A stretch of 64,000 bases of DNA from an uncultured Pseudomonadota bacterium (GTDB lineage: Bacteria; Oederibacteriota; Muellerivitia; Muellerivitales; Muellerivitaceae). The notes under the pieces were generated by a model that did no database searches, was not told where the DNA came from, and saw only the letters and a program-made list of their open reading frames with translations. Shown here one piece after another: positions 1-64,000 of this stretch; within the stretch, counting starts at the first letter, position 1; each line of letters begins with the position of its first letter. Both the position numbers and the translations under genes were made by a program. The stretch spans positions 32,001 through 96,000 of the forward strand of contig CAVYRH010000005.1 of assembly GCA_963770835.1 (NCBI GenBank), written 5' to 3'.

Positions 1-2
1 CC

Positions 3-1514
3 CAATCCAAATATGAAGTCCTTTATTCCCGCTTAGAGGAAAGGGACGCGGCAGAGGTCACCACCGAATTAAAAAAAGAAAACATCCCTTACCAAGTGAG
101 GGGTAGGGACAACCTCATCATGATTTTGGTTCCTTCCGAGAAGGTTTATGACACCCGGCTGACCCTGGCGGGACAGGGGCTTCCCCGTGGGACGGGGGTC
201 GGTTATGAGATTTTCGACGAACCCAAATGGGGCTCCACTGATTTCACCCAAAAAGTAAACTATAAGAGGGCTCTGGAAGGGGAACTTCAACGAACTATTG
301 GTAGTCTCCAGCAAATCGAAAGCGCACGTATCAACATCGTTATGCCGGAGCCGGAGCTTTTTACTGATAAAGAAAAGCCAACCACGGCTTCTGTCGTGCT
401 GGATTTAAAACCGGATGCTCAACTGAAAAAAGAGCAGGTCCGGGGGATTGTCCATTTGGTTTCCGCCAGTGTGGAGGGCTTGAAACCTGAAAACGTTAAT
501 GTGATCGACAGCAAAGGCAATATCCTTTCTGCTTTCATCGAAGAGGAGCAACAAGAGAACAATCCGGACAATCCCGACGGCAGCACCCTCACCCAACAGG
601 CCAAACTCGCCCTCCATCAGATGGAGGTTCAGCAGAGTTATGAAAAGGACCTGGAAGGCAAAATCACGGCCATGTTGAGCAAGGTGTTGGAAGGAAACAG
701 CCATTTTTCCGTGAAAGTTTCCGCCGAATTGAATTTTGACAAGACGGAAAGCGATTCGGAGACATTTGAGCCAGTGGTGGATGGCCAGGGTATTGCCCGT
801 TCCCAACAAACAAAGCGGGAACAATACGTGGGAGATGGTGGTTTCCCCGCTTCCATGGTGGGGGGGGTTCCGGGAACCGACTCCAACATACCGGGTTATC
901 AAGCTGTTGCTGGGAACAATGCTCAATACTCCAAGGAAGAAACGACCACGAATTTTGAGATTAACCGCACGGTGAAGCACGCGGTGGTGGCGCCTGGCGC
1001 GCCCAAACGGGTTTCGGTGGGTGTGTTTGTTGACAACCTCCAACCCCAACAGGTGGAAGCCATCAAGGCTGTAGTGACGGCGGCGGCGGGATTGGATTTA
1101 AACCGGGGTGATCAGGTGGACGTGGAAAACATGCCCTTTGACAACACCCGGGCCTTAGCGACTTTAAAGCAGGAGGCCAAAATGGAGCAGTGGGATATGA
1201 ACAAAACCATCCTCTGGATGGGAGTCCTAGTTTTGTTAGCCTTTGGGGTTTTGCTCTTCCTTCGGTCCCTTTTAAAGCCTAAGAAAGAAAAGCAGTATAT
1301 CGAAACACTTGAAGATGCCCCCGAGGAACCGGTCATGATGCCGCAGGTGGAAGACATCATTACCACGGATGTGACGGCGGAGGACTTGGCGCGGGCCGAA
1401 GCGGCCCGGGATGCCAAGAAGCGCGAGGCAGTGCGTAAAGAAGTCTTCGATATGGCGAACAAGAATCCTGAGAATATCGCTCAAATCATCAAGAAATGGC
1501 TCTCTGAGGAGTAG
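3..1514 (+). CDS. fliF: Flagellar M-ring protein FliF (5' end lies upstream of the window)
   Basis: Frame is open from position 3 (QSKYEVLYSRLEERDAAEV...). Motifs GYEIFD, RALEGELQRTI, ARINIVMP, PTTASVVL, GVPGTDSNIPGY. C-terminal TM and IIKKWL end. Lies directly upstream of fliG. Confidence 0.97.
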   Translation, partial: QSKYEVLYSRLEERDAAEVTTELKKENIPYQVRGRDNLIMILVPSEKVYDTRLTLAGQGLPRGTGVGYEIFDEPKWGSTDFTQKVNYKRALEGELQRTIGSLQQIESARINIVMPEPELFTDKEKPTTASVVLDLKPDAQLKKEQVRGIVHLVSASVEGLKPENVNVIDSKGNILSAFIEEEQQENNPDNPDGSTLTQQAKLALHQMEVQQSYEKDLEGKITAMLSKVLEGNSHFSVKVSAELNFDKTESDSETFEPVVDGQGIARSQQTKREQYVGDGGFPASMVGGVPGTDSNIPGYQAVAGNNAQYSKEETTTNFEINRTVKHAVVAPGAPKRVSVGVFVDNLQPQQVEAIKAVVTAAAGLDLNRGDQVDVENMPFDNTRALATLKQEAKMEQWDMNKTILWMGVLVLLAFGVLLFLRSLLKPKKEKQYIETLEDAPEEPVMMPQVEDIITTDVTAEDLARAEAARDAKKREAVRKEVFDMANKNPENIAQIIKKWLSEE

Positions 1515-1518
1515 GTTC

Positions 1519-2538
1519 ATGGCGGAAGGCAAAAAGAAAGCTGCTTTAACGGGTGAACAAAAAGCCGCGGCCCTACTTATTTCCCTGGGGCCGGAGCTTG
1601 CGGCCAAGATTTACCAGCATCTGAAGGAAGAGACGGTCGAACAGGTCACCCTACAGATTGCCAATTTAAGGAAGATTACCCCCGACGAAAAAGATTCGGT
1701 GATGCAGGAAGTTCTCAACATCGCCGCCGCGCAAGAATACATCTCCCAGGGTGGCGTGGAATACGCCCACGAGATCCTTGAAAAAGCCTTGGGTGCCAAC
1801 AAGGCCATGGAGATCATCAACCGCCTGCAGGGTTCCCTGCAGATGACGCCTTTTGACTACATCAAGCGGACCGATCCCCAGCAACTTTTGAACTTCATCC
1901 AGTCCGAGCACCCTCAGACCATCGCCTTGATTCTAGCCCATTTGACGCCGGACCATGCGGCCACCATCTTGGGGGCCTTGCCGACGGATATCCAGGTGGA
2001 TGTGGCAACTCGCATCGCCATTTTGGATCGCGCCGCGCCGGATGTGGTTATGGAAATCGAACGGGTTTTGGAGCGTCGTATTTCCTCCATCTTTACCCAG
2101 GAATTCACGGCCGCAGGCGGCGTAAGGTCCCTGGCTGAGGTCCTCAACCGCGCGGATCGTTCCACGGAAAAGGCCATCATGGAAAAATTGGAAGAGGTCA
2201 ATCCCGAACTGGCCGAGGAAGTCAAACGCCTCATGTTCGTCTTTGATGACTTGGTGGCCCTGGACAACCGCACGATCCAGCAAATATTGCGCGAGGTGGA
2301 CGCCAAGGACTTGGCCTTAGCCTTGAAGGGAGCCAAGGAAGAGGTGAAGGAACATCTTTTAAAGAACATGTCGAGCCGCGCTAAGGCCATGATTCAGGAA
2401 GACATGGACGTAATGGGTCCGGTGCGTTTAAAACACGCGGAAGAAGCGCAACAAAAAATTATCAATGTCGTCCGGCAGCTTGAGGAAATGGGCGAGATCG
2501 TCGTCGCTCGTGGCGGCGAAGAAGAAGTCATGATTTGA
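1519..2538 (+). CDS. fliG: Flagellar motor switch protein FliG
   Basis: KAAALLISLG, EHPQTIALIL, MFVFDDL, GPVRLKHAEEAQQKII. ATG at 1519 chosen over the longer ORF-track start. Confidence 0.97.
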   Translation: MAEGKKKAALTGEQKAAALLISLGPELAAKIYQHLKEETVEQVTLQIANLRKITPDEKDSVMQEVLNIAAAQEYISQGGVEYAHEILEKALGANKAMEIINRLQGSLQMTPFDYIKRTDPQQLLNFIQSEHPQTIALILAHLTPDHAATILGALPTDIQVDVATRIAILDRAAPDVVMEIERVLERRISSIFTQEFTAAGGVRSLAEVLNRADRSTEKAIMEKLEEVNPELAEEVKRLMFVFDDLVALDNRTIQQILREVDAKDLALALKGAKEEVKEHLLKNMSSRAKAMIQEDMDVMGPVRLKHAEEAQQKIINVVRQLEEMGEIVVARGGEEEVMI

Positions 2539-2605
2539 TTTCGGTTGCTGCTTTTCGGCTTAGCTAACAGGCAACAGATAGTTGACGTTACGGGATGGGG
2601 ACAAA

Positions 2606-3547
2606 ATGAGTCGTGAGGTTCTTTCAAGCCGGGATTACCAATATTCACCCCAAGGGTATCTGGTCGACAACGCCCCTTGGCAGGAGGAAATCAAAAAAAA
2701 GATTGCGGAAGAGTTCCAAAAGAGGATTACGGAACCCCGCCCAACGTTGGATACGGACGAGTTCCAGCCTTTTTTTCTTCCGGAAAATCCGGAAGCTGCC
2801 GAGGTGACCGAGGCGGTTAAACCAGTCGAACCGTCGAGGGAAGAAATTGAGGAAAAAGCGAAAGTTGAAGCCGAGGAAAAAGCCAAAGCTATTGAACAGG
2901 CCGCCCGGAAAAACGCATTTGAAATTGTCGAACAGGCCCGTTGGGAAGCCAATGACCTGATTGTTAAAGCGAAAGAAGAGGCTGAAAAGGAAATCCAAGG
3001 CCTGAGGGAAACTGCCGCGGAAGAAGGCCGAAAACAGGGCCAGGAAAAGGGACGAGTCGAAGGACTCGAAAAGGGCCGCGATGAAGGCCGTCAATCTTAC
3101 GCTGATGCCATTAAGAAATGGAGTGGCATGGCAGAGGAGGCGGTCGCTGAACGGAAACGGCTTCTGGGTGAATTGCAGCCGATTCTAGTGGAATTGGTCG
3201 GGGAGGCGCTCCATCGGTGCCTGCAAAAGGAAGCGAAGCGTCATCACCAAATGGTATTGGATCTCGCCCAAGAGGTGATCAAAAAAGCCCAGGACCGGGT
3301 TCACTTAAAATTGCATCTGAACCCGGAAGACGTGGAGGAAGTAGAAGCCCAGCGAGAACAATTGCAGTTATCGGTGGGCGCGGGAGAATTGGAAATTGTT
3401 CCCGATGCCCGGATCGAGCGGGGTGGATGCGTTTTGGAAACCGAGGCTGGCTCAGTGGATGCCCGCCTGTCAACAGTGGTGGATCAAGTAAAGGAATCGT
3501 TGGGCATGTCGCTTAAGCAAAGCAGTCAGGGACCGGAGAAAAAATGA
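2606..3547 (+). CDS. fliH: Flagellar export ATPase regulator FliH
   Basis: GxxxG repeats (EEGRKQGQEKGRVEGLEKGRDEG) and C-terminal GGCVLETEAGSVDARL. Located between fliG and fliI. Confidence 0.93.
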   Translation: MSREVLSSRDYQYSPQGYLVDNAPWQEEIKKKIAEEFQKRITEPRPTLDTDEFQPFFLPENPEAAEVTEAVKPVEPSREEIEEKAKVEAEEKAKAIEQAARKNAFEIVEQARWEANDLIVKAKEEAEKEIQGLRETAAEEGRKQGQEKGRVEGLEKGRDEGRQSYADAIKKWSGMAEEAVAERKRLLGELQPILVELVGEALHRCLQKEAKRHHQMVLDLAQEVIKKAQDRVHLKLHLNPEDVEEVEAQREQLQLSVGAGELEIVPDARIERGGCVLETEAGSVDARLSTVVDQVKESLGMSLKQSSQGPEKK

Positions 3548-4884
3548 ATCCAGTATTAAATGACATTCTTCCCCCGATTGAGGATTTAAAAAAAAGGCTG
3601 CAAAACGTCGATATCACCCGGGTCAACGGCCGGGTGGAGCAAGTGGTGGGATTGGTGATTGAATCTTCCGGGCCAACGGCTTCCGTGGGGGAGGCTTGTT
3701 GGGTCACCGCCGCCGATGGAACGGGCGAGCCGGTCTTGGCGGAAGTGGTTGGATTCCGGCAACACAGGGTTTTATTGATGCCCTTGGGTGAAATGAGGGG
3801 TCTGGGTCCTGGCAGCGAGGTGGTGCGCACAGGGCAGCCATTTAAGGTGGCGGTGGGGAATTCATTGCTGGGTCGTGTGATCGACGCTATGGGAAAACCA
3901 TTGGACGGGAAGGGGGCCCTGGGGCCCACTCAGGAGAATTATCCCATCCACCGGGAGCCGCCGCCTGCCATGGAGCGCCGCCGCATCGCTATGCCGGTGG
4001 CGACGGGAGTTCGGGCGATTGACGCACTTTTGACCTTGGGGGAAGGACAGAGGTTGGGTATCTTCGCCGGTTCGGGCGTTGGAAAGAGCACGCTGTTGGG
4101 AATGATTGCCCGCAACACAGAAGCTGATATCAATGTCATCGCGCTGGTAGGTGAGCGTGGAAGGGAAGTTAGAGACTTTTTGGAAAGGGATTTGGGGGAA
4201 AAGGGGTTAAAACGAAGTGTGGTGGTGGTGGCGACTTCCGACCAGCCCTCCCTTATCCGAATTCAGGCGGCTTTGGTGGCGACGGCAGTGGCCGAGTATT
4301 TCCGGGACCAGGGCAAACGCGTGATGTTGATGATGGATTCCATCACTCGTTTTGCCATGGCCCAACGGGAAGTGGGGCTGGCCATTGGCGAGCCGCCCAC
4401 TACGAAAGGTTATACGCCATCGGTTTTTGCACTTTTGCCCAAGCTTTTGGAAAGGGCAGGAACAACGGCCCATCAGGGGAGCATCACAGGGCTTTATACG
4501 ATCCTGGTGGAAGCGGACGACATGAATGAGCCTGTGGCCGACGCTTGCCGGGCGATTTTGGACGGACATGTGGTTTTGTCCCGGGAATTGGCTTCCCAAA
4601 ACCACTATCCGGCTATTGACGTGTTAAATAGTGTGTCTCGCGTTATGCGGGATATTGCAGGAACCGAACAGATGGAAGCTGCGGCCCGCATTCGCTCCAT
4701 TTTGGCGACTTATAAGAGTGCGGAAGACCTGATTTCGATAGGGGCTTACGTGAAAGGAAGCAATCCTAAGGTGGATGAGGCTCTGAGGCGTTTGGAAGCC
4801 GTCCAAAATTTTCTCCGGCAACAACGCGAGGAAACCGCCGCATGGAACGATACGCTTCAAAAAATGAAGACCTTTTTAAGCTAG
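3544..4884 (+). CDS. fliI: Flagellar export ATPase FliI
   Basis: Walker A AGSGVGKST, GERGREV, DSITRFAMAQRE, GEPPTTKGY, ILDGHVVLSR. Confidence 0.98.
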   Translation: MNPVLNDILPPIEDLKKRLQNVDITRVNGRVEQVVGLVIESSGPTASVGEACWVTAADGTGEPVLAEVVGFRQHRVLLMPLGEMRGLGPGSEVVRTGQPFKVAVGNSLLGRVIDAMGKPLDGKGALGPTQENYPIHREPPPAMERRRIAMPVATGVRAIDALLTLGEGQRLGIFAGSGVGKSTLLGMIARNTEADINVIALVGERGREVRDFLERDLGEKGLKRSVVVVATSDQPSLIRIQAALVATAVAEYFRDQGKRVMLMMDSITRFAMAQREVGLAIGEPPTTKGYTPSVFALLPKLLERAGTTAHQGSITGLYTILVEADDMNEPVADACRAILDGHVVLSRELASQNHYPAIDVLNSVSRVMRDIAGTEQMEAAARIRSILATYKSAEDLISIGAYVKGSNPKVDEALRRLEAVQNFLRQQREETAAWNDTLQKMKTFLS

Positions 4885-4891
4885 GGGAAAC

Positions 4892-5383
4892 ATGGCAAGA
4901 CGGTTTCAGTTCCGTTTAGGACAAGTTTTAAATCTTCGCAAGCAAGTGGAAGAACTGCGAATAAGGGAACTGGCCCAGGCCAAAGGGGAGCTTTTAAAGA
5001 TTGAGGATTCCTTGAAGGCACATGCCGAAGAAGAACGAGCTTTTTTGGGACGGTATGGGGATTTTGAAAAAAACGGAGCCTTTAACGCCGACGATGTCAT
5101 GGCTTACTGCCAGTACAAGGATTGGCTTTTGAGGCGGGAAAAAGAATACCACCGACGTGAGCAGGAATGGATGAAGGAAGTGGAGCGGCGGCGGCAGACG
5201 GTCGTGAAGGCTTCCCGGGAGCGAAGACTTTTGGAAAACCTAAGGGAGAAACAACTCCGCGCTCATGCCCAGGAAGTTCTGGGAGAGGAACAGCGGTTTT
5301 TGGATGAAGTTTCGTCCATTGCTTTTGTTCGGAGGGCCAGAGCCCTTCAAATTGCGGATGTCCAGGAAAATTTAGGGAGGTGA
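4892..5383 (+). CDS. fliJ: Flagellar export protein FliJ
   Basis: N-terminal FQFRLGQVLNLR, coiled coil, C-terminal EEQRFLDE. Follows fliI. Confidence 0.92.
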   Translation: MARRFQFRLGQVLNLRKQVEELRIRELAQAKGELLKIEDSLKAHAEEERAFLGRYGDFEKNGAFNADDVMAYCQYKDWLLRREKEYHRREQEWMKEVERRRQTVVKASRERRLLENLREKQLRAHAQEVLGEEQRFLDEVSSIAFVRRARALQIADVQENLGR

Positions 5384-5387
5384 TATT

Positions 5388-6200
5388 GTGGATTTAGCAA
5401 CGGTCATTGGTCTTGCAATCGGCTGGATTGGGGTGGTGGGTGGTTCGCTGTTGGACCACTTGGATCCCCGTGCCCTTTTACAGTTGCCCGCCTTCGTCAT
5501 CATCTTTTTAGGGACATCCGGCGCTACCATGATGAGTTTCCCTCTCGATAGCATAAAGGAAACTTGGCCGGTCTTGAAAAAGGCCTTTAGGCGCCAGGAA
5601 CTGGATCCGGCCGCTATTGTCACCCAATTGGTGGGCTTTGCCACCAAGGCCCGCCGGGAAGGTTTGTTGGGATTGGAAGAGGAAGCGGAAGCCATTGCGG
5701 ATCCCTTTCTCAAGAAGGGCCTACAATTGGTTGTGGATGGTACGGACATTGAAATGATCCGCAATATCATGGAAACCGACATCGCTTTCCTTGAGTCGCG
5801 GCACAAGGTGGGTGAGAGCATTTTCGGGACCTTCGGCGGGTTCGCCCCGACGCTAGGTATCATCGGGACCGTTATCGGCCTTATTCACGCCTTGTCGTCC
5901 TTTGCCTCCGGTGAAGCCGATCCGGTCGCCCTCGTGGGCGCCATCGCGACCGCTTTTATCGCGACGTTTTATGGGATTTCCTTTGCCAACCTGATTTTCT
6001 TGCCTATTTCTTTCAAATTAAAACAAAACAGCCAGCAGGAAGTACTCTTGAGGGAAGTCATGCTGGAAGGCATTTTGGCCATCTCGGCCGGTGACAACCC
6101 CCGCATTGTCGAGGAAAAGCTGAAAGCCTTCCTGCCGCCGCGGATGAAGATGGATATGGAAGCCCAAAAGGCGCAAGGTGAAGCCAAGCCTGAGGAATAA
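5388..6200 (+). CDS. motA: Flagellar stator MotA
   Basis: ARREGLLGLE, GLQLVVDG, APTLGIIGTVIGLI, ATFYG, GDNPRIVEEKL. Confidence 0.96.
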   Translation: MDLATVIGLAIGWIGVVGGSLLDHLDPRALLQLPAFVIIFLGTSGATMMSFPLDSIKETWPVLKKAFRRQELDPAAIVTQLVGFATKARREGLLGLEEEAEAIADPFLKKGLQLVVDGTDIEMIRNIMETDIAFLESRHKVGESIFGTFGGFAPTLGIIGTVIGLIHALSSFASGEADPVALVGAIATAFIATFYGISFANLIFLPISFKLKQNSQQEVLLREVMLEGILAISAGDNPRIVEEKLKAFLPPRMKMDMEAQKAQGEAKPEE

Positions 6201-6242
6201 ATTTTGCGTAAGCCACGGTTAAAAGTGAACGGGGGATAATTC

Positions 6243-7016
6243 ATGCCGAAACGTAGAAAAGGGGGCCATGAAGCGGGATTGGAGTTGGAATCCGGCGGGA
6301 TGATGCGCTGGCTTTTAACCTATGCCGACTTGATCACGCTTTTGTTGGCCACCTTCGTCATTCTTTTTGCGACAGCCACCCAGAGCAGGGCCGTTGTGGA
6401 GGAAATCAAGGCCCAGATCCGGGCGGTTTTCGGCCCAATTCAAGGAAACACCGCCATTTTGCCTGCTCAAAGCTCGAACGCGGGTCAGAATTTTAAGATA
6501 ATTCCTGGTGAACCCCGGGAAGGTGGACCTGTTGGCGGTCCGGTACGTCCAAAGAGAGTTCCGCCAGGTGTGGCTGAAAGTGGTTATCAGCACGCCTTGC
6601 AGCCACAGCTGGGCGCTAGTAAGGTTTATCTTCGTAAGGAAGCCCGAGGCTTGGTCATAAGCCTTTTGACGGACAAAGTTCTTTTTGACATAGGTGATTA
6701 CCGTATCAAACCTGAAATGAGGGAAGTGCTTAACAAGATCGCGCCTCTTTTGAAGCATGATGCAAATAAGAAGATAGCGGTGGAGGGATACACGGACGAT
6801 CTTTCGGTCCATACGGGCAAAATGCCCAGCAATTGGGAGCTTTCAGCATTGCGTGCGACTGCCGTGGTGAGATACTTGGTGGATGAAAAAGGTTTAGATC
6901 CCAGCCGTTTTTCGGCGGCGGGATACGCGGAATACCAGCCTTTGGTTCCCAACATCAACGAAGCGAACCGTCGGATGAACCGCCGGGTCGACATTGTCAT
7001 TATGAATTTGAATTAA
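6243..7016 (+). CDS. motB: Flagellar stator MotB (OmpA-like PG-binding domain)
   Basis: WLLTYADLITLLL TM with the conserved Asp, VEGYTDD, NWELSALRA, NRRVDI. Confidence 0.96.
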   Translation: MPKRRKGGHEAGLELESGGMMRWLLTYADLITLLLATFVILFATATQSRAVVEEIKAQIRAVFGPIQGNTAILPAQSSNAGQNFKIIPGEPREGGPVGGPVRPKRVPPGVAESGYQHALQPQLGASKVYLRKEARGLVISLLTDKVLFDIGDYRIKPEMREVLNKIAPLLKHDANKKIAVEGYTDDLSVHTGKMPSNWELSALRATAVVRYLVDEKGLDPSRFSAAGYAEYQPLVPNINEANRRMNRRVDIVIMNLN

Positions 7017-7032
7017 TAGATTAAAAGGAGGG

Positions 7033-7515
7033 ATGAAAATGGCAGATCAAGGCGAGAGGGGCACAAGGGGGTTGTTGACGATTTTGTTGGCCATTAGCGC
7101 GGTGACCCTGATTGGGTTGATCGGTCTGGGGTCCTTGGTCTTAACCAAGGTGGGCGCTATGGCCGACAGCAAAAAGGAAGCCAAGGTCATCGAGCAGAAG
7201 CCCGAACCGGGAAAGATTTATAACCTGGGGGTTTTTACGGTGAACTTGGCCGACGAAGAAGCTTCCCGCTATGTCCGGGCCGAAGTGCAATTGGAGTACA
7301 GCCCGGTAAACCCTGAACTGGACAAGGAGATCAAGTTGCGGGACGCTCAGTTCAAAGACATGGTCAACAGCCTTTTGAACGACCGCAAGGCGGCGGAGTT
7401 ATCCACTTCCGAAGGTAAAGAACAATTTCGCCGGGAACTTCAGTTGAAGATCAACGAAGCCCTAAAATTCGGGGCCATTACGAACGTATTTCTGACACAA
7501 TTCGCGGTCCAATAA
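7033..7515 (+). CDS. fliL: Flagellar basal body-associated protein FliL
   Basis: N-terminal TM, FTVNLAD, ELSTSEGKEQFR, C-terminal VFLTQFAVQ. Confidence 0.93.
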   Translation: MKMADQGERGTRGLLTILLAISAVTLIGLIGLGSLVLTKVGAMADSKKEAKVIEQKPEPGKIYNLGVFTVNLADEEASRYVRAEVQLEYSPVNPELDKEIKLRDAQFKDMVNSLLNDRKAAELSTSEGKEQFRRELQLKINEALKFGAITNVFLTQFAVQ

Positions 7516-7551
7516 GGCTGTCCGGATTGAGCGGGGAAAGGGGGGGTACAC

Positions 7552-8586
7552 ATGGATGATTTGCTATCCGACGGCGAGGTAAGTGCGCTACTTTCCGAAC
7601 TGGATGTCGGGATGGCGGGCGGGGGTGCCCCTGAGGCTTCTTCTTCCGCCGCTGCTGCGGCTCCGGAAGCCGGCATCACGGTGGATGAGCAGGGTCGAAA
7701 GATCAAGACCTATGACTTCAACCGCCCGAACCGCTTTTCCAAAGACCATATGCGGACCCTGGAGATGCTCCATGAGATTTTTTCTCGTGGGTTTACGGCA
7801 TCGGTGGCGGCCTATTTGCGGACGGTGGCGGAAATCAAGGTGGTTTCGGTTACCCAACTGCCTTTCCGGGAATACACCATGTCATTGCCCCGGCCCGACT
7901 GTATTTTCGTCCTGAAAATGGAACCTTTGGACGGTTCTTTTCTTTTGGAGATGAATCCCGAATTAGTCTTGACTTTGATTGACCGTATCTTGGGGGGGCC
8001 TGGCAAGGCTCCCAATGCCTCGAGGGAATTGACGCTCATCGAGCAATCAGTCATCGAGAAAATCGTCAACAGGGGTTTGGAAACTCTCCAGGAGGCTTGG
8101 TTGAAAGTCGGTCATTTCCAACCCAAACTGACGGGGTACGAAACCACGGCCCAGTTCGTCCAGATCGTTGCGCCCAATGAAATCGCGGCGGTCATCGAAT
8201 TTGAAGTCAAGGTGAACGAGGTGACCGGTAAGATGTCCATGTGTATTCCCTACGTTGTTCTGGAACCGATTATCGGCGATTTGTCGGCCCAAAAATGGTT
8301 CACGGTTGGGAAAAAGGAATCGACGGCGGAGACGGTGGAAAGTCTCACCAAGGTTATGCGGGAAGCCATGATGCCCATCGTGGTCCGGGTCGGGGCGGCG
8401 CAAATTACGGTTCAGGAAATGCTTCGGTTAAAAGCGGGTGACGTGATCCGTTTAAATACCAGCCCCCATCATGAAATTGAAGTGTTGATCGAAGGGTTGG
8501 TTAAATTGAAGGGGCGCCCCGGTGTTTCCTCTAAAAAGAAGGCCTTGCAAGTAACAAAGGTTTATTCGCCGGAAGAAAAAATTTAA
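7552..8586 (+). CDS. fliM: Flagellar motor switch protein FliM
   Basis: [40 protein letters not shown]-terminal SpoA domain. Confidence 0.96.
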
Positions 8587-8600
8587 GAACGAAGGTTTTC

Positions 8601-9572
8601 ATGCCCGACACGGCTAAACTTCAAAATTTTGGGGAGGAAGTGGCGTCTGATTTGGCCCAGGCCTTGACGGGCCTTTTGGGCCGCGACGTCGCGGTAGGGT
8701 ATTCCCAGGCCTCCAATACGAATTCGGGAACCATCGCTTCGTCATTGGACGCTCCTTTTTTATTTTCGCTCTTAAAAGGTTTGGGCGGCGTGGATGGATC
8801 GGCGCTTATCCTGATCAGGGAAAAGGATGCCTCCATCGTTGCCGACCTTTTGATCGGCCAAGATGGAACCAGCGCGCCCGAAAAAATGACGGAGCTCCAT
8901 CTTTCAGCCTTTGGGGAAGTGATCCACCAAATGACGGAGGTTTTTTCCCGGGGTGCAAAGAAGCTAGTCGGCACCAGGGCCCTTTGGGAAGTGGGGGAAA
9001 CAACGGCCGAAGAACCTTCGGCGGGCGGGCGTTTCCTGTCCCAACTGGGGAATTCGTTAACGGTCCTTTCATTCAATCTTTTTGTTCAAGATCTCTTATC
9101 GGGCGATTTATTTTTGTGTCTCCCTGATCCGGTCGCAGCGAAACTCGCTTCCGGCGGGGAAAAACCGGCGGTGAGCGCGGGCGCTAGCGTCAGCGTGTCC
9201 GCTGGTTCCAATCCATCCGGTGTTTCAACCATAAACACCCAACCGCGGGCAGGAGGTGCTCAAGTGGAACAATTAGAGAATGAGTTTTCGGGATCGAACC
9301 GGCCAGCCGGGGGGAACATCGGTTTACTTTTGGATGTCCCCTTGAAGCTTACCGTCGAGCTGGGCCGTACCACCAAACTGGTGAAGGAAATCCTGGCTCT
9401 GGCGCCGGGATCAGTGGTGGAATTGGATAAACTGGCCGGCGAGGCCGTGGACATATTGGTCAATGAAAAATTAATAGCCAAAGGGGAAGTGGTCGTGATC
9501 GACGAGAATTTCGGCGTCCGAATCACGGAGATCATCAACCCTGAGGAACGGTTGAACGCGGTCCAGGCTTAA
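8601..9572 (+). CDS. fliY: Flagellar switch protein FliY/FliN (CheC-like domain plus SpoA/FliN domain)
   Basis: C-terminal [15 protein letters not shown]...[18 protein letters not shown]-terminal CheC-like region ending [14 protein letters not shown]. Confidence 0.88.
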
Positions 9573-9599
9573 TCTGGGTCTGGAGGACGGCGAAAGCCC

Positions 9600-10292
9600 A
9601 TGCCCATGATTCGTTTATCCAAATGCAACCCTTGGAACCGTTCCTTTTTTCTGTTGGGGCTGGTTTTAGGGGTTTATCATTTTCAGCCCTTGGGGGTTTC
9701 GAAGGCTTTTGCGGACGTGAACCCTTCGTTTTACGATCAAGGTCAAAATAACAAATCCACCCCTGCATCGGTTCCCCAAACGATGTCGCTTCCCGAAGAA
9801 GCTCCTACACCCTCTCCGGGCCTTTTTTCCACATTGATGCGCGTGATAATGGCCTTAGCCGTCACCCTTGGGCTGATCATGCTGACCGTTTGGGGTTTGA
9901 AATGGATCTGGGGAAAAAAAGGTTGGAACAAATGGGTTGAGGAGGGTAAAGCGGTAAGAGTTCTGGCGACGACTTACTTATCCCCCCGGAAAACCATCTA
10001 TCTTCTGGAAGTGGGGAAGAGAATATTGGTGGTGGGAGTGGGGGGCGATCAGATGAACTGCCTGGACGTCATCCGTGAGCCGGAAGAGGTTGAGGCTCTT
10101 CTCGGTGCCACACAGCAGGGGTTCCCTAAAATTTTCAACCGCGTTATGCGGGGCAATGATACTGCTGACCAGGAAGCCGAGACGCGGCGCATCCTCGAGG
10201 AAAGCAACCAGGTCGTGGGCGGATATGTGGCCAAGTTAAAAAGTATCAAAAAAAAGAAGAACACCCCCGAACCAATGGACGACGGAAAATGA
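9600..10292 (+). CDS. fliO: Flagellar biosynthesis protein FliO/FliZ
   Basis: TM followed by VRVLATTYLSPRKTIYLLEVGKRILVVGV. Located between fliY and fliP. Start codon uncertain. Confidence 0.85.
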   Translation: MPMIRLSKCNPWNRSFFLLGLVLGVYHFQPLGVSKAFADVNPSFYDQGQNNKSTPASVPQTMSLPEEAPTPSPGLFSTLMRVIMALAVTLGLIMLTVWGLKWIWGKKGWNKWVEEGKAVRVLATTYLSPRKTIYLLEVGKRILVVGVGGDQMNCLDVIREPEEVEALLGATQQGFPKIFNRVMRGNDTADQEAETRRILEESNQVVGGYVAKLKSIKKKKNTPEPMDDGK

Positions 10293-11044
10293 AAAGTAAA
10301 TTCAATTGGGTCGCCGGCTTTGGCGCGTTTATTTTTTTGGCTCCCGGAGTAAGCTCACTGGCCGCGGACATTCCTTTCCCGGCCCTCCATATCGGCGTGG
10401 ACCAAGCCAAAACCCCCCAAGACGTAGCCATGAGTCTTCAAATTATTTTAGTGTTGACGGTCCTTTCTTTGGCGCCCGCCATTCTGATTATGATGACTTC
10501 CTTTACACGCATCGTCATCATCCTGGGTTTCTTGAGGCAGGGATTGGGTACCCAACAGGTTCCTCCTAACCAGGTTTTGGTGGGATTGGCACTTTTCCTC
10601 ACTTTTTTCACCATGCAACCTACTTTTGAGAGGATCGATAAGGAGGCTTTAACTCCTTATCTCTCCGGGAAATTGGGGACTTCAGATGCGTTTAAAAAGG
10701 CCGAGGATCCCTTGCGGCAATTTATGTTCAAACAGGTCCGGGAAAAGGACTTGGCTCTCTTCGTCGCCCTTTCCAAATCCAGCCGCCCCCGGACTCCCGC
10801 GGATATTTCAACCTGGGTCCTCATCCCGGCCTTTGTGATCGGTGAATTGAAAAAATCTTTTGAGATGGGCTTCATCATCTTCATTCCTTTCTTGATTATT
10901 GACATGGTGACGGCTTCCGTTTTGATGTCGATGGGCATGCTCATGCTGCCCCCGGTCCTTATCTCCCTGCCGTTCAAGATATTACTTTTTATCATGGTGG
11001 ATGGCTGGAACTTGATTGTTCGTTCGATCGCTTTGAGCTTTTAG
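10289..11044 (+). CDS. fliP: Flagellar export gate FliP
   Basis: MMTSFTRIVI, GTQQVPPNQV, MGMLMLPP, LPFKILLF, DGW. Confidence 0.98.
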   Translation: MKSKFNWVAGFGAFIFLAPGVSSLAADIPFPALHIGVDQAKTPQDVAMSLQIILVLTVLSLAPAILIMMTSFTRIVIILGFLRQGLGTQQVPPNQVLVGLALFLTFFTMQPTFERIDKEALTPYLSGKLGTSDAFKKAEDPLRQFMFKQVREKDLALFVALSKSSRPRTPADISTWVLIPAFVIGELKKSFEMGFIIFIPFLIIDMVTASVLMSMGMLMLPPVLISLPFKILLFIMVDGWNLIVRSIALSF

Positions 11045-11061
11045 CCGAATTCGAGGTATCC

Positions 11062-11331
11062 ATGTCCGTTGAATTTATCGCCGATTTGGCCAGCCGGGCC
11101 CTTTGGGTCACCCTTCTTGTTTCCGGGCCCATTTTGGGGTTGGGCCTATTGGTCGGCGTGGCGGTGTCGATTTTCCAGGCGGTAACCCAGATCCAGGAAA
11201 TGACCCTGACCTTCATCCCCAAAATTATTGCTATTTTCGTTGCCATCCTCGTTTTCGGGAAGTGGATGATGTTGATCCTTTTAAATTTCACATCGAACTT
11301 GTGGATCAACTTGCCCAATTACGTGAAGTGA
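11062..11331 (+). CDS. fliQ: Flagellar export gate FliQ
   Basis: FQAVTQIQEMTLTFIPK. Confidence 0.98.
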   Translation: MSVEFIADLASRALWVTLLVSGPILGLGLLVGVAVSIFQAVTQIQEMTLTFIPKIIAIFVAILVFGKWMMLILLNFTSNLWINLPNYVK

Positions 11332-11338
11332 GGCGCCT

Positions 11339-12124
11339 GTGCCGACGAACCCCTTTGAATTTGACCCGAAAGACGTAGTGGCTTTTGTCTTGGTATTGAT
11401 GAGGGCCGCTGGAATATTCCTAACGGCACCAGTCTTTTCCAGCCGCAACATACCAGTTACAGTGAAGGCTTCTTGGATCCTTTTGGTGGCCTTCCTGGTT
11501 TTCCCGGTGGTGGATTTTAAGTCCCTAACTCTCCCGTCTTCTGGCATCCCCCTAACCTTGGCCGTTATGAGGGAACTTTTAATCGGTTTTTCCATCGGTT
11601 TGGGGGCGACCCTGATTTTCACCGGGATTCAATTAGCAGGGCAGATTGTTGACATCCAGATGGGGTTGGGTATGGTCAATATCATCGACCCCACGACGAA
11701 TATCCAGATTTCCGCCATGGGCCAATATTATTTCATGGTCGCGACACTAGTGTTCCTCGCGGTGGACGGCCATCACGTTCTTTTAAGAAGCGTAGTCGAT
11801 AGTTTTAACATCGTTCCACTGGGCCAAGCTCATTTTTCCACCGCTTTGGGGACGGAAATGATGAATTTGTTTTCACAGGTTTTTTTCATTGCCTTCCGGG
11901 TGGGGGCCCCTGTCATTGGAGCTCTTTTTATCACCAACATGGCCTTAGGAATCGTGGCCCGCACGGTACCCCAGATGAATGTTTTCATCGTGGGGATGCC
12001 GTTGAACCTTGCGGTGGGGTTCCTTATCACCGCCGTATCGATGAGTTTTTTCACTTTTATCCTGCAGGGATTGTTTAAGGGGATGTACCGTGATTTGTCT
12101 ATTCTCTTGCATGCTATGCAGTGA
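11339..12124 (+). CDS. fliR: Flagellar export gate FliR
   Basis: AGQIVDIQMG, DGHH, RTVPQMNVF; polytopic membrane protein. Confidence 0.97.
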   Translation: MPTNPFEFDPKDVVAFVLVLMRAAGIFLTAPVFSSRNIPVTVKASWILLVAFLVFPVVDFKSLTLPSSGIPLTLAVMRELLIGFSIGLGATLIFTGIQLAGQIVDIQMGLGMVNIIDPTTNIQISAMGQYYFMVATLVFLAVDGHHVLLRSVVDSFNIVPLGQAHFSTALGTEMMNLFSQVFFIAFRVGAPVIGALFITNMALGIVARTVPQMNVFIVGMPLNLAVGFLITAVSMSFFTFILQGLFKGMYRDLSILLHAMQ

Positions 12125-12158
12125 AATAAAACATTAATTCATAATTTTTTTAGGGGTC

Positions 12159-13235
12159 ATGATGGCAGATCCGGCACGCAGTGAAAAAGCAACACCTCGC
12201 AGGCGGCAGGAGGCCCGGGAAAAAGGTCAAATCGCTCGTTCGGTCGAGGTCAACTCAGCTTTGGTCCTTTTGGCGGCCTTGACCGCTTTCCGCTTTGCCG
12301 GGCCCTACATGGTTGATTCGGTCAACCAAATGGCGGTCTTTACCTTCCAAAACATGAATGCGACTTTCGGGATGGAGAATGTCTCCACCATGGCCGTTTT
12401 TTACTTGTTGCAGGTCTTCAAAATCATCGCCCCGGTCCTGGGAACAGTGCTGCTGGTGGGACTTCTCATCAATTATCTGCAGGTTGGCGTTTTGTTTACG
12501 ATGAAGCCCCTGACGCCCAAGTTCAACAATATCAACCCTATCAGTGGGTTCGAAAAGCTTTTCTCGCGAAGGTCCGCCGTCGAGTTCCTGAAGTCCCTCC
12601 TGAAACTCTTTCTCATCGGATGGATCGCCTACGTGGGGGTCAAGGGGGCCCTGCCCCGCCTGGTTCCGACAATGGATATGCCAGGGGTGGAGCCGTTGAA
12701 ATTCGTTGGAAGTTTAACGATGAAAATCCTCGATTGGATTCTTTTGGCCCTGGCTGCCTTAGCGCTTTTGGATTACCTCTATCAAAGGTGGGAGTATGAA
12801 GAGAGCCTGAAAATGACGAAGCAGGAAGTCCGGGATGATTTCAAACAAAGCGAAGGCGATCCCATGATCAAGGCAAGAATCCGCCAAATTCAGAGGGAAA
12901 TGGCCCGGCGCCGGATGTTTGAGTCCATCCCACGCGCGGATGTCGTTATCACCAACCCCACCCACGTGGCGGTGGCCTTGGAATACAAGGACGGGATGTC
13001 AGCTCCAGTGGTTTTGGCAAAAGGGGAAAGGGTAATTGCGGAACGTATCAAGGAAATGGCCAGAAAACATAACATTCCCGTGTTGGAAAACCCGCCCCTG
13101 GCGCGTGCCCTCTTGAAACAGTGTCCGGTGGGGGCCCCCATTTCTCCCGACCTTTTTGAAGCGGTTGCGGAGGTATTGGCTTTCGTTTACCGTATGAATA
13201 AAAAAACAAAAGGAGTTTCCACAGGCCTTTCGTAA
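12159..13235 (+). CDS. flhB: Flagellar export switch protein FlhB
   Basis: SEKATPRRRQEAREKGQ, EGDPMIK, intact NPTH autocleavage motif. Confidence 0.98.
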   Translation: MMADPARSEKATPRRRQEAREKGQIARSVEVNSALVLLAALTAFRFAGPYMVDSVNQMAVFTFQNMNATFGMENVSTMAVFYLLQVFKIIAPVLGTVLLVGLLINYLQVGVLFTMKPLTPKFNNINPISGFEKLFSRRSAVEFLKSLLKLFLIGWIAYVGVKGALPRLVPTMDMPGVEPLKFVGSLTMKILDWILLALAALALLDYLYQRWEYEESLKMTKQEVRDDFKQSEGDPMIKARIRQIQREMARRRMFESIPRADVVITNPTHVAVALEYKDGMSAPVVLAKGERVIAERIKEMARKHNIPVLENPPLARALLKQCPVGAPISPDLFEAVAEVLAFVYRMNKKTKGVSTGLS

Positions 13236-13378
13236 GCGGATGGCAGGGAAAGTAAGGGGCGGGAATAAGCCGTCAGGGACTAGCTTTTGCCAGGCAAAGT
13301 TGGGTGAACTAATCCGAAAATAAGGATACAATACGGATTCGCCTGGAAGCGTCGGTCCGAACCTATTTCGAGGAAAAA

Positions 13379-15460
13379 ATGGCTGAAGCCACAACCTTTA
13401 ACAACGTCCAAAAATACAGCGATTTATTCGTCGCCTTTATAGTGATTCTGTGCGTTCTGATGCTTATTATTCCATTGCCCTCTTGGATGCTCGATATTCT
13501 TATTTCTTTAAATCTTGCGATGGCTCTTGTGGTGGCAATGATCACCATGTACACCCTGGAGCCCCTCCATTTCTCTATTTTCCCGACTTTACTTCTCATC
13601 ACAACGATTTTCCGATTGGCTTTAAATATTTCCGCTACACGGCTCATTTTAAATAAAGGAGCAACGGGTACTGCGGCGGCAGGAAAAGTCATTGAGGCCG
13701 TCGGAGCTTTTATGATCGGTGGAAACTATTGGGTCGGCTTCGTGATCTTCCTCATCCTTATCATCGTCCAATTCGTGGTCATTACCAGTGGTGCCCAGCG
13801 TGTGGCGGAAGTGGCGGCCCGGTTCACCTTGGATGCCATGCCGGGAAAGCAAATGGCTATCGACGCAGACTTGAATTCTGGGCTCATTACGGACGACCAA
13901 GCGCGAAAGAGGCGCAAGGATATTGAGAAGGAAGCAGATTTTTATGGAGCCATGGACGGTGCCAGCAAATTCGTCCGGGGGGACGCCATCGCGGCCATCA
14001 TTATCGTGGTGGTCAACATCCTAGGAGGATTCGCTGTGGGTCTCTTAAGTGGTGGGATGACCCTGCCTGAGGTTCTCCAGCGCTATACGTTATTAACCAT
14101 CGGCGATGGACTGGCCACTCAAATCCCTGCCCTCCTGCTTTCCTTTGCCACTGGCGTTGTAGTGACCCGCGCCGCCTCGGACAGTAACCTGGGGACGGAT
14201 TTGGTCAAACAAATCATGTCCCAGCCTAGAGCCCTGTGGATAGCTTCTGCGGTTCTATTTATAGCTGGCCTTGTCCCGGGATTGCCTTGGGCCTTTTTCA
14301 TTGTTTCCCTTTTGGTTGGTGGTTTGGCTTTTTTTGTCCAACAAACCTTGCGTCGGGAGATGGAGGCAGCCGAACAAGCCAAAACCCAACCGGGTGTTGA
14401 GAAAAAGAAAGAACCGGAAAACGTCTCGTCACTTTTACAAGTGGATCATTTGGAGGTGGAAATCGGCTATAGCTTGATCCCGTTGGTGGATGAGGAACAA
14501 CATGGGGATCTTTTGGAGCGCATCACGGGTATCCGTCGGCAAATGGCCAGCGATTTGGGGCTTGTGGTTCCTCCCATCCGTATCCGTGACAACATGCAGT
14601 TACAGCCCTCGGAGTACGTGATTAAGATCAAGGGCGTGGAGGTTTCCAAGTGGAAAATAATGCCGGGGCATCTTTTGGCGATGTCGACGGGGCCGAACTT
14701 GCCCGTCCTGCGGGGCATTGAAACTAAGGAGCCCACTTTCAACCTCACCGCTTACTGGATTACGGATGAGGAGAGAGGAATGGCAGAGCAGGTTGGTTAT
14801 TCCGTGGTGGACGCCTCAACCGTTATTGCCACCCACTTGACGGAAGTAATCCGCAATCACGCCCATGAGTTTTTAACCCGCCAGAGCGTGGCCAAACTTC
14901 TGGATACAGTGAAAAAGGATTCACCAACGGTGGTGGACGAGCTGGTTCCCACTCAACTTTCGATAGGAGATCTCCAAAAAATTCTCCAAAATCTCTTAAA
15001 GGAACATATCCCGATCCGGGATTTGGAAAGCATCCTGGAGGCGGTGGCCGACCATGTCCGGGAAACCAAGGATGTTCAGCTTTTAACCGAGTACGCCCGG
15101 AAGGGCTTGGCCCGTTCCATTACCAAGTTGCACCAGGCCGCCGACGGCAAGGTTTACGCACTGACCCTGGACCCCCGATTTGAGAAGAAAATCATGGATT
15201 CGGTGCAGGCGGCGGAGAGTGGCGCCGTTTCCGCCGTCGACCCCAAGCTCCTCCAGCAAATGTTTCGGAGCTTGTCCCAGGGTATCGAAAAAATGGCCGG
15301 AGCCAACCGGCAACCGTTGGTTCTTTGTTCGCCCAATGTGAGGCCCTATTTTAAGAAGTTAGTCGAAAGGTTTATCCCCCATTTGACGGTGGTTTCCTTC
15401 AGTGAACTATTGCCGAGGACGGAAATTCAGTCCGTCGGCACGATCGAGGCGGGAGAATGA
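13379..15460 (+). CDS. flhA: Flagellar export gate FlhA
   Basis: FHIPEP signature RVAEVAARFTLDAMPGKQMAIDADL and FYGAMDGASKFVRGDA. Confidence 0.98.
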   Translation: MAEATTFNNVQKYSDLFVAFIVILCVLMLIIPLPSWMLDILISLNLAMALVVAMITMYTLEPLHFSIFPTLLLITTIFRLALNISATRLILNKGATGTAAAGKVIEAVGAFMIGGNYWVGFVIFLILIIVQFVVITSGAQRVAEVAARFTLDAMPGKQMAIDADLNSGLITDDQARKRRKDIEKEADFYGAMDGASKFVRGDAIAAIIIVVVNILGGFAVGLLSGGMTLPEVLQRYTLLTIGDGLATQIPALLLSFATGVVVTRAASDSNLGTDLVKQIMSQPRALWIASAVLFIAGLVPGLPWAFFIVSLLVGGLAFFVQQTLRREMEAAEQAKTQPGVEKKKEPENVSSLLQVDHLEVEIGYSLIPLVDEEQHGDLLERITGIRRQMASDLGLVVPPIRIRDNMQLQPSEYVIKIKGVEVSKWKIMPGHLLAMSTGPNLPVLRGIETKEPTFNLTAYWITDEERGMAEQVGYSVVDASTVIATHLTEVIRNHAHEFLTRQSVAKLLDTVKKDSPTVVDELVPTQLSIGDLQKILQNLLKEHIPIRDLESILEAVADHVRETKDVQLLTEYARKGLARSITKLHQAADGKVYALTLDPRFEKKIMDSVQAAESGAVSAVDPKLLQQMFRSLSQGIEKMAGANRQPLVLCSPNVRPYFKKLVERFIPHLTVVSFSELLPRTEIQSVGTIEAGE

Positions 15461-16650
15461 GAATCAAGCGCTACGAAGCTCCCACCATTCAAGAAGCCCT
15501 TATGAAAGTAAAAAAGGATTTAGGGCCAGAAGCCGTCATTTTGTACACCAAGACCTTCCGTAAGGGAGGGGTTTTGGGCCTTTTCGGCCGTCCGATGGCC
15601 GAAATCACCGCGGGGGTGGATTTGAACCTTCTCGACGACGTGGCTAAAAGGAAAGGCGTTCCCGTTCCGGTTTCCGACCGCACGGAGGGCCCCTTGCTAA
15701 AGACGACGGCTACCGCCGCTGTTGCCCCCCCTCCCCCAATGGGTTCCTTGGATCCCGCCCGGGCGAAGGTAAAAGCCCTTCAACGCGAACTCAATGAAAT
15801 GAAAACGTCCAGCCTAGCGACGGTTTTGAGGGACTTGAACCCGGCCGATACTTCCATTCTTTTATCCGAGGGTTTCAATAAGGTGAAGAAAAAAATGGTG
15901 CGCCAGGAAGTGGAGGACTTTTTGATCCAAAGGATCATCAAGGGGATGATCGCGGAAAAGATCGATCCGGAAAAAAACGAGGAGTTGTCGGCTTGGCTCC
16001 GGCAGTTCGTCGCAGGCACGGTTAAAATCGCACCCCCGTCAACAGCCGTCAATTTCCAGAAAGTGATCGCTTTTGTGGGCCCCACGGGTGTGGGGAAAAC
16101 AACCACTTTGGCGAAGTTGGCGGCCCGTTACAGCCTGATGGAACGGAAAAAGGTCGCCATGGTGACGGCGGATACTTATCGTATCGCGGCCACTGAACAA
16201 CTCAAGACCTACGGCAGGATCATGGGGATTCCTGTGGAAGTGGCGGATTCGGCGGAGGACATTTCAGGAATCCTGGCTAAGTATAAAAATATGGACTTGG
16301 TTTTGGTTGATACGGCTGGCCGCAGCCCTTCGAACGAGGAACAATTGGAAGAACTGAAACGGTTCATCGCCCGCAGCCAACCGGATGAGATACACTTGGT
16401 TTTATCCGCCACCACCAAATATTACGACATGATCCGAATCATTGAGCGTTTCGGGGCGGCGGTTCCCATCAATCGGATGATTTTCACCAAGTTGGACGAA
16501 ACCCGCTTTTACGGGGCTTTTTTAAACTTGATGAATAATTTTCAAATTCCGCTTTCATATTATTCGACGGGACAAAATGTTCCGGATGACCTGGAAGTTC
16601 CGGAGGCCCATTCTTTGGCCGATCGGATCACGAAGGCGCTGTTAAGCTAG
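15457..16650 (+). CDS. flhF: SRP-family GTPase FlhF
   Basis: GPTGVGKTTT, DTYRIAA, DTAGRS, TKLDET, GQNVPDDL. Confidence 0.97.
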   Translation: MRIKRYEAPTIQEALMKVKKDLGPEAVILYTKTFRKGGVLGLFGRPMAEITAGVDLNLLDDVAKRKGVPVPVSDRTEGPLLKTTATAAVAPPPPMGSLDPARAKVKALQRELNEMKTSSLATVLRDLNPADTSILLSEGFNKVKKKMVRQEVEDFLIQRIIKGMIAEKIDPEKNEELSAWLRQFVAGTVKIAPPSTAVNFQKVIAFVGPTGVGKTTTLAKLAARYSLMERKKVAMVTADTYRIAATEQLKTYGRIMGIPVEVADSAEDISGILAKYKNMDLVLVDTAGRSPSNEEQLEELKRFIARSQPDEIHLVLSATTKYYDMIRIIERFGAAVPINRMIFTKLDETRFYGAFLNLMNNFQIPLSYYSTGQNVPDDLEVPEAHSLADRITKALLS

Positions 16651-16658
16651 GGGGACCC

Positions 16659-17558
16659 ATGCAGGATCAAGCCGAAAGACTGCGCCAGTTGGTGGGGCGG
16701 ATAAACACGCCGGAGATTTTGGAAAGCCGGCTGGCACATCCCTCCTCCTGTCGGGTCATCGCCGTCACCAGCGGCAAGGGCGGCGTTGGAAAGACGAACA
16801 TTTCAGTGAACTTGGCGCTCGCCATGGCTAATAAGGGGAAGAATGTCCTTCTGTTCGACGCGGACATGGGCCTGGCCAATGTGGATGTCATGTTGGGGAT
16901 GATGCCCCAATACACGCTTTTGCATGTTCTGAATGGGCAAAAAACCCTTGCTGAGATCATCACCGAAGCTCCGGGCGGGATTAGGATCGTGGCCTCGGGT
17001 TCCGGCGGGGTCCAGGAGCTGGCAGATTTAAACGAGTCCCAGCGGGGCAAGTTTTTAACCGCCCTTCAGGAACTTCAACACCAGGCTGAAGTGATACTTA
17101 TCGATACGGGAGCCGGGCTGCACCGGAACGTATTGGCCTTCGCGCTGGCCGCAGAGGAAGTGGTTATCGTCACGACCCCGGAACCGACGGCTCTAATGGA
17201 TGCTTACGGCATGATCAAGATCCTCCACCGGGAAAAGCGCGAGCCCCAAATCCAAGTGGTGGTTAATATGGCTGGAAGCCAATTGGAAGCCGACGAGGCT
17301 GGCCAGAAATTGACGGTACTCTCGAAGCGGTTTCTGGACTTGAAGGTGGAATATCTGGGTTTCATCTTGAGGGACCCCGGGATGGTGAGGGCGGTGAAGG
17401 AGCAAAAACCGGTGATGTTATCCTCGCCCATGGGCCCTTCCGCCTTAAGCCTGAACCGGCTAGCCGAAATCCTCTTGTCGGGAAAATCCAAGGCCGGGGA
17501 AGGAAACTTGCTCCAGTTTTTTAAAAAGGTCACACAAATTTTCGGTGGTAAAGACTGA
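16659..17558 (+). CDS. flhG: MinD-like ATPase FlhG/FleN
   Basis: N-terminal DQAERLR, SGKGGVGKT, DADMGLANVD, TPEPTALMDAY. Confidence 0.96.
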   Translation: MQDQAERLRQLVGRINTPEILESRLAHPSSCRVIAVTSGKGGVGKTNISVNLALAMANKGKNVLLFDADMGLANVDVMLGMMPQYTLLHVLNGQKTLAEIITEAPGGIRIVASGSGGVQELADLNESQRGKFLTALQELQHQAEVILIDTGAGLHRNVLAFALAAEEVVIVTTPEPTALMDAYGMIKILHREKREPQIQVVVNMAGSQLEADEAGQKLTVLSKRFLDLKVEYLGFILRDPGMVRAVKEQKPVMLSSPMGPSALSLNRLAEILLSGKSKAGEGNLLQFFKKVTQIFGGKD

Positions 17559-17962
17559 TGGCGGAATCGAAAAAAAACCAAAAAAGGCGGTTTGTCCGAC
17601 TCGATGTGGTTTTGCCGGTGAAATACCGGAAATACACAGGTAATCCCGTTTTTCATGGATCATTCAATGTTGGCCGTACCAAAGACCTGTCCATCGGGGG
17701 CATCAAGATGAGTGTTAGCAAGCCGATTCCCGCTGGTACAAAGTTGGATATGGAGCTCGAATTGGAAGAGGATATCCGGCCTTACATTGTCGGTAAAACT
17801 TTGGGTGGCGAGGACAAAGTGGTCGATGGAATTTCCCGGAGAATCGAAAAAGTGAGTTTTGTGGAAGTAGACTCGGACGCCCAGGATATGATGATGAAAT
17901 TTATTTTTGATTACCAGCGCAAGGAAGTCCGGAAGGACAAAAAAACGAGCGGGAGAAAATGA
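17558..17962 (+). CDS. Stand-alone PilZ-domain (c-di-GMP-binding) protein
   Basis: RxxxR (RRFVR) and DxSxxG (DLSIGG) motifs. Overlaps the flhG stop codon. Confidence 0.85.
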   Translation: MAESKKNQKRRFVRLDVVLPVKYRKYTGNPVFHGSFNVGRTKDLSIGGIKMSVSKPIPAGTKLDMELELEEDIRPYIVGKTLGGEDKVVDGISRRIEKVSFVEVDSDAQDMMMKFIFDYQRKEVRKDKKTSGRK

Positions 17963-18393
17963 TGGCAAAGCGTGATAAAGACCGTTTGTACTATGAAATC
18001 ACGAGGGAGAAGCCGTTCGGCGTTTTCCAAACGATGATGGTAGGAGGTTCGGCGGGATCAGTCGTTGGGTTTTTGATTGCCTCCCTGGTGGGAGCCTGTG
18101 CGGGCATGGATATGGATGCCGTCGTCCTCGCTTTTTTGGTTTCGAGCTTTCTGGGGTTCTTTTTTGGGGCAATTTTCACCTGGCTTGTCGTCCGCTATTT
18201 CTCGAAATGGATTTCGGACGCCACCTTAACCGGAGCAAAAGCAGTTCCAATTCCGTCCGAGGAAACTCTGCCGCTGGGCACCGAGTTGGGAACGGAAACG
18301 ATTGACGATTCAAGCGTGGTAACAGAAGAGGATGAAACCAAGGGAAAGTCGGTGGATTTTGTTTTTCCTGAACTTTCTCCCGACAAACAATAG
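17959..18393 (+). CDS. Hypothetical two-TM membrane protein with acidic tail
   Basis: Two hydrophobic segments. Overlaps the PilZ stop and abuts fliA. Confidence 0.75.
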   Translation: MMAKRDKDRLYYEITREKPFGVFQTMMVGGSAGSVVGFLIASLVGACAGMDMDAVVLAFLVSSFLGFFFGAIFTWLVVRYFSKWISDATLTGAKAVPIPSEETLPLGTELGTETIDDSSVVTEEDETKGKSVDFVFPELSPDKQ

Positions 18394-19242
18394 TTGAGGA
18401 AGATGCCCGACGGTAATTTAAACCCACTTTGGGCGCGGTTTTTGCGGCAGAAAAAGGATCTGCAGGCGCGTGATGACTTGGCGAAGACTTATTTTTTTTT
18501 GGTGGAGGCCGAGACCCGCAGGATGTTGGCCCGGTTACCTTTGAGGGCTTATTGGGAAAAAAGGGAAGATCTTGGATCGGCGGGAGTGATTGGCTTGTTA
18601 CAGGCCTTGGATCATTTCACGCCGCCCAAGGATAAACGCCACGATCCCGGTCGCGCTTTCGAGGCTTATGCCCGCTACCGGATTCGCGGTCAAATGGTGG
18701 ACGAATTAAGGAATTTGGATTTTGCCCGGCGCAATCTGCGTAAACAAGCCCGGGCGATCCAAGAAGCTGAAAGGAAATTGGAGGCCCGGTTTGGGAGATC
18801 TCCTCGGGAGGAGGAAACGGCCAAGGCCCTTGGTATACCGCTGAGTGAACTTTATGATTGGATCGCCGAAATTAACATGTTGAACCTTCTTTCGCTGGAC
18901 GCGGAGATCGCCGGGGGCGTTGAAGGAGGATCTTGGGCCGACCTTTTGGCGGACGCCAAGGCCGAGAATCCGCTTGATAAAGTTGAGAAACAAGAGAAAA
19001 TTGAACAGGTCGCGGAAGCCCTCAAGTTTTTAGGGGATGCGGAGCAAAAAGTACTTCATTTTTATTACGTCGAAACTCTGACTTTCAAGGAAATCGGAAG
19101 AATCCTGAAAGTCAGTGAATCGAGGGTTTGCCAGGTTCATCATATGGCGGTTTTTCGTCTGCAAGAGTTGTTGGACGAAAGGAGGAAGCATGGCGTTGCT
19201 CAAGGACGTGAACGGATACACGACCATCACCACCGAAAGTGA
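18394..19242 (+). CDS. fliA: RNA polymerase sigma-28 factor FliA/WhiG (start may be ATG 18403)
   Basis: EDLGSAGVIGLLQA, YARYRIRG, LTFKEIGRILKVSESRVCQVH. Confidence 0.93.
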   Translation: MRKMPDGNLNPLWARFLRQKKDLQARDDLAKTYFFLVEAETRRMLARLPLRAYWEKREDLGSAGVIGLLQALDHFTPPKDKRHDPGRAFEAYARYRIRGQMVDELRNLDFARRNLRKQARAIQEAERKLEARFGRSPREEETAKALGIPLSELYDWIAEINMLNLLSLDAEIAGGVEGGSWADLLADAKAENPLDKVEKQEKIEQVAEALKFLGDAEQKVLHFYYVETLTFKEIGRILKVSESRVCQVHHMAVFRLQELLDERRKHGVAQGRERIHDHHHRK

Positions 19243-20869
19243 TGGGGTTTATTTAACGGTTTTTCCTCCTTCCGGGAAGGGTACCCGAGTGACGGTGGAC
19301 GATGTAAAAAAAGAGTTACAAAAATATAGCATCAATGTTGATAATCCGGCCGTCCTAAACCAGGCGGTGACCCAAGCCACCGGCAAACCTCAAAAGATTA
19401 CAAGTTCAAAACCTGACAGCTCACAAGAACAGGTTTTTGTTGAAATTAGCGATGATGAGATGCAAGCCAAGATTACAGTGGTTCCTCCTCAAAGCGAAAA
19501 CGATCATTTCGCCACGATTGACGATGTTCGTAATGCCTTGAAACGCCGCAACGTCGTTTATGGTATCGATGAAACCCGGCTTGCTGAACTTTCCGCCAAA
19601 CTTTCCAATCTGGAAACCTCCAAAAATATCAATGAACCTATTGAGATGGAGACCGCCTTCGGAACTCCCGTCACCAACGGGGAAGACGCCCGAATTGAGT
19701 ATCTCTATAAAAAAACCGAGGAGGACACTCCGGCTCCGGTGGCCGAAGACGAAGAAGGCCGGGTCGATTACCGTGCGGCGCACAAAATCGACAATGTCAC
19801 AAAAGGCACCCTGCTCGCCCGGAAAATCCCTCCCACCAAGGGTATGTCGGGAATGACGGTGACAGGTAAAACTTTGGCCGCAGTCGATGGCAAGGATATC
19901 GATGTGAGTATGGGCAAGGGAGTAGCGGTTTCGCCGGACAACAAGGACGAATGGATCGCGGATGCCGACGGACAAGTTGTCATCAAAGAAAACAAGATCT
20001 CCGTACTGGCTCTTTATGAAATACCGGGGGACGTTAACCTTTCCACGGGCAATATTGATTTCATTGGAACTGTCATTATTCGGGGAGATGTCAAGGACGG
20101 TTTTAAGGTTTTCGCCGGGGAAGACTTGGTTGTCAACGGCGTGGTGGAAGGCGCAGAACTCAAGTGTGGCGGGAAATTATCCATTGCGGGCGGGGTGAGC
20201 GGGAACGACAAGGCCAAAATTTTTTGTGCGGGTGACGCCAATATTAAATACATCCGCAATGCCATTGTGGATGTGGGCGGTAGCCTGACTTCCGGCCAAG
20301 CCATCATGCACTGTAAAGTGACCGTTGGCAAAAAAGTGTCAGTGGCTGGCCAAAAGGGCGTCATCGTGGGAGGGCAGGTCATTGCCGGCGAACAAGTTCA
20401 CGCGGCTTCCATGGGCTCTAATTTTGCGACCCCCACTGAAATCATCGTGGGCGAGGCGATCGGCTTAAGGGATGAGCTCCAAAGAATGGAGAACGAATTA
20501 AAGGCGGCTTTAGAAAACCTAGATAAGACCAAAAAAGGAATCCAATTTTTAAAAGATCTCCAGGTAAAGATGGGCGGCAATCTTCCGCCCGACAAAAAAG
20601 AACTTTTGACTAAACTTACCCGGGCCCAATTCAAGCTGATGGCTGATACTAAGACACTGGCGGAAAAGAAACAGGACATCGAGAAGAAAGAACAAGAGAG
20701 CTCAGAGGAGCGCCGGCGTCACGCCAAGGTGACCTGCATGGGCATTATCCACACCGGGGTTAAGATCACGATAAATAAGGCTTCCCGTCAAATTTCAGAG
20801 GAACTGAAATACTGTACCCTTACTGAATCAGACGGTGAAATCAAAGTTGGTCCATTCCGGGGGAATTAA
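19190..20869 (+). CDS. fapA: FapA (DUF342) family flagellar assembly protein
   Basis: ATG 19190 follows GGAGG. Motifs GRVDYR, GDVNLSTGNIDFIGTV and Gly-rich beta-helix repeats, followed by a coiled coil. Confidence 0.88.
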   Translation: MALLKDVNGYTTITTESDGVYLTVFPPSGKGTRVTVDDVKKELQKYSINVDNPAVLNQAVTQATGKPQKITSSKPDSSQEQVFVEISDDEMQAKITVVPPQSENDHFATIDDVRNALKRRNVVYGIDETRLAELSAKLSNLETSKNINEPIEMETAFGTPVTNGEDARIEYLYKKTEEDTPAPVAEDEEGRVDYRAAHKIDNVTKGTLLARKIPPTKGMSGMTVTGKTLAAVDGKDIDVSMGKGVAVSPDNKDEWIADADGQVVIKENKISVLALYEIPGDVNLSTGNIDFIGTVIIRGDVKDGFKVFAGEDLVVNGVVEGAELKCGGKLSIAGGVSGNDKAKIFCAGDANIKYIRNAIVDVGGSLTSGQAIMHCKVTVGKKVSVAGQKGVIVGGQVIAGEQVHAASMGSNFATPTEIIVGEAIGLRDELQRMENELKAALENLDKTKKGIQFLKDLQVKMGGNLPPDKKELLTKLTRAQFKLMADTKTLAEKKQDIEKKEQESSEERRRHAKVTCMGIIHTGVKITINKASRQISEELKYCTLTESDGEIKVGPFRGN

Positions 20870-20959
20870 AAAGTTGCCGGAAGATTTGTTTTGTGAAGTG
20901 GAATTCGGGGACAAGCCCACTTTCCACCCCAATAAGCTCATATTGATTTGAGGGCCTGA

Positions 20960-21601
20960 ATGGATATTTTTTTGATTTTACAAATAATGTTTGACTCAGT
21001 TTTGCTTTTTGGGATTCTTTTTTTATTCCATTTTTCTGTAAATCAAACCCAAAAGAAAAAGGAAGAATGGGATATTCTAAAAAATGCACAGGTCCAGGAA
21101 ATTAAGGAAAACTTGCAGGAACTTTTGCTGACTTTGAAGCAGCTCGGAAAAGAAGTTTCGGATAATATCCAGGAACAGGTTCAGGAAGCTGAACAAAAAA
21201 CCGAAGTTTTTAAAAAAGTGATCGTGAAAATTCAACGGGATCTTCAAAAGACGGTAAAGCTTGCAGAAGAAGTGAGCACCGAGAGGGTTCATTTGGAGGA
21301 AAAGCTCAGGGCCATCGAAACCGCAAAAAAAAACTTAGCTCCCAAGTCCCCCGCCATCCCTGAACCCCTCCTGGGTTATGGTAAAGATGAGAAAGTGGAA
21401 ATACCACGAGCTTCGAAAAGAATTGGTTTTGGGAAGGCCGAGGGCGCTCTTGGTTTTTCTTCTGGAGTGGTTCGAGAAGTCTACCGGTTATCGGATAAGA
21501 AAATAGAAATAGGAGAGATCGTTCAACGCACCCAATTGAGTAGGGCGGAAGTCCAGTTGATACTGAATTTACGGGGGAATGGTTTTACAACTCCCAATTG
21601 A
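20960..21601 (+). CDS. Membrane-anchored coiled-coil protein with C-terminal HTH-like motif (DUF6115/DUF2802-like)
   Basis: N-terminal TM, coiled coil, C-terminal VYRLSDKKIEIGEIVQRTQLSRAEVQLILNL. This type of ORF is typical of flagellar clusters. Confidence 0.7.
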   Translation: MDIFLILQIMFDSVLLFGILFLFHFSVNQTQKKKEEWDILKNAQVQEIKENLQELLLTLKQLGKEVSDNIQEQVQEAEQKTEVFKKVIVKIQRDLQKTVKLAEEVSTERVHLEEKLRAIETAKKNLAPKSPAIPEPLLGYGKDEKVEIPRASKRIGFGKAEGALGFSSGVVREVYRLSDKKIEIGEIVQRTQLSRAEVQLILNLRGNGFTTPN

Positions 21602-22317
21602 GGACGAACGTCCCCGGGATAGTGATCCAACCGAGGGGTAGGCCCACTCCTCCAAAAAAAAAGGAAAGTGGGATGGAAAAAGTTTTCTCGGTGCATATGA
21701 GTGGTCCTTCGCCGGTTGCGGGGTTGAACGCTGGATTATCTCAGACGGGTTTTAGACTGGGAAGAATCGAAAAGTTACTTGATTCGGGGCGGTTTATGGC
21801 GCTGTTAGAAAACGGGAAACGAGTTACTGTCGAGGGTTCTCCGATCTTGAAAATTGGCAACCGAGTGCGGGTTTTTCCGTCCTCGGATGGTTTGCAGAGG
21901 GCTAAAACTGGGGAAAGGGAACTATCAAACTCCCCTTTGAAGGAAAATGGAACTCTGTGGTCTGCTTTCCTGCCACTGGGTTTTGGGGGGCGGGGAGCAT
22001 CTGTTAGGCTTCAGGCTTTTATTGAAGTCAAAACGCAAAACGGGTTCGTGAAAAGTTCTCGTGCTGTTTATTTCGTCATTTGGACGCAAACTGAAAAGTT
22101 GGGCGAAATTCAATGGAGCATTTATTTAAAGGGGAAGCTGGTTTACCTCCAGGTTTTTTCTGATGAGGGGAGCCGTGAAAAGGAAGATTTGAGAACCCTG
22201 GTGGTGGGGGTGGAACGGGGTCTGAAGCGCCTTGGTTTTGTACTAGCGGCTCCCACGGTTTATTTGGGCCGTCCTTTCAGAGTCCCTGAAGGTTTTCATC
22301 TGAACTTAAAGGGTTGA
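21598..22317 (+). CDS. Hypothetical protein with weak FliK C-terminal-like domain (start may be ATG 21673)
   Basis: TEKLGEIQWSIYLKGKLVYLQVF resembles the LGxxxxxI beta-hairpin of Flg_hook domains. Lies directly upstream of the FlhB-like switch gene. Confidence 0.55.
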   Translation: MRTNVPGIVIQPRGRPTPPKKKESGMEKVFSVHMSGPSPVAGLNAGLSQTGFRLGRIEKLLDSGRFMALLENGKRVTVEGSPILKIGNRVRVFPSSDGLQRAKTGERELSNSPLKENGTLWSAFLPLGFGGRGASVRLQAFIEVKTQNGFVKSSRAVYFVIWTQTEKLGEIQWSIYLKGKLVYLQVFSDEGSREKEDLRTLVVGVERGLKRLGFVLAAPTVYLGRPFRVPEGFHLNLKG

Positions 22318-22321
22318 TACC

Positions 22322-22627
22322 TTGAGCCCGGAATCGAGAATGCCCCGAAGAAGGAGCGGTCGAAAGGCCGCTGTGGCGATCCAATATGACCGTGAAGCTA
22401 TGTCGGCCCCGAAGCTGGTGGCAAAAGGACGTGGAATTGTGGCAGAGCGCCTGATCGCGCTGGCCCGGGAAAACCACATCCCTGTGGTGGAGGACAAGTT
22501 GCTGGTGGAAGCCCTGGATCAATTGAATTTGAACCAGGAAATACCCGGAGAGCTTTATCAGGTTGTGGCGGAAATCTTAGTGGCGGTTTACAAAGCGGAG
22601 TCTGGATCGAAACGAAAAGGTTCTTGA
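22322..22627 (+). CDS. Small FlhB C-terminal-like switch protein (EscU/YscU family, YlqH/FlhX-like)
   Basis: AVAIQYD, APKLVAKGRG, ARENHIPVVED, EIPGELYQVVAEIL. Confidence 0.92.
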   Translation: MSPESRMPRRRSGRKAAVAIQYDREAMSAPKLVAKGRGIVAERLIALARENHIPVVEDKLLVEALDQLNLNQEIPGELYQVVAEILVAVYKAESGSKRKGS

Positions 22628-22631
22628 TTTT

Positions 22632-24818
22632 ATGAAGCGCCGGTTTTTCCGGCGCGGGAGAGGCCGTCCATTGCGACATATTCAATCATGCCTTAACGCT
22701 TTATTTGGCGCTTCCCGGGTGGCGTTTTATCAGACTTGGCTGAGGTTAGCTTTCCTTTTAGCGGTACCCGTAGTGGCCGGCGCCCAAAGCGGCCCTACGA
22801 CCCAATTGATTTTTGGGCAACCGAATTCCTTTGGAATTGGCCCAAGGGCCATGGGCATGGGTGGCGCCTTCACCGCTGTGGCGGATGACGCCTCAGCCGC
22901 TTATTGGAATGCCGCGGGTTTGGCCCAACTTTCTTCCTACGAAATTTCGCTCTCCAGCGCGCCCGTTTATTTCGATAATATTTCACCCCAACCGCCGACC
23001 GTTTCTAATCCCCCCTCCTGGCAGGGCTTTGATTTTCCCTGGTATGAATCCTTACAATTCATGTTTCCCATAGCCAAAGAGAATACGCTGGGGATATCCC
23101 TTTTCCGGCCCTTTCACCCCCAAATGGATTATTTTCCAGGACAGCCTAATTTGAGTACTGCGGATCGGGAGGAAGCTAGTTATATCCTCAATCCTACTTT
23201 TCAGGAGAGCATTATCCAGCTATCCTATGCCGCCCGGTTATCGGCGGTGAGAAATTTCTCCGTGGGTATCAGCGTTAAACGGATCACGAATGATCCCTAT
23301 TATCTCCTACCTGGCCCGCCAGGTTTGGTGGGCCAGGTACCAAGCGCCCCCCGAGTCATCGGTTATGGACTCGACCTGGGCCTTTTGTACCGAATTCCTA
23401 TTACGAAGTATTCCGAAGAATTGCGCGTCGGATTGGCCATCAACAACTTGGTGGCGAATGTCACCTATCCCAACGGTATCAATGTGGTGGACGTGCCCAG
23501 TGGTAATACTTCTGCTGTTAGCATTGGCGGCGGCACAAACATACAAATACCTCCCCAAATCACCCTCGGCTTGGCTTATAAAAATGACTTCCTTTTTAAG
23601 ATTCGCAACATTACGGCGTTTGATTTCGATCAAATATCGGATCCGGATTTTACAAACGCTTATAACAAATACATTCGCTTCGGAACCGAGTTTTGGTTTT
23701 TGAAGGATGTCCTTGGCGTGCGGGCGGGTTATTCCACGCCTTTAAGTAGTCCGGGGGATATTAGCATTGGAGGAAGCATTCGAGCTTTAGGCGGGGATTT
23801 CCAAATCGATGCCGCTTATCTTTTCCCGGTGGCTCCCCAAGCTTCCGTTTCCCAAGGGTCGGCTATTGGCACCTATTCCACCGGCGGGTATGATTTCGAA
23901 CCCTTTAACATCGGTATCGCCTACCGCTTTGGCGGCGGCGAAGAGATCCCGCCTCCTAAAGTTGGTGCTTTTGTCAGGCCATCTTCCTTTACGCCCTCGC
24001 AAGGTGAAAAAGCCACATTTTACTTAGACACGACCGAGGATGTTTCGGTTAACCGTTGGAGCGTTTTAATTTACGACTCTTCCAACCATTTGGTTCGTGG
24101 TTTAAGGGGAAGTGGCTCTCCGCCCACAAAATTGGTTTGGCAGGGAGAAAACGACCAGTACGAACCACTTCCTCCGGGGGTTTACACATGGTCATTCCAG
24201 GTCCTGGATAATTTGGATCATATCGGTTCCACGCCTGTTCAAACGGTTGAGGTTCTTGGCCCGCCGGAAGCGGGGGTCAAGGATCCCAGCAAGCTATTGG
24301 CACTGCGACAGCAACAAGCAGGACTTTTGGCCCAAGAACGGCAACAATTAAGCACTTTGGCCCAACTAAATCTCCAAAAATTGTTGGGAACTGAAGAGGC
24401 AACTCCTACCGTTACTACCCCTCCGGTGGAAGCCAATGGAAATACATTGGTTCCGGAGGCGGGAGGGGTACCCGCCATTGGGTTTACCAATTTGACCCCA
24501 GACCAGGTTTTAACAGCCCATTTTGATAAGAATTCTGCGGGAGAGACGACCGTGGCGATAAGTTACCGTTCCCAACTCACTTATGGGCCTTACCTTTACC
24601 AAGAGGCTGCTGATGTGATTAAAGCCAGCGTGAAAACCGTAGGAACCGGTTTAAAAGCCATAACGACTCGTGTATATTATGGGAAAAATGAATTGACCCT
24701 GGTAACACCCACGGAAGTCGCGGCTAATTATGCTACAGGCCGGATCGGCTCGTCACAGTTAATGCAATTATCCGACGTTCATATTAATGGCGTAAAGGTG
24801 GGACCGAATGTTCAATAA
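22632..24818 (+). CDS. PorV/PorQ(FadL)-like outer-membrane beta-barrel fused to a FlgD-Ig-like domain and an unknown C-terminal domain
   Basis: Signal peptide; GPRAMGMGGAFTAVADDASAAYWNAAGL; barrel ends IAYRFG; then WSVLIYDSSNHLVR...LVWQGEND...PPGVYT. Confidence 0.75.
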   Translation: MKRRFFRRGRGRPLRHIQSCLNALFGASRVAFYQTWLRLAFLLAVPVVAGAQSGPTTQLIFGQPNSFGIGPRAMGMGGAFTAVADDASAAYWNAAGLAQLSSYEISLSSAPVYFDNISPQPPTVSNPPSWQGFDFPWYESLQFMFPIAKENTLGISLFRPFHPQMDYFPGQPNLSTADREEASYILNPTFQESIIQLSYAARLSAVRNFSVGISVKRITNDPYYLLPGPPGLVGQVPSAPRVIGYGLDLGLLYRIPITKYSEELRVGLAINNLVANVTYPNGINVVDVPSGNTSAVSIGGGTNIQIPPQITLGLAYKNDFLFKIRNITAFDFDQISDPDFTNAYNKYIRFGTEFWFLKDVLGVRAGYSTPLSSPGDISIGGSIRALGGDFQIDAAYLFPVAPQASVSQGSAIGTYSTGGYDFEPFNIGIAYRFGGGEEIPPPKVGAFVRPSSFTPSQGEKATFYLDTTEDVSVNRWSVLIYDSSNHLVRGLRGSGSPPTKLVWQGENDQYEPLPPGVYTWSFQVLDNLDHIGSTPVQTVEVLGPPEAGVKDPSKLLALRQQQAGLLAQERQQLSTLAQLNLQKLLGTEEATPTVTTPPVEANGNTLVPEAGGVPAIGFTNLTPDQVLTAHFDKNSAGETTVAISYRSQLTYGPYLYQEAADVIKASVKTVGTGLKAITTRVYYGKNELTLVTPTEVAANYATGRIGSSQLMQLSDVHINGVKVGPNVQ

Positions 24819-26358
24819 AGTTTCAGCCGCAGCCCTCTTGGCTTTTTTCTTGGCCTTTTCCATGGGATACGCGGCTTTTGACAAGGGCGGGGTTTCCGGT
24901 GACGGAGCCAGGCCCTTGGGTATGGGGGGGGCATTTGCCTCCATTGCGGATTCGGGTGATGCGATTTTTTACAATCCGGCCGGTTTGGTCCAGATCCTGA
25001 GGCCCGAGATATCCGGAATGGGAGCGGTTATCCTCAATGGCAAAGAGGATTTATTCGATCTGGCTTATGTCCAACCCTTTGGTGACCAAATGGCATGGGC
25101 TCTTTCCACCCAACAACTTCTCTTTACGGATGGCTCTGAGAACGAGAGGATCTATTTGGGAACATTTGCTGCCCCCTTGGCTATTGATAAATCCATTTCT
25201 TTTGGCTTGAACGTCAAATTGTACGGAGTGGATTCAGCCAGCCAGCCGGGTCAACAGGCAAGCGGACTGGGTATGGACATGGGCTTCCTCTATCATCTAC
25301 CCATTCTTGACCCCCGCTACGGAAAACAGATTAATATCGGGCTTTGCGCTCAGGATTTGGATACTACCATCAGGTATCAAGCTGGAAACGAAGACCCCGT
25401 GGCCTTAAGCGTTAAGGGCGGTGCCAGTTACGAATTCACCGATGATTTGGTCACAGCCTTCGAATTCGAAAGCATCAACGACCCTAATTTAGGCGACCAC
25501 ACCTTGCTTCATGCCGGTATTGAAGGATGGTTTTTTGAGGACCACTTGGGTTTAAGGACAGGTTACAGCGATTTCATGACATTGCCGGGACAGTTTACAG
25601 CGGGCATTAGTTACCGTTCCAACACCTGGGGCATTGATTACGCCTATATCGGCCATCCCCAATATTTGGGTTCCTCCCACAGAATTTCGGCTAGCTGGAG
25701 ATTCGGCGAATCATTCCTGGGTAAAGTGAAAAGCTTCATTCCGGAAGGCGTCAACGCTTATGTACAAGGTGATATTATCACCTTGAAATGGAATAGCTCC
25801 CCCTCGATTTCCTTGGCGGGCTATAACGTTTATTTCAGTAAAACATCCGGTGGCGGATACGTTAAGATCAATCAACAACCCATTAAGGCGAATTATTACT
25901 CCCTGCGGGGATTAGAAAAAAATACTCATTATTATTTTGTCGTGAGCTCGGTCACTAACACTATTCCACCAGTGGAAAGCCAATATTCTCGAGAGGTCCT
26001 CGCCGGAACCACTTCGGCTCCGGGTGCCCCGGTTGTAGTCCAAAGCGAAATCCAGAATGAGGGTGTTATTGACATCGGCAAACAAGCAGGGCTAGCAGGG
26101 TGGCCTGATCCGGCAAAGAACGGTTTGAAGGGATACAATATTTATATTTCGGAAGTTTCGGGCGGGCGGTTTGATAAGGTGAATCCACAGCCTATCGCCA
26201 ATGTCCCGACCTATCTTGTCCGGAAACTCAAGGTTGGACAGAGATATTACTTTAGTTTCACAAGCGTCGGAACCGATGGAACGGAAAGTGCCCATACGAA
26301 AGAATTGAACTTTGTGGCCCTCCCCTATAGTGCGGTGCTGTCAGGAAATGGCCATTAA
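24808..26358 (+). CDS. PorV/PorQ-like beta-barrel fused to two fibronectin type III domains
   Basis: GARPLGMGGAFASIADSGDAIFYNPAGL; barrel ends HRISASWRFG; two FN3 repeats (GYNVYFS...GLEKNTHYYFVVSSV and GYNIYIS...LKVGQRYYFSFTSV). Confidence 0.78.
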   Translation: MFNKVSAAALLAFFLAFSMGYAAFDKGGVSGDGARPLGMGGAFASIADSGDAIFYNPAGLVQILRPEISGMGAVILNGKEDLFDLAYVQPFGDQMAWALSTQQLLFTDGSENERIYLGTFAAPLAIDKSISFGLNVKLYGVDSASQPGQQASGLGMDMGFLYHLPILDPRYGKQINIGLCAQDLDTTIRYQAGNEDPVALSVKGGASYEFTDDLVTAFEFESINDPNLGDHTLLHAGIEGWFFEDHLGLRTGYSDFMTLPGQFTAGISYRSNTWGIDYAYIGHPQYLGSSHRISASWRFGESFLGKVKSFIPEGVNAYVQGDIITLKWNSSPSISLAGYNVYFSKTSGGGYVKINQQPIKANYYSLRGLEKNTHYYFVVSSVTNTIPPVESQYSREVLAGTTSAPGAPVVVQSEIQNEGVIDIGKQAGLAGWPDPAKNGLKGYNIYISEVSGGRFDKVNPQPIANVPTYLVRKLKVGQRYYFSFTSVGTDGTESAHTKELNFVALPYSAVLSGNGH

Positions 26359-26378
26359 TCGAATAGGAGGAGCAGGGT

Positions 26379-27173
26379 ATGCCTAGTGGGCTTTACATAG
26401 CAGCGTCGGGAATGGACGCCACTTTGATGCGGCAAGATGTTATCGCAAATAACCTTGCGAACGTAAATACCATCGGCTTTAAACAAAACCGCGCCGTGGA
26501 AATTGCTTTTCCCACGTATCTCATTGCCCGCCTGCACGACCAACGGATGAGTGTCATGGATGGGACGGCTGAAATCCGGCCAAATATTGGGGTTATGGGT
26601 GGGGGCGTCATCCCCCAGGAGATCGCCACCGATTATTCGCAGGGAGCCCATATGGACACAAAAAATCCACTGGATTTTGCATTAAACGGTCCCGGGTTCT
26701 TTTCTGTTTTGAGTCCTGAGGGGAAGACCTTTCTTACCCGTGACGGGAATTTCAGTTTGGACGCCAATGGGCGTCTGGTCACCAAAGAAGGACTCCCGGT
26801 TTTGGGCCATAACGGTGAAATATACATTGATGGAAACCAAGTTTCGGTTGATGCGGAAGGGAATATCAGCGTGGATGGGAAGGCCCTGGATCAATTACTA
26901 GTGGTCAAAGTACAGGATGAGGGAAAACTTACGAAGATGGGCTATTCATTATTTGCGGCCGACCCCACGAATAAAATTGATATGTCGCCGGATGATATCC
27001 GGGTTGAGCAGGGAACCCTGGAGCAGTCCAATGTCGATTCCATTCGGGAAATGGTAAACATGATCGATACTTACCGCTCTTACGAGCTTAATTCAAGGGT
27101 CATTTCCTCTTATGATGACATGATGAACCTGGCGGCGACCACGATTGGGACGTTGCAGCCGACGACGGCTTGA
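26379..27173 (+). CDS. flgF: Flagellar basal-body rod protein FlgF
   Basis: IANNLANVNTIGFK, TRDGNF, LEQSNVD. Lies upstream of flgG. Confidence 0.92.
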   Translation: MPSGLYIAASGMDATLMRQDVIANNLANVNTIGFKQNRAVEIAFPTYLIARLHDQRMSVMDGTAEIRPNIGVMGGGVIPQEIATDYSQGAHMDTKNPLDFALNGPGFFSVLSPEGKTFLTRDGNFSLDANGRLVTKEGLPVLGHNGEIYIDGNQVSVDAEGNISVDGKALDQLLVVKVQDEGKLTKMGYSLFAADPTNKIDMSPDDIRVEQGTLEQSNVDSIREMVNMIDTYRSYELNSRVISSYDDMMNLAATTIGTLQPTTA

Positions 27174-27247
27174 TAAATGAGACAGGGCTGAAATTGGCGT
27201 GAGGAGGATTTGGGAAGAGTAGAAATTGAAAAGTTTGTAAGTGAAGT

Positions 27248-27343
27248 CAACGGCCGGACTGCATTGCGGAGGCCGTTGCCGCCGCTGAATGACCGAAGCG
27301 GCGGAAAAATCGAAAGAGGTGCGATGCCGTACCTCGTTTTCGA
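27248..27343 (+). promoter_or_regulatory. Three tandem hairpins in the flgG leader (candidate cis-regulatory RNA)
   Basis: H1 caacggcc-GGA-ctgc-att-gcgg-A-ggccgttg (27248-27278); H2 ccgccgct-gaatgaccga-agcggcgg (27279-27304); H3 tcgaaa-gaggtgcg-atgc-cgtacctc-gt-tttcga (27310-27343). RBS GAGGAGG at 27349-27355. Confidence 0.7.
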
Positions 27344-27360
27344 ATCTTGAGGAGGCTTTT

Positions 27361-28155
27361 ATGCAGTCTTTGTACACAGCGGCCACTGGAATGTCCGCCC
27401 AACAGTTGAACATTGATACGATCTCTAACAACTTGGCGAACGTCAGCACCAGCGGCTTCAAAGCCCAAAGGGTGGATTTTCAGGACCTTATGTATCTCAA
27501 CTTGAAACCGGCGGGAACCCCGACTTCTCCCGAAACCAACACGCCGATAGGTCTTCAAATTGGCGAAGGAGTCAAACCGGTCAATACCCAGAGGATTTTC
27601 ACCGAAGGGGCAATCCAAAATACGAATAATCCGCTGGATATTCTCATCGAAGGAAACAGCGGCTTTTTTCAAGTGACGCTGCCCAACGGCCAAACGGCTT
27701 ACACCCGGGATGGTTCCTTCCAAATGGATGGAAATGGCAACATTGTGACGTCAGACGGTTACTTTTTGGAGCCACCCGTTCAAGTCCCAGCGCAAACCAC
27801 TCAAATCCAAATCACTCCCGCTGGCCAGATTATGGTTCAAGTTGCCGGTTCCCCCCAGCAAACCCAGATAGGCCAGATTGAATTGACCAATTTCGTGAAT
27901 CCTGCCGGCTTAGAGGCGATGGGTCACAATCTCTTCGTGCAAACGGCAGCCTCGGGTGATCCGATCCAAGGGACTCCGGGTTCTGTCGGCTTTTCCAATA
28001 TTCAACAGGGCTCCTTGGAATCTTCCAATGTCGATGTGGTCACGGAAATGGTGAATTTGATTGTGGCCCAAAGAGCGTATGAAATGAACTCTAAAGCCGT
28101 TTCAACGTCGGACGATATGATGTCGATCTTGGCTAATATGAAGCAATTCCCGTGA
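27361..28155 (+). CDS. flgG: Flagellar distal rod protein FlgG
   Basis: MQSLYTAATGMSAQQ, NNLANVST, YTRDGSF, LESSNVDVVTEMV. ATG 27361 follows a strong RBS. Confidence 0.97.
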   Translation: MQSLYTAATGMSAQQLNIDTISNNLANVSTSGFKAQRVDFQDLMYLNLKPAGTPTSPETNTPIGLQIGEGVKPVNTQRIFTEGAIQNTNNPLDILIEGNSGFFQVTLPNGQTAYTRDGSFQMDGNGNIVTSDGYFLEPPVQVPAQTTQIQITPAGQIMVQVAGSPQQTQIGQIELTNFVNPAGLEAMGHNLFVQTAASGDPIQGTPGSVGFSNIQQGSLESSNVDVVTEMVNLIVAQRAYEMNSKAVSTSDDMMSILANMKQFP

Positions 28156-28168
28156 AATCCATCGTCGC

Positions 28169-29173
28169 TTGATGAAACGGTTTTTTACATTTTGGAGTTT
28201 TTGTTTTCTGGGGTTGGCCCCGCAAATCGCCCTGGCGGCCGAAGGAGTGGTAATTCAGCTTCCAGAAAAGGCAACGGTGGTTGGTCCCGAAATAAACCTC
28301 GGCCAAATCGCCGAGGTTATTACCGACGATAAGGCCATGGCGGACCGGTTGCGTCGGTTAACTTTGGGCAGGGCTGCCCCTGCTGGCGCTACGGTCAAAT
28401 TAACATTGAGTTACCTCAAAGTAGCCTTGCGGCGTGAGGGATACACTCTTCAAGAATTTTCTTTTGGAGGCGCCGAAACAGTCGAAGTCCTGACCCAAAG
28501 CCAATCCTTCGATCCTTCGGGGTTGTTGCCGCAAGTCAAGGCCTTTATTTTGAGCCAGACCGGGGAAACATCCGAAAATGTTGACGTAAAGTCCGAAGGC
28601 ACGGGAAAAAAGCTGCTTTTGCCGGCAGGCGAAGTGACGGCGAAATTCAGGCCTTCTTTCACTGGCCAGTATGAGGGATCGGTTTTCCTGACGGCGGAGT
28701 TGGAAGTGGACGGCCGTTTGGTGCGGGTGCTGCCGGTTCGGGCTACGGTTGAAATTTATCATCCGGCCGTTACGGTTTTGAGGAAATTGGACAAAGGCGA
28801 AAAATTCACCCGGGAAAATGTTGCTTTAGTTCGGACACCAAGCTCCAAAATGATCAATGGTTGTTTCCGCCAGTTAAGCAATGTTTTAGGGCGCACGGCA
28901 TCAATGCCACTGGCTCCCGGAACGGTAGTCCGGGTCAACGAACTTTATGACCCACCGGCAATTTCACATGGCCAAGTCGTCCAGGGTATTATCGAAAAAG
29001 GAAACATCGAGCTCTCGGTGCAGGTGAGGGCTGTTGAGGACGGGAAGGCAGGGGACTCGATTCGGGTTGAAAACACCGATTCCCACAAGGTGCTTCGCGG
29101 AAAGGTTTTGGACGAGAAGACAGTTCTCCTGGAGCCGGAGGGCACGGAGCAAAAGATGGAGGTAGCACCATGA
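28169..29173 (+). CDS. flgA: P-ring assembly chaperone FlgA
   Basis: Signal peptide, SAF domain, C-terminal AVEDGKAGDSIRVENTDSHKVL. Confidence 0.92.
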   Translation: MMKRFFTFWSFCFLGLAPQIALAAEGVVIQLPEKATVVGPEINLGQIAEVITDDKAMADRLRRLTLGRAAPAGATVKLTLSYLKVALRREGYTLQEFSFGGAETVEVLTQSQSFDPSGLLPQVKAFILSQTGETSENVDVKSEGTGKKLLLPAGEVTAKFRPSFTGQYEGSVFLTAELEVDGRLVRVLPVRATVEIYHPAVTVLRKLDKGEKFTRENVALVRTPSSKMINGCFRQLSNVLGRTASMPLAPGTVVRVNELYDPPAISHGQVVQGIIEKGNIELSVQVRAVEDGKAGDSIRVENTDSHKVLRGKVLDEKTVLLEPEGTEQKMEVAP

Positions 29174-29790
29174 AACTTAAGTTCCTTTTTGCATTGATTG
29201 GCCTCATGGTTTTAATGGCCGATCAAATACTATTGGCGGATTCTTTGTATCCCGTTGAGGGGACAAATTCGCTTTACACTGAAAAAAGGGCGCGAAGGGT
29301 TGGAGATGTCATCACCGTGATGATTGAAGAAACCAACCAAGCGGTTAATTCAGCTAGCAGCCAAGACCAAAAGGCTTCCGGTTTGGCGGTTGGGGCGGGC
29401 ACGGGCTTTTTGGGGGCCGGGGTCTATGGGAACAGCGTTCTTAGCAATGTCCCCAACCAAATCGGAGTTGGCGCCAGCACCGCTCATCAGGGACAGGGTT
29501 CTTCTAGCCGGGCTTCTACCATAACAGGTCAAATGACCGCTAAAATTATTTCGATTTTACCTAGTGGAAATTATTTGATTCAAGGTTCACGGTACGTGGA
29601 AGTGAATGACGAGAAACAAACCATCGAAGTCACGGGTGAAATCCGGCCGGATGACATTTCGAGTGACAATATTGTTTTATCATCCCGCGTGGCTGAGGCC
29701 AAGATCAAATTCACCGGCGTAGGGCCTGCTTCTGAAACGGCCAAGCCGGGTTTATTAACCCGGGTTTTAGGTTGGCTAGGTCTTTTTTAA
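29170..29790 (+). CDS. flgH: Flagellar L-ring protein FlgH
   Basis: ARRVGDVITVMIEE, ILPSGN, GEIRPDDI, SSRVAEA, PGLLTR. Confidence 0.93.
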   Translation: MKLKFLFALIGLMVLMADQILLADSLYPVEGTNSLYTEKRARRVGDVITVMIEETNQAVNSASSQDQKASGLAVGAGTGFLGAGVYGNSVLSNVPNQIGVGASTAHQGQGSSSRASTITGQMTAKIISILPSGNYLIQGSRYVEVNDEKQTIEVTGEIRPDDISSDNIVLSSRVAEAKIKFTGVGPASETAKPGLLTRVLGWLGLF

Positions 29791-29807
29791 CAGCCTAAGG
29801 AGTTGCA

Positions 29808-30983
29808 ATGATGAAAAAAAACTTTAAAATTTTGTCTGTTTTGTTGGCCTGTATTTTTCTTTTGGCGGGCGCCACAGAAGCAGCGCAAGTTCGCTTGAAA
29901 ACTATCGCCCAAATAAAAGGAGTCCGGGAAAATCAATTGATCGGATATGGTTTGGTCGTGGGGTTGAACAGGACAGGTGATACCCAGCGGGTACTTTCCA
30001 CACTTCAAAGCGTCACTAACATGTTGTTACAGTTTGGAGTTAAAATAACACCGGACCAAGCCAATTATATGCAGCTCAATCCTTATAGTGTGCAGAGCAA
30101 TTCTAACATAGTCCAAAACGTGACCAAAAACGTTGCGGCGGTTATGGTCACGGCCCAATTTCCTCCCCTTTTGAAATCCGGTGACAAGATCGATGTTACC
30201 GTTTCCTCCATCGGGGATGCCCGCAGTCTTCAAGGTGGGAATCTGTTGATGACACCCCTTCAGGGCCCGGATGGCCAGGTCTACGCCGTAGCCCAGGGTC
30301 CTCTGGCTGTTGGCGGATTCTCGGATAACACCGGAGAATTCCCCTTGATTCAAACGAGTCAGACGACGGTGGGCCGTGTTCCCAACGGCGCTTTGGTGGA
30401 AAAAGAAGTGCCTTCCACGTTCGTCGACAACAACACTATTTCCGTCCTCCTGGATCACCCCGATTTCGGCCAGGCTTCCTTGGTAACCCAGGCATTGAAC
30501 CAACAATTCGGGGAGCAGGTGGCGAAGGCGGTGGATGGCGGCCAAATCGACGTTAAGGTTCCCTTCAATTACCAGGATAACGTGGTGGATTTCCTCGGCG
30601 CCATAGAAGACACACAAGTTATGACCGATTCACCGGCCAACCAGGTTGTCATTAATGAACGGACAGGAACGGTCGTCTTGGGACAAGACGTCCGCATCGA
30701 CGCAGTGGCCATTGCTCATGGCAACTTGCGCTTGGTCATTAAAAAGACCACCCAAATTACCCACGATGCCGTTTTTGGACATGACGAATTGACGCATACG
30801 ACCACTGTTTCGGCAGAGGACACAGGTAAATTGGGCAACCTGGTTGTTTTGCCCGAAGGGGCTACGATGATGGATGTGGTGACAGCCATCAATGCGGTGG
30901 GCGCCACTCCGCGAGACCTTATTTCAATTCTTCAAGCAGTCAAGGCGGCTGGAGCTTTGCATGCCGAGTTGACCATCATTTGA
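29808..30983 (+). CDS. flgI: Flagellar P-ring protein FlgI
   Basis: GVRENQLIGYGLVVGL, SIGDARSLQGG, INERTGTVV, AGALHAEL. Confidence 0.97.
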   Translation: MMKKNFKILSVLLACIFLLAGATEAAQVRLKTIAQIKGVRENQLIGYGLVVGLNRTGDTQRVLSTLQSVTNMLLQFGVKITPDQANYMQLNPYSVQSNSNIVQNVTKNVAAVMVTAQFPPLLKSGDKIDVTVSSIGDARSLQGGNLLMTPLQGPDGQVYAVAQGPLAVGGFSDNTGEFPLIQTSQTTVGRVPNGALVEKEVPSTFVDNNTISVLLDHPDFGQASLVTQALNQQFGEQVAKAVDGGQIDVKVPFNYQDNVVDFLGAIEDTQVMTDSPANQVVINERTGTVVLGQDVRIDAVAIAHGNLRLVIKKTTQITHDAVFGHDELTHTTTVSAEDTGKLGNLVVLPEGATMMDVVTAINAVGATPRDLISILQAVKAAGALHAELTII

Positions 30984-31002
30984 TCATCGGGGGACGGTTT
31001 AG

Positions 31003-31473
31003 TTGAATATTTCAACCCAGCCAATTTCTTTAACGCCCATGGATCTCTTTGGATCCTCCAAGCCCTTTCCCATCAATGAATTGGGAACCGCCTTTGCCTT
31101 GCAACCATCACTGGCTTCGAAAGCGGCCAGTCAAGTCGTTCTCGGACCCGCCGGGTTAAATCATCTTAATAAAAGCCTCTCCCCATCGGCTTTGAACCCT
31201 TTATCAGGGTCACCGAGTCATTCGGATGCCGAGCTGAAAACCGTCTCTCAAAACTTCGAGTCTATTTTTATGCAGATGTTGATGAAAGAAATGAGGAATT
31301 CCGTCCAAAAATCCAACTTGTTGGGTAATTCCAAGGGCATGGAATTCTTTGAGAGCATGTATGACGAACAATTGACGCAGAAATTGGCCTCTTCGGGCGG
31401 TATGGGCCTGGGCCGAATGATTTATGAAAGGCTTAAGGAAGTTACTCAGCCCCACCAAAAAAGCTTCTCGTGA
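31003..31473 (+). CDS. flgJ: Rod-binding protein FlgJ (no muramidase domain)
   Basis: NFESIFMQMLMKEMR, MYDEQL, GGMGLGRMIYE. Confidence 0.88.
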   Translation: MNISTQPISLTPMDLFGSSKPFPINELGTAFALQPSLASKAASQVVLGPAGLNHLNKSLSPSALNPLSGSPSHSDAELKTVSQNFESIFMQMLMKEMRNSVQKSNLLGNSKGMEFFESMYDEQLTQKLASSGGMGLGRMIYERLKEVTQPHQKSFS

Positions 31474-31895
31474 GCCTTGCCAATTGTTCCCGTTGCGGTA
31501 AGGTTTTTCCCCTCGTGCCCGGGGGAAGAGACTTATGTCAAGCTTGTATCAAAGAAGAAGACAATAATTACCTCAAAATCTTCCATTATCTTTCAACCCG
31601 CCCAAGCGCCACGGCCCAGGAAATCGCCCAAACCACTGAAGTCGACATCAAAGAAATCTACCGTTATGTCCGGGAAAACCGCCTCCGGTTGGTTCAAGCC
31701 GACACGGGCCTCCGCTGCGAGAGCTGTGGAATTCCTATTTCACAAGGTAAAATTTGCGAAAATTGCATGAAAACCCTTTCCGAAGAAATCAAAAACGATA
31801 TCGAAAAGTTTAAACAAAACAGGCCAAAAGAGCCTCCGGTCAATGAGGTTCGGGACCCCAAATACCTTAAAGAAAGGCGTGGAAAGCCGAAATAA
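31470..31895 (+). CDS. YvyF-like Zn-ribbon flagellar operon protein
   Basis: NCSRCGKVF...LCQAC, HTH-like middle, CESCG...ICENC. Lies upstream of flgM, as yvyF does in Bacillus. Confidence 0.82.
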   Translation: MSLANCSRCGKVFPLVPGGRDLCQACIKEEDNNYLKIFHYLSTRPSATAQEIAQTTEVDIKEIYRYVRENRLRLVQADTGLRCESCGIPISQGKICENCMKTLSEEIKNDIEKFKQNRPKEPPVNEVRDPKYLKERRGKPK

Positions 31896-31973
31896 GGCTG
31901 AAAATTAGCCGTTTTTGATAGTTTTGTTGCACAAGCTTTTCCCCTGAAAATTGGTTTTTTTAAACCTCTCCCC

Positions 31974-32000
31974 TCAAGTTTTACCCCCTTTAACCGTTAG
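31974..32000 (+). promoter_or_regulatory. Putative sigma28 promoter of flgM
   Basis: TCAA(GTTT)-N15-ACCGTTAG, compared with the consensus TAAA-N15-GCCGATAA. Confidence 0.65.
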
Positions 32001-32079
32001 AAATAACAGGAAAACCATGAGTGCCTTTTAGCGGTACTTCCCGCTAGGGGCATCCAGGTTGATATCTAAGGAGTAGTCC

Positions 32080-32373
32080 ATGCGTATTGAAGGTTTTCAA
32101 AACATCCCCGCGGTTCTCCAGTCCTTGAAGACTGGACCTTCCCCCAAGACGGAATCGCAAAACGAGTCAGTGGGAAGTGCGTCTTCTGTTTCTTTAAGCT
32201 CCTTCGCTGAGGTTTTCCAAAATCTCCAGAGGGAAGCGGCCCAGGCCGCAGTGATCCGGAATGAGAAGGTGGAGCAATTAGCCCAACAAACTCAAAACGG
32301 AAAACTTTCGGTGGATTTGGATAAATTGGCTTCGAAGTTGGTGGATTCCCAAGTGATCAACATCCAAGGATAA
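32080..32373 (+). CDS. flgM: Anti-sigma28 factor FlgM
   Basis: SVSLSS...IRNEKVEQL...VDLDKLASKLV. Located between the yvyF-like gene and flgN. Confidence 0.85.
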   Translation: MRIEGFQNIPAVLQSLKTGPSPKTESQNESVGSASSVSLSSFAEVFQNLQREAAQAAVIRNEKVEQLAQQTQNGKLSVDLDKLASKLVDSQVINIQG

Positions 32374-32376
32374 GGG

Positions 32377-32862
32377 ATGAACGAACTCGTTGGTGCACTC
32401 ATTGAAAGTTTGAACCAGGAAACCGGACACTACCGCCGGTTGGCCATTTTGGCTGAACAACAAAGAGAACTGCTCGTGGCGGGGAAAATGGAAACTTTGC
32501 CGGAGAACCTTCGTCTTGAGGAAAAAGAAGTTTTTGCGCTGAGCCCCCTCGTGGCTGAGCGCAATGGGCTTTTGGGAAAAATGGCCAAAGCCAACCAGCT
32601 TAAGACGATGGGGTTGGGTGAGGCTTTGGAGAAGTGCCCGGCGGACCAAGCCACGGATTTGAGAAAAGCGGTCACGGAATTGGCGAGATCGGCTAAAAAG
32701 CTCGAGGAAATCAACCAAATTAACGAAAGGCTCTTGGGTAATGCGCTGAAAGATGTGAATTTCACCTTGAGACTTATCCGCAGCGGAGGTAAGGCAAAAA
32801 CGCCAACAGCTCCCCGTACAGCGGAAGAGAAAAAACCTTCATTCGTGGACAGGGTCATTTAA
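32377..32862 (+). CDS. flgN: Flagellar export chaperone FlgN
   Basis: Helical protein with INQINERLL. Located between flgM and flgK. Confidence 0.85.
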   Translation: MNELVGALIESLNQETGHYRRLAILAEQQRELLVAGKMETLPENLRLEEKEVFALSPLVAERNGLLGKMAKANQLKTMGLGEALEKCPADQATDLRKAVTELARSAKKLEEINQINERLLGNALKDVNFTLRLIRSGGKAKTPTAPRTAEEKKPSFVDRVI

Positions 32863-32872
32863 GGAGGATTGG

Positions 32873-35200
32873 GTGATTAACAGTTTTCAAAGTATCAACA
32901 CTATCACGAGCGGGCTCGTTCTCCAGCAATTGGAGCAAGAAATCAACGCTTCGAATATTGCCAATCCCTCCGTGGATTCCAACGGTTATTTGATGAACAG
33001 TCTGGAGCAAGTGAATGTGACGCCGGGAGCGTCATTGAACCTTTCGGGCGTCGGTGGCCCATTCCAAGTGGGGACCGGCCCGACCGTAGAATCCATAACC
33101 CGCCTTCGCAGTTCGTTTTTGGACTCCCAAATCCAACAGGAAAGCACCGTGCTGGGCCAGGCAGAAATATTGGCTAATTCGCAGAACACCGGAATCTTGA
33201 ACCAAATTCAAAACATCATTGACGGTCCCACCACATTGAGCTCGGCCCTGAACACCTTCGCCGCCGACTGGGCTGCTTTGGGGTCCAACGCCGACCCCGC
33301 CACAGACGCAAACGACCAAGCCAGCGTTGTTCAATCGGGGATAGCCTTCGCGCAATTGGCCACCAGCCAGTTTAACCAGTTGGAGACCTTACAGGCTGGC
33401 AACGGCCAGCAAATCAACAGCACGATCACCCAGATCAACGGTCTTCTCCAGCAATTATCGGCCATCAACAAGCAGCTTTTGGCTACGCCGGGTTCTAACC
33501 AAAACAGCCTTTTGGATGCGAGGGATTACGCCTTGGACAAGCTCTCCCGTCTCGTCAACATCCAAACCAATATCACCGCCAACGGCACCGTCAGCGTGTA
33601 TTTGAGTGGCAGTAGTGTAACCCTGGTGGACCCATCGGGCGCTGCGATATTTCAAACCAATCCCTTGAATACCCATTACCCCGACCTGGTGGGCGTCACC
33701 ATTCAAACGCCGGAGGGCGGGTTTTACGGTGGGGACGTAAACGGGACGCCCAATGACATTGAAAACTCCATCACCGGCGGGAACCTGGGCGGGGAACTGC
33801 AAGCCCAATATACCATTATGTCCTACCAGGAGCAGGTTGACCAAATCGCGACCTCCGTCATCAACGTGACCAACGATCTTCATGAGGCTGGCTACGCAGC
33901 GGATGGGGTGACCACGGGGACCCCCTTTTTCACGGGCACGGGCGCGGCAAGCATCGGGGTCAACCCCGTGTTGATCACCAACAACGCTTTAGTGGCCGCC
34001 TCCGTCAGCCCCGGCACCCCCACCAACGGACAAGTGGCCCAGTTCCTCGGCAACTTGCCCAACATCCTGGCGGATAATTTCGTGGAAAGCGACAACCAAA
34101 TCGCCGTCCCCGGCTCCATCAACCCGGCCACGCCGATCGGGGCCCAGGTTTTCGCCAGCCCGGTTAGCGCCACTGGTTCCTTCAGAGTGGACGGAGTGCT
34201 CATTAGTTGGAACAATACCCAATCTATCGACACCATCTTGGCCGCCATCAACGGCAATCCCAATCTCAAGAATGTTTACGCCGTTTATAACGCCTCCACT
34301 AGCCAGTTTTACATGTTTTCCAACAACCCCATCCAAATTACGAATGTCACCGGCAATTTCACGACCTGGGGCAACATCGCCAACGTGCTGACCAGCACCA
34401 TCCGCATGAACAATTACGAGGCCCCCGACATGCCCCTCATCGACGCCAGCGAACTTCCGCCGGGACCGCCCTTTTTCGGCAAACCGGCCGCGGCTCCCAT
34501 GGACTCAACTGTGCCGGGTTCCAATGCGGACACGGGCCCTAACAGCATCGCCTTTAAAGTGGTGCCGAGCACGAGCGGCGTCTTCACAATCAACGGCAAC
34601 ACCTTTGTTTGGAACAATAATATGTCCTTGAACCAAGTGGGCGCCCTGATCAATGTTCCCCCGGCCACCTACACCATCAACGGGGTAACATCCCCCAATC
34701 CGAATCCCGGTTGGGTGGGAACCAGTGACATTGCGTTTAATTTTAATCCAGCCACCCAGACCGTCACCTTGACTTCGACACAAAATGGGGGCAACTCGCC
34801 CGAGCCCATCCAAATTAACGATATTTCCGGCAACTTCACTGTTTTCACTGGCTTGAACGCCGACACCCCCATTGGAAGCCTGGCCTCGGGTTTGACCAGC
34901 CAAATTGCCTCCAATACCGCTGGCGAGCAGGCTCTAGAAAGCCAAGCTTCGAACTCCTTAAATCAGCTTAACATCGCCCAGGACAATATCGCGGGTGTTA
35001 ACACTTCCAGTAACGGTTCTGGACCAGGTGTTCCCCTCCAAACCATCGAGCAGCAGGCCATGCAATCCTTAATCTCTTACAACGCCATGTTGGAAGTTTT
35101 ACAAGTGATCGACAATATGTACGTTGATTTGGTGAACATGCTGGGTGGATCCACCGCGACATCTTCCTTTGCACCTGAATCGACATCTTCAACAATTTGA
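32873..35200 (+). CDS. flgK: Hook-associated protein FlgK (divergent)
   Basis: SNIAN, QVGTG...SITRLRSSFLD, LLDARDYALDKLSRLV, GGNLGG. Follows flgN. Confidence 0.85.
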   Translation: MINSFQSINTITSGLVLQQLEQEINASNIANPSVDSNGYLMNSLEQVNVTPGASLNLSGVGGPFQVGTGPTVESITRLRSSFLDSQIQQESTVLGQAEILANSQNTGILNQIQNIIDGPTTLSSALNTFAADWAALGSNADPATDANDQASVVQSGIAFAQLATSQFNQLETLQAGNGQQINSTITQINGLLQQLSAINKQLLATPGSNQNSLLDARDYALDKLSRLVNIQTNITANGTVSVYLSGSSVTLVDPSGAAIFQTNPLNTHYPDLVGVTIQTPEGGFYGGDVNGTPNDIENSITGGNLGGELQAQYTIMSYQEQVDQIATSVINVTNDLHEAGYAADGVTTGTPFFTGTGAASIGVNPVLITNNALVAASVSPGTPTNGQVAQFLGNLPNILADNFVESDNQIAVPGSINPATPIGAQVFASPVSATGSFRVDGVLISWNNTQSIDTILAAINGNPNLKNVYAVYNASTSQFYMFSNNPIQITNVTGNFTTWGNIANVLTSTIRMNNYEAPDMPLIDASELPPGPPFFGKPAAAPMDSTVPGSNADTGPNSIAFKVVPSTSGVFTINGNTFVWNNNMSLNQVGALINVPPATYTINGVTSPNPNPGWVGTSDIAFNFNPATQTVTLTSTQNGGNSPEPIQINDISGNFTVFTGLNADTPIGSLASGLTSQIASNTAGEQALESQASNSLNQLNIAQDNIAGVNTSSNGSGPGVPLQTIEQQAMQSLISYNAMLEVLQVIDNMYVDLVNMLGGSTATSSFAPESTSSTI

Positions 35201-35212
35201 GGTGAAGAAGCT

Positions 35213-38200
35213 GTGAGCAACATAAGCGAGCTTTTAAATCTAACATCCACACCCCCCTCGGACACAACCGGGGTTTTTGGGGGGGCGGGCCCGGTTGCGC
35301 CGAAGAACTCCCAAAGCGGAAATAGTTCTTTTCAGGACCTTTTGGCCCGCATTGCTTCCCAAAAGGGAAACGCTAACAGCTCCAACCCTGTTTCGACTAC
35401 GCCTCAGGGAATGGCGGCGGGACAGGAATCGGCTCCAACTTCGATTATGCCGGGACAAGCCGGGACTTTCACGGCCGTTTCTGAAACAACCCTTGCCGTC
35501 ACTGAATCGGTAAAGGCCTCCAATCCCCAACAATTAGCCCAGGCGGAGCAGGCGCTGGCTTCCTTGGCCGTGGGGTTGGCCCACTTGATCAGCATCATGT
35601 CCCAAATGAACCAGGGGCAGACGCAGCAAGCCCAAGCGGCCCTGAAGGCTTTGGGAGCGGGCCCGAACGCCCTTCCCGGTATTCAGAACATCCTGAACAA
35701 CCTTCAGACCTTTTTCCAACAATTGCCGCCGAACCAGAACCCACTGAATCTCACGTCCGGCCAACAAACCGCTTTACTTGGCCAATTATTCCAACAGATG
35801 ATTCAAAACCAGCAGGTGCTTTTTGGCGTTACGCCCACAGCCCAAACCGGAACCAACGCCCCCCAAGCGGGCATCGGTGGAATCCCGCAAACGGCTGTCC
35901 TGCAAGTCCTGTTTTCGGAGACCCAAGCCAGCCTAACCCAGCAAGGAACCAACGAAGCTTCCCAGGTTTTCATCAACCTTCAGACCTTTAAAATGTCCGC
36001 TACGTTTATTCAGGAAGGCCAAGGATCCAACCTGCAGGCGCTCCCCCCCAATTCCCAAGCATTGTTGAACAACTTGAACCCAGCCATGCCAAACCTTCAA
36101 GCGGCGAATACCCCGGCCGTCACCCCGGCAAACTCAATGTCTTTGGCATATTCCCAAAATGATTTGAACCAAAACTTCAAAAACCTAGTCCAGCTCCTCA
36201 TGCAATCGGGAGTTGGGCAGGCGGTCCTGACAACTTTCATGCGGAGCCAACAAGAAGCGGGGAATTTGGCCCCTATGAACAACCAGGCCAATGCTCTCCT
36301 ACCCGTTTCCGCCAACAACCTCAGCCAGGCCCCCCCAGCTAATGTGGAAATACCGCCGGTGAACCCTACCGAATTGACAATGTCGACTGTCAATAACGCC
36401 GATGTCGCTCAAGGCCATAATCAACAAAACGCCACGCTCCTTAAAGCGCAAACAGTTCAGCTCCCCCCGGTAAGTGAAAACTTTGGGGAACCTCCCCAAG
36501 CCCAAAACCCAACAAATACCATACAGGGTCAGCCCCAAACGACTGTCAATCCGCTTCCAGCCGAAACAACGGGATTGAATCCAAATGAGGGAACGGCCTT
36601 AAACAATATGGCGGCCGGGTTGAATACCTTTACTCCCCTGACTTTTTCCACGGGCCCCAATAACACAGGGGGAAATCCGAAAGTCCAAAACCCAACTAAC
36701 ATCGCTCAAGTTCAACCCAAAACTCCCGTTAATCCGTCCCTGGGAGAAGCAGTGTCATTGGGCCAAAGCCAGGGGAACGCCGTGCAAACGCAGCCACAAA
36801 CGGCGGTTCAGTTGCCGACGCCCCAAAATGAGGGGTTGAATCCGAGTGAAATAGCTGCCTTAAATGACACCGTTGCCAAGATGAACGCCTCTGCTTTGCA
36901 CGACATCCAAGGCAGTATTGGCGGCAACAACGCGACACCCGACATGAATCTGACCCAAGGACAGGTTATAGCCTCTTTAACCGCAAACCGGCTTTCGGGC
37001 GCTCAACCGCCGACTTTTGGGAATCCCTCGGTTCCCATTGATGCGCCCGTAACGGCCCAACAAGTTCCGGCTTTAAATACTGCCGCTCAAAAGACCGCCA
37101 CGGCTCTTGCGGCTGTTCAACCAGCTCAAAACACAGGTGGTACTACAACGACCCCTTCCAACACCAACCAACAAGCGGTTGTTTTTTCGGGCCCGGCAAT
37201 TAATGTTTCAACTCTCTTGCAAGAACCCATCAACCAATCCGCTCCACCCATTCTTCAAGCGGCCGGCAACCCACCTCCTACAAACCAAGCCTCAGTCTTG
37301 AACAATATGGTTGAGACTGCTCCTGCCATAGGAAATATCAACATTAATTTGGCCTCGCTTTCTGCAATTAATACCTCCAACACGGCCGTTACCGCCAATC
37401 CGGGCCCGGCCCCGGTTACAGCTCCCAATACGGTTGTTCCGCTTCCGCAACCGGTGACTTTGCCGGTTGGTGCTAACCCCTCAACGACACAGGCCACCCC
37501 CCCTGGCGTCACTCCGGGCCTTGCCCCGGCTCTCCTGAACCAAACGATTAGTCCGCCTGCCACTTCGCAGGCGCCAACTCTTCCCGCTACCGCAGTGGTG
37601 GGAGAAGGTGTTAAAGCCGAGATCCCGGCAACGACTGTCCCGAGAAACGAAAACTTCGCAAATCCCTCTGCGGTGGCGAATGCCCAGCCCTTGGCTTCCG
37701 TGATTCCGATTTCTCCTGAGGCGGTGGCCCCAGCGGACTCGGTATTGAGTTCCGCCGCCGGTCTTGGAACTTTGAACGTATTGGATAAAAACGCGCCTAA
37801 TAATTCAGCCATATTGGAAGCCAATACCCTTTTGGGCCTATCCAGTGTGGCCAACCAGTCTTCCGGTACCCATACAACCTCCCCAGCGGCTATTTCCACG
37901 GCTCCGGGGTTCAACTTCGACACCGTCAGCCTTCTAGGCCAAATTTCCCAGCAAATTGCAGCTCAAACCACCGGGGCGAGAGCTGTTTCCCGGTTGAACT
38001 TCCAGCTTATTCCCGAAAGCCTGGGCCGCGTGACGGTCCAAATCGCACTTGTGGATCAGTCCGTTTCCGCCCGTATCTTGGTTACCAACCCAGAGGTTAG
38101 GGAGGCCCTCCAAACCCACATGGTGGACCTTAAATCGGCCCTCAACCAAGCCGGCCTTCAAATCGACCAGTTGCAGGTTCAGGTTCAGGGAGGAGGGGGT

Positions 38201-38365
38201 GGCAACCTCTTGGCCCAGTATTACCAGTATCAACAGGAGGGCTTTGGGTACCGCACACCGGTCTCCCCGCTCCTTAACGGCACCGAGGTAGCCCAAAACC
38301 CCGAAAATATTGGGGGTGCGGGGGTTTTATCGTCCCGGATGTCCTTGGTGGATGTCCTGGCCTGA
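35213..38365 (+). CDS. fliK: Hook-length control protein FliK (very long, low complexity)
   Basis: C-terminal FQLIPESLGRVTVQI...VREALQTHMVDLKSALNQAGL. Q/N/P/T/A-rich body. Lies upstream of flgD. Confidence 0.9.
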   Translation: MSNISELLNLTSTPPSDTTGVFGGAGPVAPKNSQSGNSSFQDLLARIASQKGNANSSNPVSTTPQGMAAGQESAPTSIMPGQAGTFTAVSETTLAVTESVKASNPQQLAQAEQALASLAVGLAHLISIMSQMNQGQTQQAQAALKALGAGPNALPGIQNILNNLQTFFQQLPPNQNPLNLTSGQQTALLGQLFQQMIQNQQVLFGVTPTAQTGTNAPQAGIGGIPQTAVLQVLFSETQASLTQQGTNEASQVFINLQTFKMSATFIQEGQGSNLQALPPNSQALLNNLNPAMPNLQAANTPAVTPANSMSLAYSQNDLNQNFKNLVQLLMQSGVGQAVLTTFMRSQQEAGNLAPMNNQANALLPVSANNLSQAPPANVEIPPVNPTELTMSTVNNADVAQGHNQQNATLLKAQTVQLPPVSENFGEPPQAQNPTNTIQGQPQTTVNPLPAETTGLNPNEGTALNNMAAGLNTFTPLTFSTGPNNTGGNPKVQNPTNIAQVQPKTPVNPSLGEAVSLGQSQGNAVQTQPQTAVQLPTPQNEGLNPSEIAALNDTVAKMNASALHDIQGSIGGNNATPDMNLTQGQVIASLTANRLSGAQPPTFGNPSVPIDAPVTAQQVPALNTAAQKTATALAAVQPAQNTGGTTTTPSNTNQQAVVFSGPAINVSTLLQEPINQSAPPILQAAGNPPPTNQASVLNNMVETAPAIGNININLASLSAINTSNTAVTANPGPAPVTAPNTVVPLPQPVTLPVGANPSTTQATPPGVTPGLAPALLNQTISPPATSQAPTLPATAVVGEGVKAEIPATTVPRNENFANPSAVANAQPLASVIPISPEAVAPADSVLSSAAGLGTLNVLDKNAPNNSAILEANTLLGLSSVANQSSGTHTTSPAAISTAPGFNFDTVSLLGQISQQIAAQTTGARAVSRLNFQLIPESLGRVTVQIALVDQSVSARILVTNPEVREALQTHMVDLKSALNQAGLQIDQLQVQVQGGGGGNLLAQYYQYQQEGFGYRTPVSPLLNGTEVAQNPENIGGAGVLSSRMSLVDVLA

Positions 38366-38388
38366 GGTATAGTTTTAGCGATTTAAGT

Positions 38389-38415
38389 TAAAGTTTTCGG
38401 CCTTGGGGCCGTTAT
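38389..38415 (+). promoter_or_regulatory. Putative sigma28 promoter of flgD
   Basis: TAAAGTTT-N11-GCCGTTAT, a near-consensus match. Confidence 0.75.
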
Positions 38416-38441
38416 AAACATTAGAAAGTGGGGTGATTTAA

Positions 38442-38888
38442 ATGGTTTCAGGAGTCAGCGGAAGTTCAAATTCGAATAGCAGCGGCGCCCTCACAAATGC
38501 GCTTGCCGCTACGTCGAATAACAACCAGTTCGTGTCCCAGAATACGTTTTTAACGCTTCTGATCACGCAACTACAGAACCAGGACCCGATGAACCCGCAG
38601 GACAGCAGCCAGTTTGTCACCCAGTTGGCGCAGTTTTCGTCACTGGAGCAAATGACGCAGCTCAACCAGAACTTCACCAGCGTTCTGGATAATTCAGCGG
38701 CGGGGCTGATCGGCCAGACAGTGACGGTGGCGGATCAGAGTTCGCAAAGCGGCTTCACGACCGGCCAAGTTTCCGGCATTGTTTATTTCGCCAATGGCCC
38801 GGCGGTCCAGATCAATGGAGTAAATTATCCATTGTCCGACGTCCAAAACGTCGGAACGGTTACCCCGAACGCGCCGACGGGTGGGTGA
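38442..38888 (+). CDS. flgD: Hook capping protein FlgD
   Basis: FLTLLITQLQNQDPMNP, QLAQFSSLEQM. Confidence 0.95.
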   Translation: MVSGVSGSSNSNSSGALTNALAATSNNNQFVSQNTFLTLLITQLQNQDPMNPQDSSQFVTQLAQFSSLEQMTQLNQNFTSVLDNSAAGLIGQTVTVADQSSQSGFTTGQVSGIVYFANGPAVQINGVNYPLSDVQNVGTVTPNAPTGG

Positions 38889-38937
38889 GGTGTTTTGCCT
38901 AGAATGCCTAGGCAGTTGAAAGGCGGGTGAAGACAAA

Positions 38938-39345
38938 GTGGTTCAGCAAGTTAACTTTAACGATCCCCTAAACACGGTTGAGAACGTCCAGAACCAGGCC
39001 CAGTTGCAGATTATGCAACAACAGGCCAGCCGGGCGGCTGAAGCCGTTCAACCTTTTGATTCGATACTGCAGTCGACGGTTGACAAAGGGAATGGTTTAA
39101 AGTTTTCGGCTCATGCCAAGGAGAGATTGGGCCTGAGAAACATCAATCTTTCGGCGGACGACTTGAACCGCATGAACGACGCGGTAAACAAGGCGGCCTC
39201 GAAAGGCGCCCAGCAGTCCCTGCTGGTGATGGACAACCAGGCTTTCATCGTGAGCGTGCCGAACCGCACCGTGATCACCGCGATGGATAGCGGTAGCATG
39301 AAAGAGAACGTCTTCACGAATATTGATAGCGCGGTGATTGTTTGA
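38938..39345 (+). CDS. TIGR02530-type flagellar operon protein
   Basis: LKFSAHAKERL, IVSVPNRTVITA, ENVFTNIDSAVI. Canonical position between flgD and flgE. Confidence 0.9.
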   Translation: MVQQVNFNDPLNTVENVQNQAQLQIMQQQASRAAEAVQPFDSILQSTVDKGNGLKFSAHAKERLGLRNINLSADDLNRMNDAVNKAASKGAQQSLLVMDNQAFIVSVPNRTVITAMDSGSMKENVFTNIDSAVIV

Positions 39346-39346
39346 C

Positions 39347-39373
39347 TCAAGTAAAAAAAGAATCGGCCGTTAG
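39347..39373 (+). promoter_or_regulatory. Putative sigma28 promoter of flgE
   Basis: TCAA(GT)-N15-GCCGTTAG. Confidence 0.7.
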
Positions 39374-39426
39374 GTATTTGGAGTTTTAAGCCGGTTCAAG
39401 TTGGATGATGAAGAGAAGTTGCAGTA

Positions 39427-39480
39427 CGGGCTGGACCTCCTCGAGGGAGCCCGAAATCCGGATGGGTTGATTGCCCGTCC
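39427..39480 (+). promoter_or_regulatory. Two-hairpin element in the flgE leader (candidate cis-regulatory RNA)
   Basis: H1 cgggct-GGA-cctc-ctc-gagg-G-agcccg (39427-39453); H2 ggatggg-ttgattg-cccgtcc (39460-39480). RBS AAGGAGGA at 39490-39497. Confidence 0.7.
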
Positions 39481-39502
39481 AAAACTCTGAAGGAGGAAGA
39501 CC

Positions 39503-41518
39503 ATGGGTCTTCGAGACATGTTTAGCGCGATTTCCGGGCTCCAAGCCAATAGCACTTGGCTTGACGTGATCGGAAACAATATTGCGAACGTTAATACGGT
39601 AGCCTACAAGGCCAGCCGGGTTGAGTTTTCAGACCAGTTCAGCCAGACGCTCAACGGTGGAACGGGGGACAACCCCTCGGTCGGCTTGGGTGGAACTGAT
39701 CCTGAGCAGATCGGGTTGGGGACGAGGGTAGCCTCCATCCAAACCCTCTTCACCGAGGGAACGCTTCAAAATACCGGTATTTCCACGGATATCGCCATCG
39801 TGGGGAACGGGTTTTTGGTGTCCAAGAGCGGTGACAACACTCTTTTAACCCGCGCCGGGAACCTGACATTCGACAGCAACGGAAATCTGGTGGATCAAAA
39901 CGGCGGCCTGATCCAGGGCTTGACTGCCAGTGTGCAATACACTAACAAGACTATCTTGACAGTCGCGGATGGCGCGCCGGCAGCCCCTGGTCTCCAGATT
40001 ACTTCGGCCAAGTTGGGGTTCACTACCACCAGCGCCGCCGCCGCCCAGAACATCAATATTCCCCGGGATATGACCGAGCCCCCGAATGCCACGACGATCG
40101 TCAATTTTTCGGGCAACCTGGATTCCTTTCTGCAGGCCACGGATGCAGCCGATGGTGGGATTCTTGACATCGGAAGCAACGCCGTTCCGGCCGCTGCGGG
40201 GGCTCCTCCCGAAGCATTGCCGCTTGCGGACGCGTCGGTCGTACTAAACGCCAACGTTTTCAACAAAATCGCAGATCCTAATAATCCCCTTGGCCAAGTT
40301 ATCCAACAAGTGGCGGATGCTGGCGTCGAGGGTGCCGTTGGGAACGCCGATGTCGCCGCAAAGGGAAATGATCCAAATGTGAATACGAACATTTGGACCT
40401 ACGCCATGACCCAGCCGCCGACAACGGGGCAAGACGCCTTGACCATTCGGACGGATGCCTTCAACGGAACGGCTAACTTTGCCTGGGACCAGCAGCCTCC
40501 CGTCAATCCGGCCCACCAGGTCGTGGAGCAGGTTTATGATTCCGAGGGCAATCCCCGCCAAGTCACCATCAATTTCTACCAAGTGAATGATTTGGGCGAC
40601 GGGGGAATCAATAACTCAGCCGGCCCCAACCAAGTGGCTTACGCTTGGTATGCTTTTGACACCACGGGTGGAGCGCAACCCAGCTCAGCGAATATCGTTG
40701 GGGGAACAGGCCTCATGGACAGTGATGCCAATGGGAACCATTATGACCGCGGGGTGACCGGTGACGAATTCTATGGTGACCTTCTCGTTTTTAACACCGA
40801 TGGGTCTCTGCTTTCCACCGGCGGTGGAGAAAATGTCGCGGGCGCTAATGGACAGTTCCTGCAAGCCATGCCGGATATTTATCTTCCGCCCATGAACAAC
40901 GCGGGGGCGCCGGCTGTTGCTGGGAACCCGCCGAATCCCGCGAATGGAATGGGTGGGCCTGCTTCCCCTATTCCGACCCAGGGTGCCCAAATCACCCAGA
41001 TCACGCTCAATTTCGGTACTGCCGGAATTTTGGGTCAGGGACAAAGGAACGGACTTTACAGCGATGCGGAAGGAAGCTACCAGATCGTCAACGGTGTCAA
41101 CACCTACGTGCCAAATTCCACGGCTTACGCCAAGAGTCAAGATGGTTTTGCGGAAGGAGTCTTGCAAAGCGTAAACTTTGACGCAACGGGAACCATCCAA
41201 GGCACTTTCTCCAACGGCCAGACTTCGGCCATTGGGCAGGTGATTATCGCCATGCCAAACAACCCCGATGGGTTGAACAGCGTGGGGAATAATTACTATC
41301 AGGCTTCGGCGAATTCCGGGGCCATGTTCGTTGGTTTCGCCGGGCAGGACGGCGTTGGGACCATCCAGGGCGACACGTTGGAGCTTTCCAACGTCGACCT
41401 GACCACGGAGCTTTCCAACATGATCATCGCGCAGAGGGGATTCGACGTTAACTCGCGTGTGATCGCTGTTGAGAACGCTAACCTGCAGGTCCTGAGCCAA
41501 TTGGGCCAGGGTGGCTGA
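39503..41518 (+). CDS. flgE: Flagellar hook protein FlgE
   Basis: AISGL...VIGNNIANVNT, TRAGNL, VYDSEGN, LELSNVDLTTEL...AQRGF. Confidence 0.96.
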   Translation: MGLRDMFSAISGLQANSTWLDVIGNNIANVNTVAYKASRVEFSDQFSQTLNGGTGDNPSVGLGGTDPEQIGLGTRVASIQTLFTEGTLQNTGISTDIAIVGNGFLVSKSGDNTLLTRAGNLTFDSNGNLVDQNGGLIQGLTASVQYTNKTILTVADGAPAAPGLQITSAKLGFTTTSAAAAQNINIPRDMTEPPNATTIVNFSGNLDSFLQATDAADGGILDIGSNAVPAAAGAPPEALPLADASVVLNANVFNKIADPNNPLGQVIQQVADAGVEGAVGNADVAAKGNDPNVNTNIWTYAMTQPPTTGQDALTIRTDAFNGTANFAWDQQPPVNPAHQVVEQVYDSEGNPRQVTINFYQVNDLGDGGINNSAGPNQVAYAWYAFDTTGGAQPSSANIVGGTGLMDSDANGNHYDRGVTGDEFYGDLLVFNTDGSLLSTGGGENVAGANGQFLQAMPDIYLPPMNNAGAPAVAGNPPNPANGMGGPASPIPTQGAQITQITLNFGTAGILGQGQRNGLYSDAEGSYQIVNGVNTYVPNSTAYAKSQDGFAEGVLQSVNFDATGTIQGTFSNGQTSAIGQVIIAMPNNPDGLNSVGNNYYQASANSGAMFVGFAGQDGVGTIQGDTLELSNVDLTTELSNMIIAQRGFDVNSRVIAVENANLQVLSQLGQGG

Positions 41519-41577
41519 GGTTAAAAGTTGAGTAAAAAGCTTGGGTTCGTTTTCAATGAAACCAAGCTTTGTAGGCA

Positions 41578-41612
41578 GGCGGCGCCCCTTCAAGGGGCGC
41601 CGTTTTTATTTT
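41578..41612 (+). terminator. Rho-independent terminator after flgE
   Basis: GC stem gcggcgcccct-tca-aggggcgccgt followed by ttttatttt. A second hairpin aaagcttgg...ccaagcttt lies at 41536-41570. Confidence 0.85.
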
Positions 41613-41703
41613 GTCCTGGTTAAATCCTGGTTGGGAAATCCTAATTACCCTTTTAATTAATAGCCGTTAGAATAGTAAGCGGACTTCTTGAAGGAGCGGG
41701 TTT

Positions 41704-42732
41704 ATGGGTAGGAACCTCATATTCATCATTGTCGCTGTGACCGTTTTGAGCTTCGGATGCGTTAAAAAGTCACCAACCTCGCCGGCATCAGGCCAATGGG
41801 CGGAAGCTACCGCCAAGGCTTTCTCCTCCGGCCGTTACGGCTTGGCGGGTGCTGTTTTCAACGGCCAAATGTGGGCTATTGGTGGGGCGAGTGGTCCCGT
41901 AACGACTTATTACAGCGATGTTTATTCTTCTAGCAATGGTTCCAACTGGGATAAGGTGACGGGGAACGCCCCCTTTGGAGGTCGTTATGGCAGCCAAGTC
42001 CTTTCCTACAATGGACAATTATGGCTTATCGGAGGGAACAACAGCGGATCATTAATGAATGACGTTTGGAACTCCACGGATGGAAGGACTTGGAACCAGG
42101 TTTTGGCTTCTTCTACCACTGTAAGCCTCACCCAATTTAGCCCGCGGGAGGATTTTGGGGCTATGGTTTACAACAACGCCATGTGGGTTATCGGTGGTTA
42201 CAGCCAAGGTTCCAGTAATAATGATGTTTGGAATTCGACAAATGGAGTTACTTGGAACAGGGTATTGGCCAGTGGGGCACCTAGTGTGACCCAATTTTCT
42301 CAGCGGTGGGGTATCGCCACGGCTGTTTACAATAACGCCATGTGGGTCATGACAGGGGCCTATTCTATCGCTTCCAATACCGATCCCACAACGGTTTACA
42401 GCGATGTTTGGACCTCGACAACCGGTTCCACTTGGACGAGGGTTTCCTTGGCAAATGTCTTCGATTCCATCTACTACAGTCAGGGAGCGGTTTTTAACAA
42501 CCAAGTTTGGCTTACGGGAGCTTATCTTGCGGGTTGGGGTGCTCGAAACATTGCGGATTACACTACCGACGGAATCAATTGGACCGCCACTTCGGGGTCC
42601 TTCCCCTATAGGTTTTATCATTTAAGCCTTTCCTACAACAATGCTTTGTGGGTGATTGCCGGTTGTGATGATGTTTGCCAAACCCCAAACTGCGCAGTGA
42701 CCTATTTGAACGATGTTTGGTATACCCAATGA
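41704..42732 (+). CDS. Putative lipoprotein with Kelch-like beta-propeller repeats
   Basis: Lipobox-like LSFGC; repeats of WxIGG...(N/S)DVWxSxxGxxW. Confidence 0.8.
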   Translation: MGRNLIFIIVAVTVLSFGCVKKSPTSPASGQWAEATAKAFSSGRYGLAGAVFNGQMWAIGGASGPVTTYYSDVYSSSNGSNWDKVTGNAPFGGRYGSQVLSYNGQLWLIGGNNSGSLMNDVWNSTDGRTWNQVLASSTTVSLTQFSPREDFGAMVYNNAMWVIGGYSQGSSNNDVWNSTNGVTWNRVLASGAPSVTQFSQRWGIATAVYNNAMWVMTGAYSIASNTDPTTVYSDVWTSTTGSTWTRVSLANVFDSIYYSQGAVFNNQVWLTGAYLAGWGARNIADYTTDGINWTATSGSFPYRFYHLSLSYNNALWVIAGCDDVCQTPNCAVTYLNDVWYTQ

Positions 42733-42810
42733 TTTTGCGGGAAGGGAAGAGCTAGGCCGGTGGAAACCCTTGCCTATCTTTATGATTGAAAAGAAACCGG
42801 AGGCAAGACG

Positions 42811-43005
42811 ATGATCCCCGTCACAAGGCTCAACGGCCAGGAAGTTTACGTCAACGCGGATTTGGTCCTCTTTTTGGAAAGCTCGCCCGAAACCATCATC
42901 ACCTTGCAAAATGGAAAAAAAATTACTGTTAAGGAAACCATTCCCCAGGTCATTGACCGGGTGGTCGAATTTAAATCCCGTTGTTATCCAAAAGCCTCTC
43001 CCTGA
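42811..43005 (+). CDS. flbD: Flagellar protein FlbD (SwrD family)
   Basis: MIPVTRLNG...VNADL...ESSPETIITL..GKKITVKE. RBS GGAGG. Confidence 0.93.
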   Translation: MIPVTRLNGQEVYVNADLVLFLESSPETIITLQNGKKITVKETIPQVIDRVVEFKSRCYPKASP

Positions 43006-43017
43006 ACTATTACCAGT

Positions 43018-43528
43018 CCCCGCTATTAGCACTTTTGAACTTTTCAAGATGTTCCCGGATTCGGAATCCGCAAGGATTCACATGGAAAAACGCCGTTGGC
43101 CAGAAGGCCTGGTTTGCTCTTTGTGCGAAGAATCCAAGCGTATTGCCGTTCGTAAGGGTGGTTATTACCGCTGTAATGCTTGCCTTAATGACTTCACCAT
43201 CCGCACTGGTTCCATTTTCGAGAGAAGCCATGTTCCCTTGCACAAGTGGTTATATGCCATGTATCTCCTGATGACGGCTCGTAAGGGAATTTCTTCAATG
43301 CAACTTTCCAAGGAAATTGGAGTTACTCAAAAGTCCGCTTGGTTCATGCTCGGTCGGATTCGTGAAGCTTGCGGAAATGATATGTCCAAACTAAGTGGCA
43401 CCGTTGAAATGGACGAAACCTTTGTCGGCGGTTTAGAGAAAAACAAACACATGTCCAAAAGAACCCCTGGAACCGAAGGGCGAAGCACTAAGACCAAAAC
43501 GGAAGTCCTCGGAATGCGGGAAAGTTAA
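43018..43528 (+). pseudogene. Truncated IS1595-family (ISXO2-like) transposase remnant
   Basis: Zn ribbon CSLC...YRCNAC, HTH KGISSMQLSKEIGVTQKSAW, first catalytic motif VEMDETFVGG. Stops before the rest of the DDE domain. No clear start codon or IRs. Confidence 0.85.
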
Positions 43529-43595
43529 ATTTAAATATATCCATAAACCCGTAGTTCCCAATGGTAAAACGACTTTCGGGGATGATTTGAAACGG

Positions 43596-43624
43596 TTGCA
43601 CGAATCGCCGTTCGAAGGGATAAT
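43596..43624 (+). promoter_or_regulatory. Putative sigma70 promoter
   Basis: TTGCAC-N17-GATAAT upstream of the Thr/Pro-rich protein gene. Confidence 0.5.
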
Positions 43625-43711
43625 ATGAAAGTCCTCAAGTAAATCCTTGGGCGGAGGACTATGCCGGTTCCTAAAATCGCTATTGGGCGCTAAGGATGAG
43701 AAAACAGATAA

Positions 43712-45241
43712 TTGGACTTTGATTTCCCTGGAGATTTGATGTTGTTAAAAAAGTCCGTCAAGTTAACGATTTTGTCATTTGCCTTTTACTCTGTTTTGCT
43801 ATCCGTTGCGCGCTTTAACCCTGCCTTTGCCTTATCCAACGATCCCCAACAGCATTTTTCATCCGCATCGACGAGTAGCTGGACTACCGCCTGCGGGGGT
43901 TGCGGTGCAACCGTGGTTTATGGCTTGGCCGTGGCATCGGCTCCACAGCCGGATTCCTCCGATTCCAGTCCTGCCAGCCAAGGTGAACTTCTTTCTAGCG
44001 CTTCCTGTCCCTCTTGCAGTGTCACCGAGACTTATCAAGATCCGGCGCCTACGATCACACCCACCGGTTCCAGTTACATTGAACTGGACGCTTATACTGT
44101 CGGCGTATCAAGACAATTCCAACTCATAGTAACCGACGTCAACGCCATCTCTGTGACCGTCACCAATAACGACATCATTGTGAATTGCCAGTCTCCCCCA
44201 GCCACAATCCAAGGCTCGACTCTTCCAAACCAATGGACTACCCTTTTTATCAACTTAGCGGGTTTGACCGGAGCTGTGAGCACGGTGAGCGCAATTATCC
44301 CCTCGGGACAAGCGAGCAATATGTTGAATGACCCCGTGTATTTTGACGACCTTCAAATGAACAATAACTTACCGTGTATTGTTCCTCCCACCGCTACCCC
44401 CACTGGAACGCCGACGAACACTTTGCCCCCCACCAACACACCCACCCCCACGGGCACCTTTACCAAGACCCCGTCCAACACCCCCACTTTATCTCCAACC
44501 CCTACGTTTACAAACACTCCCACTTTCACGCCCACACCGACTATCTCCGTCACACCCACCTCCACCCCCACCGTCACCTCCCCATTCACGGCCACTTCCA
44601 GCCCCACTAATACGGGGACCCAACCTCCCACTTCCACCCCCAGCAACACGGCGACCCCGGTACCGACCTCAACACCCACCAACACAGGCGTGCCCACAGG
44701 CACTCCCTCTTCAACGGCTAGCTTTACACCGACCGTTTCTCCAACGCGAACTTATACTTCGACCCCAACCTTCACACCTACTTTTTCGCCCACCATAACC
44801 AGCACCGCAACAAACACAGACACCCCCACCATCACCAACACGGCTGGGCCGACCTCCACCTTCACGCAAACACCCTGTCCGGTCGATGTATATCCAGATC
44901 CCATGGATTTCCAACATAGCCCCCCCTATAACAACATCGCCGATCCGTCCAACCCCAATGTTTCCTTAGGAAGTTGTCCGGCGGCCTGCCTTAAGTTTGG
45001 TTGCATTCCCTTAGGAGCTACCCTCAAAATCTATACGATTTCACTAGGAGGTCTTGTACGACAATTTTTACCGGGTGACCCGAACTTCCATCTATATTCC
45101 AATTTGAATACCGGATACATCACATGGGACGGCACCAATGGCGATGGGAACCCGGTTGCCGCTGGAATTTATCTCTACGTAGTGGAAGGCCCCAACGTCC
45201 GTACCTTCGGTAAGTTCGCCATTTCCCGTTCTGGAAATTAA
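43712..45241 (+). CDS. Secreted Cys-containing protein with Thr/Pro-rich stalk and FlgD-Ig/T9SS-like C-terminal domain (start may be ATG 43739)
   Basis: Signal peptide; CGGC and CPSC; TPT repeats; C-terminus LKIYTIS..GLVRQF...[22 protein letters not shown]...FGKFAISR. Confidence 0.8.
44384..44875 (+). repeat. Low-complexity Thr-Pro coding repeat (about 160 aa)
   Basis: [22 protein letters not shown]... with AC-rich DNA. Confidence 0.9.
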
Positions 45242-45246
45242 GCATA

Positions 45247-46227
45247 ATGATAAGAAAATTTTTAAAACCCTTCCTCTTAGCCGGAATGCTCTTGACAGCG
45301 GGGGGCAACTCACCGGCTTCGGCACAAACCGCCAGTGGTGGCCAAGCCGCATTTGATTTCCTTAAAATATCGCCCATTTCCCGCGCGGTGGGGCTGGGTG
45401 GGGCCTACACCGCTATCGGGGATGATATTGGAGCTATCTACTACAATCCTGCTGGTTTGGCCGGCCTTTTGACCAGCGAAATGAACATCACGTATCTTTC
45501 CATTTACCAAGGCATTAATTACGAGTTCCTGGCTTTTGGCTATCCACTAGGAGAGTCCATGCCCGATATCGGGGGAACGGTGGCCGTCAGCGCGAGTCTT
45601 CTGCAGCCAGGAAGTTTGCCGAGAACTAATGACCAAGGACAAACGATCAACGGAACTGCGACTTTTGCCAGCGGTGACCAGGTTTTTTCCTTCGCTTATG
45701 CACGAAATTTAGGCCATTATCTACAAGGTGGGTTTTGCATTAATTACATCCAACAACAAATTGATACTGTTTCCAGCTCATTGTTCGACGCGGATGCGGG
45801 AGTCGTCATCCTGCCACCCTTTGACGGCATGCGGGTTGGGTTGTCGCTAAAGAATATGGGTGCCCAAGCAGCCGGATTCGATCTGCCTTTCACGCTCAAC
45901 ACTGGAATTTCCTACCGTCATTATGAATTATTCTCGGAGCAGGATGACGGGGCTTTGACCGCCGAAGTGGCTTTTCCCCTGGAGCCCATTGAAGATCCTG
46001 TGGGCGTTAAGGTGGGTGGGGAATATAATTACAAGTGGATGGGAAATCGGGCGACTTTGCGCGCTGGTTATGAATTTCTTGATACTTCCCTTAATGGGGT
46101 GGGGCTTACTTTGGGAGCGGGTTATGGGTTTGATTTTGGGGGTACGGTGCTGTTCCTGGATTACGCCTACGCACCCGAGGATATTTTTGGAAGCGACAAT
46201 CGTATATCACTGACCACCAAATTTTAA
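45247..46227 (+). CDS. PorV/PorQ family outer-membrane beta-barrel
   Basis: Signal peptide; FLKISPISRAVGLGGAYTAIGDDIGAIYYNPAGL; C-terminal RISLTTKF. Confidence 0.85.
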   Translation: MIRKFLKPFLLAGMLLTAGGNSPASAQTASGGQAAFDFLKISPISRAVGLGGAYTAIGDDIGAIYYNPAGLAGLLTSEMNITYLSIYQGINYEFLAFGYPLGESMPDIGGTVAVSASLLQPGSLPRTNDQGQTINGTATFASGDQVFSFAYARNLGHYLQGGFCINYIQQQIDTVSSSLFDADAGVVILPPFDGMRVGLSLKNMGAQAAGFDLPFTLNTGISYRHYELFSEQDDGALTAEVAFPLEPIEDPVGVKVGGEYNYKWMGNRATLRAGYEFLDTSLNGVGLTLGAGYGFDFGGTVLFLDYAYAPEDIFGSDNRISLTTKF

Positions 46228-46242
46228 GAGGAAAGCCGGCTT

Positions 46243-47280
46243 ATGTTCCCATCTTTTTCATTAAAAAAAATAATTCTAAGTTCGGTTTTGATGGCCTGTG
46301 TGGCTCCGGGCGCTTGGGCTCAAACCGTTGGAACAACAACGGCTGATATTTTGAAAATCAACGACGGTATCCGCCCAGCCGCAATGGGCGGTGCCTATAC
46401 AGCCATGGGGGATGACCTTTATTCCATCAATTACAATCCGGCTGGATTGAGCTACATTAAGGCGAGCCAAATCGTGGTTTTCCACCTCGACAGCTTAGCC
46501 GGCATACAGTATGAGTACTTGGCCTTCGGAACCGCCTGGGGTTCGGGAAATGTGCTGGCTGCGAATATTATCTACCGGCATATGGACCCCATCGATAATC
46601 AACCGGGAATACTAGGGGCTGTTAACGCGGACGACCTTTTAGGAAGCCTGTCTTATGCCTTGAAGGTCGGCGATAACCTTCGCCTCGGGGCCACCGCCAA
46701 GATTTTAAAAAGCGACCTGGCGTCTTTTTCCTCCACGGCTGTTGCCTTGGACTTGGGCGCGGTCATAGACCGGTTGCCCTACGGAATAAAGGCGGGGTTC
46801 GCAGTGCAAAACTTGGGCACTTCCATGACTTTTGACACAAACGCCCCCTCCGATTCTCTCCCGCTTTTCCTCCGGTTCGGAATCGGAACCCACCAAGTGT
46901 TTGAAGGCAACCGCGATCTCAATGTCGGAGTCGAGGTATTCAAGCCCTCAGACCAAGAAATCAAGTTGGGGATAGGCGCGGAATTCTGGCTGTTCCCAGA
47001 ACTATTCGCAGTTCGGGGCGGATATAAAATCGAGAACTTCTCCCCCTATGGCGGGTTTTTGGCGTCCCCTCCAGAAGGGCCCAATGCTCCCAACACTCCA
47101 GCGCCGAATATTGCAAACGCTTTTCAAAATTACACCCTTGGTTGTACCCTTACCCGCCGCATTGACGGTGATGATTTTTCCGTGGACATTGCTTATGACC
47201 CCGCTAATTTCACCTCGACGACTGAGGATACCTTTTTCTTCGGCCTCTATTTTAAATTCAACCAGTTGCGGATTTTTTAA
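46243..47280 (+). CDS. PorV/PorQ family outer-membrane beta-barrel
   Basis: Signal peptide; LKINDGIRPAAMGGAYTAMGDDLYSINYNPAGL; aromatic C-terminal strand. Confidence 0.85.
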   Translation: MFPSFSLKKIILSSVLMACVAPGAWAQTVGTTTADILKINDGIRPAAMGGAYTAMGDDLYSINYNPAGLSYIKASQIVVFHLDSLAGIQYEYLAFGTAWGSGNVLAANIIYRHMDPIDNQPGILGAVNADDLLGSLSYALKVGDNLRLGATAKILKSDLASFSSTAVALDLGAVIDRLPYGIKAGFAVQNLGTSMTFDTNAPSDSLPLFLRFGIGTHQVFEGNRDLNVGVEVFKPSDQEIKLGIGAEFWLFPELFAVRGGYKIENFSPYGGFLASPPEGPNAPNTPAPNIANAFQNYTLGCTLTRRIDGDDFSVDIAYDPANFTSTTEDTFFFGLYFKFNQLRIF

Positions 47281-47320
47281 AAAGCGACTTTCCGGATGTT
47301 GGCCAGAGTTGTTTCCGCGA

Positions 47321-47349
47321 TTGACAAGCGCCGGATGCCCTGATAATCT
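47321..47349 (+). promoter_or_regulatory. Putative sigma70 promoter of tRNA-Phe
   Basis: TTGACA-N17-TAATCT with an extended -10 TG. Confidence 0.6.
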
Positions 47350-47395
47350 TCAACCCCTGTTTTGCTCCCGGAAGTTCCAGCTTTTGATCCAGTGG

Positions 47396-47471
<76 letters not shown>

Positions 47472-47968
47472 TTTTTACTATTATTCCCCTTTGCAAAATT
47501 CAACGTCAACAAAAGTGGTTTTTATGATGAGGGATAAAAGGACTTTTGGTAAAAAATAGTTTTGCGTTTAAATAAACAAAGTGGGTTAAAGTTCCATTTG
47601 ATTCCTGTTTAAAACGATATTATGAATCCGTTTAAGAATATCCAATTAGATTGCTTGCTAGCTATTAAGATACACACGAAATTTACCGATATTTCTTTTT
47701 TTTATTGAGAAAGATGCTGTATGTTATTTATCGAATTAAAAAAAGTGGAAATTCTTAATGATTGGATTGTAGGAACGTTAACCGCTTCGATTAACTTTGG
47801 TGAATTTTGAAAATCCGAATGCACCAAATTTGCGGATTGTAAATGTGTTCTTCGAGCCAATTCTTAAACTAAGTTGGAAAATTTCGCCGTCGTTTAATGA
47901 GGGGTTTGGCTTCCGGTCTTGAGCTGTAAGGAAGGGAACCTTGTAACGACAAGTCGGGTTTGTGTGAT

Positions 47969-49624
47969 ATGGACCTCCAAAGGTTGTTGTTCGTATTTTT
48001 TATTTCGGCGTTGACATATCTCCTGACCACACCCATTGCTGTGCACTTCGCTTCCTGGTTCGGTTTGGTAGACCACCCAGGCGGCAGGAAAATCCACAGT
48101 GCCCCCATTCCCCGTATTGGGGGAATCGTATTTGTCCTTGCAATCGTGATAGCCATTGTCTTCGGGTTCTTGCTTTTTCCAATGGATTCTTTTTTCGGTC
48201 ATGAAAACCAGCGTGGCAAACTTTTGGCAATCCTCGTTGGAACGGTGTCGGCGGCCTTGTTGGGTCTGGCAGATGACCTCTTGGAATTAAGGCCCGCGTG
48301 GAAATTTGGGTTTCAAGCCCTTCTTTCGGGTTCTTTCGCGTTGCTGGGTTACCATTTCGATTTCCTCCATATTCCCGGTTTTCCACCCGTGTGGCTTTCC
48401 TTTTTCAGCGTACCCTTTACCGCTTTTTGGATTATGGCGCTGATGAACGGTTTCAATTTCATGGATGGAGTGGACGGACTAGCCGGAAGTGTATCTTGTG
48501 TGGTGTTTATGGGAATCGGAATGGCCGCCCGACTCCAGGGTGATTCAAGCCTCTATACTTTATCCGCCGCAGCCATTGGGGCCCTGGTGGTTTTCCTGGC
48601 CTACAACCGTCCTCCAGCCAGGATTTATCTTGGCGATACGGGAGCCAATGCTTTGGGTTTTGCCGCAGCGGCGGGATTGATTTCCCTGGGCCAGGGAGAA
48701 CCCCTTGTATGGGGTCCTCAAAACTTGAGTTTGCCCCATATGCCATTCCGATTCCAGGTCATTTTGGAAACTTTAATCGTGGGCTATCCTTTCCTGGAAG
48801 TCCTCCTTTCAACTATCCGCCGCGGAATCAAGAGGTTTTACTTTGGACGCTCCATGGAATGGTCCGAGAAGGAACATATCCACCACCGGCTCCTCAAACA
48901 AGGATGGGGGCCCATTCGTATCGCCGCCGTGGGAGCGGGCTTCAACCTGCTCCTGGCGGGTGCGGCCCTCTTGGCTATGTCCGGGGAGCGTGCCCTGGCG
49001 GTTTTCTGCGTCCTGCCGGTGGTCGTCATCCTGACCATTCTCATGCCCCGATTGGGCTTTTTCGAATTTATGGACACGGGCGCACTCGCTGTTAAAAGGC
49101 CTTATTACCTTATGGCCCATCGCTTCGTGGATATGCAAAAAGCGAAACTTCAACTTGTCTCGGACAGGGAGGAGCTCCTAGCCCTTGTCAGCCAAACCTG
49201 CGCCGAATTCGGGGTTCAAGGGTTTTGGATCAAAGCTGAGGCCGATGCCCTAGGAAAAGGTGGAATGGTTTATTACTGGGAGAGGCCCCATGACATCCAA
49301 CGAGAATACCTTCAATTTTTGAAAACCGAGATAACCGAGGGTAACTTTGAGATTTTCAAGGAGAGGGTGGCCTTGGAAGAAGATCAAATTGAGGCTTATT
49401 GGATTTTTGAGCCCAATACCGAGGAAAGCGAGTTGGATGTTGAATACCGAGTACTGGTTAGTGGTTTTATGAAGGACATCCTACGCCAGTTCAAGGAATT
49501 GGAACATCCGCGGACAGACCACCCACTGGTTGAAATCAACAATTTGGGGCACGCCAAGGTCAGGTCAAGCTTTTTGAAACGTCGCTACGGTATAAAAACG
49601 GGAAAATCCCCAGAAGCTAGTTGA
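47969..49624 (+). CDS. WecA/TagO-like (MraY family) undecaprenyl-phosphate sugar-1-phosphate transferase with C-terminal extension
   Basis: DHPGGRKIH..PIPRIGG, LGLADD, NGFNFMDGVDGLA, YLGDTGA, HIHHRL. Confidence 0.9.
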   Translation: MDLQRLLFVFFISALTYLLTTPIAVHFASWFGLVDHPGGRKIHSAPIPRIGGIVFVLAIVIAIVFGFLLFPMDSFFGHENQRGKLLAILVGTVSAALLGLADDLLELRPAWKFGFQALLSGSFALLGYHFDFLHIPGFPPVWLSFFSVPFTAFWIMALMNGFNFMDGVDGLAGSVSCVVFMGIGMAARLQGDSSLYTLSAAAIGALVVFLAYNRPPARIYLGDTGANALGFAAAAGLISLGQGEPLVWGPQNLSLPHMPFRFQVILETLIVGYPFLEVLLSTIRRGIKRFYFGRSMEWSEKEHIHHRLLKQGWGPIRIAAVGAGFNLLLAGAALLAMSGERALAVFCVLPVVVILTILMPRLGFFEFMDTGALAVKRPYYLMAHRFVDMQKAKLQLVSDREELLALVSQTCAEFGVQGFWIKAEADALGKGGMVYYWERPHDIQREYLQFLKTEITEGNFEIFKERVALEEDQIEAYWIFEPNTEESELDVEYRVLVSGFMKDILRQFKELEHPRTDHPLVEINNLGHAKVRSSFLKRRYGIKTGKSPEAS

Positions 49625-49861
49625 GTTGTGCCGATTTTCACAAAATCTTCCCAGAAGGCCATCTGCCGATAGACGTTGCCCAACCATTATTGCTGGGGGT
49701 AGAGATGTTCGCATTTGTGGGGAAGTGTCTGGCAAAAGGGGTGATATAATCCCTTTTTCCAGGAGAAGCCAAGAGCACTTGTTCTTTGTTGGGAGAACGT
49801 TGTCAATGGCTTCCAGCTGACATAGGATCGAAATTCATTTCTCATCAAGGAATCTTGGCGA

Positions 49862-50713
49862 ATGAAAATCAATTTGAATAAAGGATGGACTATCGACATG
49901 AGCCGCCCGGTGATTCGGCAACGCGGTAAAATCCTTCTGGCCTCATTTGTGACGGCCATCATAATTTTATCTTCATCTACTCCAGCCATTTCTGCTTCGA
50001 AGGGGAAAAAAAAGAAAGACTCCGTCAACGCCTCGGCCCCCGAAGCCACGGAACAGAATGTGGAGCCGCCCTCTTCCGATAAGTCTATTAACGCCTACCC
50101 CCCCCTCCTCATCGGGCCGGGGGATGAATTGGAAATCTACGTGGTCAATTTTTCCTCGGGCAATGGCTATACCACGGCCGCAAACGGGGAAGGTGGTGTG
50201 AAAAGCCAACTACCCACCGACTACATGGTGGACTCGGACGGTATGGTTCTTTTCCCGTTTCTGGGCAAGATCCAGCTTAAGGGCCTCGCCCAGATCAACG
50301 CCGCCGAACTCCTGCGGCTCAAGTTGAGGGAATTCATCAACAATCCACAGGTCACGGTTTTGGTGCGTTCCTCGAACTACTACAATATCTCCGTCCTGGG
50401 GGACGTGAGCCGGCCCGGCAAGTTTCTCGTTCGCGGCGAACCCACGGTTTTCTCCCTCCTGGCAGATGCGGGAGGGACCCTTCCGGACGCCAATTTGGGA
50501 GGGGCCGTCATCATCCACGGCGACACCTACAAGAAGGAAAGCATCAACCTGAACCACTACATGACCGACAAGGGCTCCCAGGACAAGCCGCCCATCCTCT
50601 ACCCCGGGGACATCCTCATGGTCCCCAAGAACGAAGCGCTCACTTCCAACGATTGGGCTATCATCGCCAGTATCGTCGCCAGCGGCGCCATTATCGCGAC
50701 CCAAATCCATTAA
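49862..50713 (+). CDS. Polysaccharide export protein (Wza-like, SLBB domain)
   Basis: IGPGDEL, VDSDGMVLFPFLG, NPQVTV, VLGDVSRPG, LYPGDILMVP. Confidence 0.88.
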   Translation: MKINLNKGWTIDMSRPVIRQRGKILLASFVTAIIILSSSTPAISASKGKKKKDSVNASAPEATEQNVEPPSSDKSINAYPPLLIGPGDELEIYVVNFSSGNGYTTAANGEGGVKSQLPTDYMVDSDGMVLFPFLGKIQLKGLAQINAAELLRLKLREFINNPQVTVLVRSSNYYNISVLGDVSRPGKFLVRGEPTVFSLLADAGGTLPDANLGGAVIIHGDTYKKESINLNHYMTDKGSQDKPPILYPGDILMVPKNEALTSNDWAIIASIVASGAIIATQIH

Positions 50714-50759
50714 GAGCCCGGAAACATTGGGTTTATTTATCTCGAATGAGAGGAACGAC

Positions 50760-52424
50760 ATGGCAAACCCACTGAAACCTGTTGAAGATCCGTTTTTGGA
50801 CATCCGTAAGCTCACCCAGGTTCTTTGGCGCCGGCGGGGAATTGTCCAAAGAGTGACGATAGTCTGCCTGTTGCTTTCCACCCTTTACGGCTTTCTGTGG
50901 CCCAAAACCTACCAGACTGTCACCACCGTCAAGGTCCCCGATTCTTCAGCCCAGGCCGGCGCTAACGCACTGCAACAGATGGCTTTTTTGCCCGTTTCCG
51001 GGGATCCAATTGAGACTTCCATGCAGATCGCCATGGCCGACAAAGTGGCGGCGGGGGTCATCCAAAAACTTAATCTTCTTTCCAATCCGGAGTTCAAGAA
51101 AATGGATGAGTCCAAGCTCATTTGGTATCTCCAACACCAGGTCAAGGTCGACAACGTCAAGCGTTCTAATTTGCTTTCGATCGCGGCGCGGGCCAAGTCC
51201 GCCCAACAATCCGCCGACCTGGCTAATGCCTGGGCCCAAAGCTTCATCGAGGTCAACCAGGACCTGAACCAGGAGAGCGAGGAAGCCCGCTATAAGTTCC
51301 TCCATGGTCAGTTGAATTCCATCAGGGAAAAATTGCAGGAAGACCAATCCAACAAGCAAAATTACATGAACCAATCCAACGAGGCCGAGGCGGACCAGAT
51401 GATCTACAAATCCCTCCTGGAACAGGAGCAGGAGAGCCGAATCAGATCCAACAACGAGAACACCGGCATCGTCGTGGTGGATCCGGCCACGGTTCCGGAC
51501 AAAGCGGTTTCGCCCAAGAAGAGTGTCTCGATCATTCTTGGGTTTTTGGTCGGCATTTTCCTAGGCGTCGTGGCGGCCTTTACCCGGGAACGAATGGAGG
51601 ACCGGATTTACGAGGAAGGGGACTTAACCCAGGCCGTAAGGGCTGACCTTTGGGCTTCGATCCCGTTCCTAAAAGACCAAGGTCAGGTGGCTCTCCTTTC
51701 CCAGTCCCGCAAGATAGATCCGGAGTACACTCAAAGCTTTAAGTCCATCAGGGCCCGTTTGTTGCTTGCTAGGCCCGAATCTGGTTCCTTGGCTCTGGGG
51801 ATACTTTCCTCCCGCCGGGCCGAGGGAAGGACCTTGATAGCGGCCCATCTAGGTTTGTGCCTCGCCCAAACGGGCAAGAAGGTTCTGTTGATCGACGCCG
51901 ACCTCGAAAATCCCGGGTTGGGAAAACTCTTCAGGGTGGAAACCGAGGGAGTTCCAGGGATTTCGGGTCTTTTGTCGGGCCAAGCCGGCCTAAAGGAAGC
52001 TGTCAAACCTTCCGGCGCCCCGAATCTCACGCTTTTACCCGCGCCGGCCGGTTCTACGGACTTGTCGGGAGTTTTGAGCCCCGCCGCGCTTAAAAAATGG
52101 GTCGGCGAAGCCAAGTCAAAATTCGATTTCCTCCTCTTTGACGGCGTACCTTTGTTGGTTTCTCCCGATGCGGCGGTTATATGCGCAGCACTCGACGGAG
52201 TCCTATTGACGGCCCGTTGGGGATTCACAGGCCATAAGGATATCCAGGAGACTGTCCGGCGGCTCCAAATCGCCCAGGTTCCATTATGGGGTACGCTCTT
52301 GAACGGTGTTGAAAAAGAACCGGGACCGCTTTGGGATCTTTGGATCTTCCCGGGCCGTAAAGCCGCCGAAACGGGGCATGGAGAATCGGCCAAGTCCAAA
52401 CCTGCCGATCTTCAAACTTCCTAG
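50760..52424 (+). CDS. Polysaccharide co-polymerase with BY-kinase-like domain (Wzc-like)
   Basis: Wzz N-terminal TM, VVDPATVP...SPKK second TM, KVLLIDAD; Walker A degenerate. Confidence 0.88.
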   Translation: MANPLKPVEDPFLDIRKLTQVLWRRRGIVQRVTIVCLLLSTLYGFLWPKTYQTVTTVKVPDSSAQAGANALQQMAFLPVSGDPIETSMQIAMADKVAAGVIQKLNLLSNPEFKKMDESKLIWYLQHQVKVDNVKRSNLLSIAARAKSAQQSADLANAWAQSFIEVNQDLNQESEEARYKFLHGQLNSIREKLQEDQSNKQNYMNQSNEAEADQMIYKSLLEQEQESRIRSNNENTGIVVVDPATVPDKAVSPKKSVSIILGFLVGIFLGVVAAFTRERMEDRIYEEGDLTQAVRADLWASIPFLKDQGQVALLSQSRKIDPEYTQSFKSIRARLLLARPESGSLALGILSSRRAEGRTLIAAHLGLCLAQTGKKVLLIDADLENPGLGKLFRVETEGVPGISGLLSGQAGLKEAVKPSGAPNLTLLPAPAGSTDLSGVLSPAALKKWVGEAKSKFDFLLFDGVPLLVSPDAAVICAALDGVLLTARWGFTGHKDIQETVRRLQIAQVPLWGTLLNGVEKEPGPLWDLWIFPGRKAAETGHGESAKSKPADLQTS

Positions 52425-52454
52425 ACAGCGCGAGGAAAGCGGACCCATTCCATC

Positions 52455-53765
52455 ATGTCGGATCCAACCTCTCTTTCCCTCAAAAGCCGCCTCTTCGAGA
52501 AATTCAGGGGTCGCCCACATCTTTTCAATAAGGCCGCCATCATGGTGGGTGCCCGGGCTTTGGGGCTCGTCTTCGCGGCCTTGGGTTCGGTTTGGGCCGC
52601 CCGGTGCCTCGGAACCCGAAACTTTGGGATCTCGGGTATGGTGCAAAGCTTGGCCCTTTTTTCAGGCGCCTTCCTGGCCGTTATTTATCCCCCAGTCCTG
52701 GTGCGCGATTACAAGAACCTGGCGAACGATGGGCAGAGGAACCGGTTGATCCAAGTCACCAATAGCTACCGGCTGGCGGTGGCAATCGTTTTTTGCTCCA
52801 TGGCTGCTGGGGTCCTGGCCTTCCGGTTGGAGCCGCCTTCCTTCCATTTCGCTGGGTGGTTCTTCCTTCCCATCCTTTTTCTGACCGCCCTCCAACCCAC
52901 CTGGATCTTCCAGGCGGCGGAGAAGCAACAGTTCCAATCCATGCTGGCGGTTTTACAACCGGCCCTGGTGGCCCTTTATTACGCCCTGGTAATCCGGCCG
53001 GGGATGTCGGCGGGATGGGACCTGCTCGGCATCACCTTGGTCACGGCCGCCGTGACCTTCGTCTACTGGAGGGCTGTTTTCAAGCTGACGCCCTTTCAAG
53101 GGCGTTTTTTCGTTTGGGACGGCTGGCGGGAAATATGGGAACTCATGGTGAAGTCCCGCTGGCTTTTCCTCTTCTTCCTGTGTACCTATGTCTACAACAA
53201 CCTGGACCAGCCCCTTTTGGGGTGGTTCTCCTCCCTGGAAGAATTAGGCAAATACCGCACGGCGGTGCGGGTAACCGACGCAGCTCAGGGTTTCCTCACC
53301 ATCCTGCCGAGCATCTTTTTCCCGAGGTTCATTGAGTGGCGTAAAAGGGGCGAGGAGTTTTTCTGGGGGCGGCAAACCAAGCTCCTTGCCGGAGGCGCGC
53401 TCTTGGGCGCAGCTACGGCGGCCCTAGGATTCCTGGTGATACCCCTGGCCTATACCCCCATTTTCACAGCCGTTTACGCCCAGGCCGCATTCCCATGCGC
53501 CATCCTGGTGTCGGCTAAGATCATGGATTGCCTGGGGCAGGTCTATTCCTTAGGTCTCATGACGGACCACGCCTATGACAAGAAGGTCCTGGCGGCGGGG
53601 ATTATCACCGCAGTCGTCTCCCTGGGGTCGAACCTCATCTTTATCCCCCGGTTCGGCATGACGACCGCAGCCTGCGTCAACCTCCTCTCCGAAACGCTGA
53701 TGCTGGCTCTTTGCTTCGGATTGTCCTGGCGGCGCATCGAACAAATCCGGCGAAAGAATGCATGA
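52455..53765 (+). CDS. Oligosaccharide flippase (Wzx-like)
   Basis: Polytopic membrane protein; ARCLGTRNFG, WIFQAAEK, ELGKY, LIFIPRFG. Confidence 0.85.
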   Translation: MSDPTSLSLKSRLFEKFRGRPHLFNKAAIMVGARALGLVFAALGSVWAARCLGTRNFGISGMVQSLALFSGAFLAVIYPPVLVRDYKNLANDGQRNRLIQVTNSYRLAVAIVFCSMAAGVLAFRLEPPSFHFAGWFFLPILFLTALQPTWIFQAAEKQQFQSMLAVLQPALVALYYALVIRPGMSAGWDLLGITLVTAAVTFVYWRAVFKLTPFQGRFFVWDGWREIWELMVKSRWLFLFFLCTYVYNNLDQPLLGWFSSLEELGKYRTAVRVTDAAQGFLTILPSIFFPRFIEWRKRGEEFFWGRQTKLLAGGALLGAATAALGFLVIPLAYTPIFTAVYAQAAFPCAILVSAKIMDCLGQVYSLGLMTDHAYDKKVLAAGIITAVVSLGSNLIFIPRFGMTTAACVNLLSETLMLALCFGLSWRRIEQIRRKNA

Positions 53766-54729
53766 ATTGAAAACAAGAAAATTTCCCCAAAAAAAGGCGC
53801 CTTTCTTTTCCGTTATCATCCCTGTCTACAACAAAAAGGACTATATCCGCCGGTCCGCCGGTTCGGTCCTGAAGCAGAGTTTTGGAGATTTTGAACTCAT
53901 CGTGGTGGACGACGGCTCCAAGGACGGGAGCTCCGCCGCCGTCCGGTCCCTCAAGGACAGGCGGATAAGCTTGATTGTCCAAAAAAATGCTGGAGTTTCG
54001 GCTGCCAGAAACCGGGGTGTTCAAGCCGCCCGGGGAAAATACATAGCTTTTCTGGACGCGGACGATGATTGGGACCCGGACTACCTGGCGGCCGTAAAAG
54101 GGTTGATTGACGAATTTCCGGGAGCGGGCCTTTATTGCACCAATTACCGGATCGACTTCGGCCATGAGCAGAAGGAAAACCCGGTCCGGCTTCCTCGGGG
54201 ATGGCGGGGGAGGCTGAAGGATTTTTACGAGCTGAGCTACCAGGGCCGCCCCCCCTTCTCCACCAACACAATCTGCATTCCCTCAGGCCTAGCCAAGTCC
54301 ATCCCTTTTCCCCCCGGCATTAAGGCGGGGGAGGACCTGCTGGTCTGGTTCAAGGCTTCCTTAGGGCGCGACATGGCTTATTGGAACAAGCCCCTTTCCA
54401 CCTATTACGTCGCCATAACCGACAATACCCATGCCACCTATTTCGGCTCCCAATACCACCTGGACTGGCTGGAAGTGGGGGAACAAGCGAGGAAAGAGGG
54501 CCTCCTTTCCGAGGCTGCTCGAAAATACGTGGTCTGGGCCACCTTGATCCAAATTCGAAAAATGATCGCCAACGGTTACCGGGTGCAAGCCCTGGCTAAA
54601 TGGTGGCATTGTCCCAAAAACTATTTTCCCCTTTACCAAGCCGTCCTCCTAGCGATGATGGTTCTCCCCGCCGGCGCTCCCAAGAAACTGCGGGGGCTTT
54701 TCAGTCGCCGCAAAAAAGAGAGGAATTAA
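53758..54729 (+). CDS. Glycosyltransferase family 2
   Basis: FSVIIPVYN, VVDDGSKD, GVSAARNRG, AFLDADD, GED. Confidence 0.93.
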   Translation: MHELKTRKFPQKKAPFFSVIIPVYNKKDYIRRSAGSVLKQSFGDFELIVVDDGSKDGSSAAVRSLKDRRISLIVQKNAGVSAARNRGVQAARGKYIAFLDADDDWDPDYLAAVKGLIDEFPGAGLYCTNYRIDFGHEQKENPVRLPRGWRGRLKDFYELSYQGRPPFSTNTICIPSGLAKSIPFPPGIKAGEDLLVWFKASLGRDMAYWNKPLSTYYVAITDNTHATYFGSQYHLDWLEVGEQARKEGLLSEAARKYVVWATLIQIRKMIANGYRVQALAKWWHCPKNYFPLYQAVLLAMMVLPAGAPKKLRGLFSRRKKERN

Positions 54730-54733
54730 CCCC

Positions 54734-55696
54734 ATGGCCAAGAAACCTTACTTCTTTTCCATTGTGCTTCCTTTCCGCCCGCCCAAGGACCGCTTCCACC
54801 GATCCCTGGATTCGGTTTTGGAGCAATCGGAAGGGGATTGGGAACTGATCGTGGTGGAGGAGGGGAAGGGCGGGAGCCTGAAGCTGCCAAAGGAAAAGCG
54901 AATCCGCCGAGTTCCCTCCTTGGGAAGCGGCCTTTCCACAGCCCGAAACACCGGGGTAGCGACAGCCCGGGGCAAATATGTAGCTTTCCTGGACAGCGGC
55001 GATGTCTGGGAACCGGGTTATCTTTCCACGCTCCGGAGCCTGATCCGCGATTTTCCAGGGGCCGGACTTTATGGCACCAACTACTGGATCAACGACGGAA
55101 AGGAAGAATGGGAGAATTCCCTGAGGCTCTCCCGGGGCTGGAGGGGCCGCAAGAGGTACTTCTTTGACTGGATGTATTACGGCCGGCCGCCCTTTTGCGC
55201 CAGTTCGGTGGCTCTTCCCTTAAGCATCGCCCGCCAAAACCCCTTTGTCACCGGCCTTAAGGCGGGGGAAGACATCCTGGTCTGGTTCCACGTGGCCTTG
55301 AAACACGAAACGGCTTACTTGAAGGAAGCTCTGGCGACCTATGACCTGGGCAAGCCGGAAGGGAAGGGCGTTTATTTCGGCCCCTTAAACCACTTCGACT
55401 GGCTTTCGTTGGGAAAGAGGCTGAAAAAAGCGGGTCGACTTTCCGCAGAAGCGGAGAAATTCACCGTTTGGGCGACCCTCATCCAGGTACGAAAGATGAT
55501 CGCCAACGGCTGGAGGGAGGAAGCCCTGACCCTCTTCAAGCGCTGCCCCAAAACCCGGTTCCCGATTTATACGGCCTATCTCATGGGCTTGGCCTATTTT
55601 CCACAATCCCTTTGGAAAATCCTGCAGCCCGGCGTAAAATCCGCGCGGTGGTTCTTGACCGGTGGGTTTTTTGGAAGCCGGAGCATCAAGGAATAG
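54734..55696 (+). CDS. Glycosyltransferase family 2 (paralog of the upstream gene, degenerate motifs)
   Basis: FSIVLP, GLSTARNTG, AFLDSGD, KAGEDILVWF. Confidence 0.85.
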   Translation: MAKKPYFFSIVLPFRPPKDRFHRSLDSVLEQSEGDWELIVVEEGKGGSLKLPKEKRIRRVPSLGSGLSTARNTGVATARGKYVAFLDSGDVWEPGYLSTLRSLIRDFPGAGLYGTNYWINDGKEEWENSLRLSRGWRGRKRYFFDWMYYGRPPFCASSVALPLSIARQNPFVTGLKAGEDILVWFHVALKHETAYLKEALATYDLGKPEGKGVYFGPLNHFDWLSLGKRLKKAGRLSAEAEKFTVWATLIQVRKMIANGWREEALTLFKRCPKTRFPIYTAYLMGLAYFPQSLWKILQPGVKSARWFLTGGFFGSRSIKE

Positions 55697-55700
55697 AAAA

Positions 55701-56984
55701 ATGGTTTCCGTAAAAAAATTGGGATCGGCCCTGATCCTGCTCCTGGGGTTCAACACCTTCCTGGACACCTTTTTTTCCTTCGAACGCGGGAACTTCACGG
55801 TGCGCTTGGCGCCCTACGCCTTCAAGAGCCTGCAGGTGGCCCTCATGCTGGCCATCGTCCTTTACTTCCTGGGCCAGAGAGTGCGACGCATCCAGATTGA
55901 CCCCCTGTTCTGGCTTCTACTCCTCCTCATCGGCGACATGACGGTTTCCATCTTCTACGCCGACGACGTGGTCAACCCCACGGACCTGGCCCGCATGATT
56001 TTTTGGGTCCTGGCTGGCCTGGCCGTCTATTTCCTGCGTCAAGCCGACTGCCTGGATGAGAAACTCCTGTACCGTATGGTGATCTTCAACTTTGCCTGGG
56101 TCTGCTTCCGAATATTGGCCTACAAAATGCTCCATATTTGGATCGGCGCCCAAGTCTTGGACGACGAGACTGGGGGGTTTGACAATGACGGGGTCATCAA
56201 CAACCTCGGATACAGCTTGGTCTGGCTGGTTCCGCTTTACCTTGCTTTTGAGTCCAAATACCGGTTCCCGGTGTTGCTTACGGTTTTCTTTTCAATGGTA
56301 GCCGCCTTCAAGCGGGGAGCGCTCATGGGCCTCATCCTGGGGTTCCTGGCCTATTACATCCTGAACCGGCGGGTGCCCAACCCGGACAAGGGCAGCTTGG
56401 TCCGCGATCTATTCCGGGCCTGTCTGGTCCTGGCCATGGCGGGCGGCGCCTTCCTTCTCTTCAAGGATCATATCCTGGCCCGCATGGACGATATCGGGGG
56501 GGACAAGTCCCTGGGATCGGGGCGTGGGATCTTCTACCAGATTGTGCTGGATCACTGGGAGGGCTTCATCGGGGTTAAGAAATTCATCGGCGCGGGGTTC
56601 TTCCAGGTCATGCCCATGCTGGGGCTTTACTACGAGAACGCTATCCCCGCCCACAGCGACTGGCTGGAAACCCTCTACGACCAGGGTATCCTGGGGGTCG
56701 GCCTGCTGGCCTTGATCCACCTCTGGCTGATTGTCCGCATCCTTCAGGCCGTTCGCAGCCGGGCTGCCTGGGGACCCCAATTCGCTTATTCTTATGCCAT
56801 CTTCTTCTTGGCCAGCGTCTACTCGATCACGCTTTATACCTTCGACACCACATGGTTCGGCATTTCGATCGGTTATTACCTGGGAACCGGCGTTTTGGAA
56901 AAGAGGCGGCTCGCGGAAACCGCCGGGGCCGAGGGTGAAGAAATCCCCCTGGCCGATCCTGGCCTTATTCCCCGGACTCCATGA
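55701..56984 (+). CDS. O-antigen ligase/polymerase family protein (Wzy-like)
   Basis: Multiple TMs; KRGA, GSGR, AHSDWLETLYDQGILG. Confidence 0.85.
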   Translation: MVSVKKLGSALILLLGFNTFLDTFFSFERGNFTVRLAPYAFKSLQVALMLAIVLYFLGQRVRRIQIDPLFWLLLLLIGDMTVSIFYADDVVNPTDLARMIFWVLAGLAVYFLRQADCLDEKLLYRMVIFNFAWVCFRILAYKMLHIWIGAQVLDDETGGFDNDGVINNLGYSLVWLVPLYLAFESKYRFPVLLTVFFSMVAAFKRGALMGLILGFLAYYILNRRVPNPDKGSLVRDLFRACLVLAMAGGAFLLFKDHILARMDDIGGDKSLGSGRGIFYQIVLDHWEGFIGVKKFIGAGFFQVMPMLGLYYENAIPAHSDWLETLYDQGILGVGLLALIHLWLIVRILQAVRSRAAWGPQFAYSYAIFFLASVYSITLYTFDTTWFGISIGYYLGTGVLEKRRLAETAGAEGEEIPLADPGLIPRTP

Positions 56985-58267
56985 CCTCCAACCCTCCGCG
57001 CCACATCCTCATCTTCGAGGCCTATACCGACGCCAATATCGGTTCGGGAGCGCTGGTGGAAAACACCGTCAAGCTCCTCAAGGCCAAGTATCCGGGTTGT
57101 GAAATCAAGATCATGGCCCATTACCCGGAGGCCTTCCATTACGAGGGCGTTGAATCCGTACCCGACGCTTATGACTACCCTTATCTTCAATCCCGGTTCT
57201 ACCAGATTTTCTGGCTGGCTGGGACCCTGACCTGGCTTACCTTCGCCTTCCTGCAGGCCTTCCTTTTTAAGTCCAATCCTTTCCTTTTCTTCAAGAGAAA
57301 GACCAAATATTTCCAGTGGGCGGACCTAGCCCTGAGCGTGGGGGCCGAGCGCCTCAATGACAAGTTCGTTAACATCCAGTTCTTTTCCGCTTTGAGCCTG
57401 CTGCTCCTGAAAGCGATGGGGAAGAAGGTGGTTTTTTTTCCCTCCACCATCGGCCCTTTCTTCTACGCACCAACCCGCGCCCTTTCCTCCCGGGCGCTGA
57501 AGGGGTTGGACCTGGTCTATACCCGCGACCGGCAATCCACCCAGACCTGCTTGGACGTCCTCAAGCTCGACCCGGCCAAGGTTATTGAGACCTCGGACGT
57601 TGCGGTTTTGCAGGAGCAAGAAGGTGAGGAGAAGTCTTGGGAACTACTTTCCTCTTTCCGTGGGAAACCCCTGGCACTTGGGACTCCCGTAGTGGGAATG
57701 AGCGCGCTCAAGTGGACCTATCGGGCGAACAAAGTTGAGACGGCTTACAGCAACTACGAATCCTACCTGAGGGAAATGGCCAAAATGGCCGATGGGGTCG
57801 TGGAGCGCACCGGCGCCCAGATCGCCTTTTTTCCCACCAATTACCACGTGCACGGATGCCGGGAAGACGACGTGGCGGTCTGCCGGGAAGTGATGGAAAA
57901 GATGGAGCGGAAGGAATCGGCCTTCGTCATTGACCGGCTGACCAGCCCCTCTGAGTTCAAGGGGCTCCTAGCCTGTTCGCGGGTGAACATTGTCACGCGC
58001 ATGCACGCCTGCATCCTTTCCACGGGAGCGGGTATTCCCACCCTTTCAGTTAACTACCTCTTCAAGCTCAAGGAATACATGGAGTCCCTGGGCCTTGCCG
58101 AATTCGCGGTAGACATCGAGGAATTCCACGCCGAAGCCCTGATTGCCCCCTTCGAGAAGATGTGGAAGGAAAGGGACCACTGGGCCGGGCAGATCCGAAA
58201 GGCCATTGATTTGAAAAAAGAGTCCCTTGCCCAGGCCCTTGCGCGGATGGATTCGTTCCTACAATAA
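56981..58267 (+). CDS. Polysaccharide pyruvyl transferase family protein
   Basis: ANIGS, STIGPF, YTRD..S, TRMHACI, GIPT. Confidence 0.88.
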   Translation: MTSNPPRHILIFEAYTDANIGSGALVENTVKLLKAKYPGCEIKIMAHYPEAFHYEGVESVPDAYDYPYLQSRFYQIFWLAGTLTWLTFAFLQAFLFKSNPFLFFKRKTKYFQWADLALSVGAERLNDKFVNIQFFSALSLLLLKAMGKKVVFFPSTIGPFFYAPTRALSSRALKGLDLVYTRDRQSTQTCLDVLKLDPAKVIETSDVAVLQEQEGEEKSWELLSSFRGKPLALGTPVVGMSALKWTYRANKVETAYSNYESYLREMAKMADGVVERTGAQIAFFPTNYHVHGCREDDVAVCREVMEKMERKESAFVIDRLTSPSEFKGLLACSRVNIVTRMHACILSTGAGIPTLSVNYLFKLKEYMESLGLAEFAVDIEEFHAEALIAPFEKMWKERDHWAGQIRKAIDLKKESLAQALARMDSFLQ

Positions 58268-58440
58268 CGTCCTGAAAATGATCACGGACCGGTTCTCCTG
58301 AGTAATGCGTGTTCTTTTTAACCCGCCTCTAACCTGGAACTCCCCCAATTTATTTGATTCCAAGGCAGGTTCCGGTTAAAACAGTGCACCTTGACCCGAC
58401 CCTTAAGCCCACCGGTCAACCCGGCTGCAGGAAAAGACAA

Positions 58441-59559
58441 ATGAAGATCGCGCATGTCATCTTAAAAACCCTCCCATTTGGCGGTGGCATCGAGAAATAC
58501 ATCGATGAGATAGGGCCCCGTTTGGTGAAGATGGGCCATGAGGTTGTGGTTTACACCATGCGCCATTACGGGACGCCCCCGGCGGACTATAAAGGCATGC
58601 ACATCAAGACCCTCTCCGCCCTCCCCACCAAAACCGGCGAAAAAATCACTTCCTCCCTCCTGGCGACCTTGGACGTATGCCTCAAGGAGAGGCCCGACGT
58701 GGGGCATTTCCATTCCTTCACCCAGCAGGCCACTTTCCTGCCAAAGTGGTTCGGCATCCCGGTCCTAGTCCAGGGCCACGGGTTGGAATGGAAAAGGTCC
58801 CGGTGGAGCCCGGCGGGGAAGGCCTTCCTTAAATTCAGCGAGTGGATCATGGTGCATTCGGCCGACCGCTTGAGTGTGGTCTCCCGGGTCCAGCAGGCCT
58901 ACCTGAAGGAAAAATACGGGAAAGAAAGCGTCTATATCCCGACCGGCATCAATCCTCCGAACTGCCAGGAGCCCTCCGAAATCACCCGCTTGTGGGGCTT
59001 GAAGGGAAAGGACTATTTCCTCTCCGCCGGGCGGCTGGTCCCGGAAAAGGGCCTCCATACGCTGATTGAGGCCTACCAGGGTTTGGGAAAGACGGATATA
59101 AAGCTCGTCATCGCGGGAGACGCCGGTCACGAAAAGAAATACTTTGAGCGACTCCGGGCCCTCTCCCAGGGGAACTCCCAAATCCTTTTCACCGGTTACG
59201 TGACAGGCCAGCCCTACGCGGAACTCATGTCCAACGCCTATGCCTTCGTGCTGCCCTCGGAACTGGAAGGCCTGCCCACGGTACTGTTGGAGGCTATGAG
59301 CTACGGCAACTGCTGCCTGGCCAGCGATATCGCCGAAAACCTGGAGGCCCTGGGGGGGAAGGGGCGGACTTTCAGAGTGGGGGAAGCGGAGGACTTGAAG
59401 GAAAAGCTGGGGGAACTTGCGGGCAACTTTTCGGAAGTGGATCGACTGAGGGCCCTGGCGCCCAAGGGGCTCCTGGAATCCTTCCATTGGGATAAAATCG
59501 CCGGGCAGTTCAACCATCTTTACTCGGAAATGGCCCAGGGAAAGAAGCCGGCGGTATGA
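58441..59559 (+). CDS. Glycosyltransferase family 4
   Basis: GGIEKY, HGLEWKR, GRLVPEKG, PSELEGLPTVLLEAMSYG. Confidence 0.93.
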   Translation: MKIAHVILKTLPFGGGIEKYIDEIGPRLVKMGHEVVVYTMRHYGTPPADYKGMHIKTLSALPTKTGEKITSSLLATLDVCLKERPDVGHFHSFTQQATFLPKWFGIPVLVQGHGLEWKRSRWSPAGKAFLKFSEWIMVHSADRLSVVSRVQQAYLKEKYGKESVYIPTGINPPNCQEPSEITRLWGLKGKDYFLSAGRLVPEKGLHTLIEAYQGLGKTDIKLVIAGDAGHEKKYFERLRALSQGNSQILFTGYVTGQPYAELMSNAYAFVLPSELEGLPTVLLEAMSYGNCCLASDIAENLEALGGKGRTFRVGEAEDLKEKLGELAGNFSEVDRLRALAPKGLLESFHWDKIAGQFNHLYSEMAQGKKPAV

Positions 59560-60767
59560 GAATCCTCTACGCAAACAAATATTATTACCTAAAGGGCGGC
59601 TGCGAACGGGTGCTTTTCACCGAGATGGAGCTGATGAAATCCCGGGGGCATGAAGTCGCTATTTTTGCATCGCAGCACCCCCAGAACCAGCCTTCGGAAT
59701 TCGCTGAGCACTTCTCAGAGGAAGAGAACTACTTCAAGGCCTCCCTGGCCCACAAAGCCAAGGCCGCGGTCAAGATCATCTATTCCATGGAAACCCTCCG
59801 CAAGTTCGGCGAGGTCATCGACGCCTTCAAGCCCGACCTCATCCACGCCCACAACGTTTATGCCCAGCTTTCCACCGCGGTGCTGGACGCGGCCAAGAAA
59901 AAGGGTGTGCCGACGGTCCTGACAGCCCACGACTACAAACTGGTCTGCCCTTCCTACATGATGCTAGACCACGGGAAGATCTGCGAGAAATGCATCGACG
60001 GGAATTACCTGCATTGCTTCCTGACGGGCTGTCACAAGGAAAACCGCGTGGCCTCGGCTGTCTATACGGCGGAGAGCTACTTCAACGCCTGGCTCGGGAA
60101 ATACGACTCGGTTAAAAAGTTCATCTGTCCCAGCGCCTTCATCCAGTCCAAGCTCTCCCACCGGTTCGTCGAAGGCCGGTTGACGGTCTTGAACAACCCG
60201 GCGGACCTTACCGCCTACCAGCCGAAATTCGAGGACGGCGGCTATTACCTTTTTACCGGGCGCCTGTCGAAGGAAAAGGGGGTTTTTACCCTCATAACGG
60301 CCTTCAAGGACCTGGGGCTTCCACTCAAGATTGCGGGTACCGGCCCCCTCGAGGCGGAATGCCGCAAGATGGCCGAGGGTACCGCGAATATCCAGCTGAT
60401 GGGTTACCAGACAGGCAAGAACCTGGAAGCCCTCTACCAGGGCGCCCGCGCCTGCGTGGTGCCTTCCGAATGGTACGAGAACGCGCCCCTGGCGGTCATT
60501 GAGCCCTTGGGCTACGCCAAGCCGGTCGTTGCGGCCCGGATCGGGGGTATTCCCGAACTGATGCGGGACGGGGAAAGTGGATACCTCTTTACCCCCTTTG
60601 ACCCAGAGGATCTCAAGGCTAAGGTGAAACTGATGCAGGGGCTTTCCCCCTCCGATTACGCCACCCTTTGCCGCAAGGCCCGCGAGTGGGCCGTGAACCA
60701 GTTTTCCCTGGAGCGGCATTATGACGGCCTGATGAAAATTTATCAGGAAGCCCTGGTGACGAAATGA
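59556..60767 (+). CDS. Glycosyltransferase family 4
   Basis: GGCERV, HAHNVY, HDYKLVCP, GRLSKEKG, PSEWYENAP, IGGIPEL. Confidence 0.93.
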   Translation: MRILYANKYYYLKGGCERVLFTEMELMKSRGHEVAIFASQHPQNQPSEFAEHFSEEENYFKASLAHKAKAAVKIIYSMETLRKFGEVIDAFKPDLIHAHNVYAQLSTAVLDAAKKKGVPTVLTAHDYKLVCPSYMMLDHGKICEKCIDGNYLHCFLTGCHKENRVASAVYTAESYFNAWLGKYDSVKKFICPSAFIQSKLSHRFVEGRLTVLNNPADLTAYQPKFEDGGYYLFTGRLSKEKGVFTLITAFKDLGLPLKIAGTGPLEAECRKMAEGTANIQLMGYQTGKNLEALYQGARACVVPSEWYENAPLAVIEPLGYAKPVVAARIGGIPELMRDGESGYLFTPFDPEDLKAKVKLMQGLSPSDYATLCRKAREWAVNQFSLERHYDGLMKIYQEALVTK

Positions 60768-62830
60768 ACTTGCGAAAAACATTCCAATCTTTCGGGTTTG
60801 TCCTTTTGGCCATTCCGCCGGCCTGGGCCGGTAACTCCTCCTGGCAGGCAGTGCCCATGGTGACAGGCGAGAGCCTTAAAAGCGGAAACCGGGGAGGGGA
60901 GGGCTGCCAGACGATTCAGAATTTCGCAATCGATTCCACGGGGACTTTCCTCATGATGGCCACCAATGTGGGGGGCCTTTACCGCAGTTTGAATGGGGGG
61001 GCTACCTGGGAGCCTGCCAACATCGGTTTTTCACCCCGGGGCGGCGCGGCCCTGGCCATTGATCCCAACAATTCCCGGCGGGTGATTGCGGTGGGGGCTA
61101 ATTCGGGACGGTCACCCGTGAACGGCCTGTGGCTTTCCACAGACCAGGCTTCCTCCTGGAAGCCGGTTCTTTCGCAAGACACCAAGGCCGCCGAAACCTA
61201 CCACGACTCGGTGGCTTTCGACGCCTCCAGCAGGAAGAAGGGGCCAGGCGGCTCCTATAGCGCCATGGCCTATTGGGTGGCTTATTCGGACGCAGGGGGA
61301 GGCCTTTGGAAATCCGCCGACGGGGGGAAAACCTGGCGGAAGTTTCAATCCCAGTTCGCGGACGGCATCGTGAAGGTGAGCCCGGCGGACGGAACGGTGT
61401 ATGTGGCCACAGCCAAGGGTTTTTTCCGGAGCAACGACCACGGGGAAAGCTTCGCGCAGGTACTGGAGGGGCCGGTCCTGGGACTGGACGTCATCGCCAC
61501 CCGACCCCAAAACGTTTATCTCAACAAACCCGACGGAGCCTACGTTTCCACCGATTCGGGCAAGACATTCGATTCCACCGGAAACGCGGGCCTTCCCACC
61601 ACCGACCAACCTGGCCTCAAGAACCTCAAGGTAAGCCCGGCCAACCCTGACCACATGTTGATCAACGACGACCAGGGAACTTATTACAAGCAGGGTCATT
61701 ATTATTCCGCCGACGGCGGCAAGACTTGGTCGGCCTGCAAGTTGGACGACTCCCTTAGCTTCATTCCCACCAACGACCGGCCCTGGCTTTTCATTTGGAG
61801 TCCGATAAAGACGGATTTGGCCTGGTCCTGCGGCGGGGGCTATGTGACCCAAACCACCGATGGAGGTGCCCGTTTCGCCTGGGCCAACAACGGCTTCAAC
61901 GGCCTGACCTGCGCGGGGCACTTTAATTTCACCCCCCAGAATCCGGGCCTTCTTCTCCTGACCAGCCAGGACACTAATTCCACCTTCACCGAAAATATCG
62001 GCGCGAGCCCCGTGACATGGCAATACCTCAAGGTTTCGGGCAAGGGCTGGGGTGGGTTCAATTACGGGGGCTATGCCCTCGGCACCGACGTGATGTTCGC
62101 TGGCAATTCTTCAGACTGGGACGGTCCCGCCACCCTCATGGTTTCCACCAACGGGGGAAGCAGCTGGAAAGACACGGGCCTGGTGGGCGACTCCACCGAG
62201 ACGGCTTGTGGGGATCCGGCCGACCCTTCGGTGGCTTTTTGGGACCAATACCGCACTGCGGACGGTGGCAAAACCTGGCAGGCCATGCCGGACTGTGACG
62301 GGGTCTTCACTTATAACTTCAGCCCCAAGGGCGGCCACGAACTCTACGGTGCCAGGGGCACAGCGATTGTAAAGTCCTCGGACCATGGCGTTACTTGGAA
62401 ACCGGTGTTTCGAATGGAAGAGAAGGTTATGGACTTAGCCTATGATTGGAAGAACCGGAAGATATATATCGCCACGGGATCGCTCTACCAGTACGACACG
62501 GCCTCAGGTGGCGTGAGAAACCTGTCCTTTCGGTTGGGACGTGATAACGAGGGCAACCAAAAAGCGATTTCGGTGGCGGTGGATCCCGTCAACCCGAACG
62601 TGGTTTACGCCGCCTGGCATGGAGATCACTACCTGAGCAGCCAAAGCGTAAGGCGTTCCTTGGACGGGGGAGAGACCTGGAAAACCCTCACACCTCAACC
62701 GGGGGATAGGGGATTGGACGGAGGCCTAGAATCCCATTGCGTGAGGGTGCATCCGATAACGAGGTGGCTTTACTCGGCGGGAAGTTGTTTTGGACTTTGG
62801 CGCTACCCTCCCCCATCCGCAGACAAATAA
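60764..62830 (+). CDS. Secreted BNR/Asp-box repeat beta-propeller protein (GH74/YCF48-like)
   Basis: Signal peptide; about 10 SxDGGxTW repeats. Confidence 0.82.
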   Translation: MNLRKTFQSFGFVLLAIPPAWAGNSSWQAVPMVTGESLKSGNRGGEGCQTIQNFAIDSTGTFLMMATNVGGLYRSLNGGATWEPANIGFSPRGGAALAIDPNNSRRVIAVGANSGRSPVNGLWLSTDQASSWKPVLSQDTKAAETYHDSVAFDASSRKKGPGGSYSAMAYWVAYSDAGGGLWKSADGGKTWRKFQSQFADGIVKVSPADGTVYVATAKGFFRSNDHGESFAQVLEGPVLGLDVIATRPQNVYLNKPDGAYVSTDSGKTFDSTGNAGLPTTDQPGLKNLKVSPANPDHMLINDDQGTYYKQGHYYSADGGKTWSACKLDDSLSFIPTNDRPWLFIWSPIKTDLAWSCGGGYVTQTTDGGARFAWANNGFNGLTCAGHFNFTPQNPGLLLLTSQDTNSTFTENIGASPVTWQYLKVSGKGWGGFNYGGYALGTDVMFAGNSSDWDGPATLMVSTNGGSSWKDTGLVGDSTETACGDPADPSVAFWDQYRTADGGKTWQAMPDCDGVFTYNFSPKGGHELYGARGTAIVKSSDHGVTWKPVFRMEEKVMDLAYDWKNRKIYIATGSLYQYDTASGGVRNLSFRLGRDNEGNQKAISVAVDPVNPNVVYAAWHGDHYLSSQSVRRSLDGGETWKTLTPQPGDRGLDGGLESHCVRVHPITRWLYSAGSCFGLWRYPPPSADK

Positions 62831-62868
62831 TCAGGCCCTGAGTCAAGGCATTAGATTTTTACAGGGGT

Positions 62869-63666
62869 TTATTTGATTCCGATGATTTTAACGCCCAAGA
62901 GGATCCGGACCGGTGGGAACCGGCCGAATGCCTTGGCCAGCGGATGGGGGAGCTTTTCCAAGACCAATTCCAATAAAAGAGCCAGGGCCAGGGGAAAGGG
63001 GACAAACAGGCCGTAACCTACCAGCAATTTGACTTTGGAAAATCCCACTTTCAAGAATAAATCCCTTAATTCATGGACCGTATATTCCTTCAAGTGGAAG
63101 CCGGTGGCAACGTCGTCAAACCGCCTTGAGATGTCGTGGGGGCCCGACAGGCGGCTAGGGGTTACGCACAGGTAGGCTCCACCCTTTTTTAGGACCCGCA
63201 GGATGCTTTTCAGTTGTTCCAGGGCGTCCTCGGGATGGATATGCTCCATCAATTGATTGCTATAAACGACGTCCACGCTTTCGTCCTCGAGGGGTATGCT
63301 GGAACCGTCCGAGATGATGACTTTGATCCCTGATTCATCTTCGATCTTTTTGGTAATTTCGTTGGAGACGTCCAAGGCATAAGCTTTTTTTACCGAGGGG
63401 ACGACCCGCCGAAGCAATTTCCCCTCGCCAGGTCCGACTTCGAGGAAGGTTTTATCCCTGGAAAGGAACCGTCTTACCAGGTTCTCCTGGTTCCGGGAAT
63501 TGTCCTTCTGCCCGGTGATGATATAGGGGAATTTCTTAAAAAGTTCGTCGTAAAGGCTTGTGTAAAGACCCTTTCTTTCTTCTTTGGGAGCTTGCCGTAA
63601 CTTTTGGGCGAGCACCTTTTCGAATTCGTAATGGCTCCTAATCTCTTCTGGACTTACCTTTGACAT
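62869..63666 (-). CDS. Class I SAM-dependent methyltransferase
   Basis: LEVGPGEG, ALDVS, DVVYSNQLMEHI, RVLKKGG. Confidence 0.9.
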   Translation of the reverse strand: MSKVSPEEIRSHYEFEKVLAQKLRQAPKEERKGLYTSLYDELFKKFPYIITGQKDNSRNQENLVRRFLSRDKTFLEVGPGEGKLLRRVVPSVKKAYALDVSNEITKKIEDESGIKVIISDGSSIPLEDESVDVVYSNQLMEHIHPEDALEQLKSILRVLKKGGAYLCVTPSRLSGPHDISRRFDDVATGFHLKEYTVHELRDLFLKVGFSKVKLLVGYGLFVPFPLALALLLELVLEKLPHPLAKAFGRFPPVRILLGVKIIGIK

Positions 63667-64000
63667 GACAACTCCTCATTGGGGTAACTGGCGCTCAACC
63701 TGTCACTGAGAACACTTTTAGGGAAGATTAAAGCTCTTTTGCAGGCCCAAAATAAGGCTGCCCATTGTTTCCGTCAAGCTTGCCACGCAAGGCTTTGACG
63801 GAAAGCAAACGGGTTGGTTACGTCAATTTGATCTTCGAGCCGTCCATGGCGGGTTTGGCCCACGTTTTCCTCAAAACTCTCGGTATTTGTGTTCGATTTT
63901 CAATTTTTTTGCGGTAACTTTGATCCGCGGATTGAAACCCGCCCTTGATCCTCAAACCGAATGGTATTTCCGAAAATTTAAAAATGGAATCCGAATAAAA

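Follow-up and report, generated by a model that had tools for sequence, protein, structure and literature searches.

Why should the messages of two flagellar genes, one coding for the distal rod and the other for the hook, begin with hairpins of the same architecture? The question is raised by a 64-kb stretch of bacterial DNA (hereafter the window, all positions being given on its + strand), whose content was recognised as a flagellar gene cluster by profile searches of its open reading frames. The flgG leader lies downstream of the flgF cistron (26379–27173). It starts with a core hairpin, H1 (27248–27278), which combines an 8-bp outer stem, a 3x1 internal loop with GGA facing a single A, a 4-bp inner stem and an ATT triloop. 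An accessory hairpin, H2 (27279–27304), carries a 10-nt GA-NY-GA-YN-GA loop on its stem, and a third one, H3 (27310–27343), is variable in sequence among relatives and falls outside the widespread motif. The Shine–Dalgarno (SD) sequence GGAGG (27351–27355) is outside the hairpins, and flgG (27361–28155) has its true start at the ATG in 27361. The start at 27289 given by the ORF caller is mechanical, since homologues begin at 27361, and so are the antisense ORFs called over the leader. The flgE leader shows the same core fold in its own H1 (39427–39453), then a family-specific H2 variant with a 5-nt loop (39460–39480), an SD (39490–39496) and flgE itself (39503–41518), which codes for a 671-aa hook protein.

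Both H1 hairpins are found where the original prediction had placed them, with the architecture it described, and they fold better than shuffled sequences. The two-hairpin unit reaches a z score of -4.69 for flgG (0/200 shuffles as stable) and -3.17 for flgE (2/200), the value for a longer flgE stretch being only -1.87. The gene identities it had proposed are upheld as well: FlgG scores 361 bits against TIGR02488, above the cut-off of 253, and the top matches of the 671-aa protein are FlgE models, with scores below their cut-offs, in a gene positioned after flgD. The second hairpin which it expected ahead of the ribosome-binding site is present as H2 in both leaders, but in flgG H3 intervenes before the SD. 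Its proposal of a shared TGAYYG loop as a conserved feature had to be abandoned, because the flgE H2 of the window's family is a different covarying stem with variable 5-nt loops (TGATT, TTAAT, CTAAT, GGATT), the GA-NY-GA-YN-GA loop being the general form of H2.

How specific is this fold? A paired-pattern scan of the whole 4.58-Mb genome gave 19 loose candidates, and among the nine listed only the flgG and flgE copies are followed by an SD and a start codon. A covariance model, whose training alignment included the window flgG copy and not the flgE copy, retrieved these two copies only. The cmscan analysis against Rfam 15 detected a single tRNA in the window and nothing else at the gathering threshold, the best leader scores (E 0.43–7.3) being with unrelated families, which agrees with the initial view that no named family covers the element. 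The model of Termite-flg (RF01729) gave its best match (E 3.3) elsewhere in the genome, and the sequences differ; that of flg-Rhizobiales (RF01736) gave no match, and the repeated UUGGGAGA hairpin loops of that family are not present.

The rest of the window shows some features of its own. Matches to a sigma28-like pattern, T[CT]AA[AG]-N14-16-CCGTTA, occur at 31974, 38388 and 39347, where they precede an flgM-like ORF (32080–32373), flgD and the flgE leader, respectively; the last one (39347–39373) lies between the upstream TIGR02530 gene and the flgE leader and is a lead only, the loose pattern having 105 matches in the genome versus 52–60 in shuffles. FliK is unusually long (1050 aa, 35213–38365). 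Two genes that do not look flagellar stand directly before flgF (22632–26358), one coding for 728 aa with no Pfam match at 1e-8, the other for 516 aa with a fibronectin III domain, and akin genes also precede flgF in loci L218 and L219. A Kelch-repeat gene and a mobile-element-like ORF follow flgE (41704–43528), and an flbD-like ORF starts at 42811.

The motif extends far beyond this genome. Among 40 relatives, H1 is found 5' of flgG or flgE across the whole family, and also in the majority of the phylum's remaining families. A scan of GTDB genomes with an exact pattern, blind to genes, gave at least 120 matches. Among those listed, 92 have FlgE, FlgF or FlgG within 500 nt downstream, two further ones lie before an HTH-flgBC unit and before a flagellin region, and 26 are non-flagellar and chance-like. 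The taxa among the listed matches include Lysinibacillus, Niallia, Brevibacillus, Moorella and Sporomusa, Bacillota being thus represented, together with FCPU426, KSB1, Caldithrix, Latescibacterota, Poribacteria, Geobacter, Oligoflexia, Chloroflexi, Gemmatimonas, Melainabacteria and Eisenbacteria. The motif thus precedes hook and rod genes in many phyla. Features left free by the pattern separate the flagellar matches from the others: at least three extra H2 pairs are formed in 83/94 versus 1/26, and the central GA of the H2 loop is present in 94/94 versus 2/26.

An alignment was built from the window flgG copy and 89 of the 94 flagellar matches, the five left out being near-duplicates or lacking a downstream FlgE, FlgF or FlgG. 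Although several of the aligned pairs are preset by the search pattern, 91.3% of the cells are paired versus 74.8% after shuffling, and the covariation score is 0.445, compared with at most 0.158 for slid partners. The stems keep their pairing through compensatory changes, as had been claimed, with 286 double changes versus 114 in the shuffled alignments; the number of pairs showing a double change (12/18) is not in excess over shuffles. G-U cells outnumber A-C cells on the sense strand (112 versus 45), which points to the mRNA strand. This covariation, the sense-strand G-U bias and the lack of an Rfam family support the notion that hook and rod leaders have a cis-acting RNA structure in common. 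That the element is a real structured RNA is virtually certain.

Comparing the copies defines a core consensus for H1, GGCY-GGA-C(stem, variable loop)G-R-RGCC, of which the unpaired GGA opposite a single purine is the hallmark. H1 is the conserved core and H2 an accessory that is often lost; the two hairpins are independent, with a linker of free length. In one copy (L287, genome G145), the inner part of H1 is expanded by a long insert containing short direct repeats, whereas its base and H2 are kept. The SD lies 3' of the fold and never within it. The distance from the H2 loop to the start codon is about 22–210 nt in 120/126 scored loci, the six shorter values probably reflecting mis-called starts, and that from the end of H1 to the start is mostly 46–90 nt in flgE leaders. 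The start of H1 falls within 5 nt of the upstream stop codon in 35/95 loci led by TIGR02530 and in 10/76 led by flgF.

Rarer sites are found 5' of flgF, fliK, an unnamed gene in genome G029, HTH-flgB and flagellin (L313, L328). Some 3' copies, with no flagellar gene after them, follow flgF (L302, L317) or an unrelated low-complexity gene (L342). In loci L212 (G035) and L110, the motif stands 5' of a small HTH gene heading flgB-flgC-fliE-fliF, so that a regulator of proximal rod gene transcription may come under its control as well. Split flgF-like and flgG-like genes both keep a copy (L302 and L321 in G136, L317 and L331 in G076), one 3' of flgF and the other 5' of flgG. Two copies (L342 in G204, L193 in G029) stand outside the flagellar cluster beside low-complexity Ser/Gln/Thr-rich genes, one copy lying 3' and the other 5' of its neighbour; these genes are possibly unrecognised export substrates. 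H1 was found in 0/10 cases before second flgE paralogues. Such a stand-alone paralogue occurs in the window's family (G000:C10, about 101860–103750; L216, L217, L220–L225), devoid of the leader motif and often beside msrA and a small gene. Phage carriage was also considered and set aside: the sole match in the phage collection (L343, MT835480.1), although filed as a bacteriophage, is a fragment carrying a bacterial flgD-TIGR02530-motif-flgE block, and viral contigs yielded no match. An annotated TIGR02530 gene is described for phage G in the accessible part of a preprint (bioRxiv 10.1101/2024.12.16.628780); it was not recovered in our phage and viral searches.

What, then, could read such a leader? 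The gene directly before flgE codes for a TIGR02530 (Flagellar_put) protein (38938–39345 in the window, where it follows the hook cap gene flgD, 38442–38888), which appears to be the likely protein partner. The covariance model, TIGR02530 and FlgD were run on the same genome samples. Among 141 Bacillota genomes, 114 have FlgD, and within these the motif model matches 92/98 genomes with TIGR02530 versus 0/16 without it; in this as in the other co-occurrence counts, kin are not independent, three centre genomes were picked for carrying the motif and no p-value is attached. The six misses have degenerate copies before flgE (E 1e-6 to 0.08). In 15 of the 16 genomes without TIGR02530 the flgD-flgE junction is whole and bare; a loose H1 descriptor fires in 4/16 of the bare junction regions (one being that of G036), near its 15% rate in shuffles. 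Part of the co-occurrence reflects linkage, since the flgE copy abuts the TIGR02530 gene, and for this reason the unlinked copies weigh more. Copies away from TIGR02530 were found in 45 of the 98 TIGR02530-positive Bacillota (48 matches, 44 of them before flgG-like genes), and no motif was found at the flgG-like loci inspected in 10 of the 16 negative genomes.

Two further phyla were sampled. Among 71 Desulfobacterota genomes, 43 of which have FlgD, the motif is present in 4/4 with TIGR02530 and 0/39 without it. Of 40 Bdellovibrionota genomes, 35 have TIGR02530 and the model matches only nine, all within those 35; with filters off, E values below 0.05 were obtained for 14/30 fetched loci, and the loose H1 descriptor fires in 25/28 spacers versus 9% in shuffles. 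H2 is thus dispensable in this phylum, where it has often been lost and H1 kept. Fourteen of these 25 copies have GGU or GGC as the H1 bulge, the remainder including GGA. A second flgD-flgE locus of Sporomusa has the motif without an adjacent TIGR02530 gene, which is elsewhere in the genome, and this fits a trans-acting protein. In the window's phylum, the flagellated genome G036 has neither motif nor TIGR02530. There are some exceptions. TIGR02530 was not found in G013 (93% complete, 270 contigs), although its flgG copy is strong and an flgD match is present; conversely, G024 has TIGR02530 and no model match. G001 and G003, as well as G070 in Bacillota, have the motif without TIGR02530 and without flgD, probably through assembly gaps. 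TIGR02530 was found in 0/14 control genomes, including those of the flagellated E. coli, B. subtilis, Caulobacter and Thermotoga. As for other candidate partners, FlbD is present in 5/5 motif-less genomes and absent from one of five motif-bearing ones, and neither CsrA nor L7Ae tracks the motif. Taken together, TIGR02530 is probably the partner of the leader RNA.

The AlphaFold model of TIGR02530, obtained from a 53-sequence alignment, has a confident domain at residues ~52–135 (pLDDT 86–96) after a low-confidence N-terminus, and the predicted RelE/BECR fold spans residues ~52–125. All top 15 structural matches have the RelE/ParE/HigB/YafQ/YoeB fold, over 63–75 aligned residues (rmsd 2.6–4.5), with Z scores of 4.6–5.8, a range (under 8) which may mean only a common arrangement of elements. 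Foldseek returned nothing from the PDB at E<=0.001, the TIGR02530 profile had no real match among PDB sequences, and the ESM Atlas gave Flagellar_put clusters only. In a viral structure library, the weak matches include DUF4258 proteins and, at rank 10 (E 0.048), an RNA endonuclease of the site-specific type. Weak DUF4258 matches were also obtained for 24/53 TIGR02530 members. The invariant residues are S57, H59, A60, R63, R67, T114 and T127. Conserved features of BECR active sites are an N-terminal His and a Ser/Thr in the last strand (PMC3482391, as far as its accessible text goes), and both are seen here, H59 and T114 being invariant in 53/53 sequences. TIGR02530 is predicted to be a RelE/BECR-fold ribonuclease with a His/Arg/Thr active site. 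In the same 2012 study, a BECR RNase was tied to a Firmicutes flagellar operon and the authors asked whether it is itself exported or acts in the processing of flagellar RNA; this is probably the same family, for which the available part of that paper gives no RNA target or test. A 2026 flagellar census still lists the protein as of 'function unknown' in its accessible part (PMC13277936).

The explanation that we prefer, tentatively and with a little less than even confidence, is that the leaders are the recognition site of TIGR02530, which would act as a ribonuclease cutting at or near the H1 GGA and would thereby set the amounts of hook and distal rod. The protein would read H1, aided by H2, and cleave at or near its open GGA. 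The cut would send both flanking cistrons towards decay, including that of TIGR02530 itself, which would amount to autoregulation. Of all the steps in this explanation, the weakest is the sign of the effect. At a Lysinibacillus locus, among contigs assembled from RNA runs on mixed samples, one run has a gap over the motif and three cover it; as DNA may be present, these data are uninformative. The initial suggestion that the motif governs translation or processing is in this way supported, with TIGR02530 added as the likely partner and a leaning towards processing, which is favoured because the SD is always outside the fold and at a variable distance.

An appreciably less probable alternative, still to be taken seriously, is that TIGR02530 binds H1 and H2 without cutting and represses or activates translation of flgE and flgG, like FlbT or the ribosomal-protein autoregulators. 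Co-occurrence is the same as expected for cutting, nearly every copy of the motif lies 5' of a start, with the spacing of mostly 46–90 nt from the H1 end noted for flgE, and some RelE-fold proteins such as ParE are not RNases. The 35/95 loci with no more than 5 nt between the TIGR02530 stop and the first base of H1 fit too, since terminating ribosomes could there modulate H1. On the other hand, the SD is up to 200 nt away, the 3' copies have no downstream flagellar gene, and the invariant His and Thr suggest catalysis. Cutting is favoured over SD occlusion because the spacing is independent of the SD and 3' copies exist, so that, granted the partnership, we rather favour a TIGR02530 that cuts over one that would only bind. 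It is improbable that the RNA acts alone or with a housekeeping nuclease, by signalling stability or processing or by enhancing translation, the tie with TIGR02530 resulting from linkage and ancestry. The adjacency of the flgE copy to TIGR02530 and the case of G013 could be read in this way, but the unlinked flgG copies of TIGR02530-positive Bacillota, with none in the negative genomes, are hard to reconcile with it, as is the absence of any copy from the 39 flagellated Desulfobacterota devoid of TIGR02530, and unpaired bases that never vary suggest that something specific reads them.

Readings that do without TIGR02530 fare less well still. CsrA binds GGA within A(N)GGA motifs placed in apical loops or over the SD. 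An exposed GGA in a flagellar leader could recall such a site, placed under FliW/flagellin control, and flagellar mRNAs are established targets of CsrA (PMC4894983, accessible part). This is nevertheless extremely unlikely here: the H1 GGA lies in an internal loop after C-Y (C-Y-GGA-C), some lineages have GGU or GGC in its place, and CsrA was not found in the window genome (96% complete) or in seven other motif-bearing genomes, but was found in nine flagellated motif-less ones (14/30 genomes positive overall). The many invariant unpaired purines would suit a riboswitch sensing a small molecule or an ion and controlling hook and rod genes, and flagellar genes are known targets of c-di-GMP riboswitches (PMC1950547, accessible part). 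We consider this very unlikely, given that no Rfam riboswitch matches, that no expression platform is seen (U-rich tail in 3/90 aligned copies, SD outside), and that two independent hairpins with a free-length linker track one protein gene. In K-loops, the loop is closed by tandem G-A pairs. The H2 loop formally reads Y-GA-N6-GA-G, a tandem G-A pattern at the level of sequence, and could suggest binding by an L7Ae-family protein; the chance of this is very slim, as H2 is dispensable, no L7Ae-family match was found in G000 (the window genome), G044 and G045 among the five genomes searched, and B. subtilis and T. maritima have L7Ae and no TIGR02530. Equally faint is the prospect of an intrinsic terminator or of an element acting as DNA, such as a promoter or operator, although these are inverted repeats in intergenic DNA and H2 is followed by a U-run in a few copies (L302, L316). 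The covariation, seen while loop lengths are free, and the G-U bias on the mRNA strand argue against it, no terminator or sigma70 match was found at the flgG leader, and a U-tract follows only the same 3/90 copies.

How would cleavage by TIGR02530 be relieved when rod and hook are built? Over residues 2–53 of the protein, only F40 (53/53) and L44 are conserved; in the window they belong to the FDSIL codons F40–L44 (39055–39069), which hold the invariant FxxxL and resemble the FlhB gate-recognition motif of rod and hook substrates. FxxxL is the consensus wording of this gate-recognition motif. FxxxL/F/I/M occurs in 104/111 distinct TIGR02530 sequences, with the Phe at 25–42 in the 88 having a callable start, versus 392/1722 ORFs (23%) in the background. 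The sequence therefore shows the hydrophobic five-residue stretch of such signals, about 25–40 residues from the N-terminus, and the same pattern is seen in other proteins of the window (FlgD F36, FlgG F40, FliK F40, FlgE F42). In Salmonella, FlgD residues 36–40 make up the FlhB gate-recognition motif, and substrates carry it at least 30 residues from their N-terminus (PMC8983047, accessible part). TIGR02530 is thus possibly exported as FlgM is, and, if FxxxL is a signal, its export would switch the control off during rod and hook assembly. Alternatively, the Phe could be conserved for structural reasons or for oligomerisation. The full scenario, in which a TIGR02530 RNase would cut its own, flgE and flgG leaders in the cytoplasm, be pumped out through FxxxL to allow a burst of FlgG and FlgE, and rebuild after the late switch, is speculative and rather unlikely. 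If true, it would define an export-coupled checkpoint, a counterpart of FlgM at the mRNA level for hook and rod, spread over Bacillota and many other phyla and missing from model organisms.

The TIGR02530-leader pair is a likely unrecognised control step in flagellum building. Model matches in 93/141 sampled Bacillota genomes indicate that the element is common, and the absence of its partner gene from the control genomes, flagellated model organisms included, may explain why it was missed. Hook and distal-rod subunits are many and their operon neighbours few, and the pair may explain how one operon yields both. It also offers a candidate substrate for a protein of 'function unknown' and makes the question raised in PMC3482391, as worded in its accessible part, testable with one protein and a 60-nt RNA. 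No description of the leader RNA was found in the papers covered by full-text searches on motif or protein; the supplements of PMC5737381 and PMC11109978 and most of that of PMC8632094 may hold one. A term search for the motif was negative in the main texts of PMC5737381 and PMC8632094, in the supplements of PMC6429828 and PMC2864571 and in part of that of PMC8632094; 'flagell' has a zero count in PMC11109978 and PMC6429828. The leaders thus represent a widespread cis-RNA family that seems not to have been described, and a protein partner is likely dedicated to it.

Among known RNAs, flg-Rhizobiales and Termite-flg are the closest in kind, as structured cis-RNAs found by covariation 5' of flagellar genes (PMC2864571, accessible part). 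The former consists of repeated UUGGGAGA hairpins and the latter is a long multistem RNA, so that the leader motif differs from both in sequence and fold, and both have narrow ranges in that account, unlike the leader motif.

The mode of action that we envisage has its nearest parallel in T4 RegB, a RelE/YoeB-like protein performing His-based, site-specific mRNA cleavage, and TIGR02530 may work likewise (PMC3014915; PMC1702504, both as accessible), even though the structural likeness is weak, the viral match having an E value of 0.048. RegB cuts an unpaired GGA in intergenic mRNA (PMC3014915) and also its own message, for which the putative parallel would be the mRNA of TIGR02530 itself. The accessible descriptions also point to differences. 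RegB is a phage enzyme whose cut falls in the SD itself, which depends on S1 and which RNA structure blocks (PMC3014915), whereas in the leader a conserved hairpin, lying apart from the SD, keeps the GGA open, and the operon is a flagellar one of the host. Its target is GGAG/U followed by an A-rich 11-nt consensus, with which the GGA-C of H1 shares the unpaired GGA only, and the GGU and GGC bulges would speak against a strict RegB-like GGA target.

Protein–RNA control coupled to assembly is likewise exerted by CsrA-FliW at flagellin leaders and by FlbT-FlaF in Caulobacter; these act on flagellin, a late substrate, whereas the leader motif is found mainly at rod and hook genes. A comparable shift separates FlgM from TIGR02530. 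Both are small flagellar regulators, TIGR02530 having an N-terminal export-like region with FxxxL at residue 40; FlgM is a late substrate acting on transcription, whereas TIGR02530 would belong to the early substrates and have mRNA as its target.
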